Below, in pieces: positions 1-64,000 of a stretch of 64,000 nt of DNA. Origin of the DNA: Macrostomum lignano (Eukaryota). The DNA is taken from the NCBI GenBank assembly GCA_002269645.1, contig NIVC01000094.1, positions 868,001-932,000 on the forward strand, given 5' to 3'. The stretch's first letter is position 1; each line of letters opens with the position of its first letter. The notes beneath the pieces were generated by a model. The model saw only the letters and a program-made list of their open reading frames with translations, had not been told where the DNA came from and searched no databases. The translations under genes were made by a program, and so were the position numbers.

Positions 1-256
1 GGCCTTCTGTTGTACCTTGATCTCCTGCGGGTGGAACTCGCGGACAAGAATCTCTGCCCGGAACATCTTGTCGCTGCTGACAGCTCGCTGCTCACCGTCT
101 GTAGCGCGAGCCGTCACTAGGCAGTTCAGTGGCTGAATTCCCGGGCCGCGGACCAGAGTGCGAACGTCGTCCCAGCTGAGGTCCTGCTGGCTGCAGCTGC
201 TCATCGTGTCCTCGCCGCCGAGACCCATCGCTGCAGCTTCTGAGTAGCCTCGCTGG

Positions 257-287
<31 letters not shown>

Positions 288-1231
288 AGGACTGCAGCAG
301 TGGAGCCTTCACGACCAGTGCGCCCTCCATAGTTAGAATGGTAGACACCTTCTCGCTGTCCACCTCGGCCGGGATGGTCAGCGTCCTGCGCACCTCATTA
401 AGATCTTCACCCTCCTCGCGACGCGCTCGGATGCGCAGCTTGTCCGCGTCACATTTGACGACGATCTCCTCCGGACGGAAGCCGACCAGATCGATGGCTG
501 TGGTCCAGCTCTTCAGATGCGGAGACTCAGTCTTCACGGCTCCGCTGGCTGAGCTGACTGTTGAAGCTGACGGCTGGGCTGCTGTGGCTGCTGAGGCTGT
601 TGAAGCCGAGGCTGGCGTTGTGGCAGCGGTTCCGCCTGCGGACGTCGTTGCAACAGAGTCTGAGGCTCGAGAGTACCAGCTGTGCGAAGCTCCGGAGGCC
701 TGCGCGGAAAACATATTTTACTTTTATAAATAAATGAGTATTTATGCAACAGGGTTGTGAGTAGCCTCTACCAACGCCTTCGGCGACATCTTTTCACAAC
801 CAGCGCTGAGGCGATTCTGCCAATTCCACCGACTCCTGAGCATGCACACGCGAAGAGATACCGTAGGCACTCCACTCACACAGGGTGTACAGTGGCCTTG
901 TCCCTGGCTGCGGGTCAACTGCTGCCTTGTGAACTAATTGCTGACTGACCCTCCATACCCCCATCCTGCATGTGGACATCCCTTACCCCAACGGGCTGGC
1001 CGGAGACCGCACAAAGTCCGAAGCAGCGGAGCCGTCCTGCTGGTGCTGCTGGTACCGCCGCCGTCTCAGCCGGTCCAGCGGTCGACGATCGTCGAACAGG
1101 CTGCCACCGGTGCCCCGGCGACCGGAGTTGAAGAACTCATCCACGTCAAAGTCGTCAAATAGCGAGCGAAACGGCCAATCAGATGAACTGGAGAATGGCC
1201 GGAACACGTTGCCAGGCGTCATCCACGACAT
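1..1231 (-). CDS. Small heat-shock protein (HSP20 family) with two alpha-crystallin domains, p40/Tsp36-like; 3' end runs off the window. Exons ~1231-987 and 699-1
   Basis: Manual translation of the minus frame ending at base 1 (absent from the ORF track) gives WTTAIDLVGFRPEEIVVKCDADKLRIRARREEGEDLNEVRRTLTIPAEVDSEKVSTILTMEGALVVKAP (ACD1), then DKMFRAEILVREFHPQEIKVQQKA (start of ACD2). Exon 1 encodes a WPFRSLFDDFDVDEFF N-terminal motif. Donor GTAAGG at 986, acceptor AG at 701-700. One frameshift is needed to join the exons. Confidence 0.8.
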
Positions 1232-1576
1232 CGTTGCTATAAGTTCGGCCGAATTCGCTTCTATATGCCTGCTTGAAGTTTTGCTGCGCGTTTCGCGTCT
1301 TGCCATTCTGATCCCTCTCCACTGGCTTTTATCGTAAACACTTTCGCTTTCCTTCCCGTCCAGCCTCCGTCGTCATCTGCCACCCCCCGGTTTCCTCCGT
1401 TTGCTCGTCCGGCACTGCACAAGCTGCTGCATCCGGCAATTCGAGCCAGCCTCTCCCAAAGGGCCAGGTAGGCTTTTATCGATCCGAGCCTGCGCAGCCT
1501 TGGAAGGCTAATGCAGGCGGTGTGCAAATTTGACCTGCCAAAAGTAGGAGCCGCCGCGCCGTATTTCTTGCCTTTG

Positions 1577-1596
1577 GGAAACTTCGGGAAACTTCT
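1577..1596. promoter_or_regulatory. Heat-shock element, four alternating nGAAn units
   Basis: gGAAacTTCggGAAacTTCt is a perfect HSE consensus, ~350 bp upstream of the sHSP start codon. Confidence 0.75.
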
Positions 1597-2504
1597 TGGC
1601 TGCAGGGGCCAATGCAGCTTTCCAGTTTCTCTGAATTTTTTGCCCATTTGATCCACCTTTTATCGTAGAAAATATTGGATTAAGTTGTAAACTTCACTAA
1701 TAACTGATCCTGCTGAATATTCGTGATTTTCCCAGTCAATTTTTGAATACTGTGTCGCTGAAGTGATACTTTGTTTGCTAATTTTCCTACGCATGGAAGA
1801 CACTAAACAGGTGTCAATTCAGAGCAAAGTCAAAGTTCGATATATTTGATATTAATGCATTTCAATGAAGGGCAAACCCGATTTGGGCAGAATTTTCCCT
1901 GAATGCATCACCACCACCCTGCATTCATGATGATGGATCCAAAATCTAAAATATGGATCGAGAGTCGATGGATCGAGAGTCAATGGATCGAGAGTCAATG
2001 TTTTTGAATTGAATATTGCCAGCCATGTCTCTGCTGCAGCACCCAAAACCTCCTCTGCAGCCGACCCTGCAGCTCGTATTCGGGCCCCCGAGGCCCATCA
2101 TGCCTGCTTCTCTCACAACTCATACGTGTAGAGTATAATTTCATGTTTTAAGATTGGGTTCAGCTGGAATCAATCAAATAGCTTTGAAAAGTGGTCTCTG
2201 TGACTCTTTGTTTTATCGCAAATTTTTGTTATAAATTTAGTGTCTTTACAATTTTTATCACGTGATATTGCCATTGCCACCAAGGAGGCTTTTCATATTA
2301 CCAATTCCAGAACCAGAATCCACCCAGAATCGGTTCGGATTTCCAAGAAAAAAAGCAGTATAACTATTTAACTTTGTTGAATGTTTGACTGCCTTAACAG
2401 CCTCACTTTGCACAATTTTTCACTTTCTTCTTGGCTTTTGCCATTCAATAATCACAATTTTAAAGCACTAATATCCCTCTAGTTTAGGAGACAAAAGGTT
2501 ATAC

Positions 2505-2668
2505 CAGGGACTACTCAACATCGGGACGGGAAACTAGGCAAATCATGGCGAAGTTTTTACGAGGCTGGTTAAATCTATGGCCGCGCCAATGCAGCAGTAG
2601 CTATTTCAATATTTCAATAAATCTTCAATGAATTTTATATTTTATATTTTATGTTTGAGTAGTCCCTG
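2505..2668. mobile_element. hAT-type MITE (164 bp)
   Basis: TIRs CAGGGACTACTCAA / TTGAGTAGTCCCTG, flanked by an 8-bp TSD with one mismatch (GGTTATAC / AGTTATAC). Confidence 0.75.
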
Positions 2669-2705
2669 AGTTATACTTTACAAAATGGTTCTGGTTCTAA
2701 GAGCC

Positions 2706-3409
2706 TCAAGGACGACTTAAGTAGAAGGACGGGAAACCTCGTTTCTTAGAAAATTTTAGAAGGCAGGTTTTCCCGAAAAAGTACACTACGGAGATAGGAA
2801 ATTTTCATTTTTCAGCACAAAAATTGTTATTGCTTTTGATAGGAAGCAGATCCAGTGTTCATTTTTGATATGTTGTGCCTTGCTTATTGCTCTATCGATA
2901 TTAATAAAGCTCTCCGTTTAAAAATTAGGATTCTATGTTAATTTTTTATTCTACGTATATTTGCGCATGTCTTGTGCCTAAAAACCATTAGAATAGCACG
3001 GCTCAGCTCTTTGGTTTTATGAGTCTATTTTATCATTTTTAGCTGATTGTGTAACAAATAGGCGTAGCACAAATGATAAAATAGATTCATAAAACCAAAG
3101 ATTTAGAGCTGTCCAAATTATTATTTTTTTAGGTACAGTAAATGTACATAGAATAAAAAATGAACATTTAATTCTTATTGCTCTATCGTCATCGATATTT
3201 ATAAAGCTTTTTGTTCAAAGAAGTAGGATTATAAGGCACAACATATCAAAAGATTAACACTGGAACTGCCTCCTATCAAAAGCAATAACAATTTTTGTGC
3301 AAAAAAAATGAAAACTTCCTATCTCCATAGTGTTTTTTTCGGGAAAACCTGCCTTCTAAAATTTTCTAAGAAACGAGGTTTCCCATCCTTCTACTTAAGT
3401 CGTCCTTGA
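2706..3409. mobile_element. Foldback/MITE-like element, an almost entirely imperfect palindrome
   Basis: TCAAGGACGACTTAAGTAGAAGGA at 2706 is the reverse complement of TCCTTCTACTTAAGTCGTCCTTGA ending at 3409. Inverted similarity continues inward for roughly 330 bp per arm. No clear TSD. Confidence 0.75.
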
Positions 3410-3429
3410 TTGCCACATTATGCCATTGC

Positions 3430-3805
3430 CACTTTTAGTGCCACAGGCACTCATTTTGGCACCGCAGGCACTCATTTTGGCGCCACAGGCACTCATTTTG
3501 GCGCCACAGGCACTCATTTTGGCGCTGCAGGCACTCATTTGGGAGCCGCAAGCACTCATTTTGGTGCCGTAGATACTCATTTTGGCGCTGCAGGCACTCA
3601 TTTGGGAGCCGCAAGCACTCATTTTGGTGCCGTAGATACTCATTTTGGCACCGCAGGCACTCATTTTGGCGCCACAGGCACTCATTTTGGCGCCACAGGC
3701 ACTCATTTTGGCGCCACAGGCACTCATTTTGGCGCCACAGGCACTCATTTTGGCGCTGCAGGCACTCATTTGGGAGCCGCAGGCACTCATTTTAGCGCTG
3801 CAGGC
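3430..3805. repeat. 21-bp minisatellite (GGCACTCATTTTGGCGCCACA)n
   Basis: About 17 direct tandem units. Confidence 0.95.
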
Positions 3806-4159
3806 ACACAATTGCCTCATGGTTTTTGGTACCTGCCATGCCCAATCCCACCCCCTAGGTGATTGGGGAGGGGGCTGCAACCTGGCTATACCACTGTATA
3901 TTATAACTAACTATAACAAAGTCTATTAACATTTGTAACAGGCCTTTTGGCTCTCTCTATAAATCCCTACCGTTGAGACACCAAAGTTGTAACAGGGGGG
4001 ATGCTTCCTTCTTAATAATATCCCACTGCTGTTACCAAAAGCTGTCCCAGGGCTCTTAATTATTCTTTTGTTTAGCTTTACTCGCTGCCACCAAAGTTGT
4101 TGCAGGCCTGTTAATTCTGTCTTTCTACTTAATGTACTTTTTGCATAAATGTACTACTA

Positions 4160-4272
4160 ATATTGGTAGCATCTACTTATCTACTTATATTGGTAGCATC
4201 TACTTATCTACTTATATTGGTAGCGTCTACTTATCTAATTATATTGGTAGCGTCTACTTATCTAATGGTAGC
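4160..4272. repeat. 27-bp tandem repeat, ~4 copies
   Basis: ATATTGGTAGCATCTACTTATCTACTT repeated. Confidence 0.85.
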
Positions 4273-6915
4273 AGTTGTACATGTACTGTACCTTTTGCCT
4301 GAGCGGTCTATTGGCACTGTCTACTCTTATATCTCTCAGTCCTGGCGTTCCCGGGATCAGAGGGTCACAGCTTTATATTTTCCCTGCCCTGAGGCGACTT
4401 TCCCTCGCTATGAAGCGGTTCTTCTGCCCTGAGGCGAATTCACTATTTTCCAACGTTTTCCTGCCCTGAGGCGATTCTCGCTTTTTAGCGGATCTTAATA
4501 CTTCTCCCGATTTGGGGCTTCTACTCTAAGAAATGATTAAGTCTTTAAGTGATTTCAATATTTAGAACGAACTAAGTTTGCTTATTGAAAACCGAGAGGC
4601 AGCAAACGGTCACGATTTATTTTTCCTGGCAGTAACAGTAACAGTAATAAGTATTCGGCGCCTCAGCCATTGAATAGGCTCTTACGCCACTAGATATAAA
4701 TTGATTCCAGGTTGGGAGTGTACTTATGTACACTGAGACCTAAGAGGACTGTACAAAGGGCAATTGACAAATCAAAAACCTCCCCGGGGGACAGTGACAG
4801 CGGAACGACATACCAGTCAGGAAGCCCGTGTCCAAAAAACCAGTTTGGATAGACCCTTGCCTAATTGGGGTTGGCCCGAAGGCCGAGAGCCATGGCTACC
4901 ATGCTGGGGCCGACCACCCACCACCCCGGGTACACAAGCCAACGTACATAAACCTCCCCGAGGCTAGAGGGGGATGAGTGAACCATTCAGGGAAGCCCGT
5001 GCCTTCTCCAGGGTTAGAAAATGCCACAAAAACCGGTCGTGTGACCGCCCCCACGGCCGTGGCTACCCCGAGGAGCCTCCCTAAGTAAACCCCGGGTACT
5101 CTTGCCAGACAGTCTCTTATCTTTGAAGCGGCAGAAGGGCTAATCGCCGGGACTATTTCACCCTTTGCTTCGCCAACCCGCCATTTCTATAGTGACCGTG
5201 CCAACGGTCTCGTCCTGCTCAGACTCAGTCCTGGTTCTGGCACACTCCAGCTTTAATAGGGTCGCTGGCTGTACGCTCAGAGGGCACTCCGAGGGGGACC
5301 GTCAGAGCACCAACTGGTACAGGTATAGGCCTGCCTTCCTATACAGCTACCCACAGCCTTTCCTGATCCACTATTACCCTCCAACCCAGCCTACTCACTC
5401 ATTACAAGCTTTCAGCCAGGCAGAGACAAGTTTCACAGGGGTACTGCGGTTAGGCGCCTCTATGCGAGACAAAACCATTTTTGTTCCTTTTGATTTATTT
5501 TTCCTGGCCCAAACTGGGCTCCTATTTATACTATGAATTGGCGTAATTTTAACAAAATAATAATTCCCAAAAATATTTTTACAGATCACAACGTTTAAAC
5601 AAAATATTTAGTTTTCGTGCGAATTTGAACAAAAGCTTTTCAAAGAAATACAGTATTCGTGCATAAAAATAGTTATCACTTCAGTACTTCTTAGGCACTA
5701 TATCACATTGCTTATTTCATATCTTACTATTTACATTTATCTATTTTCATTGTATTGTAATGGATGTCACATTGACATTAGATGTACTTCTTTCTTTTGC
5801 AATGATTCTATTATCCACTCTAAATTATTTTCCTAAGATAAGCTCAGTCTTATTGATCAAGTTTTATACATAATACCTTTGGCTTTTTGGTCATATTAAA
5901 TATCATTATTATTATTTTATTAATTACTAAGCCTACTCTGGGTTCATTTTTGTGTGCAAAGTGTACATATACACTACACCCTCAATTTTAAAATTGCACC
6001 CTGAAATTGATTGTAGTGCAGTTTACATGCAATCTTATTAACCTATTTTCCATTCCATTGAAGCCTCATTTGCATTGCTTTAAAATAAGAAAAAAGAGAA
6101 TTACACTTTGACCCTTAAAATTGCACTATGAAAATGAGCATATAGTGCAATTTTGCACCTTGTCTCTGGCAAAAAAGAAAACTCTAAGTCTACTAATCCT
6201 AGGATTCCTAACTAAGTCTAATGTCAATGTCATGACACTAATAAATATGTAAATATTCTATAGTATGCTCATATATATTATACAATATAACTCATTTATT
6301 TAGATTTATTTATTTTAAATTTAAACTAACTTATAGCCGTTATAGGGCAAAGGTGTTTTTAAAGCTCAACTCAATGTCAAAGTACATATACAAACTATCA
6401 AATTTTTACCTTGTGTTAATATATTAATATTATTTGTTTAAAAGCTAGGCCTACAAATGACAATATACAAGCATTAGGGATAAAAGCAATAATTATATAT
6501 TAATAATTAATTATGTTTATATTTAGCTTCATTTTTGGCCAATTTCAATTGGCAAAGCAAACCTATCAAAAGGACCTTACTTTTGGCAAAATGAATATAT
6601 AAAAAAGCTTGTGTTTAATTTAATATGGTTTTGTTTATGTTATCAACCAAGGCTAATCCTAGTATAATAGAATTGTATATTTTAATTTATTAAAAATTAA
6701 TCTATTAAAAATAATATAATTTTTTGTTAAAAATTCAAGACTGCTTCAAAAGTTACCATAGGAATAGTATATCAAAATTAAACAATGCTTTCTATTTTTA
6801 TTGATTATTATAATATTATATATATATAATCTCAAAAGCTTAATTTTGTTTTTGTCTTCTTTTTGCTGTTGTTTTGCCTTGTATTATCATTTCAAAAAAG
6901 CAAAAAGAACATCCT

Positions 6916-7823
6916 ATGTTTGCTGCCAGCCTTCATCAGTTAAGAAGAGCTTCAAAATTATTTGTTCCAATGGCTTCAAAAGCATCTCAATCTGGCTTTA
7001 AATTTGATGCATCTATTGCTATTCCAAAACAAATTTTGACTTTTTTTAGTCTTGGACTTTGAAGCAACATGCCAAGAGGGTCCTAAAATCTTTCCTCAAG
7101 AGATTATTGAATTTCCTGTGCTCAAGGTGAATGCACACACTTGCTACTGAGGCCACGTTTCACAAGTGCAGCCCAGGGTGACAAAGAGCCACTACTGCAC
7201 TAAGGTATTATCATTGCTTTCATTGCATCATCAGCCAATAGAGAAATCACTGCAATGACATTCCATCTATTTTTTATTAGCTTACTGCATCATTCAAGAG
7301 ATGGTAGACAATCAGCCACATTTGCTTCAGCTTTTTTTTTCACCTTTAACTATAAAGCATATAATCAATTGGTTTTTACATATTGCAGGACTTTCAAACT
7401 GGATGCAACAGGAAGGCCTGTTAGACAAAGCACTGCATCAGCATTTGTCACTTGCATGGGATCTCTGTGATGTGGGTGAACTTCTTTTTCTATTCTTGCC
7501 AAACTTCAAACCCGATTCTCTTCCCCTGACCACCTACCCCATGGCTGATTCACTGCCCCTGACCGCCCATTCCCGATTCTCTGCCCTGATCCCCCACCCC
7601 ACCCCCGATTCTCTGTCCCTGGTCCCCCACCCCACAATCAGCCACATTTGGAAGAGGTGCTTCAGGTGAGAGATTTTTTTTCACCTTTAACTAGATAAAG
7701 TATATAATCAATTGGTTTTTACATATTGCAGGACTTTCACAACTGGATGCAACAGGAAGGCCTGTTAGACCAAAGCACTGCATCAGCATTTGTCACTTGC
7801 GGCGACTGGGATCTCAATGTGAT
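6916..7823 (+). pseudogene. ERI3: ERI3-like DEDDh 3'-5' exoribonuclease; frameshifted, partly duplicated, C-terminus missing
   Basis: Segments translate to LVLDFEATCQEGPKIFPQEIIEFPVLKVN, QEMVDNQPHLEEVLQ and DFHNWMQQEGLLDQSTASAFVTCGDWDLNVM, matching ERI3 as I recall it (VLDFEATC..PQEIIEFP, WMAKEGLLD..FVTCGDWDL). GT-AG introns are present. There are several frameshifts, and no H-x-G-x-D-D exon was found downstream. Confidence 0.75.
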
Positions 7824-7864
7824 GTGGGTGAACTTCTCTTTCTTCTTTCTTGCCAAACTTCAAA

Positions 7865-8390
7865 ACCCCGATTCTCTTCCCTGACCACCTACCCCATCCT
7901 GATTCACTGCCCTGACCGCCACCCCACTCCGATTCTCTGCCCTGATCCCCCACCCCACCCCGATTCTCTGTCCCTGATCCCCCACCCCACCCCCGATTCT
8001 CTGCCCCTGACCGCCCACCCACTCCCGATTTCTCTGCCCCTGATCCCCACCCCACCCCCGATTCTCTGTCCCTGATCCCCCCACCCCACCCCCGATTCTC
8101 TGCCCCTGACCGCCCACCCACTCCCGATTCTCTGCCCTGATCCCACCCCACCCCGATTCTCTGCCCTGACCGCCCCCCCACCCCCGATTCTCTGCCCTGA
8201 CCGCCCACCCACTCTCGATTATCTGCCCTGACCGCCACACCCACTCCCGATTCTCTGCCCCTGATCCCCCACCCACCCCGATTCTCTGCCCTGACCGCCC
8301 ACCCACCCCCGATTCTCTGCCCTGATCCCCCACACCACCCCGATTCTCTGCCCCTGACCGCCACCCACTCCCGATTTCTGCCCCTGATCC
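7865..8390. repeat. ~29-bp C-rich minisatellite (CCCGATTCTCTGCCCTGACCGCCCACCCA-like); shorter copy at 7505-7634
   Basis: Direct tandem units, visible as periodic ORFs. Confidence 0.9.
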
Positions 8391-8622
8391 AAAAGTGTGT
8401 ACATATTTTTTGATTAAAATAAAAAGTCCAAGCTCTTTGCTTTCCAAACTGAATCGGATTGTTTAGTTTAGCTAATTGAATAAGCAATAGTTCTGAGTTG
8501 AATTCATAAAGTATGAAAGTGCAGTAGAAGTTGATTCGGTACAAAAATATTAGTCAGCTGCTGTACGGGTGAAAGTAATATTAAATGCTGGCACACAGGT
8601 CAAAGGAGGCATTTGCGCTCCC

Positions 8623-10488
8623 TCAGCTTAACTGCAAGAAATTCACTTCGCTCAGGCTAACGGCGTGTACAGTTGATGAAGAGCGGCGGCCGGGACTGGA
8701 TCCAGCTTCCTCCTCATCCTTCATGTCTGCATTTGCATCCCCATCTTGACTGGGACTCAGAGGATTTGTTACTTGATTTGGAGAATCCACGGGACTGTCG
8801 GGTTTCCACTTTGGGAACACGTGATCGACAATGTCCATCAGCGCTCTGTAGCTGGGGGCCCATCCGCAGCCGTCCATCTGGTAGCACCGCCGCGGAGCAG
8901 CTCGCCGCGCGAATTGACGGTGAAGCAGCGCTCCAGCGGGATGCCGACCTTCGCGTAGGTGTCGGCGTCCGTCGGACGGTTGCCGAAGCCCGCCCAGAAC
9001 GGGCCGCCGATTTTGTGCGCGCGTCTGGAACAACGCGCGAATGTCGCGCAGGCAGGGGATCTGGCAGGGTGGATTTGGGAGTGGATAAGTTCTTCACAAC
9101 TGACACGTGATTTACCAGTACCTGGATTGCATTCAATTAATTTACAACCTAAATCTCCGTTCCAATAATAACTTAAGTGGATGGGAAACCTCGTTTCTTA
9201 GAAAACAGTTTGCCAGTTTTCATTTTGCGGCACCAAAAATTGCGATAAAGTTATGCCGTTAATCGTGGCTGCAGTCCTGGTACTAGTAGTACAAACCATA
9301 CACTAACCTTGAAATCTTGCGGCCGCGCGCGATCACCTCCCTGTGTAGGGCGGCCAGCAGGGAATCTGGTGAGAGCAACACTGGGCCGCCCGGCAGTCCG
9401 GCTCCCTCCTGGCTGATGCGGTCCAGAAACCTCCTGGTGGCCTCGGACTGCCCGAGTCCCCGTGAGGACAGGTAGAGGAACCTGTAGCCGTTGCGCCCAC
9501 CGCGGAGAACAGGCTGGTCACCGTGGGCTGAATCCAGTCCTGGCCCACTATGGGCAGCAGCTGCCGAGCAGATCCGACCGCGTGATGGTGCCGTCAATGT
9601 CGGACACAACTATCCGATCGTCGTGACGCCACAGGTGCACCTCGCACAGGCAGCTGGCCGTGCCCTGGTACTTTGTAGTCACGTCGTAGCGAAGCTTGTT
9701 GACGCGGTTGGAGGTGCACAGCCGCAGCTGGTCCGAGCTGAGTCGGATACTCATGTCCCTGCTTTTGCTGGCCGGGCTAATTAACAAATTTGGTTAAAAA
9801 TTGGGCTTTTTGAGTTCTAGTGAAATTCACTTTACCTGCAGCACATATTCATATTTCAGAGGAAATTTCGGACAATTAGAGGTTTCAGTGGAGGGCAATT
9901 AGCTAGAGGTGTCAGTGGAGGGCAATTAGCTAGAGGTTCAGTGGAGGGCAATTTGCCAGGGGTGTCAGTGGAGGGCAATTAGCCAGGGGTGTCAGTGGAG
10001 GGCAATTAGCTAGGGGTGTCAGTGAGCCACTCACCGCCGTCGCCTTCACTGGAGGCCAGCGACGAACTCGACGCCGTAGTTTTCAGTCGCATCGACAAAG
10101 CCGACGACGAGGCTGCGGCGGAAGCGGCAGCGTCCGACGCCGCAGCGGAGGACTTCTTTGGCAGGTGGCCCAGCGCCAGACGGACCACTTTGAGCTGACC
10201 GAGTTGGCGGCTCCTTCGCTTGCCGACGTCTCCGGCTCGCTGAGGTGGCCGGAATCGATCTGCTGGTCTGATACGGCGGCCTCGGCCGGAACGTCCACCC
10301 AGTCGTCGAATCCGGCGCCCACAGCCGCCTGATGCGGCGGAAGCGGCAGCGGCTCGCCGCAGAAAATCACTTCGCCTGCGGGACCAGCCGGGCCGCGAGT
10401 CCGGTGACTGGCGACTCGTTGACGAAAATTTCCACCTTTGCAGTTTGGGAAGGGGTGGGGAGGCGCGTTGTGGGAGGAAGCACAGGAA

Positions 10489-10528
<40 letters not shown>

Positions 10529-12351
10529 GCGAATTGACGGTGAAGCAGCGCTCCAGCGGGATGCCGACCTTCGCGTAGGTGTCGGCGTCCGTCGGACGGT
10601 TGCCGAAGCCCGCCAGAACGGGCCCCGACTTTGTGCGCGGTCTGGAACAGCGCGCGAATGTCGCGCAGGCAGGGGATCTGGCAGGGTGGATTTGGGAGTG
10701 GATAAGTTCTTCACAACTGACACGTGATTTACCAGTACCTGGATTGCATTCAATTAAATTTACAACCTAAATCTCCGTTCCAATGATAACTTAAGTGGAT
10801 GGGAAACCTCGTTTCTTAGAAAACAGTTTTGCCAGTTTTCATTTTGCGGCACCAAAAATTGCGATAAAGTTATGCCGTTAATCGTGGCTGCAGTCCTGGT
10901 ACTAGTAGTTACAAACCATACACTAACCTTGAAATCTTGCGGCCGCCGCGCGATCACCTCCCTGTGTAGGGCGGCCAGCAGGGAATCTGGTGAGAGCAAC
11001 ACGGGGCCGCCCGGCAGTCCGGCTCCCTCCTGGCTGATGCGGTCCAGAAACCTCCTGGTGGCCTCGGACTGCCCGAGTCCCGTGAGGACAGGTAGAGGAA
11101 CCTGTAGCCGTTGCGCCACCCGCGGAGAACAGGCTGGTCACCGTGGGCTGAATCCAGTCCTGGCCCACTATGGGCAGCAGCTGGCGAGCAGGTCCGACCG
11201 CGTGATGGTGCCGTCAATGTCGGACACAACTATCCGATCGTCGTGACGGCCACAGGTGCACCTCGCACAGCAGCTGGCCGTGCCCTGGTACTTTGTAGTC
11301 ACGTCGTAGCGAAGGCTTGTTGACGCCCGGTTGGAGGTGCAGCAGCCGCAGCTGTGGTCCGAGCTGAGTCGGATACTCATGTCCCTGCCGGCCGGGGGGG
11401 GCTAATTAACAAATTTGGTAAAAAATTGGGCTTTTTGAGTTCTAGTGAAATTCACTTTACCTGCAGCACATTCATATTTCAGAGGAAATTTCGGACAACT
11501 AGAGGTGTCAGTGGAGGGCAATTAGCTAGGGGTGTCAGTGGAGGGCAATTAGCCAGGGGTGTCAGTGGAGGGCAATTAGCTAGGGGTGTCAGTGGAGGGC
11601 AATTAGCCAGGGGTGTCAGTGGAGGGCAATTAGCTAGGGGTGTCAGTGGAGGGCAATTAGCTAGGGGTGTCAGTGGAGGGCAATTAGCCAGGGGTGTCAG
11701 TGAGCCACTCACCGCCGTCGCCTTCACTGGAGGCCAGCGACGAACTCGACGCCGTAGTTTCCAGTCGCGTCGACAAAGCCGACGATGAGGCTGCGGCGGA
11801 AGCGGCAGCGGCCGACGCCGCAGCGGAGGACTTCTTTGGCAGGTGGCCCCAGCGCCAGACGGACCACTTCGAGCTGACTGAGTTGGCGGCTCCTTCGCTT
11901 GCCGACGTCTCCGGCTCGCTGAGGTGGCCGGAATCGATCTGCTGGTCTGATACGGCGGCCTCGGCCGGAACGTCCACCCAGTCGTCGAATCCGGCGCCCA
12001 CAGCCGCCTGATGCGGCGGAAGCGGCAGCGGCTCGCGGCAGAAAATCACTTCGCCTGCGGGACCCAGCCGGGCCGCGAGTCCGGTGACTGGCGACTCGTT
12101 GACGAAAATTTCCACCTTTGCAGTTTGGGAATTGGGGTGGGGACAGGCGCGTTGTGGGAGGAAGTACAGGAAGTCTTTCTGTCTGTCTGTCTGTCCGTCT
12201 GTCTGTCTGTCTGTCTGTCTTTCTGTCTGTCTGTCTGTCTGTCTGTCTGGCTGTCTGTCTGGCTGTCTGTCTGTCTGTATGTCTGTCTGTCTGTCTGGCT
12301 GTCTGTCTGTCTGTCTGTCTGGCTGTCTGTCTGTCTGGCTGTCTGTCTGGC

Positions 12352-12388
<37 letters not shown>

Positions 12389-12642
12389 GCCTGCCTGTCT
12401 GTCTGTCTGTTTAATTATCAGTTTTAGCCTGTCCGCGCCTCTCTAATTGTCTGCCTGTCCATCAGCCTCACCGCATTGTCCCTCGGCCGCAGGACTCCCC
12501 GCTTGCCGAACCGAGCATGAAACGGGCTGCCAATGAGGCTGCCGTCCGGCTGCTCAACCACCAGCACGTCGATGGCCCCGGAGAGGGTGCTGGGGTTCCA
12601 GTAGCCGCCAACGTGGCCGAGCAGCTGACTGACCAAATTCAT
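8623..12642 (-). CDS. LPIN: Lipin (phosphatidate phosphatase) with an internal tandem duplication and many indels. Exon 1 12642-12472; exon 2 copies start at 12115 and 10435; LNS2/HAD exons duplicated; stop at 8623
   Basis: N-LIP motif [36 protein letters not shown] motifs [24 protein letters not shown] (DxDxT), [27 protein letters not shown] and DIVDHVFP. Canonical splice sites were located by hand. Confidence 0.85.
8911..12200. repeat. ~1.6-kb tandem segmental duplication (copies ~8911-10529 and ~10531-12200)
   Basis: GAATTGACGGTGAAGC occurs at 8911 and 10531 (offset 1620). All internal exons and introns are repeated. The junction lies in (TCTG)n with GC microhomology. Confidence 0.9.
11500..11702. 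repeat. 27-bp minisatellite in lipin intron 2 (GGGGTGTCAGTGGAGGGCAATTAGCTA)n; paralogous array at ~9880-10022
   Basis: Tandem units; copy number differs between the two duplicated copies. Confidence 0.9.
12178..12410. repeat. (TCTG)n microsatellite in lipin intron 1; short copy at 10489-10529
   Basis: Direct reading. Confidence 0.95.
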
Positions 12643-13966
12643 TAATAATGAACAGAGAAAATTCTCACTGTTGATCTCGCAGCAGTTGTAGAAGAAAAAA
12701 ATCGAGCAGATTTTTTCTCCAAGGTTGTGCGCTGCAATTTTGCAGATCGCCCGCCCTCTGACTGACTGAATGCTTTTAGCAGTACAGCCCCAGCCCCCTG
12801 CCCCTGCACACTCGGGATGAACGGGGCAGACAGGCAGACAGACAGTTTGCTAAGGCCACCGACCACTTCTCCACTCAACCGCTCAGTCAACTTGCACTAT
12901 AGTTGTACACTCTGGTTCAGTGTACATTTCACTCTGTAGTGAAGCGTGCCCCAGTATGTTTTGCATTATTCCCTGTAGCTCATTGGGTCGGTAGTGAGCT
13001 GTTTTTAAGTGTCGCCTGCCCTTACTGGAAGGTTTTGTTGAGAGCAAGAAGAATGCGCACTCGCTATTTGTCCGTACAGGTAATTGGCAGGAAAGATGAG
13101 GCAGAGTTCCAGCTTTTGTAGCTTACTTTTGTAGTTCTTGAGGGACTCTCATGTTCTCATGATTAATAAGTAACTAATCATGTCATCATTCTATCTGGGC
13201 TAGTTGTCCTTGATCAATTTTGATGCTACTTCGATGTTTATTTATATTATTAGAGGCAAAAGCTGTTTTGTCATTGCTGTGTTTTCGACATTGTAAAGCA
13301 ACCGGCGAAGGCATTGCCATCCCGCCGACTCCCCTGAGCAGGCACGCACAAGCGCGCGGATACGTACGCAGTCATACGCACAAGCACACACTCACACAGG
13401 AGTGTACAGCGGCCCTGACTTTACTTATCGTTAGGCATGTACGAGTACACCTCAGTGCCTTGGGGGCCCAAGCAGATTTCAATTCGGCCCCAATTAATAT
13501 GACTGCACACAGGAATCGACCCTGGGCCGCTGGCACATCAGAGCGCCCAGGCTAGACGACTCAATATTGATTGATGCTACTGACGACATCAGGAACAACT
13601 AAAATCACGGTTGCTGATGTGAATAGGAAAAGAACTAAGAGTACTTTATACAGTAACATTAGTCCCAAGCTTAAAAGTACATGCGACTGAAATAAACAAA
13701 ACTACAAAGACTCAATCATATATAATTATATAATTATATTGGAAGAACAAGGGCCAGCAATGGTAAATTAACTGTAGACTTTTAAATAAACCGGTTCATA
13801 CTGAACCTACTATTAGTAAGCTAATGCTTAAATGCTTTGTATTTTATTAAATTAGACACAAAAATCATAATTTAAGCAGAATTTGAAAACTGCAGTTTGA
13901 TAATTAGCAAGGTGAAATTCGTTAAGCTGTGAGCCGTCTTGATGACTTTAGAAAACCTTCAGTTCT

Positions 13967-14600
13967 ATAACAGCATAGATTACAGCATCCATAACAGCAT
14001 AGATTACAGCATCCATAACAGCATCTATTACAGCATCCATAACAGCATCTATTACAGCATCCATAACAGCATCTATTACAGCATCCATAACAGCATCTAT
14101 TACAGCATCCATAACAGCATCCATAACAGCATCCATAGTAGCATAGATTACAGCATCCATAGCAGCATCTGTTACAGCATCCATAAGATTACAGCATAGA
14201 TTACAGCATCCATAAGATTACAGCATAGATTACAGCATCCATAAGATTACAGCATAGATTACAGCATCCATAAGATTACAGCATAGATTACAGCATCCAT
14301 AAGATTACAGCATAGATTACAGCATCCATAAGATTACAGCATAGATTACAGCATCCATAAGATTACAGCATAGATTACAGCATCCATAAAATTACAGCAT
14401 AGATTACAGCATCCATAATATTACGGCATAGATTACAGCATAGATTACAGCATCCATAAGATTACAGCATAGATTACAGCATCCATAAGATTACAGCATA
14501 GATTACAGCATAGATTACAGCATAGATTACAGCATAGATTACAGCATCCATAACAGCGTAGATTACAGCATCCATAAGACTACAGCATGGACTACAGCAC
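13967..14600. repeat. Minisatellite built of CAGCATCCATAA / GATTACAGCATA units, just downstream of the ATR stop codon
   Basis: Direct reading of tandem units. Confidence 0.9.
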
Positions 14601-14630
14601 TAGCAACAGCAGCAGCCGCCATTCCGGCAG

Positions 14631-21571
<6,941 letters not shown>

Positions 21572-21689
21572 CTGAATTGTTGGAGCGAATTTTCGAATAT
21601 TGCTACTGGAAGTAGGTGAAGCGATTATTCAAAATAAATCAATCAATTTTGCTGTAAAAATTCCACTAGTTTTTTGAGATGAAAATATA

Positions 21690-22250
21690 AATTAGCGCCA
21701 CTCAATATAAGTTGGCGCCTCTCAATTCAAGTTGGCGTCTGTCAATTTACGACGGCGCCTCTCAATTAAAGTTGGTGCCTCTCAACTCGAGTTGGCACCC
21801 TCTCAATTCAAGTTGGCGCCTCTCAATATAATTTGGCGCCTCTCAATTCACTTTGGCGCCTTTAAATTCACGTTGGCGCCTCTCAATATAAGTTGGTGCC
21901 TGTCAATTAACGTTGGCGCCTCTCAATTCAAGTTGGCGCCTCTCAATATAATTTGGCGCCTCTCAATTCACTTTGGCGCCTTTAAATTCACGTTGGCGCC
22001 TCTCAATATAAGTTGGTGCCTGTCAATTAACGTTGGCGCCTCTCAATTCAAGTTGGCGCCTCTCAATATAATTTGGCGCCTCTCAATTCACTTTGGTGCC
22101 TGTCAATTAACGTTGGCGCCTCTCAATATAAGTTGGTGCCTGTCAATTAACGTTGGCGCCTCTCAATATAATTTGGCGCCTCACAATTCAAGTCGGCGTC
22201 TCTCAATGCAAATTGGCGTCTCTCAATATAAGTTGGCGCCATTCAATAAA
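21690..22250. repeat. ~21-bp minisatellite (GTTGGCGCCTCTCAATATAA-like) with higher-order structure
   Basis: Tandem units; a ~120-bp higher-order block recurs. Confidence 0.9.
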
Positions 22251-23471
22251 GGTTACCACACAGGTAAAAAGGCGGCAATGCCTCCCTCACTCTGTTACCT
22301 CGGCCCCACTTTATTGCTGCAGGAAGGCGCTAAGTTTGGCGCCTCCGTTCTTCAAGTTGAATTGGCGCCAATTCTTAGAATGCGCCGCCACTGACGCCAA
22401 AGCCGCTCCCGAATGCGCATCGCCTTTAATGGGCCAGTGACGATTTGAAGTCGCTCGAGCGCCTATTTCACCACGATAATTAACTCAAAAAGCAACCTCG
22501 TCACTAAAATGCAAAGCCACCTGAAATTTTCCAAGAGAAAAAAGACAGAAAACTCAGCAGAAGAAAAACAGACACCTGCTTTCGCAATTATGCGCGTGAA
22601 TTTTCCAAATCAGATGATTCGGGGGGATAAATTACATGCTATTTAACCTCGAGCAAACTCACTCTACGGGGCTGTTAAGAAATAATACCCTGCTTGGCTA
22701 AAATGAGAGATCAAGCTCAAGCTACCCACCCAGCTGCTGCAACAGGCAGAGTTTCAGGCAAAATGTCGCTCTCAGCTAAATAAAGAGCAGATGGGGCCAC
22801 TTACACACCCGTAATTAATCCCTTCCAGCTCGGCCTCGTTAGAAGCCCTCCCTCTCTTCCTCTCTCTCTCTCTCTAAGCTCGCATTATGATGCTCTCACT
22901 TTCTTGCTCCGGGGCACACGGGGCGGAGCGCGGCCTGGAGAATTTCAGGCTGATGCAACATCGAGCCTGCGGGGCGAGGGCAGACGGAGCTCCTCTACAT
23001 ATACGCTCGAATATAATGGAGGCCATTAATGGAGACCTTCGGTCAAAACCAATTGACCGGCCTGACAAGTAACTGGACAGGACATTCTGCCGGGGCCAGA
23101 GTCTATGTTTGTTATGCACCTCTGGATTGAGTTAGCCGGCTCGCGAATATTATGATGCAGACCATGCGGGCTGCGGGCGTGTAGGATTGCTCATAACTTG
23201 GCATCAGCAGCAGACGGTAGCAATAAGCCGGACTGATTGGGTCAAACCGCTCAAATTTCTGTCAAAGCTTGCAGCCCGGTTTGCGCCTCCTGGACAACCA
23301 TAAAAATGGAGGCTGACATTATTGAATTCGTTTCAACTAATTACATAATAAACTAACTTCTCTCTGAAATTCTCTAAAAGCAAACAGTTCACTCACTCTT
23401 TAGCGAGTGAAGCTCGTGTTCCATTGAAGGGATTGGGCTGAATCTGTATAAGTGCGCGTTCCATGAGCAGG

Positions 23472-23850
23472 CACAAGAGCGCATTGACAGAAGCGCGCGC
23501 AGAGTCACAAGAGCGCATTGACAGAAGCGCGCGCAGAGTCACAAGAGCGCATTGACAGAAGCGCGCGCAGAGTCACAAGAGCGCATTGACAGAAGCGCGC
23601 GCAGAGTCACAACAGCGCATTGACAGAAGCGCGCGCAGAGTCACAACAGCGCATTGACAGAAGCGCGGGCAGAGTCACAACAGCGCATTGACAGAAGCGC
23701 GCGCAGAATCACAACAGCGCATTGACAGAAGCGCGGGCAGAGTCACAACAGCGCATTGACAGAAGCGCGCGCAGAATCACAACAGCGCATTGACAGAAGC
23801 GCGCGCAGAGTCACAAGAGCGCAGTGACAGAAGCGCGCGCTGCCACAAGA
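23472..23850. repeat. 34-bp minisatellite (GAGCGCATTGACAGAAGCGCGCGCAGAGTCACAA)n
   Basis: Unit starts at 23477 and 23511; about 10-11 copies. Confidence 0.95.
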
Positions 23851-25904
23851 GCAAGAAGCGTACGTGCGGACAGTCAACATGTGCAAGCGCGAACCGTGCC
23901 TTGTTGAGAGTATGCGCTCAGGTGACATTGCGCTCTTATGCAAGGAGCAGCAAAAATTACACAGGCGCACTTGCGCAAAAATGCTCCTGAAGCTGTGAAG
24001 AGTGTCCACCACAATGTCCACTCAGCATAGATATCTACTAGCAAAGCCAGAAGGAAAGTGTAGAACGGTTAGTTAGTTTCTCTAACAAGACAATCAGCTT
24101 GAGCTAAGATCTTGATCGCGCCGCAGCGAGGCCAGAGCAAACACTGGCTTCGACGTCTCTCCGGTGCTTTCACTCTCCGTTTTATTGCGTTGCGTTGCAT
24201 ATCAGAATTCGAAATAGAAACTATTTTTGGGGAGAATATCCCTCCAAGTAACCGATTACAGTGCGCAACGGCGAGAGGATCGCGATTAAGAAGAAGTGTC
24301 AGCAGAATATTAAAAAAGCAGAAAAAAGGGAAGGAAGGTAGGAAGGGCGCCCGTAACAGAGGTTGAAAGCTCAACAGCTGCTGGACACTTGCGCCTTTCA
24401 ACCAGGGGGGCTGCAGAACAGCGAGAGCTACTATGCCCAGGGAAGTGGAGAGGCCAAGAAAGCCAGGGGAACTCAAATCGAGACAACCGCTCAGAGATAT
24501 AGATACTTTGTCCAAACTTCTGCAGCCAGCGCAACGAAAGCCTTGGCGATTAATACTCGAAGCCGGAAGAAATTAATTTTTAACCCCCCTTCCACCAGTC
24601 AGGACAGCGCAGTCACGGAGTTCGTAATCGCCACGCTAAACCTGCTCGACTCCACCATAAGGCAGCAGGTGAGAGTTCCTCCATATTTGCTGTTAGATTG
24701 TCAATCTACACGTGCAGGTATTGACAACTAGATGATGGAGATTACGAGAGGAGACTGGGAGGTGCGGAGCGGTTAAGAGGCAAAACGGTCCATAGAAACT
24801 AAGCGCTATTTTGCCTACAACAAAAGGATTTCCAAGTTTACAAGCCAATCTCTGCCGGTCGATATTGATCGCACACCGATCGCTCTCTCTCGCCGCCATT
24901 ATTCAAACTTTTCGACGACAAACGAGCGTGTCAAAGGTGGCGTTTTCTGACACAAAAAACGAATATGCTTGTTGGGAAACGCCTACAATTAAAATGAAAG
25001 AATTTTTATACTAAGCTTCCAAACTCCTTCATTCTTCATCTAACACGTAATCAGACAGAGACGCAGAGAGGTGGGCGTTGAATGGGAAGAAGGATGCCCA
25101 GGTGAGTCTGAGTAAGGGGATGAGGAGGGGGGCGGAACCGTGACAAGAAACCCGAGTCTGGATTTGATTTCAGCCCAGCAACCGGGTGGGGGTCGGGACA
25201 CGCGCTCAAACTCAAACTGGGAAAAAATACGATATAAGAAAAATGAGCCAGCGAGCCGGTGTGCCGGTGCCGGTGACCTCGGCGCCTCCGGCAGCTACCG
25301 AGCAGAAGGGGAACTGGACTCAGAGACCGCACAGCAGTTCGTTGATTGATCTGGCCGCAATTGCCACACCCACACACCCCCCAGAAGTTTTTGTTGTCGG
25401 CAATTGAAAAGACAGAAATTGATTTGGAATTGGCCGGCCCCCACTCGCGAGCACAAAAGGATGGCGCCAGGGCAATCGGGTGATGGATACGGCTTGGGAG
25501 TTGTTATTGAACTCCATCAGCCTGGCAAATGAAGGACACGCGCGCCGCTCCAGCCCCGCCCCCGCGCTTGCGCCTGCGGGGATTCCAAACCTCGTATTGG
25601 GGCAGAAATCCCCAACTCTGTTATAGAAACTCGCTGACAGTATAGTGATTACAAATGAGCCAATCTTTTACTTTCCCGGAGTTGCAGGTTGGAGGTTAAT
25701 CACTTGCAAGCGCCGCCGGCGAGCTCTCAGACCCCCTGGGGGGCATTGCGTTACGGGGATCTCATTAGTTTGAACTGGCGCGCTCGCTAATCGCTATCTG
25801 ATGACAGGCTTAACAGCATCGTATGGAACGGGGAAATATGAATTTCATAGTACTGGAATTTTATTAGATTTTCCCTGGAAATTCACCAGTAGCTACACGT
25901 ATAC

Positions 25905-26700
25905 CTGACAGGAGTCTAACCGGTGTAGCTATGATATCTGACAAGAATCTAACCGGTGTAGCTATGATATCTGACAGGAGTCTAACCGGTGTAGCTATGA
26001 TACCTGACAGGAGTCTAACCGGTGTAGCTATGATATCTGACAAGAATCTAACCGGTGTAGCTATGATATCTGACAGGAGTCTAACCGGTGTAGCTATGAT
26101 ATCTGACAGGAGTCTAACCGGTGTAGCTATGATATCTGACAAGAATCTAACCGGTGTAGCTATGATATCTGACAGGAGTCTAACCGGTGTAGCTATGATA
26201 CCTGACAGGAGTCTAACCGGTGTAGCTATGATATCTGACAAGAATCTAACCGGTGTAGCTATGATATCTGACAGGAGTCTAACCGGTGTAGCTATGATAT
26301 CTGACAGGAGTCTAACCGGTGTAGCTATGATATCTGACAAGAATCTAACCGGTGTAGCTATGATACCTGACAGGAGTCTAACCGGTGTAGCTATGATACC
26401 TGACAGGAGTCTAACCGGTGTAGCTATGATATCTGACAGGAGTCTAACCGGTGTAGCTATGATACCTGACAGGAATCTAACCGGTGTAGCTATGATACCT
26501 GACAGGAGTCTAACCGGTGTAGCTATGATATCTGACAGGAGTCTAACCGGTGTAGCTATGATACCTGACAGGAGTCTAACCGGTGTAGCTATGATACCTG
26601 ACAGGAGTCTAACCGGTGTAGCTATGATATCTGACAGGAGTCTAACCGGTGTAGCTATGATACCTGACAGGAATCTAAGCGGATCTGACAGCAATCTAAC
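25905..26700. repeat. 33-bp minisatellite (CTGACAGGAGTCTAACCGGTGTAGCTATGATAY)n
   Basis: About 24 units; 11-aa periodicity in the ORFs. Confidence 0.95.
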
Positions 26701-29394
26701 CGGATCTAACAGTAATCTAACCGGTAGATGTATAGTTACCTGACAGGAAACTGACCGGTATAGCGACCTGACAGGAAATTCTAGTTGTCAACCAAACCGC
26801 ACCTCTTTCAAAGTTTACGAGTCGCTAATACAATATAACAAAGTTAACAAACTTAGTTCGTAATGTAACAAAGTTGCTTTACACAAGCTGGTACTGAATG
26901 CCACAAGCCTAATATGAAGAGTAATCCATCAACTCCGAATAGAGACGCTGTTCGAGTCTACTTGAAATGGCAAAAACAACTTTTACAAAAGTATATTATC
27001 TACAACCAACAGTCGCAGTCCAGGTGCAAAGCGAGGCAATATTCGAAAATAAAGTTCGAATATTTATTAGAGACGAGGAAGAACTAGAAAATAAATAGTT
27101 GGTCACAGCATCATCATAAAGCCACTGTCTCCAGTTCCCCTCATCAGCAAGAATCCAGCACGTGTGCCAGCATGTTGTCAGGCAGCTCGTTGACAAAACT
27201 GCTAAAATTTGTTGTTGCAATAAAAAAGCAGAATCGATACATTACAAACACCTGACACGTGGCCAGGACTAGACAAGGCTAGACAATGGGTCTGGGCGCA
27301 GTGAGCCAGTCTCAGAGCCGACTGAGATGCAGTCAAACGCTTATGAATTCTTGCGGTTGCTAAGACTCTCTCGGTTGTTTCAGTTTAACAAAAAAATCCC
27401 GTCTTAAAGATGCGCGCGTTCGGCTCTTGCAGGCGCCACACTATAAAACTGTTGCTAGAAGAACTATGCGATGCGTATTGCATTGTGTGCCGGTTGTTTG
27501 CAAACTATAAATATTGCTGACTCTAAACTGCGAGCCCTGAGTCTGATGAAGCGAATTTTCCACTTGATATTTCCCAGTATTCGAGTGACAAATGGTTGCG
27601 AGGAGGCTGTGCCAAATCTCACCCACTCCCCAGTGCAGTTTGATGATGAATGCTATGCCGCGATGGCTGCCAAGCTTCCCTCCCTCCATGGGGAATAAAT
27701 CCCTTTCGCCACTTTCCATTGAATAGGCCTACTATCCATATACAGTTTCTCCCCTGTCCCCTAGCTGGGGAAGAGGAAAATTAACTTTCCTCCCAACCCA
27801 CTAAGCCGGCGAGACCACTCCCCCCCCCGAAGTGTTTGGCTTTTGTGCGCGCGAGTAATGATAGATGCCGGCAGCGGCTAAGCCAATTAAGGCCAATTTG
27901 CATGAATTTGCCGGCTCATTTGCCGCCTGATTCCCAGCGGCAGGACCGCCCCGGCCAACAACTAAACAACATTGCTGGCGGGGATGGGGAGAAATCTCCC
28001 ATTCAGCTGGGAAACGTGTAAATCGGGGCGAAAGTGGATCCATCTCTTGAGCAGTGCTCAAAATGAGTGTCACAATGCTCTCATTAGGACTGGAGGGAAT
28101 CGGCTCCATCGCTTAACCAACTCTAACCCAACCCTGATCGCATATTTATCCCACTTTTTCCTCTCCGCAACTCGATTTTCAGAAATTCCTCCGCTCAACA
28201 AAACTCGGGACAGAAAGCGAATGCTGAAATCCCACCGCCAGGGATAATTTATTATAACTCATATAGTATACACACCAAGGCAGATTCTCCAATAATGAAG
28301 CGAAACTCGGACAGACTAAGAGTTGCGCAGCTTAGGACGCAACCAAAGGCCCCGGTAACTGGACACCCCAGCGAGACCAATGCTTTTTGGTTCTAATATT
28401 TCTCAAAACTGAAAGCTCAGCCATCCAAAATAAACTTAGAATTATTATTAATAGAGAAGGGAAAAAGGTTTGACAAGACAAGTAATTATAGCATGACAGG
28501 AGGGTATTGAGTTTTGTTTTGCATCATCATTTATGGCTGGTGAGGCTGTAGACTACCCTAACAGGTGGGGCCAGACCCAAGGTTGCGGGGCTGCCATGGT
28601 TGTCATCGCAAGGCGCTCTGACGCAACCCGATGATGCCAAGGAGACCGGCGGCGCGTGAATGAACTGCAGGGGTTGCCACGAGCGGCCCCAACAACACGG
28701 ATCAGCGCCCTGCCAGCCTAATAATAAACGCATAACAGCCAGGGGTGCTAGAGAGAATCACCAAGATTTCCCCTGCTGACAGGCCGATATTTCAATAATA
28801 AATAAAATCTATTCCAAGGCTCATAAGCGAGTGAAAGCACTTGGAGGGGGGTTGGGATATTAAGGACTGGGGATCAATAGAGAGGGAGAGGTGTGGCACA
28901 AGCTTATGAAAAAGCCGTATAGTTGCCACCTACTTGGATGAGTGATTTTTAATAAACTCTATCGGTTCACCCCTCCCCCCGGCACACTCGAGCCTGGAGA
29001 TCTGCTCCAACCGTATAGCAACTTAGAAAAGCAATTGAGGAATGGCAAAGAGGGCTGGGCAAAATCCAAGGGGTGTTAATAAGAGGTGGCAACTTGGAAA
29101 CAAAAATTTATATCCACTGAGCACGAGGGCGCCAAGCGTGGCATCAGATTTGCCATGAAAAACAAACAGCATATTGAGGGGGGGGGCGCCACTTGGAGGC
29201 GCGGTGAAGCGAACGGCCAACACGGGGCGCAAAGCCGAACAGAAACGCAACTGCTTTGTAACGAGAACTTAGCGAGAATATTCGGCTAATGAGAGATTGA
29301 GCGAGGCAGATTAAAGAATGAGGAAAGACTTCTGAGAGCAAGTAAACTAGACAGTGTGGTAAGAGCGGGCGAGTGAAACAGTGGTGACATAAAG

Positions 29395-29910
29395 AAAGAG
29401 ACACAGGGTGAGATAGAGGGGGAGACACAGGGTGAGATAGAGGGGGAGACACAGGGTTGAGATAGAGGAAGAGACACAGGGTGAGACAGAGGAAGAGACA
29501 GGGTGAGATAGAGGAAAAGACCAAGGGTGAGATAGAGGAAGAGAAACAAGGTGAGACATAGGAAGAGACACAAGGTGAGATAGAGGGAGAGACACAGGGT
29601 GAGATAGAGGAAGAGACACAGGGTTGAGATAGAGGAAGAGACACAGGGTGAGACAGAGGAAGAGACAGGGTGAGATAGAGGAAGAGACACAGGGTGAGAT
29701 AGAGGGAGAGACACAGGGTGAGATAGAGGAAAAGACCAAGGGTGAGATAGAGGAAGAGAGAAATAGGGTGAGATAGAGGGAGAGGCACAGGGTGAGATAG
29801 AGGAAGAGACAAAGGGTGGGATAGAGGAAGAGACAAAGGGTGAGATAGAGGGGGAGACACAGGGTGAGATAGAGGAAGAGACGCAGGGTGAGATAGAGGG
29901 GGAGACACAC
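29395..29910. repeat. ~24-bp purine-rich minisatellite (AGAGACACAGGGTGAGATAGAGGA-like)
   Basis: Direct tandem units. Confidence 0.9.
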
Positions 29911-30594
29911 AAGGATGACAGGCAGATAAAGTCAAAGTTGAAACCCCAAGGTGTAGCCAAAATATAGCCAATGGAAACTGGAGTGTTTCAACTGCTCAAA
30001 TATGCTCGGGTCATATCCCACACAGGCACAATCAGGGAATTCAAAGTTCTAGAAGGGGGGAAGCTAGGGGCAATAAAAGCAGGCCGGCCCCATCAGCTCG
30101 GAACTCGTAAGCCCGAGTCAGTCTACAACACCGCATAGGTTTAAAAAAACTGCGATTCGAACTGCTGATTAGAGCGAAAAAAAAGATTTTTTGATATACG
30201 ATGTCTACGACACGGACCAGCCAGGCCCTTTAAGTGTCTCCCTTGTTCCATATGATTGCCCATTTATCTATTCGAGCGACTTATCGCTCCATCGGGATTG
30301 AGATACAACGCACCCACAGCCGCACACAGCCGTTGCATCGGTCGATCACCCCAACTCAGAATATTCTCTAACAACAACAGCATGGATGTCAGGCACAATT
30401 GAAGCCTACATGCATTCAGACTTTTCCAAATCTGTTGATTTCACAATGCGATACACAGACTCTGCGGCGTTCAAACCCTTGACCTGTGACCTCCAGCTTA
30501 ACTGTATGCCATGCTAGCATGACATTTAGGGTGATTGGGGTGGGTAATTCCCCGTTGCTAACTTTAGCAATTCTCTGATTGCATCTGAAATGGC

Positions 30595-31615
30595 GTCAAT
30601 GTCCGATACTCCAGCTTCAATGTCCGATACTCCAGCTTCAATGTCCGATACTCCAGCTTCAATGTCCGATACTCTAGCCTCAATGTCCGATACTCTAGCT
30701 TCAATGTCCGATACTCTAGCTTCAATGTCCGATACTCCAGCTTCAATGTCCGATACTCTAGCGTCAATGTCCCATACACTAGCGTCAATGTCCGATAATC
30801 TAGCGTCAATGTCCCATACTCTAGCTTCAATGTCCCATACTCTAGCGTCAATGTCCCATACTCTAGCTTCAATGTCCCATACTCTAGCTTCAATGTCCGA
30901 TACTCTAGCGTCAATGTCCCATATTCCAGCTTCAATGTCCCATACTCTAGCGTCAATGTCCCATATTCCAGCTTCAATGTTCGATACTCTAGCGTCAATG
31001 TCCGATACTCCAGCTTCAATGTCCCATACTCTAGCGTCAATGTCCCATACTCTAGCGTCAATGTCCGATAATCTAGCGTCAATGTCCCATACTCTAGCTT
31101 AAATGTCCCATACTATAGCGTCAATGTCCCATACTCTAGCGTCAATGTCCCATACTCTAGCGTCAATGTCCGATACTCTAGCGTCAATGTCCGATACTCT
31201 AGCTTCAATGTCCGATACTCTAGCTTCAATGTCCGATACTCTAGCTTCAATGTCCGATACTCTAGCTTCAATGTCCGATACTCTAGCTTCAATGTCCGAT
31301 ACTCTAGCTTCAATGTCCGATACTCTAGCTTCAATGTCCGATACTCTAGCTTCAATGTCCGATACTCTAGCTTCAATGTCCGATACTATAGCGTCAATGT
31401 CCCATACTCTAGCTTCAATGTCCGATACTCTAGCTTCAATGTCCGATACTCTAGCTTCAATGTCCGATACTCTAGCTTCAATGTCCGATACTCTAGCTTC
31501 AATGTCCGATACTCTAGCTTCAATGTCCGATACTCTAGCTTCAATGTCCGATACTCTAGCTTCAATGTCCGATACTATAGCGTCAATGTCCCATACTCTA
31601 GCGCCAATGTCCTAA
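30595..31615. repeat. 21-bp minisatellite (CAATGTCCGATACTCTAGCTT)n
   Basis: About 48 units. Confidence 0.95.
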
Positions 31616-32514
31616 TCTAGCTTCTAGAGAACAGCTGGAAATTAATCAATCTAACATAAAAATTAGCAGACAGCTACTTTACGACTAAAAACACTGATAA
31701 ATCTTTTCTCATCTCAGACACTCTGACGCCGGGAGTTAAGGCGGCTCACACAGCCATGGAGCACTACAGGCTAAGCGATAACATATTCTTCAGTACCTTT
31801 CCAGATCTTAGCTGTCTAGAATTCCATGACTAGCTGGTGCCTGGGCCATGGATGATGGCTGTTCTTGTTTAGTTCAAACACACATGTTGCAGAATTTTAT
31901 TTCTTCCCAAAACACAAAGCCAGTTTCTAATCTGACTGCGTCATCTGTGCGCCGTGCGGACTTGACTTTTTCGGCTTGTTTGCGGTTTTGTGCGAACATT
32001 TTCCCTCTTGCCCGGAATCCTGGAGCAGTGGCGTAACAGATCCCAAAGAGACGTCAAATGGCAGACATTTAAGAAGTCGCCTCTGCTCCCCTATCAACTC
32101 AACAGTGATGGGATTTTTCTTGGCAGAATAAAACAGGACACTGATAGATGAATGATGGCGCTCTGATGAAGGAGAAGAATGCCGATTATGAAATCGGGTG
32201 ATTGAATTGAAAATTTAAAGGCCTGGTATGAAAGGCGTTGCCTCACGCGTACACAGAGACCACAGGTCCCGCCTACTCATTTGCCCTGTTGCCGTGGGAC
32301 CGGCTGAGCTCTGCTGCAATGCTCGGACACGCAAACAGACTGCACGGCGGTGGAAGCCGAAACTGCCTGATGCAATGACTCTCTAAACAGCCGAAATTGA
32401 TTAGGTCACCGTGGGCCAGACTATTGGCGGGCCTGACCAGCACTTCAGCTGAACTGATTTCACGGGCAGGGGAAAGCTTACCTACTCAAATACTCATGGA
32501 TATGTGTATGGGCA

Positions 32515-32869
<355 letters not shown>

Positions 32870-33499
32870 ACTACATAATAATAATGTGTATATACGAGTA
32901 TATAATAAATAACACCCGTAAGTTGTGCACTCTAATCAACCTAATTAGTCAGTGCAAGCCAATTACAATAATTAATCACTGGAATCAATTGGGACAAAAC
33001 ATTCTACTACGGAAGCGGACGCAACAAGCGAGCATCATGTGGCCACCCCTGTTGCAGGGGTCGGGGCTGTAAATTAAGGCATGCAAGCAGCCGGTAGGCG
33101 CTCTACAGGAACTCCTTCCTTCATTCTTACAAGAGAATTGATTCTTATCTTTAAAAAAACAGGCCCTCTCATTCATCTCTACAAGGAGGATGCTGATAAA
33201 CAGAAAAACTGCACAGACCAACATTGACTGGCCACTTTACGCGAGCCATCTACATGGCAGCCGATTTCTTAGGGAAGGATAGCAGGTTTTTTGTTAAAGA
33301 GAAAAAGGTTCTCCCGTGTGCAAACATGGCAATCAGTTAGCCAGAAACATTTTAATGCGCGCGGTAGTCAAATATGGGCGCAGATGTTCTCAACACACTT
33401 ATAAATTCCTATTGCTAGAATTTACAGTTATTGAATGTGGCAACACTGGCAAAGGCCATTTTGGTGTATTGAAACCGCTATTGTGACGAGTGCTCAATT

Positions 33500-33845
33500 T
33501 ATTCAGGAGTGCTCAATGTAGTCAGAAGTTCTCAATGTAGTCAAGTCAGGAGTACTCAATTGTAGAAGGCATTAGTGCTCGATGTAGGAGGCATGAGTGC
33601 TCAATCAATTTACAAGTCGTGAGTACTCAATCAATGTACGAGTCAGTAGTGCTCAATGTAGGAGTGCTCAATCAATGTAGGAGTGCTCAACAAATGAAGG
33701 AATCATGAGTGCTCAATGTAGGAGCCAGGAATGCTCAATTTAGAAGTCAGGAGTGCTCAATGTAGCAGTCAAGAGTGCTCAATGTAGGAGCCAGGGATGT
33801 TCGATGTAGAAGTCAGGAGTGCTCAATGTAGCAGGCAGGAGTGCT
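33500..33845. repeat. Degenerate tandem repeat with AGTGCTCAATGT core
   Basis: Core recurs at irregular spacing. Confidence 0.75.
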
Positions 33846-34199
33846 TAACTCAACATTCATACAGCTCACAGCCCAAATACGAAAGAGAATTCTTCTCACT
33901 AAAGCCAAATCTGCAAAACAAGTTTTACTGTGCCACAAAAAGACAGGCGCAGACAGACAAGAAAACACAGCTGAGAAACAAGCAGATGACATGGCTCAGT
34001 AGCTCTTAGAATAGAATTTCGGCACCTGCTGATGCTCTTGGTGCACAGAGGCAAACTATTTACTAAAACTATGGGTAGAAAAAAGAAGTTTGGAAGTGCT
34101 AACGCACTTGTGCAATTCAAGTGGCAGTAATGAAGAAAATAAGCACTCCTAGTTGAAAGAATAGCCAGCCAGACAGTCGGAGATAGAGATGGATACGCA

Positions 34200-34486
<287 letters not shown>

Positions 34487-35450
34487 GAACTGACGTCATT
34501 TCATTAAAAGCAGAAGCTCAGAAGATCAGCCAGAGCCAAGGCGCAGAAAGGAGCAGCGGGTGGGTGAACTCCTCTGTATTTGCAGGGCCACTTAACACCC
34601 GCGAGCCATAAGGTGATTTCACATGGACGCGAAATCGAAGTCAAACAGCTTTTTTGTTTGAGCCGCTTTGAAAAAATACCAGGCCCTTAGCGACTAGAAT
34701 ATTTGGGATAATATCTATCATATATCTAAGGGGAATTCCTCCTCAAACCTCTAAAGTCAACGTCAAGTTGGGAAAAGCACTCAATGACTATAAAGGTGCT
34801 GCCGATGAGCAAGCAATCTTCAACTGAAGACAATAAAGCAATTTAGCCAATTAGTTGTTAGGTGGATTGGCAAACAAGCAATACCAGCAGACACAAGCTC
34901 GGCCCTGTGTGCATAGATATGCATGCCAATTGAGCTCTGCAGGCATGTCACACACAGCGCACACGCGTGAGCCGCCGAGACGTGAGCAGTATTGTTTGCA
35001 CTGTGGGCTCAGTGTTTGTGTGAGACCGGGTCAGCTTGTCCCGCACTGCTCCGAAAAAAGAATTCGCATCCCAAAGCCGATTTCTCGGAGATGACGCGAC
35101 AAACCCATTGGCCCGCCAGCGCCGGCCTTCTCAAACTTCATCTTCAATAAGGCTGATTAAAGGCTGCTCAAAATTCTCGAGATCGCGCGCCCATTGGCTC
35201 GGAGCCGAGTTTGAGTCGGGGGGTGGGGCGCAGCCTCTCCCAGTGCCTCATCAGGCCTGCTCCATTCTCTTCCCGACCGCCCACCCCAACCTGCCGGGCC
35301 AAACGAGAATAATTATTAGAGCGAGCAGGACTCAAATTCGGAAGACACAATAACACAAATTCTCAGCTCAACCGATCTCGCTCTCTCTCGCTCCTGACCA
35401 AAGTTCATCAGTAATCTTAGAAAAACAATAGTGAACCAATATTTATACTA

Positions 35451-38400
35451 ATGCTCGGCGTGGAACCGACTAGCAGATATAGCAATAGCAACAACAACAA
35501 TAGCAGCGGCAGCAATAGCAGCAATACTGACCGCGACGGAAGCGGAATAAGTTATTCGGCAGCTCTGTTTGATAGCAATTGGCCGAAAGAGCCAGCGGTG
35601 CACATGGACTACTACAGCGCTTACTCGCGCGGACAGCAGGTAAGAGCCGACTGTAATCAATTCTACAACAGCTACTCGACAACTATTGCTCTCCGAAATT
35701 AAAAACGAGGTCTGTAGACAAAAAATCTACGGATCCTATAAGTAGCTTTTTTATCCCCGATTCTCCGCACTATAAATCCGTTGCCACCGGTTCCTCAAAC
35801 CTCACTCATTCACTCCTCACTCCTCAAGTTCCCAGCGCACTTGAGCGCCGACTACGCCAAACTTCTGCCAACTTTCACACGCCAATAAAGTTTACAAAAG
35901 AAAGGAGAGAAGAGACGCTCAAGCAAAAGCAACACTTCCCTTTCCTTATATATACGAACCATCGTCTTCAGACGGGAGAAAAGATTGCGATTAAGGTTTG
36001 CGGGTTCTTAAGTGGGCACTCAAAAGCCAAGACCCGAGCTCGGTTGCCGGGTGGGGGCTCTCAGGCTTTGTCTCTCTCTCCCTTCCAATATACTTGTTGA
36101 CTGTATTGCATTGTTAAGAAATCGTCTGAAGTGCCGGGTTGCGACCCAGTTGCGATATAGATTTCAGTATAGCCAATTTTAATTCGCAACATGACATGAT
36201 TGAGAGTGCCACAAGCAATTTAGAAAGGAATTATTCATGACCTCCCAGATTTTGGCATTGATTTCGCAACCGGTATAAAAGCTACGAAATGTCAAACACT
36301 TTGAAAAAGGTCGAAAGGGCGAAAAACAAGAAAAGACAAATTGACTTGTCCGAGTGGACGCACCAATATATGCTAATGGTGCGGGCGGGTCACAACGGCG
36401 CAGTCCTGGCTTGGTGACCGCGCAATCAGTGCCAAAAATGAACTGTTTTGGTACAGATGGACGGCCTATTGTATAACTAATGATGGATAGCCCATTTGCT
36501 AGCATATGCACGTCCAATAACTTCCTTTAATGCCAAACACGCAATTTCGCAGGCCTGGGGTGGCAGCCACTATCCGAGCGCCTACCACAGGGACCAGCAT
36601 CCCAGCCAGCAGCAACACTTGCAGCATCAGCAGCAGCAGCTGGCTTGCTATCCAGCCAGCCAGCAGGCGGTGGCCGCCACGCCGCAGTTTCCGCCCGCCA
36701 GCGCCATCATCGAGCTGCCCGAGATTGGTGGCGGCATCGGTCAGCAGGTTGGCCTCGTCAACAATTCGTCTGGCGGCAGCGCCGGTGGCAGCGGCGGAAC
36801 TGACGCGCCCGGAGGCAGAGGCGGCATGGATGATGGCAGCTGCGTCAAGCACCAGCAGCTCCATCATCATCTGCACCATCAGCAGCACCTGCTGCGCCAT
36901 GGCGCCGGCTCTGGAGCCCCGGCTGGTAGCGGCGGCGTGGCCAAGCTGAAGAAGCCGAAGAAAAAGAAGAAGAGGGACCCGCACGAGCCGCAGAAGCCGG
37001 TGTCCGCCTACGCCATGTTCTTCCGCGACACCCAGTCAAAGATCAAGGCCAAGAAGCCGGACGCCAGCTTCGGCGAGATCAGCAAACTGGTGGCTTCGAT
37101 GTGGGACAATCTCGACCAGGAGGACAAGAATGTGAGTACACCAGCCTTGTTAGAGATCTGATGCTCTCATGTAGTCGGACTTGCGAAGGTCAGCGATTCC
37201 CAGCTCACAGGGTCATAAAAAACTTTATCAAGTCCGATGTCATTAAAGATTAAAAAGCCAGACAGAAAAGCCGCCGACACCAACCATCAAAATCAAGAAA
37301 ACAAAAGACCCGAGGGGATATAAGATATTGGAGAACAAGAATTTGATTGATGATCGAAGCCACGCGACCCATAGACAGGCTTAACAATAGCGAGTCACCC
37401 AACGTCCACTAGCGCCTCATCGCTTCTCATTCAATTTCTAGCTGAGCACACTTGCAATCAGATAAAGCTTTTTTTCGCAGTCCAAGAGGATCAAAACTTC
37501 TTCATCAAGAGTTTTTTTCGTTAAATATTCCTCGGGAATTTGCACGGTCCATAGGAGAGGAAAGGATTTTAAGAGAACAGGATTCCAAGTGGGGATTTCC
37601 GTCTAAGATAGTGTTCAGTTAGACTAAATGCCTAAATCTTTATATGTTGCAATAGGAGAACATTTAAATCCCTTCTCTCTTTCCACGGCTTGTCATCAGA
37701 TCCCAGCCAGTTGATAAGAAAGCAGAGCCCGAACCCATTCAAAATCATATTTTTTTGAACTGATTGGGGAAATGCTTGAAAGACACGGCTAGGTTGCAGT
37801 CGGCATTTGGGATCGTCGAAATCGTTTCTTGCAACACTACTATTGCAATTATATAAATGAACAGGGAAGGTTTCAATTTGAATCGTTTGAACTGGCTACA
37901 CTGTTACATAAATACTATAGTAGCAGGGATTAATAAAAATTCTCATTGCTTTAAAAGCCCTTGCAACGGTTCCACCTTAGAGACAAGCAATAAACACAAT
38001 TATAAGAACATCTATAGACCAGCCAAAGCATTTTAATAGCTTAAAAGCAGAAAAGGCATACAAGCAAGTTAACAATTGCTTTAGAGAAGAAAATAAAACT
38101 TGTCGAGCAGAGCAGACAGGCGCGCGCATCAGAGATGGGAGCGGACAGATAAGCTGCACCCGCTGTTAAGGCACACGTGTCCTCAGTCTGATTTCAAGCC
38201 CCCGAGACCGCTAATAAAACTCGAGAGGGCACGGAGCTTTGAGCTTTGAGCCGTTCAGCTCCAGAATCATCGCTGGAGTGATAGGGATCTCAGGCTAGTT
38301 TGCAGAAGCAGTCTGCGGCTCCAGGCATCCTGGGCGCCCGAGGGGGGGGGGAGATGACAGAGAGAGAGCGCGCCATAAAGTCGGTCGCTGTTTATTGCTG

Positions 38401-41400
38401 GAGGAGATTCCAGGCCAACTGCAACAACTAACGGCATTGTTCGATATCTATACTAAAGCAATCGAGTCTTCTAGAAGCTTACCTGTACACACAGGTATCT
38501 TCTCCCAGGGGCTGCTTAGGTTTCAGGGGGAAATTCAGTCAGACGAGGCTCAATAGGCAAGCCTTCCTAATTATCCCATAGGGAGCAGTTTCGAAATCAA
38601 AGCTCAGTAGTGCAGTGCTCCCCCCCCCCAATTTGGCAATCAGTTTGCGCACGGTTCGCTGAACTCACCAGCAGGGAGCTCACTTAATTCCCAATGGAGT
38701 CATTATTTAATCTGAAGAGACACACGCGCGCGCACAACTCAAGACAAAGCTGACGCAAGAAAATTAGCAATATAAAATACGCTCGTACAGCTAGAGTGTA
38801 AAAAATTGATTAGAGGCTAAACACGTAGTAGTCAACATTGCCAAGTCAATCTGTCTCAAACAACAACAAATGCCAATTGCAGACAGGCAAGCGCGCACGC
38901 CAATTGCGCTCACTACACTGCCATAGCTGTGCCAGTCACAGGAATCGCTTGAAGAAGAACAGAAGGAGGAAAGGCTAGAGGGAGAGAGAAAACTCTTCAG
39001 GCATTCAGCATCGCGCTATAGGGCCGTCCTGTCAATCTATCCTCATCATTCATTTTTCTTTTCCTATTTCTCTAACAGCGCATTCTCCAATTGAGGCTAA
39101 ACTTCAGCCACAATATCTCTAGGCCGCACTACCAGTGCAGGCTGGTGGGACAAATAGCCGGTGAGCAGCTAGAAAAGTTTGCTAGAGTTGTGCGCGGACA
39201 AGTTGCCAGGCAAAACTGTTTGCTTGAGGCCCGGACGGGGGGGAGGGAAAGTGGTCGGTTGAAGAGCACGCCAAAGTAAAGAAGGAGAGGGGAGGATTTC
39301 CCAACGCATCATAAAGCAGTGACAGACAAAAAAGTGGACGGCAGAGGCGACGGCGGGAGAAGCGACTGTTGAGCCGATGACAGACAGGCGAGCTTGACTT
39401 GACAAAAAGTCCCCCCCCCAAGGTTGTCAATAATGCAAAACATTTTCATGGCTTGGGTTGCAGAATCTAAAAAATTCGATCCCAGCAAACTTTTTTTGTT
39501 GCGAAAAACTGTTGCTCAAGAGGCCGTTATTGCTGATGCAAGCGTGGCTAAATGCACCTCTTCTGATGAAAACACTGAGCTGATAAATTACTATGGCTAA
39601 AAATATTGGCCGTCTCGAATGTAAGCCAATAATTACAGTAGGAAATTGAAAGCACAACTCAGAAGTGAATTTAGAATCGTCCACTCTGCCCCTCCAAACT
39701 CTTCATTGCTGCTGCTGCTGCGTTGGCTGAACAGCAACGCGGCGCACGCAGCTGGGACGGGTCAGGGAGTGGCGAGAGAAAGTGTGAATAAATAATCAGC
39801 TTCCACCAGGTGGCAGGCGGCAGATTACAACAACCGAAGCCTGCAGGGAAGAGAAGACAGAGTGTGTGGGGGATGAGAGCGGGCTCGGCGTCTTCACCTT
39901 CAGTGCTCTGCTTCCCAAAGCGCGCTTTCAACGAAATCCCTCAGAAGCATTCCAAATCGCAAGCCACTCATCTCTCAGCTGCAACTATAACGCTATAACA
40001 AGCTATATAAAATTGGTTTACGAATTCTAGTTGAAGTATATATATAAAACACACGATCCTGCGAGACAGGGACCAGCACTGAGCTGCGCTCCTGTTGTTG
40101 CTGCTGCCGCCCCAGCATTGCCCGCATCAAGGACAAAACAGACGCTGAATCTTTAGCACTTCCATTTGACAAAAGCGACTTGAATTTTTTCTGTGCCAGA
40201 TGACCAGTCAGAATTGAATTGGCCGTGTTGTGCCAGCAAAGCTTTGCTGACAAATAAAAATATTATAATTGGTTGCGCTTCCCAATCCAATGACCCTTGA
40301 CAAAGTTAACTCTGCTTTTTACGCACAGCGGGAGATTTTTCAGGCAATAAGACTGGGCTCTGGGCCTTCAATTAGGGAGTCGGAGAATAATAAATAGACT
40401 TGCAAAGTCTTTCCAGTTTCTCTCTCACTCCTGCAGCCCTCAATTTCTTGTTTCAATAAATCAGCCACAATGAATGGACGCCACCCCCCCCCCCAAGACA
40501 GTCAGACATTCAATTGAAGAGAACAATTGAATCCCAGATGCAGACTCCCAATGCCCAATCCCGCATATTCCCTCCAAACACTGGGACGACATCGTGGAGA
40601 ATTCCCACAGACACCGAAAACGCGTCGCAGCATTGTGGCAAAAGCAGACAACTTTTCTAAATTGTTTTTTTTCTCTCTTTCCTATTCAATCACTTCTCTC
40701 TCGATTACTCACGCACACTTCACGGATGCGGGCCGATTCACACGGCCACCTAAGTACCAAATTAGTCAATTCCAATATCCAAACTGAACACTATCGATAT
40801 ATGTATTTATTATGTCACGCACACGCAGGACTACAAGAAGCGAACTGAGACGGCCAAGAAGGAGTACCTGAGGAAGCTGGCAGCCTACAAGGCCCGCATG
40901 GTGTCAATGGTAAGCGGATACCGGATGCAAACTGCATCTTGAAATTAAATGCTTGAATTTGATTCTGAAACTTATATGCCTTGCAGGAAACTCCGCTCGG
41001 CTACGGAAATGCCACCACCTACATCGACCTGGGCTACTATCAACAACCGGGATTCGCGCAGAGGCATTCGTATTACCAGCAGCAGCAGCAGCAGCCACAA
41101 CATCAGCATCCTCAGCCTCACCAGCAAAGCCACATATCGCAACCACAGCAGCAGCCGCAGCATCCCGCCGTGATGGCCAATCAGCATCATTCCGCTTACA
41201 GCTATCACCATCAGCAGCATCATCAGCACCTCCAGCATCAGCAGGCCATGCAGCAGCATCAGCAGCAGATGCATCAGGCCATGATGTACTACCCTAATCC
41301 GGTGGCCAGTCCGACTGATACTGGTGCAGGCATGATGGTGAGCAATGAGTTAATGGGATAATAAATGGCATTCCACGGCCTATGGCCTTCTTATTCCATG

Positions 41401-43478
41401 TCTCCATGGGTTTGGTATTCCATGTCTCCATGGGTTTGGTATTCCATGTCTCCATGGGTTTGGTATTCCATGTCTCCATGGCTTTGGTATTCCATGTCTC
41501 CATGGGTTTGGTATTCCATGTCTCCATGGGTTTGGTATTCCATGTCTCCATGGGTTTGGTATTCCATGTCTCCATGGCTTTGGTATTCCATGTCTCCATG
41601 GGTTTGGTATTCCATGTCTCCATGGGTTTGGTATTCCATGTCTCCATGGCTTTGGTATTCCATGTCTCCATGGGTTTGGTATTCCATGTCTCCATGGGTT
41701 TGGTATTCCATGTCTCCATGGGTTTGGTATTCCATGTCTCCATGGCTTTGGTATTCCATGTCTCCATGGCTTTGGTATTCCATGTCTCCATGGGTTTGAT
41801 ATTCCATGTCTCCATGGCTTTGGTATTTTATGGCTCCATGGCTTTGATATTCCATGTCTCCATGGCTTTGGTATTTTATGGCTCCATGGCTTTGGTATTC
41901 CTACTCTGAACCGATTACCCAATTCTTTAAATTCACAGGCTGGCGAAGACTTAAATCAGCAGCAGCAACATCTTCAGCAACAGCAGGCTCGCAACCACTA
42001 TCCGGCTGTCGGCGGACACTGCGGCTACTCCGCCCAGCTTCAGCAGCACCACATGCAGCACCAACAGCATCCAATTCAAATGCATCACCAGCAGCAGCAC
42101 ATGCAGCAGCATCACGGATACGGCCAACAACAGCAACATCAGCAGCTAGACGCCTCCGGCTACCAGCAGGGACAACAAGCGGCCAGCATTCCTTCGCCAA
42201 CTGCAAGCGCGGACACGCCGAGCGGCGACAGCAGCAGCAACTGCCAGGCTACTCCACAGGCGGCCTCGTCGCCAGCCTCCACTATAATGCATCACCAGCA
42301 GCAGCAGCAGCAGCAAGGCTTGACAATGCCAACCGGAATTGGGGGAACAACTTGGTGCCAGCCGTTGAAGAAGGCCGACGACGCCTACCCGGCACCCGTC
42401 GGCGGCGAGGATGGGGGAGGAGCGGCGCAACTTCGGTGAGGACTGAAGCGGATTCTCAGATACAATTTCTGGTATCGATTGGTTTAGGGCGATTCTCGGG
42501 ATTGGTTTAGAGCGATTCTCAGGATTGGTTTAGAGCGATTCTCAGGGTTGGTTTAGAGCGATTCTCAGGGTTGGTTTAGAGCGATTCTCAGGGTTGGTTT
42601 AGAGCGATTCTCAGGGTTGGTTTAAAGCGATTCTCAGGGTTGGTTTAAAGCGATTCTCAGGATTGGTTTAGAGCAATTCTCAGGGTTGGTTTAGAGCGAT
42701 TCTCAGGGTTGGTTTAGAGCAATTCTCAGGATTGGTTTAGAGCGATTCTCAGGGTTGGTTTAGAGCGATTCTCAAGATTGGTTTAGAGCGATTCTCAGGA
42801 TTGGTTTAGAGCAATTCTCAGGGTTGGTTTAGAGCAATTCTCAGGGTTGATTTAGAGCGATTCTCAGGGTTGATTTAGAGCAATTCTCAGGGTTGGTTTA
42901 GAGCGATTCTCAAGATTGGTTTAGAGCGATTCTCAGGGTTGGTTTAGAGCGATTCTCAGGGTTGGTTTAGAGCGATTCTCAGGGTTGATTTAGAGCGATT
43001 ATCAGGGTTGATTTAGAGCAATTCTCAGGGTTGGTTTAGAGCGATTCTCAAGATTGGTTTAGAGCGATTCTCAGGATTGGTTTAGAGCAATTCTCAGGGT
43101 TGATTTAGAGCGATTCTCAGGATTGGTTTAGAGCAATTCTCAGGGTTGATTTAGAGCGATTCTCAGGATTGGTTTAGAGCAATTCTCAGGGTTGATTTAG
43201 AGCGATTCTTAAGATTGGTTTAGAGCGACTCTTAGGGTTGGTTTAGAGCGATTCTCGAACATGGTTGGGGGGGGATTCTGGAAACAAAAATTAACCTTGC
43301 CTTGGATTAATTTTAAACAAATAAAATTATTTGTGCTACATCTGCTTTTAGCCTACTAGCAGTAGACACAATTTCATATTATTCACCGCTATCCAATTGC
43401 AGGGATATGTACGCCTACTGGATGGGGCGGCAGGAGGCGCCGGCAGCTCAGGACAGCTTCAGTGAAGCGGTCATGTGA
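35451..43478 (+). CDS. TOX: TOX-family HMG-box transcription factor, ~590 aa, Gln/His-rich. Exons 35451-35639, 36553-37131, 40829-40909, 40987-41337, 41939-42435, 43403-43478
   Basis: [52 protein letters not shown] joined to [21 protein letters not shown] matches the TOX HMG box. All six exons have GT-AG ends and matching phases (1773 nt including TGA). The first exon is the least certain. Confidence 0.88.
41392..41900. repeat. 24-bp minisatellite (CCATGTCTCCATGGGTTTGGTATT)n in TOX intron 4
   Basis: About 20 units. Confidence 0.95.
42475..43258. repeat. 23-bp minisatellite (GATTCTCAGGGTTGGTTTAGAGC)n in TOX intron 5
   Basis: About 34 units. Confidence 0.95.
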
Positions 43479-44738
43479 GATGATGGCGATGAAACAACCC
43501 AGCAGCGCCCACGCCTGCGCACAGTTTCACTTTCTCTCTGTCGTCCTCATCGGAGATCCTGCGCCAGGAGATCCCAGCCTCATCCGCATTGTCCAGCACT
43601 CAGTGACTCAATTTAGAGAATGAATCAAATTCACAAAACAGACCCCACCGCCCGGAGACAGCCAAGTCTCAAACCACTGAAGAAAGAGAGTCAATGTTTT
43701 CATTTTTTACTTTCTATGCGTTTCCAATGCTTGCATGTTGCACTGGTTTGGCTGCGTTTTGAAAATTTATATATTTAGTTGTTTTAAAATCAACAAAATT
43801 TCCCAATCAATTCCTCAGCATCCTATCGTTTGTTGATAAACTTCAGAGCAAAGTACACTGCAAACTTTTCTATATCTATCAAACCTGTAATTTTCGTTTG
43901 ACTTAAACCCTTGACAAAGGCGAGATTCCCTCCCCAGCCATGGTTTCCTCGCGCGCATTGGAATCTGTATTGTTACTTATTTTTCTCTCCTGCAACTCGC
44001 TGCTTGTTTCTTGAATGACAGATTTGTTTCCACTGTGTTTTGCCGCTCCTATGCGAAAGCAGAGAGTTTGCAAAAAACACCTCTTTCTCATGCCCGAAAA
44101 TTAAAACAAAGCAATTTTCTAATCTACATGTAGCTATGTAAATATATTTAGTGGCTACTGCTGCGACGATAGCAGTAGTAGTGTGACGCGCGCATTGAAA
44201 TGAAAAAAACGAATAAAACGAAACAATTTAAACGGTAAAAATGACTCTTTCTGGTTTTTAAATCATCACACAGATTTCAATTTAAAATCTCTCTTCAAAA
44301 TGCTTTGAAAATAATTTCCCACCTTAGAACACTATGGAGAATATGATTGTTTAGAAGATCCAAATCAGTGTTTTTCTGAGCATCGACTCATGCAGATATG
44401 TTCTATAACCCGAGAAAACGGTATCTAGGCCAAGGTCGTATCAGAGTCGCTTCAAACACAGGTAAAGTTTTATTGTTTTATTGTCTGGAGTCGATGCAGT
44501 CTCTGAGTCGCTTTGTAATAAGTGAAAGGCATGCGCGAGGAGGCTCACATTGAAAAAGTTTACTGTTCACACGTTCTTTACTTACTACTCGTTTAGTAAG
44601 CGATATATGACATGTTTTTTTAATAAGAAAACTTTCTCGCTTCCAAAATAGCAGAGCTGCTTTGCAGGTTTTGCAGGATTTCATTTAACTATAATCTGAA
44701 CCGTGCATTGCGCGATCGGAAAAAAGATGCTGGCTCAC

Positions 44739-47700
44739 CTCATCCCTAGTTGTGCCGGCAAACATATAGAGCCTAGCCAGCTCCTTCATCAGGGTCACTG
44801 GGAATTCTGGCGAGTTGACAAATACATTCGAACGCTCGCGGTCGCTGGACTCTTCGGCTAGCAACTCCTTGGAGCAGAGTCTGAGCAGGGGATGGGTCAT
44901 TTTTAATGGGTAATTCTGAGATAGATAGGTAGTCAAAATTCATTTGGAGTTATATTTCATATCGATTAACTACAATAAACTAGCAGAATTGAATTCACTA
45001 AAGACCTAAGTACTTAATTTAGTGTCAATGCACTTTATTGAGTACTCTTTAAGGATACGATGAAGTGGCAGCAGAAGGGGTCGTAGCCTAGCTAGGGGTT
45101 GTAGGCTAGCTAGGGGTTGTAACCTAGCTAGGGGTTGTAGCCTGGCTAGGGGTTGTTGGCTAGCTAGGGGTTGTAGGCTAGCTAGGGGTTGTAGGCTAGC
45201 TAGGGGTTGTAGGCTAGCTAGGGGTTGTAGGCTAGCTAGGGGTTGTAGCCTAGCTAGGGGTTGTAGGCTAGCTAGGGGTTGTAGGCTAGCTAGGGGTTGT
45301 AGGCTAGCTAGGGGTTGTAGCCTAGCTAGGGGTTGTAGCCTAGCTAGGGGTTGTAGGCTAGCTAGGGGTTGTAGCCTAGCTAGGGGTTGTAGGCTAGCTA
45401 GGAGTTGTAGCCTAGCTAGGGGTTGTAGGCTAGCTAGGGGTTGTTGGCTAGCTAGGGGTTGTAGCCTAGCTAGGGGTTGTAGGCTAGCTAGGGGTTGTTG
45501 GCTAGCTAGGGGTTGTTGGCTAGCTAGGGGTTGTAGGCTAGCTAGGGGTTGTTGGCTAGCTAGGGGTTGTTGGCTAGCTAGGGGTTGTTGGCTAGCTAGG
45601 GGTTGTTGGCTAGCTAGGGGTTGTTGGCTAGCTAGGGGTTGTTGGCTAGCTAGGGGTTGTTGGCTAGCTACGGGTTGTAGCCTAGCTACGGGTTGTAGGC
45701 TAGCTAGGGGTTGTAGGCTAGCTAGGGGTTGTTGGCTAGCTAGGGGTTGTAGGCTAGCTAGGGGTTGTTGGCTAGCTAGGGTTTGTAGGCTAGCTAGGGG
45801 TTGTAGGCTAGCTAGGGGTTGTTGGCTAGCTAGGGGTTGTTGGCTAGCTAGGGGTTGTTGGCTAGCTAGGGGTTGTTGGCTAGCTAGGGGTTGTTGGCTA
45901 GCTAGGGGTTGTTGGCTAGCTAGGGGTTGTTGGCTAGCTAGGGGTTGTTGGCTAGCTAGGGGTTGTTGGCTAGTGGTTAGAGCGTCGGACTCACGACTGA
46001 AAGGTCGGGAGTTCGATTCTCGCTCCACTCGGAACAATTTGTGTCCTTGAGCAAGACACTTAACTCTGCATTGCTTCAGTTCACCCAGCTGTAAAATGGG
46101 TGCCAGCATTAGCTGGGGTATTTGAGGGTTATCTGGCGACCCCCAGTCCGTGTACTGAACAGCCGTACGCAGCCTTCAACTGCGGCTGAGCTGTCGGTTG
46201 CACATTTGCCCATTAGGACAGGTGTATTAAATTATTATTATTATTATTAACGATACAGAAGTGATCATTGCAGAGGTCAGGTATCATATGAAGGTTAGTG
46301 CATGCAAAGCCGGGTCAAATAAGAGAGCTAGGATTGTAAATTAATCTCTCCATAAACGGATGGAGAGACAGAAGACGGTAGAGAAAGAGATGGAGAAGGG
46401 AAGGGGAGAAAAGGGAGAGAGGGAGAAAGAGAGAAGTCAATGCGCAATCAGCTTTAATAACGAAAATGGAATCCAAATTTTTATTGTACAACTAAAGTTT
46501 TGCAGATTGATTACCGATATGTATCGAAAATAACTTCTACCACTAAGGATAGCAGAGCAGCGCAACCAACCTGGCCGGATCAACGGCGCCAACGATGCCC
46601 AGACAGGCGGCCAGGGCGCGGGACAGCCTGGCGTCGGCGCAGACCTTCGGCGCCAGCGCCACAAGCCGGCCGAGCAGGGAGGACAGGGCGGGCAGCAGGC
46701 CGCCCCCGGTGGCCGCCTGCTCGTACAGCAGGTCGGCACTGGACTGCAGGATGCGCTGCAGTTTTGCCAGGGCCAGCTGGCGCAGGTCTTTGTTCTCTTG
46801 GCCGACGCTGTTGAGGGCGTTGCGTAGGCGGCCTTCCAAATCGCTGGAGGGACGATTTCGGGTTGGTTTGGTTTGGGATTTTTTCAAGGCAGAGCGTATG
46901 AAGGTAACTACTGTGAGTAGCGCGTAATGAAATATTAAGAAAAAAATATTCTAATTCATAATAGCTTAAATTCCAGTAACATTGAAATGCTTTACTTTGG
47001 TTTCTTAAAACTCATTTTTAAATTTATTTTTCAAACCCCAAAATTACTTCCACAATTTACAATCCCCACACTTCACTAACCCTTTGATTTCCGATCTAAC
47101 GTTATATGAGCAATTTTTACAATTCCTACACTTCACGATCCCTAAACCCCACGATCCCCACACTTTACGATCCCCAAACCCCACGATCCCCACACGTAGC
47201 GATCCCCACACGTCGCGATCCCCACACGTCGCGATCCCAACACGTCCCAATTCCCACACTTCGCGATCCCCACACTTCGCGATCCCCACACTTCGCGATC
47301 CCCACACTTCACGATCCCCACACTTCACGATCCCCACACTTCGCGATCCCCACACTTCACGATCCCCACACGTCCCAATCCCCACACTTCACGATCCCCA
47401 CACTTCGCGATCCCCACACTTCACGATCCCCATACGTCACGATCCCCACACTTCACGATCCCCATACGTCACAAGCCCCACACTTCACGATCCCTACAAG
47501 TCACAATCCCACACCTTCCAACTACAACAGAAGGCTCACCTAGGCGTGGCCTTCTCAATCTCGGCTTGGACAAGTTTAAATCGCTCACTAGTACAGTTTA
47601 TCGAGTCCAGAAAGTGCAGACAGGCGATGGAGTCCTTGGTTACGGCGCTGGAGTATCGAGAAAAAGGAAATTTAGTCTGAGTCCAATATTAAATCACTAA

Positions 47701-50700
47701 TTGGATTTTTGTAACAAATAAGATGGAGTAATTAGTAGGAACAAAGCATAGGCACTCTTAAGGAGGCCGTAGCCTAGTGGTCTAGTGAGGCGCTCTGATG
47801 TGCCAGCGGCCCAGACTCGATTCCAAGTGCAGTGACATTAATTTGGGGCTAAATTAGAATCTCGGCTTGATTGGTCTACTCGTGCAATTGAAGGCCCACC
47901 CCCAATAAAGTTAGTGAGAATTAATCCCCCCACTTCCGATAAAGCCTTCATTGCTGCGAGAAACATTTACCGCTTTTCAAACACCAGGTACTCCAGCACT
48001 GGCAGGAAGGCCTCGGTGTGGTCGGCAAGCACCGGCAGCAGATTAGCCACAATGTCCGTCAGCATCTGGCACAGGTCTTGATCGTCGATTCTGTTTTAAT
48101 TCATAAAATAGTTAGATAAAATTAAAAAACGCTAATTAGCCTACTCAAAAGTATGTCAGTAGCAAAACTAGCGTTTTACGCTCAATTTAAACGAGAATAA
48201 TAGCAGACAGTTGCGACTGTCGATTATTTGAGGACTTACAGAGAAACATAAGTTAACCAGAGCTGGGCGTTGGCATCCAGGTAGTACAGTCTTGGCTGGA
48301 ACTGCAGGCCAATCCTGGGAGAGTTCAATGACAAAGAAGGTCAATTTCTCCTGATAAACACGCTTTCAAATTAAAGTACCCAAAAAACTGAACTCACTTC
48401 ACAGTGGAGAGAATTTTAACGCGCAGCCGATTGACTTTGCGAGAACCGATTAGGCTCAGGAACAGCTGCATGCTCTGCAGGGCCTCGCGGCGCTCCTCAT
48501 CAGTCAGCAGGCTGCTGTTCAGGTGAGTGTCAAAGTAAGCCAGGGCTGGGAACAGGTAGGAGCCTTGGAGAACTTCGCTCTGCAGTGTTGATTGAAAATA
48601 TTGACGAGTATTGTACTGATGAGCAATTGACACTGTACTGAGCAGCATCTGACACTGTACTGAGCAGAATCTGACACTACTGAGCAGCATCTGACACTGA
48701 ACTGAGCAGAATCTGACACTGTACTGAGCAGCATCTGACACTGAACTGAGCAGCATCTGACACTGAACTGAGCAGCATCTGACACTGTACTGAGCAGCAT
48801 CTGACACTGTACTGAGCAGAATCTGACACTGTACTGAGCAGCATCTGACACTGAACTGAGCAGCATCTGACACTGAACTGAGCAGAATCTGACACTGTAC
48901 TGAGCAGCATCTGACACTGTACTGAGCAGCATCTGACACTGAACTGAGCAGCATCTGACACTGTACTGAGCAGCATCTGACACTGAACTGAGCAGAATCT
49001 GACACTGTACTGAGCAGCATCTGACACTGAACTGAGCAGCATCTGACACTGTACTGAGCAGAATCTGACACTGAACTGAGCAGCATCTGACACTGAACTG
49101 AGCAGCATCTGACACTGTACTGAGCAGCACCTGACACTGAACTGAGCAGCATCTGACACTGAACTGAGCAGCATCTGACACTGAACTGAGCAGCATCTGA
49201 CACATCTGACCCCAAACCCAACAGTATTTGACCCCAACACTAACAGTATCTGACCCCAAAGCCAACAGTATCTGATCCCAAAGCCAACAGTATCTGACCC
49301 CAGACCCAACAGTATCTGACCCCAAAGCCAACAGTATCTGACCCCAAACCCAACAGTATCTGACCCCAAACCCAACAGTATCTGACCCCAAAGCCAACAG
49401 TATCTGACCCCAAAGCCAACAGTATCTGACCCCAAACCCAACAGTATCTGACCCCAAAGCCAACAATCTCTTTAATCAATCAGTTTCCCCCAACCCCCAG
49501 CAGCTCACCGCCAGCTCCTCGTCGGTGCACTCCTGAAACGGCGGTAGCGACGCCCCGACGTCAGCAGCCACCGCAGCCAGCGGCACCACCCGGTGGCTGA
49601 GCAGGAAGCGAAATCCGTAGAGCAGGCCGCCAGGCTGCCGGTGCCACAGGTGAACAGCCAGCAGCTGGATGATCCGCACCGAGTCAACGCTGGCCAGCTG
49701 CTCGCTCAGGCTGGCCCCGGTGAGATCGCTGAGCCGGCTGACGCCTTCGTCCCATTTGTCTTCGCCGTGCAGGGCTCGAAGATGCAACAGGTGGAGAAAC
49801 ATGTGGGGCACCACGCCTCTGAGGGATTGGGCGGCCAGAGTTGGCAAATTTCAAATTGGCTGCAATACCTGTCAGAGCACTAAGATGTGTCAGAGCAATA
49901 AGATGTGTCAGAGCAATAAGATGTGTCAGAGCAATAAGATGTGTCAGAGCAATAAGATGTGTCAGAGCACTAAGATGTGTCAGAGCACTAAGATGTGTCA
50001 GAGCACTAAGATGTGTCAGAGCAATAAGATGTGTCAGATGTCAAGATGTGTCAGATGCCAAGATGTGTCAGATGCCAAGATGTGTCGGACGCCAAGATGT
50101 GTCAGATGCCAAGATGTGTCAGACGCCAAGATGTGTCAGATGTCAAGATGTTCAGACGCCTAGATGTGTCAGACGCCTAGATGCGTCAGGGTCGCCAAAG
50201 GTTTCAGGTTCACCATAACTAGAATGTGTCAGGAGCGCCCAATGTGTCAGGTTCACCATAACTAGAATGTGTCAGGAGCGCCAAATGTGTCAGGTTCACC
50301 ATAACTAGAATTTGTCAGGAGCGCCAAATGTTCGCCAAATGTCAGGTTCACCATGTTTCAGAGGCGTCAAAATGCTCAAAAAGCGGACACTAAAGAGCGC
50401 ATGCGACAAGAGCAGTTACTAACCTGGCCCGCAGCTGGGCAACAATTCCAGGCTGGTCGTCCACTCCAAGCAGTTCCAGCGCAACCATGTTGAAGTCGGA
50501 GCACTCCAGGAAAAGCGCCCGGCAGAGCGCCGGCTCCGCTATGCGCGCCATGACGGCCCGCTGGGTCAGGCCGAACACTGAGAGCGCTGAGTAGAACTTG
50601 GGCAGCTGAGCCTCGTCCGCGCCGCCGACTCTGGCCGATGATGACGCGGCGGCCATCGACGCCGAGACCAATGCGCCGCCGGAGGCTTGAACAGTCCGCT

Positions 50701-50906
50701 GCGAGGGCACCAGGGCGCGCAGGAACTGCTCAGCCAGGAGCCAGCGAACTGCCGACACGGCCGCGTCGCCCGACAGGCCGCGCCGTCGTAGAAGATCGCG
50801 CCCGAAATGGCGCGCCAGAGCTAGGGCACGCTGATGATCGAAGCCGGCTACGGACAGCAGCACCAGCAACAGCAAGATGCGGGGCACGCGGGCGGCCGGC
50901 GCCGAC
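44739..50906 (-). CDS. ATR: ATR kinase, upstream exon block (HEAT/UME region). Exons 50906-50424, 49818-49509, 48579-48398, 48314-48240, 48090-47971, 47647-47540, 46843-46571, 44880-44739; further 5' exons not in the window
   Basis: The translation is colinear with ATR as I recall it: LIGSRKVNRLRVKILSTVKIGLQF (cf. MGPKHVSSVRVKMMTTLRTGLRF), AACLGIVGAVDPARL (cf. GECLGELGAIDPGRL), FPVTLMKELARLY (cf. FAYGLLMELTRAY). Splice phases match throughout, including the phase-0 join 44739 to 21571. Confidence 0.85.
45077..45973. repeat. 18-bp minisatellite (GGGGTTGTWGSCTAGCTA)n, ~48 units
   Basis: Direct tandem units, contiguous with a SINE head. Confidence 0.95.
45959..46250 (+). mobile_element. tRNA-derived SINE with a CORE-like central domain and (TTA)n tail
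   Basis: A box TAGTGGTTAGAGC and B box GTTCGATTC, then GTGTCCTTGAGCAAGACACTTAACT..CAGCTGTAAAATGGG (MIR/CORE-like) and an ATT-repeat tail. A second partial copy is at 18204-18373. Confidence 0.85.
47130..47510. repeat. Minisatellite (CACACTTCACGATCCC-like) in an ATR intron
   Basis: Direct tandem units. Confidence 0.9.
47762..47826 (+). mobile_element. Degenerate tRNA-derived SINE head
   Basis: GGAGGCCGTAGCCTAGTGGTCTAG (A-box-like) and GACTCGATTCC (B-box-like); body not recognisable. Confidence 0.45.
48628..49465. repeat. Two abutting 22-bp minisatellites: (CTGACACTGTACTGAGCAGCAT)n to ~49200, then (CAGTATCTGACCCCAAACCCAA)n
   Basis: Direct tandem units sharing an ATCTGAC core. Confidence 0.95.
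49870..50345. repeat. Three successive arrays (18-bp, ~17-bp, ~50-bp) sharing an ATGTGTCAG core
   Basis: Direct tandem units. Confidence 0.9.
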
Positions 50907-50944
50907 CTGGGCGTTGTTGGGACTGGCTAGGAATTCTGGGATTC

Positions 50945-51348
50945 CCTGCACTCTCCCTACACTATCTGCACTCTCCTCCCTACACTATCTCTGCACTCTT
51001 CCTACATTATCTCTGCACTCTCCCTACACTATCTCTGCACTATTCTCCCTACACTATATCTGCACTCTCACTACATTATCTCTGCACTCTCCCTACACTA
51101 TCTGTGCACTCTCCCTACACTATCTCTGCACTCTCCCTACACTATCTCTGCACTCTCCCTACACTATCTCTGCACTCTCCCTACACTATCTCTGCACTCT
51201 CCCTACATTATCTCTGCACTCTCCCTACACTATCTCTGCACTCTCCCTACATTATCTCTGCACTCTCCCTACACTATCTCTGCACTCTCCCTACATTATC
51301 TCTGCACTCTCCCTACACTATCTCTGCACTCTCCCTACACTATCTCTG
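50945..51348. repeat. 22-bp minisatellite (CACTCTCCCTACACTATCTCTG)n
   Basis: About 18 units. Confidence 0.95.
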
Positions 51349-51788
51349 TGTGGTGTCTGGCCTGTTGAGTGCTCTTGCACTTTTTGAGTTGTTTTTGCGT
51401 GCGCCCTAGGCGGCCATCCCCAGACCAGTTCTGGCTGGTTGGGGGGGGGGCGCTCGGCCCAGCTTGAGTCTTTCCCCGCGGCGGCCACTGATTGGCTGGG
51501 CTTGTGTTTTTGTGTTTTTCTTTTCTGGCCCCCAGTCAATCGATCTGCTCGGTGGGCACGCTGATTGGCTGAGGGGTCGTCTCTTTTGTTTGGCGTCTCT
51601 CTCTCTCTCGCGCTGTCTGCCCCTCTACCCTGTTAAGTGGTATATAGTGCTCAAGCCTGGCCCAGCCAGCTCCCCGCTCTCCGCCCCGTGCCAGCTCTCC
51701 AAACTAAACTAGCGATACTCAAGCGAGCCGTGTCTATACGGTCTCTTACTGCGAGGACTCAATTGATTGCGAGCAAATAAAGCGGACA
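51349..51788 (+). mobile_element. Putative LTR (outer element X), ~440 bp
   Basis: TGT...ACA termini, two reverse CCAAT boxes (51491, 51564), TATATA at 51641, AATAAA at 51776, followed 2 nt later by TGGTAGC (PBS-like). No partner LTR in the window. Confidence 0.55.
51728..51773 (+). other. Flatworm spliced-leader-like sequence inside the LTR
   Basis: 51738-51770 matches the Macrostomum lignano SL core, as I recall it from memory, at 31/33 nt. The 5' CCGT..ACGG hairpin is retained and the terminal ATG is replaced by GAG. Confidence 0.6.
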
Positions 51789-51920
51789 GGTGGTAGCGAT
51801 ATTCGAACGGGCTCCAAGCTTCTGGCAACGGTAAGACCCCGAGTTTATTCGCTTCTTTAGCTTTTCCGAGGCCTTGCCGTAGCAGTGGTTCCATAGCTAG
51901 AGCGTCATCACGCCTGCGAC

Positions 51921-52244
51921 TGTGACCACTGCAGCACAGCAGCGTTGTATATTGAGTATTATTGTAGTACTGTACCGGTTACTTTATATAGTGTGTACAA
52001 CCTACAGTATCGAAACTAGAAGCACTCGAGAGTGTCACCACACCTCGAGCCGCAGCGTGAACTCTGAGTGTCACAACACCAGAGGGATCGACCCATTATC
52101 GCAGAGCGTCGCCACGCCTGCTCGTATCCATAAAAGTACAGGCAGAGCGCCACTACGCCTGTTGTATTACGTATAACATATTGTACTTGGGACTGGGCAC
52201 CCAAACCGACCCGGGTTACGAAAAATTGGCGCCCGATGTGGGGC
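51921..52244 (+). mobile_element. 5' LTR (51921-52220) and tRNA-Lys-type PBS (52227-52244) of a Ty3/Gypsy element (Y)
   Basis: Imperfect inverted ends TGTGACC...GGTTACG. TGGCGCCCGATGTGGGGC differs from the Lys1,2 PBS TGGCGCCCAACGTGGGGC at two positions, both G:U-compatible. gag follows. Confidence 0.7.
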
Positions 52245-52471
52245 CCTGTCCCCAAGGATTGAAAGTCGGCTCAATTGCTTTCTATGAAAATTGCTGTCAT
52301 ATTGTTAACCTTTTTTGTCTTACTAAAACGACTGTTGCTTATCGCCTGCGGCTATTGCCCTACCGCAAAAGACATTGAATCTCGGTCACAGACAACTGAT
52401 TGGTTATCAGAGATCGATAGCTATCGCCACCTCATAGTAAAGAGTAGCAACGGTATTCAGAGACTTTGGCC

Positions 52472-52722
52472 ATGGGTGATCAAGCTATGGACCAACTGAT
52501 CGATGCGTTGGCTGCTCGTCTCAGAGCCAACGCCGACCGAGCAGCCCCACGACTCTCAAAGCCGCCCAAGTACATACCAACGATGAATTTCAGCCTATGG
52601 CTGCAGAGTTTCAACGAGTACTGCGAGGCTGTCGGTATAGAAGAAGAAGCCAGGCGGCCGCACTTGATTGGCCTACTCAACCTCACAACGGCCTACGCCG
52701 CGGTCGATAAGCTGGACTTGGC
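52472..52722 (+). pseudogene. gag: Gypsy gag N-terminal fragment, interrupted
   Basis: KPPKYIPTMNFSLWLQSFNEYCEAVG..LIGLL resembles Gypsy gag N-termini. It lies just after the PBS and stops at the DNA-transposon junction. Confidence 0.65.
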
Positions 52723-53093
52723 AAACCGGACGAAAAAACGGACAAATTCCGGCTCAGTTCCGCACGTAGGGACCCGTTTTGATCCGGATTTTTGTCCGGT
52801 TTTCCATCCGGAATCTTGTCCGGTCCTAATCGGACGATTAAGCGGACAAAATCCGGATGGAAACCGGACTAAATCTTGCGAGAGCAGTAAGCAAGCCTTC
52901 ACAGTCTTCACAGTCTACGTCTTTGCAGTCTACGTCTTCGCAGTCTACGAAGTGTACTTTTTAGGTATGCATAACATTGTCCATTGACCTATTATATGAT
53001 AACATTGGTGTGATGCGAGCACTATACATGCACCCTGAAAAACACGACTAACCGTTAGCTCCCCAAATTTGCATTGCAGCCCGCACCTAGTGG

Positions 53094-55820
53094 TTGTCCG
53101 TGTCCATGCAGCCCTCAGGACGCAACCGGTGGCAGTATATTCAGCAGCGAAGGTTCGAGCAGAAGCTGAAAGCAGCCATAAGTAAGGGTCAGCCATCGCG
53201 TTCCCACTCCCCAATACAACGCGATTCTGCAACTCAACAGACCCACGAGCCGAAACCCTCCGGCAGCGTTAATCGTACGCCATGTGTATGTACTGTTCAT
53301 CGAATACATCCCATGGCTGCAACGAGAGAGAGCGTTACTTTTTTTACTACTTCTTTCAATCCCTTATACCTTCTCGGGACAGGCGATGGCATCGTCGCGG
53401 CAGCCAGCGCCAGCGGCGACGAAGCCGACAGCGACACTGACAGCGACGCCAGTGGCGCTGCAACTCAGGGCAGCGGCGACGAGGCCGACAGCGACGCCAG
53501 TGGCGCTGCGACCCAGGAAAGTGGCGACGAGGCCGACAGCGACGCCAGCGGCGCTGTACCGCCAAACTTCGACCTCTTCCAGCACCCATGGCACGATGGG
53601 GTACTGGCTGAGCCAATATACTCCATAGCGGCTGCCGTTTGTGAGGTCAATGACTGCGCTATTGACCTGCAGATTCCCCGCGAAAAAGTCGGCCGGCTTT
53701 TGGCTACAACCCACCGCCTCGTCCTCGGCAACAGGTTGCCGCGGACGGCGAAGACGTTGTGGCGGACTCTGAAAAAGGCCCAAAGTTGCATCGGCTCCTC
53801 AAAGTGCATGACTGTGTGCAATTCCTGTCGATGTAACTATCCAGGAGACAGCAGCCAGAATGAAGGACTTTGTCGAAACTCCAATTCTCAACTTGTCTCA
53901 AATTTCTGGGTGTTCGATATCCGTCAGCAAATTAGGACTTACATCGAGGCCTGTGGATTGCTGCTGAACGTCACCTTTCCAGTGGACTTCCAACAACCGG
54001 AGGATTGCATTCACTTATCAACCACCCAAATGTATGCCGAGTTTATTGAGGCGATTGAACCCCAGGATCGAATGGACTTGTCCTACACCCTGAGCTCGGA
54101 TGGCTTCTCGCTGCATACTACCAGCCGAGTTGAAGTCTGCCCCGTGTATATCAGCATCAACGAAGTCCACGACCGCTTCAAACTGAAGTATGTCGTCATT
54201 TGTGGTGTATGGGCGGGGAAGAAGAAATTGCACGCGTCTGCCTTCCTTCCTTGTTTCATCGGCGCTTTGAATAGCCTGCGCACGCGAGGCGTCACCTACT
54301 TAGACGACAAATCTGTGCGACGGACAATCCGGTTGCATCCGCTTCAGACCCTCTTCGACGCACCCGCTCGGGCCGACGCTCTGAATATGAGGCACTGTAC
54401 GGTCATTTACGGTTGCGACAAGTGCTACATTGCCACACGTCTGCACTCATCCGGCAGTGGTCGCTACTACGACGTGGAGATAACTCCCGCAAAGCTGAAC
54501 GAAGCCGCCCGTCTCGGTTGTGTGCAGACCGTCCTACGCAGCATAACCGACACGTTTCATCTTGCTGAACTGCATCTGCAACGGATACCTCCTGATCCGA
54601 ACGGCGACGTCCTTGGAATCCGCGGTCACTCCCCTCGGCGAAATTCTCGGATTTGACTTCGTTCGAGGCTGTCCACCGTGTTACCTGCATCAGCTCAACA
54701 TCGGCCTATGCAAAATGAAGATGCTGCAGTTTTTTCTGTTCGGCGCGACAAGCCTGACCGTGGCCCAACGCAGTGTCCAGATCTACACGCGAGGCAGGAC
54801 CAAGTAGACGCCCGACTGAGGAATCTTTACGTGCCCGATTGCGTGCAGCGGCATTCCGTTCCTCCGCTAAGTGACCTGCGCAATATGCGCGGTCACGAGT
54901 TTGAAATGTGGCTCCTCGCTTACGGGCCACTCGTTCTTGACGGAATTCTACCAAAGGCCCATATGGACCACTTCAAGGTCCTCTCTTCCGCTGTATTTTG
55001 GATGACGGCTGACTATGCGCCCAAAACCGAATTGCGACACGTGGAAATTTCCCTGCGGCATTACCACGCGAACTTGCAGCGTCTGTTTTCGCTACGGGCT
55101 CTCACCTACAATACACATCAGGTGTGCTGCCACTTGCTGGCCTATGTGCACCTCGCTGGATCCGCGCATCGCCTATCGACTGGTCTCTTTGAAACCATGC
55201 ACAACCGTTTGGCGCAACGTCTTCATGGGACCCGCCCCAGCGATGTCGAATTGGTGAATGCTGTTGAGCGCCAGATCGGCAGCATCCAAGCGAGAGCACG
55301 ACTCCTAGGCCGGCAAGTTCCACGGCAGCAGAATGAGCGGGACCTGCGCCGCTTTAAGTTCCGCACCGTCGGGGGCGCGGTCCTGCGCAGGCCGAAGTCT
55401 CAACAAGTTGGCTGGCAAACCGTCTCGCTGCTGTCTGGCTGGAAAGACAGTGCGTATCGGCCTGCAGGCGCCAGGAGAGACGCGTCCTGCTTTGCGGCTG
55501 TCACCGACCAAACCCCAACAGACTTCCAATTCTATCGGGTAGCCTCCATCGACGTGGAAGGTGACGCTGTCATGCTGAAGATCATCGTGCTGCCCCTGCT
55601 GCAACCCGAGCCGGACCCACTGGAGTCGCTGGACCAGGTTCCTGCAGCCTCAGTAAATCGTGGCTGCCGCTACGTCCACGTTAGGCGACTGGGCTGTGAC
55701 CCATTCGGTGACATACGCATTGAACCGGTCGCCGTGCGACTCGAGGCGCTTCGTGGGGTCTGCGTTCTGTATGGCCGCAAAATTGCCTTGTTGCCCCATC
55801 CGCAATTGTGCTTTGCGTGA
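53094..55820 (+). pseudogene. EnSpm/Tnp2-family transposase with two frameshifts (~54635, ~54790)
   Basis: CxxC motif; LSSDG..CPVY..GVWAGKKK..FLPCF..FDAPARA..YGCDKC; LHQLNIG; EFEMWLLAYGPLVL; LTYNTHQ..H..GLFETMHNRL..LHG. These motifs are typical of animal CMC-EnSpm/Mirage transposases. Confidence 0.8.
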
Positions 55821-57484
55821 ATATTAACTGCTTGAAGGGTTTGAAGAAGGCGCGAAAGCTTATTCGGTGCTTCGTTTGTAACTTCTGTTTCGATACATGT
55901 CCGTTTATTTATTCTACACTAGGTAAGCAAAAGCAATTCAATAAGACAGAGAATTAACTCGTATGGAACATATTCTGCTTGTTCATTTTCTATCTTTTAC
56001 GCTTACAACTTACAACTTTCATAAACACTTGCACTCCTCCCTCACTATCCGCAATCTCCTCCAGAATCCCCTCCCCATGCAGGCTCCCTCCCCCGGAATC
56101 CCCTCCCTGATCTCCACGATCGGATCCCTTTAATTCCACGAACTGTATATTCCACTGTAGAAATGAAGTAGAGAATAAATCTGATGGGTACTCTCTACCT
56201 CACGCCTTTGCAGCTGCATGTCAATTGGGCATTCTGGGCATTTCCAGTCATGGGCGGCTGGACGAAGAGATACCCAGTCCATGCCTCTAGCAGATCTTCG
56301 ATCCTGCATCCAAGAAGCCGAACGACAAGGCGTGCGCGTGTACACGAGCTGCTCTTCGTGGAGGCACTTAACGTGATCGACTCAGGTCGGCTGCCTACAG
56401 GCACTGTTTCCGACGAGACCGCATCAATTAATGCTATAATTAACGTGCCGGCCTGCCGGACGTTTCCGGATATTTAAAAAGGAGCGACAGTTCTTGAGAG
56501 CCCAACACTTTTCAATGTCGACTCCGATCTGCACGGTCGCTACTCGTTGTCTATCGCAGCAGGGCAGATTCGTCGCGTATATCCGTGCCCAGTGGTGGCT
56601 AATTCATTTATGTTCTGGGATGCTTGCATCAAATGCGTCGTTTCAGTCAATAAAATCACTTCAGTCAAACTCGCGGCAATTATTCATTTATTTATTTATT
56701 CGCACGCACACACGCCAATATTATGGTCTGCACCGTTACATACTTCCCACAGGAAGCCACGTTCGTGAGCAATTACGGAACCAAAAAGTTGAGCAGCTAC
56801 CGTGACTACACGATCGTGTCCGCAGAGGAACTTCCGACTAGTCGTCGACCATGTCAACTCGGCTCGCCACCATCATGCAAAACCGGCAGCAGCCCCTCTG
56901 ACGACGGGGCCCATGAAAGCACCGAATGGAACATGTTTGACACCCAGTCTGAGTCCCAGTCTGTGCTGCCGGTGCCGGCATCTGCAGTCTTGGAGTGCGT
57001 CTGCGGCCAAGGCAATTTCCTCGGCTGCACTTGGTGCAGGCGACATGCTAAGAAGTAGAAAAAGTTTTGCAGCAGAAACTATTTTGCGGTCTAGTATAGC
57101 CTAACCTATAGTTTGGTTGCCGAATTGCATTTTCGGCATTTTAGTTCTTCTGTTAGTTGTGGCTTACCCTGATAATAGACATCATTCTTGGGAGAACTGC
57201 TGAGTTCTCTATTTGTGGAAATAATTGTGTCTTTTTTTCTTTGTTTTTACTGTTTTAAGTTTCCATAGAAAGGCTTATGTGCTCCTCTCCTCTCCTCTCT
57301 CCTGTATCCTCTCTCCTCTCTCCTATCCTCTCTCCCTCTCCTCTCTTCTCCTCTCCGCCATCCGCCATCCGTTACGGACAGTTCGCTTTCGTATTCAATT
57401 CAGTTGTAATTAAGTCAATAAAGTCAGCCACAGAAATTTTTACAGAACATCACAAAACGTTTCCCGCAGCACAACTGCATCGTT

Positions 57485-59413
57485 ATGGGCCACTCAAGTA
57501 AATCCAAAGGATAAAAAAAACAAAGTGAAAAAAACGAAGCGAAAAGTCTACTTTGAAACGGACAACACAGGTGTCTGAGAAGACGACCACCGTCACCAAA
57601 AGGCGAAAACTGGAAGCGGCTGCTGCTTCCGCTGCTGCTTCGGCCGAGCCACCGACCTCGGGCTCTACTGGTGCTGCTGGTTCTGCTGCTGCTTAGGCCG
57701 AGCCGCCGACCTCGAGCTCTACTAGTGCTACTGGTTCTGCTGCTGCTTCGGCCGAGCCGCCGAACTCGGGCTCTACTGCAGATCCTGCTGCTTCCGCTAC
57801 TTCTGCATACTTGCAGTACGACTGCGTGCCGTACAAAATAGAGAGTACGAGGAAATTTTTTTTATTCAAATATATCAACTATCACGAGAAAACCGATGTG
57901 GTCTCCACGTACGATATTGTCGGCCGACAACGCGATTCGCCAATACCCGTCGCTGTGGGCAGCGAAGTTCTTATAATCAAGGCTAAAGTCAGTAGAACCG
58001 CGGCCAAAAAGTGGCATGGCACCCTGGTGCAGGGGCCATTCACAGAAAAGAATGCAGCCGCGCGTGCAGCTTCGTTAACAAATGTTCACTCCACGAGTGT
58101 CGAGCTGCCAAGGACTTGTGGCTCCTGCCGCAGCTTCTCTGTCGAAGTCCAGCGCCAGTTGGCGCTAATAGATACTTTACGTGAGTAAATTTTTACATTT
58201 TTAGACATACATACACCCCAAGCCATGATCCTCAACAGGACAATTCCCGCATATTTATAGGGGACAGCTAAAATCAGCGACTCAGAAGGAGATCCAGCTG
58301 CGCGAGGATAATCGGTCGCTGGCGGAGCAGCTCCGCGTATCCAGCAGAATGGAAAAGTCTGCTGCGCCAGTTGGAGGCAGAGCAGCGGCGCAACACTATA
58401 TTGGTTGAAGCTGCGCAGCGCAGCAACTCGCTGCTTCTCAAATCGTCGGACATCCTCTGCCACGCCACGTCCGGCCGGGTACAGTCCGGTACCAGTCAGT
58501 CCCTGACTGATCGGGAAGCTTCTGAGTCAAGCATGCAGCGGAGAGGAGCCGTTGGTGCAGCGGCGTGTGCCCATCAACAAGACGAAGTGAGGCCGATGAG
58601 GTCGATGAGGATCTCAGTTTCACATGCGAACAGAATCTGTCTGTTGCACAGACTCGTGCGCTGCTGACTGCAAGCCAGAAGGCAGCAAACTGTTCGGAGA
58701 ACTCGTCCTCGTCCGGCTACGTGTCGCTCTCGGAGACGCAGCCGTTCGTCAAGGTGCAATTTCAGCGGCGCGCGGATCTTCAAAGGCGACTGGAAGAATT
58801 CGGAAAGGTGCCAGCCCCGTCCGATGCGGAGCACGCAGATGTCACGTTCATTCGTGCAACGGCCCTGCAGGCCCTCCTCCGCGCTCTGCTGCGCACTATG
58901 TTCACGGACGAACAATTTGCTGGCTCTAGCATTTCGGGTCGCAAATCAGAGGTGGCAAACCCAGGAAAGATGGCTGCGGTGCGAATCTGGCTGGCCGCAA
59001 ACAAAATTTGCTACACGCAAGCCAATCTAAACAGGGCGTTCAATCGTTGCAGTGATACGGCTAAATACCACCTCGGCATCTCGGATATCAAAAAGCGTAC
59101 ATCTATGTCGGTCCCAATGCGGTCCAAGAAGCCCGGTACAGGTGCCGCTGCAACGAAGCGCTCTAAGAAATCCGCCCAGAGCAGTGAGAGCACAGTTGTT
59201 GTCATCGTGGACGGTCCCAGTAGCGCCAACCAGAACATCTATCCGTCTGCTTCGATTGCTACAGTTGCCAGTTCGGCCGATGCGAGCGCCGGCAGTTCGA
59301 CAGCCAATTCCGGCAGTAGCGGCACTGTCGATATGCTGCAGGAACTGTATTCGAAGGATTGGCTGATTTTTATAGTTCAGACTTTCAGACTTTCCTACGT
59401 TTTGATCGTATGA
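57485..59413 (+). pseudogene. Transposon accessory protein: Lys-rich start, Ala/Ser repeats, coiled coil and C-terminal BEN-like domain; disrupted
   Basis: ALLRALLRTMFTDEQFAGSSISGRKSEVANPGKMAAVRIWL..LNRAFNRC fits the BEN pattern. In-frame TAG at 57694 where sister repeats have TCG. Intron ~58181-58260 and frameshifts. Confidence 0.6.
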
Positions 59414-59986
59414 GCAGGTTGAAGCAACGTTTTGAGGAGCGTGAATAAACGCGAATCGACGAAGGATTGTTTCTTTCAGTGTTCTTAGTAATTCAATGGA
59501 TAAATCTACTGTACAGGAAATTGTGTTTCATGCGTTTAATTTATTTCTTTATAAAAACGGTGCATGTACAATCAGTACGTAGTGAACTACTGGCTACAGT
59601 AGTAACAGTAGTAGTAGTAGCAGCAGTAGTAAACAAAATCAGTATTCCGTCTTCCGGTTTTCGCCCGTTGTTGGTCCGCTTCTTCATCCGGTTCGGCCCC
59701 ACAGTCGCACTCGCCCAGTTTTCCCCCGCTTTTGGACCGCTTCCTCGTCCGGTTCGTTCAGCAGTCACGTTGGTCCAGTTTTCGCCCGCTTTTGGTCCGG
59801 CTGTTGGTCCGGGAACCGCCCGGACGAACTACCGGATGAAATTCCAGATGAGTACCGGGCGAAGCAACCGGACGAAGCCTTAAAAAAACATGTTCTCGTC
59901 CGGAATTGTAACCATTTCCGGACAAACGAGATAGGAGAAAATACATAACGCACCGGATGAAAAACCGGACCACTTGGCCAGGCAGG

Positions 59987-62900
59987 AAGACACTGCGATC
60001 CCGTTTCGATGGCAAGCTGAGCGTCCGATCGTTTGCAGAATTTTGGCGAAAATGTCCAGCACGATACCGCCAGGTCATCAAGCAGTTCTGTCAGCAAGGC
60101 TGGAGAGCAACGGACGACGCAACAGTGGGTGCGTCGGTCTAACTGAGAACCTCGGAGCGAACGATTTGGCAGCTGGCCGCTGGCTTGCTAAGGCCTTGGT
60201 GATCCCAAATAGCGGCAGCCGTCTGCCGACTCGACTCATCAATATCACGGAGGAGCCAGTCAGACTTCGCGCATAGGTTGTACGCTCGGGTGGTTCTACC
60301 CCTTAGAATCCACGGAACCGTTGAACACCATCGAGTTCTTGGCCGTCGAGTCAGGAGACAATCCATAGGAGAAACAGAATGTCCAAGGCGACAAGAGTAC
60401 TTCGGAAGCAGACTTGCTACCAAACTCGTACGGCGACTGCGAACTGTCGAAGGAAGAAGACGAAGAATTTCGAATCCTTGTCCGGAGTTACAGCGATGTG
60501 TTCACGACCAAGCAGACTTCAAGCAAGTTAACTACGGTGGTGGAGCATGAAACCGAGAATGCGTGCCCAATCAAGATTCCACCTCGTCGTCTGCCTCCCC
60601 ACTTACAGCCAGAAGTAGATCGCCAAGTCAACGAGCTGCTGCAAAAAGGGCAGATCGAAGAAGCACAGTCACCATGGAGCTTCCCTCTGATGTGCGTAAA
60701 GAAGAAATCAGGTGAAATGAGGATGTGCGTTGATTATCGAAAGTTGAATGAGGTCACTGTCAAGGATGCAGTGCCGATGTCGAGGGTCGACGACGCGCTG
60801 GAGGCAGTACACGGCGCCAAGATCTTCTCGACAATGGACCTTCACAGCGGATTTTGGCAAGTAGGGGTGAGACCTCAGGATCAAGACAAGACGGCGTTTG
60901 CAGTGCCGCATCGCGGACAATTTCGATGGAAGGTTATGCCGTTCGGCTTAGTGAACAGCCCAGCAACATTCACCAGGTTGATGGCAGCCGTATTGGACAA
61001 GCAGATGTGGAAGACCTGTCTGGTCTACATCGACGATATTCTGGTTTGGTCAACAGTCTTTGATGAACACCTGAGAAGACTGGAGGAAATATTCAGCAAG
61101 TTACGGCAAGCAAATTTGTGTCTGAAGCCCCAGAAGTGTCACTTTTTGCAAAAGCAAGTGAAATTTCTCGGTCACACGCTGTCGGCTGCTGGCATTAGTA
61201 CCGATGAGGAGAAAGTTCAAGAAGTGAAGGCCTGGCCAACACCGCGATCCTCGACGGAGCTGCATTCATCTTGGGCCTGGATGGCTATTAAAGGAACTTT
61301 ATTACCCGCAATAGCAGCGCCTCTAACTCGGTTAACAACAAAAGACAACAAAAGAAAGTTTGAGTGGGAAACGGAACAGCAGCTGGCGTTCGAAACATTG
61401 AAGGAACGAATGACAAGTTCAGAGGTTATAGCTCATCCGGATTTCTCCCCAGATGCCGGAGAGTTTATTCTCGATACTGATGGCAGTTCGAAGATGGGGA
61501 TAGGAGCTGTAATTTCTCAAGTCCAGTCAGATGGATCAGAACGAGCCTATGGTAGTATGGGTCCAAGACACTAAATCACGACTCGTTTAGAACTACTAGC
61601 GGTTGTGACTTTTCATCATGAAGTTCAGATATTATCTGCTTGGAAAAGCGTTCTGTCTGCGCACGGACCACAGCAGCCTGCAATGGTTAAAAAACTTCAG
61701 TGATGCCGAGGGACAGGTTGCTAGTTGGTTGGAGAAGTTGGCTCCATTTCAGTATTGCATCGTTCACAGACCAGGTCGATTGCATGGCAACGCGGACGCA
61801 ATTTCGAGGAAGCCAGTACGGAGACACTTTGGAGCGGAGACATGCCTTTCATGTGCGCAGCATCCGGAAGGACTAAATGCAGTCGAATTTGAACAATTTT
61901 CAGTCGGCAATCTGGCAAGCGAGCAGGATCAAGACGACGATTTAAGAACAGTAAAGGAAGCTCTTGGCTCAATCCCGGTTCCAGATAAAAGCGCGACTGC
62001 TTGGAGTCCATTAGCTAGAGCTGTTTGGACTCGAAAAGACGACCTGGTACTGCAAGAGAACGTGCTCCTGGTGAGGAACAAAGACAAGCGCGACGAGTAT
62101 CAAATTGTGCTGCCACGAAAGACTGGATCGTACCTTGAAAACCCTACACGAGGGAGTGGGAGGCGGCCACATGCGAAGACAAAATTAAAAGTGCTTCAGC
62201 GCTACTGGCGTCCAGGATTGTCTCGTGCCATTGAATAATATATTCGCGGTTGTGCCACCTGCTGCAAGTCAAAGCCGGGCAAGCGAAACCGAGCACCCCT
62301 GCAACCGTTGACATTCGCAGCACCATTCGATTGCGTCATGATGGACATTGTCGGGCCGCTACCGCGGAGTAAGGCTGGAAACATTTATCTCCTGACGGTC
62401 CAAGACTCGTTTACGAAATGGCCTGACCCGTACCCGCTTCGCAACCAGAAGGCAAGGACGGTGGCAAGGGCGCTTTTCAATCGATGGATTAGCCAGCATG
62501 GATGTCCGAGTACTTTGCACATTGACCAAGGAAGAAACTTCGAATCGCAAGTGATGCGCGAAATGTGCAGAATTCTCGAGATCCGCAAGTCCAGAACAAC
62601 AGCTTATCATCCGAGCGGAAATGGACAAGTAGAAAACTTCAATAAAAGCCTAAAATCCAAGCAGCACAATCAAGTGCTGCTTAGAAGATTCAGGACGAAA
62701 CGACTGGGAAGAATTTGTCAGCTCGGCGTTAATGGCGTACCGATCAAGCGTGCATAGAGCTACGGGTTATACCCCCCACTACATGGTCTATGGCACGGAG
62801 ATGCGCCTACCGATAGACTTGACTGACTAACCGCCACAGCCTGTCGAGTCGCATGTAAATTTCGTCAAGGAGCTAGAAGACAAGTTGCTGACAGCTCATC

Positions 62901-63445
62901 GCGCTGCTCGACAGCAGTTGAATACTTATCAGCGGCGACAGAAGGACCAGTACGATAAAAAACCCGAGGATCTGATATCCAGAAGGGTGACCATGTCTTC
63001 GTCTACTGCCGCGCCCTAAAACCAGACGAAGCCGCAAAGTTCCACGTAAGCTGGCTCGGCCCGGTGAAGGTGCTCGAAAGAAGATCTGAGGTGCTCTTCA
63101 AGGTGGAAAACCCGTCAAATCGTAAAAAGTCGAAGTTCGTCCACTTCAACAATCTCCGGAAGTTCGCTCGACCGGCCGCCCTGGAAGCACCAGTTGGCAC
63201 CGCGGCACCGCCGGAGGTAGTCGCCGAGACGGACTCGGAGTGAGATGCGGACTCGGCCTTGGACTCGGCCTCAACCGATGCCGCCACAGGTCGCCGAGGA
63301 AGTCGCCGAGGTGCTGGAAGAGCAGATGGAGTTTGTTGACGGCCCGCAGACTATCCATAACCCAGTGGAAGCCGCACCCGAGCCTCAAAGGTCCGGAAGG
63401 TTGCGTCGGCCGCCAGATCGCTATGGCCAGCCAGTGACATTCTAA
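59987..63445 (+). pseudogene. pol: Ty3/Gypsy pol (RT, RNase H, integrase) with stops and frameshifts; protease not found
   Basis: SPWSFPLMCVKKK, RMCVDYRKLN, VMPFGLVNSPATF, YIDD; ILDTDGS..IGAVISQ, RTDHSSLQWL, NADAISR; MDIVGPLP, DQGRNFES, TTAYHPSGNGQVE; C-terminal RSGRLRRPPDRY. Order RT-RH-IN is Gypsy-type. Confidence 0.92.
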
Positions 63446-63850
63446 TGGGTTATCCGTCATCGTGAAGTCTCATCAGCTTCATATGCGATTATCATTAAAA
63501 GCTAAAAATTTACTTCACCAATGCGTCATTCATCATGAATACGAGTACTTCACTCATGCATCATTCATCATGAGTACGAGCAGTTCGCCAATGCGTAATT
63601 CAAGTAGTTCGTCAATGCGTCATTAAAATCACCTTACGGCACGGATTAAGGTGGCTATCGTTGTGTTTCCAAGTCACCTCTCTCTCTCTAAGCAAATATT
63701 TTGGTGGTGGACTGGGTATTGGACCCTTGTGCGGTTTCTGGTCTGGTAGAAGCGACGGGACCGAAAGGTCGGCTGATGACGCTCTAGCAACGAACCTAGG
63801 GAGCTAGGGATGTGCGTAGGAAATCTCAAAGCGGCTGCCTCGTGTTGCAG

Positions 63851-64000
63851 ATGAATTTGTACGCCGTGCTCGGAGTCCAGCACTCGGCCGAGCGTGCCGA
63901 GATCAGGCGAGTCTATCGACAGCTTGCACTCTTCTGGCACCCGGACAAGTACCCGGACAGGGAGCTCGCCAGCCGCCGATTTCAAGAGATCGAGACGGCC
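63851..64000 (+). CDS. J-domain (DnaJ/Hsp40) ORF, partial, runs off the window
   Basis: Manual translation MNLYAVLGVQHSAERAEIRRVYRQLALFWHPDKYPDRELASRRFQEIETA shows J-domain helices and an intact HPD motif. It is preceded directly by a TTGCAG acceptor-like site. Confidence 0.85.
   Translation, partial: MNLYAVLGVQHSAERAEIRRVYRQLALFWHPDKYPDRELASRRFQEIETA

What the first reader, a model, noticed from the sequence alone, without database searches (positions are those of the whole stretch)
51728..51870. LTR carries a spliced-leader mimic followed by an SL-RNA-like splice donor
Seen: CCGTGTCTATACGGTCTCTTACTGCGAGGACTCAATTGATTGCGAG lies downstream of the LTR TATA box. 57 nt later come GCAACG|GTAAGACC and a U-rich GCTTCTTTAG tract. 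Recalled from memory, needs checking: the M. lignano SL is about CCGTAAAGACGGTCTCTTACTGCGAAGACTCAATTTATTGCATG, giving 31/33 core identity, the same 5' hairpin with a different loop, and loss of the conserved terminal ATG. Flatworm SL RNAs continue GCATG|GTAAGA with a U-rich Sm-like site. Inference: the retroelement captured or mimics the host SL, so its RNAs look like trans-spliced self mRNA. It may cis-splice this leader onto a downstream ORF such as the J-domain acceptor at 63850, or donate it in trans. SL-targeting elements I know (NeSL, SLACS/CZAR) are non-LTR and insert into SL genes, which is a different arrangement.
Basis: partly seen in the sequence, partly recalled or inferred. Interest (0 to 1): 0.85.

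Follow-up and report, generated by a model that had tools for sequence, protein, structure and literature searches.

The report
Host spliced leader captured in LTRs
A flatworm retrotransposon family carries a copy of the host's trans-splicing leader inside its terminal repeats, likely picked up again and again when reverse transcriptase copied trans-spliced RNAs, and this copy likely lets the enzyme jump between element and host messenger RNAs.

Summary
Observation confirmed. 51727-51773 matches the published Macrostomum lignano spliced leader (31 of 35 nt) and lies in the 5' LTR of a broken Ty3/gypsy element. All 41 LTR copies examined (15 insertion sites) carry it.

It is not an SL-RNA-like donor. 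The GTAAG donor region aligns with SL-free sister LTRs, and the SL intron's hairpins are missing.

At 7 of 15 sites a fresher, ATG-ended leader is present. At 6 it is joined right after an AG of the LTR. At one it brings about 55 nt of a host dihydropyrimidinase-like 5' UTR that starts exactly at that gene's acceptor. A second, young family (about 60% RT identity) carries a 41-43 of 45 leader copy in both LTRs of 13 of 13 elements.

Best reading: the leader was captured by reverse transcription of trans-spliced RNA and now serves as a template-switch site. No extra conservation was found. Transcription, splicing and any benefit are untested. SL fragments at LTR repeats were noted in passing for parasitic flatworms; I found no family-level fixation or repeated capture in the papers searched.

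The parts
51349..52223 (+). 5' LTR (family 'A'), 875 nt
   Evidence: TG start, primer-binding site directly behind; solo copies elsewhere run TGT..ACA with 4-bp target duplications
51640..51647 (+). TATA-like box; start of transcription predicted about 25-30 nt downstream (not measured)
   Evidence: sequence; TATA-like motifs at similar LTR offsets in families B, C, D
51710..51728 (+). upstream copy of a 19-nt direct repeat; holds the two AG sites (51711-51712, 51722-51723) at which fresh leaders are joined in other copies
   Evidence: 15 of 19 identical to 51794-51812; junctions in L023, L030, L084, L085, L089, L114-L118 (first AG) and L020, L021 (second AG)
51727..51773 (+). SL-derived block (aged copy of the host spliced-leader exon, terminal ATG lost)
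   Evidence: 31 of 35 to the published SL; present in 41 of 41 LTR places
51776..51781 (+). AATAAA, predicted poly(A) signal; would place the SL block inside R
   Evidence: sequence; an AATAAA lies shortly before the donor in SL-free B and D LTRs too; cleavage site not measured
51794..51812 (+). downstream copy of the 19-nt direct repeat
51831..51860 (+). predicted native LTR splice donor GTAAG and pyrimidine tract ending in AG
   Evidence: aligns with the donor regions of SL-free families B and D; use not shown
52227..52244 (+). primer-binding site, tRNA-Lys type (assignment recalled, not tested)
   Evidence: differs from the PBS of families B, C, D
52472..52723 (+). 5' part of gag, cut off by an insertion
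   Evidence: 93% nt identity to family B; translation
52727..59988 (.). foreign insertion with Transposase_21-like ORFs, replacing about 1.5-2.5 kb of the element
   Evidence: gap in the alignments to B elements; Atlas first hit 0.95, PF02992 on 44% of its members; no Pfam hit
59989..63626 (+). pol region in pieces (RT, RNase H, integrase; Ty3/gypsy order) and its 3' flank
   Evidence: Pfam RVT_1, RT_RNaseH, rve; 92% nt to family B
63851..64000 (+). element-borne J-domain ORF behind a conserved acceptor (AG at 63849-63850); broken further on, and no 3' LTR follows
   Evidence: Pfam DnaJ E 6.8e-15; same acceptor context in all 13 B and 12 C loci where the ORF start was found

Best explanation
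The block is a copy of the host spliced-leader exon fixed in the LTR of a Ty3/gypsy family, likely captured when reverse transcriptase copied a trans-spliced RNA, and it likely acts as a homology site where the enzyme switches template between leader-bearing RNAs and the element. Inferred step 1: some element transcripts are trans-spliced at AG sites in R, so their 5' end becomes the leader. Inferred step 2: strong-stop DNA then ends in anti-leader. The first time it joined the 3' end of the RNA by microhomology, leaving the short direct repeats seen on both sides of the block. Inferred step 3: from then on both LTRs inherit the block. Because the poly(A) signal lies behind it, the 3' R end offers about 45 nt of homology to any leader-bearing RNA in the particle. 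Shown as products in the genome: tandem fresh-plus-old leaders joined exactly after an AG, mosaics of old loop and fresh 3' end, and one captured host 5' UTR. Whether this is selected for or merely tolerated is open; the data fit tolerance with occasional refreshing.
For: (1) The block is in 41 of 41 family-A places, 15 insertion sites by flanks. (2) 7 of 15 sites hold a leader ending in ATG; at 6 it is joined directly after one of two AG sites of the LTR; in no family-A copy printed is it followed by the SL intron. (3) In L009 and its 4 sister copies the leader is followed by sequence 59 of 66 identical to a host locus (L189-L193). The match begins right after that locus's ..CATTTCAG acceptor and ends in a 12-nt stretch shared with the LTR; the ORF behind it is dihydropyrimidinase-like, E 5e-18. 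Only a trans-spliced mRNA holds leader and UTR joined in this way. (4) Host SL genes come in two 3'-end classes, and LTR copies carry both, in loop and 3'-end combinations absent from the 73 host gene copies read. (5) Family C (RT 60% identical; LTR not alignable by blastn except for the leader) has the leader in both LTRs of 13 of 13 elements, flanked by its own short direct repeat behind an AG. One C copy (L182) has a 45 of 45 leader with 5 of its 9 substitutions within 6 nt at the leader's end. (6) The sister family B (RT 96% identical) has no block in 20 of 20 loci. (7) Leader-headed LINE-like copies show that mobile-element RNAs receive the SL here.
Against: The block is not more conserved than its neighbours among 17 copies (0.057-0.069 differences per letter, against 0.034-0.067), so no selection is shown (low power, solo LTRs decay evenly). 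The five sites with the same junction may descend from one event; the LTR trees are star-like and do not decide. Mosaics could reflect host SL variants not sampled (73 read of 105 junction hits). In family C the AATAAA lies before the block, so there it may fall outside R. Young, successful family B does without the block. Copies at one insertion site differ in the block (L034 against L113; L012 against L020; L003 against L085), so DNA-level conversion, collapse or assembly error also shapes it.
Confidence: 0.75

Rival explanations
1. Adaptive rescue: the block is kept by selection because it lets trans-spliced genomic RNA, which has lost its own 5' R, still complete strand transfer.
For: Likely two separate fixations (A and C). 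In A the poly(A) signal lies right behind the block and the stretch before it looks like a decayed signal. Secondary captures at 7 of 15 A sites against none in 20 B loci.
Against: No excess conservation. B thrives without it. B copies are young and nearly identical, so they offer few independent trials. In C the signal precedes the block.
Confidence: 0.3
2. One reading: the block makes element RNA look trans-spliced (translation, self-recognition), is cis-spliced from 51830 onto the J-domain ORF, or serves as an internal promoter starting transcription at the leader.
For: Hairpin stem kept; ATG lost in both families. Donor and J acceptor conserved, so a spliced mRNA would carry the block in its first exon. 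An SL exon acting as an internal promoter element is recalled for Ascaris (not read; one search gave one listing).
Against: The block starts 80 nt (A) and about 87 nt (C) behind the TATA box. The donor is older than the block. In C another ATG stands in the same frame 21 nt further on, which weakens the case for selection against the ATG. No excess conservation.
Confidence: 0.12
3. The LTR captured a whole SL-RNA gene (exon plus intron) and works as an SL donor in trans.
For: The first 11 nt of the donor match the host SL intron at 10 of 11 in the window and 11 of 11 in L026-L028. Given GTAAG, at least 5 of 6 further matches has about 0.5% chance by hand calculation under uniform letters.
Against: 57 nt of native LTR separate block and donor. 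The region aligns with SL-free LTRs. Whole-intron alignment is not significant, and the predicted fold lacks the SL intron's two hairpins. The exon-to-donor pairing of true SL RNA (P 1.0) has P at most 0.11 in 9 of 10 A copies.
Confidence: 0.04
4. DNA-level insertion or gene conversion from SL-RNA genes or leader-headed retrocopies, without element RNA being trans-spliced.
For: 105 SL gene junction hits and several leader-headed retrocopies exist as donors. Sister copies of one insertion differ in the block.
Against: Joins fall exactly after AG sites and never include the SL intron. The L009 insert matched only the host gene's own loci and the LTR copies (10 of 10 hits).
Confidence: 0.08

Closest known systems
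SL fragments at LTR and LINE repeats in parasitic flatworms (PMC12582326, passages read)
   Same: Partial leader without other SL-RNA features at mobile elements (597 loci discarded); the authors suggest integration of retrotransposons whose transcripts received the SL.
   Different: A passing remark, in other species. No position in the LTR, no fixation in both LTRs, no repeated capture and no host-UTR capture in the passages read.
Relict spliced leaders of dinoflagellate retrogenes (PMC3229502, passages read)
   Same: Tandem fresh-plus-aged leaders built by cycles of trans-splicing at an AG, reverse transcription and reintegration.
   Different: There these are host genes copied passively. 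Here the leader sits in a replicating LTR, must survive strand transfer and is inherited by both LTRs.
Cer1, Ty3/gypsy of C. elegans (PMC3315495, passages read)
   Same: An LTR element in a trans-splicing host, with a spliced subgenomic mRNA for an extra protein that can receive SL1.
   Different: Its genomic RNA is reported as not trans-spliced; no leader copy in the LTR is mentioned in the passages read.
Retroviral transduction of host RNA by template switching (recalled, no call)
   Same: Reverse transcriptase leaves the genomic RNA at short homology, copies a co-packaged host RNA and returns.
   Different: Here one ready-made 45-nt homology is shared with the 5' ends of about 30% of host genes (share from PMC8629364), and 5' UTRs are captured into the LTR.
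SL-gene-targeting non-LTR elements NeSL, SLACS/CZAR/CRE (recalled)
   Same: A mobile element associated with SL sequence.
   Different: Those insert into SL-RNA genes by target priming. Here flanks are diverse with 4-bp duplications and the SL is inside the element.
M. lignano SL RNA gene (PMC8629364, first two of four parts read)
   Same: Exon sequence and 5' hairpin.
   Different: No adjacent donor, no intron hairpins, no ATG; TATA and poly(A) context of an LTR.

Membership tests
Ty3/gypsy LTR retrotransposon | RT-RNase H-integrase order in pol | tested here: met
   Pfam
Ty3/gypsy LTR retrotransposon | TG..CA LTR, PBS, target-site duplication, paired LTRs | tested here: met
   LTR and PBS in the window; 4-bp duplications at solo copies; paired LTRs in relatives B and C. 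The window copy has no 3' LTR in the next 10 kb
Gmr1/Osvaldo clade | RT phylogeny with named members | not tested
   Only a recalled hint from the Lys-type PBS; the clade is listed for this species in PMC12801592
SL RNA gene | leader exon homologous to the host SL | tested here: met
   31 of 35
SL RNA gene | donor directly after the leader's ATG | tested here: not met
   ATG absent, 57-nt native spacer
SL RNA gene | intron with two hairpins flanking an Sm-like site | tested here: not met
   alignment not above shuffles; predicted fold differs
SL RNA gene | short TMG-capped transcript starting at the leader | not testable with these tools
   only contigs were available
Relict SL (retro-copied trans-spliced RNA) | leader joined right after an AG acceptor, without SL intron | tested here: met
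   6 of 15 A sites at LTR AGs, 1 at a host acceptor
Relict SL (retro-copied trans-spliced RNA) | tandem leaders, the inner one more decayed | tested here: met
   double blocks at 6 of 15 sites; the downstream block is the GAG/GAAG/CTAG-ended old type at 5 of them, ATG-ended in L023
Relict SL (retro-copied trans-spliced RNA) | the source RNA is trans-spliced today | tested here: inconclusive
   contigs only; see Tried and rejected
SL-targeting non-LTR element (NeSL/CRE type) | inserted into SL-RNA genes; non-LTR RT | tested here: not met
   15 unrelated flanks, LTR-type pol

The most novel reading that the evidence does not exclude
These LTR retrotransposons have adapted to a trans-splicing host by building the spliced leader into their terminal repeat, so that genomic RNA whose 5' end was replaced by the leader still completes strand transfer. 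As a by-product the leader is a universal recombination handle to the 5' ends of thousands of host mRNAs and of other elements, driving LTR turnover and 5'-UTR transduction.
Probability: 0.3. Interest if true: 0.85.

Novelty: new variant of a known kind. Interest (0 to 1): 0.62.

Why it matters
Trans-splicing should cripple an LTR element, because it removes the 5' R that strand transfer needs; Cer1 is reported to avoid it. These families show the fossil record of another outcome: the leader enters the LTR, spreads with it, and is exchanged again with host RNAs, once bringing a host 5' UTR along. This gives a mechanism for the many SL-bearing LTR loci set aside in flatworm SL surveys. It makes a clear question testable with end-mapped RNA data: do LTR elements in trans-splicing hosts avoid, tolerate or exploit the leader? 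In practice, at least 83 LTR-borne leader copies (41 A, 42 C junctions) can draw SL-tagged reads and disturb SL-gene counts and trans-splicing annotation.

Tried and rejected
RNA evidence: no RNA holder listed (RNA labels were guesses). Contigs of 4 runs laid on 51349-64000 listed no joint 51830-63851 and no new leader junction; tables were cut. The one leader joint seen, in X1 and X6, equals genomic copy L085. Depth followed copy number, as in the unlabelled run X18. This is neither for nor against expression or splicing.

Rfam: 3 weak hits, none an SL family. Leader-to-donor pairing as a splice switch: P at most 0.11 in 9 of 10 A copies, 0.69 in L004, 0 in one C copy; not supported. Excess conservation of the block: not seen (the pre-block figure of 0.21 is inflated by misaligned double copies). 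Trees of U5 (26 rows) and U3 (25 rows; three rows mis-cut) resolved little beyond sister copies. A leader-free form of the family C LTR: 0 hits, which does not show absence. A first search for the L009 insert by a 26-nt pattern found only its 5 LTR copies; the DNA search then found the host loci. A shared origin of the A and C blocks: the TATA-to-block stretches align at z 1.5 only, so it is unproven either way. Sources of the few letters behind the fresh leaders in L034 and L182 were not found. Of 193 SL-core hits, 93 were not listed, so further SL-bearing families may exist. Earlier scan findings: none.

Full report
Observation. The block lies at 51727-51773. It matches 31 of 35 nt of the SL published for Macrostomum lignano (PMC8629364), keeps the 5' hairpin stem with a longer loop, and ends GAG instead of ATG. 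The species is inferred from this match. TATA is at 51640-51647, AATAAA at 51776-51781, the donor GT at 51831 and a pyrimidine tract ends in AG at 51860. The host's own SL-RNA genes were read from the genome: 105 exon-intron junction hits, 73 copies read, in two 3'-end classes and several loop variants.

The element. The LTR runs 51349-52223 and is followed by a PBS and the start of gag. A 7.3-kb insertion with Transposase_21-like ORFs interrupts it (no Pfam hit). RT, RNase H and integrase follow in pieces, then a J-domain ORF behind an acceptor at 63850. No 3' LTR lies in the next 10 kb, so this copy is dead. Of 33 LTR-end-plus-PBS hits, two end like this copy: the window and its near-twin on C2590. 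Most other family-A copies are solo LTRs with 4-bp duplications. A young sister family B shares the internal region (92-93% nt, RT 96%) and the U5 part, has paired LTRs 98.6-100% alike where both were held, and lacks the block in 20 of 20 loci fetched. Four more distant relatives (D, L121-L124) lack it too.

The block is family-wide. The LTR search scored 40 of 265 candidates; a pattern added one place. All 41 carry the block, one with its 5' end cut. By flanks they are 15 insertion sites.

The donor is not SL-derived. The stretch from the poly(A) signal to 150 nt past the donor aligns with SL-free B and D LTRs at z 12 and 11 (0 of 300 shuffles), and not with family C. The 60 nt after the donor match host SL introns no better than shuffles (19% and 6%), and the predicted fold lacks the intron hairpins. 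One point stays unexplained: the first 11 nt match the SL intron at 10 of 11, and at 11 of 11 in L026-L028.

Repeated capture. At 7 of 15 sites a leader ending in ATG is present. At five it is a class II leader joined right after the AG at 51712 (L023, L030/L084, L085, L089/L117/L118, L114-L116); these may share one event. At one it is a class I leader joined after the AG at 51723 (L020/L021). In these the fresh leader stands in tandem before a second block. Loop and 3' end are often of different origin, in combinations absent from the 73 host copies read, as expected from a crossover inside the leader. The clearest case is L009 and four sister copies. The leader's ATG is followed by sequence 59 of 66 identical to five host loci (L189-L193), beginning right after their ..CATTTCAG acceptor, which fits the published trans-acceptor motif, and ending in 12 nt shared with the LTR. 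The ORF behind it is dihydropyrimidinase-like. This join is what a trans-spliced host mRNA looks like; that this gene is trans-spliced there was not checked in RNA.

A second family. A 26-nt SL core found 193 places at up to 2 mismatches, 100 listed, many in same-strand pairs 7.2-8.0 kb apart. Thirteen such pairs were fetched: all are LTR elements with PBS, polypurine tract and the leader in both LTRs; 12 of 13 have LTRs 98.7-99.9% alike. The J-domain ORF start was found in 12 of the 14 loci. RT is 60% identical to the window's. The leader is 41-43 of 45 identical in 37 of 38 blocks counted, ATG changed; 42 junction hits exist. It sits 19 nt behind an AATAAA, a few nt behind an AG, between short direct repeats; family A has a 15 of 19 repeat around its block. 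The 38th block (L182) is 45 of 45, with 5 of that LTR's 9 substitutions in 6 nt at the leader's end, likely a fresh exchange. Independent gain in A and C is the simpler reading, since A's closer relatives lack the block, but an old shared gain with loss in B and D is not excluded.

Mechanism. Shown: the block, its fixation, the junction positions, the host UTR and the second family. Inferred: trans-splicing of element RNA at AG sites in R; strong-stop DNA ending in anti-leader; a first join by microhomology at the RNA's 3' end; later switches by full leader homology, to element or host RNAs. Untested: transcription, start and end sites, use of the donor, and benefit. Against a selected function: no excess conservation among 17 copies, family B succeeds without the block, and in C the poly(A) signal precedes it. 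Against purely RNA-level shaping: sister copies of one insertion differ in the block.

Literature. PMC12582326 (passages) set aside 597 SL-bearing loci at LTR and LINE repeats in parasitic flatworms and suggests integration of trans-spliced retrotransposon transcripts. PMC3229502 (passages) describes tandem relict leaders in dinoflagellates. PMC3315495 (passages) reports SL1 on Cer1's spliced mRNA but not on its genomic RNA. PMC4558846 (passages) shows LTR donors splicing in cis to host trans-acceptors. PMC12801592, on LTR elements of this species (part 1 of 6 read; term search of text and five supplements), has no hit for 'splic' or 'leader' in the text nor for 'spliced' or 'leader' in the supplements. 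PMC10468722, PMC9911081 and PMC10309623 (term searches) added nothing on this. Searches listed no paper whose title or abstract start describes a leader fixed in LTRs; most listed papers were not opened. The earlier LTR classification cited by PMC12801592, bioRxiv supplements and subscription papers were not seen.

Verdict. New variant of a known kind (relict leaders, template-switch transduction). Confidence 0.75 in capture and reuse by reverse transcription, 0.3 that it is an adaptation. Interest 0.62.

Noticed in passing
window 63851-64000; L076:7155-7700; families B and C: Families A, B and C carry an extra J-domain (DnaJ) ORF between pol and the element's 3' end, behind a conserved acceptor. 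A co-chaperone domain in an LTR element is unusual; one paper search listed 15 of 49 papers, none with the term 'DnaJ domain'.
   Followed up: partly
L164:477-945, L047, L040-L051, L139:1662: A short element (about 450 bp in L164) with an AAC-repeat tail is inserted in the SL exon of many SL-RNA genes with a 15-nt target duplication. It looks like a non-autonomous SL-targeting non-LTR element; no RT was found in L164, L165 or L139.
   Followed up: partly
L053, L055, L058, L179, L037, L056, L143, L198-L201: Several LINE-like copies with endonuclease- and RT-like ORFs (read by eye, no Pfam scan) begin with a full leader at different insertion sites.
   Followed up: partly
L139-L141, L150-L163: The host has more SL-RNA variants than the single published leader: a second class with other 3' ends, loops and intron, in 1.1-1.65 kb tandem arrays.
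   Followed up: partly
window 52227-52244: The PBS differs from that of families B, C and D although gag is 93% identical to B: a likely primer tRNA switch.
   Followed up: no
window 52727-59988: An insertion with Transposase_21-like (CACTA-type, label recalled) ORFs replaces part of gag-pol; its ends hold CCGGA-rich repeats.
   Followed up: partly
L133, L134: These family C LTRs have lost the AATAAA before the leader, in both LTRs of L133.
   Followed up: no
L121-L124: Elements share U5 with family A (91-95%) and the whole LTR with B (about 81%), but their internal region is only about 70% like B: LTR and body recombine between families.
   Followed up: no
window 51831-51860: Donor and AG enclose 30 nt, a possible micro-intron or a further trans-acceptor; TTTTCAG in L026-L028.
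   Followed up: no
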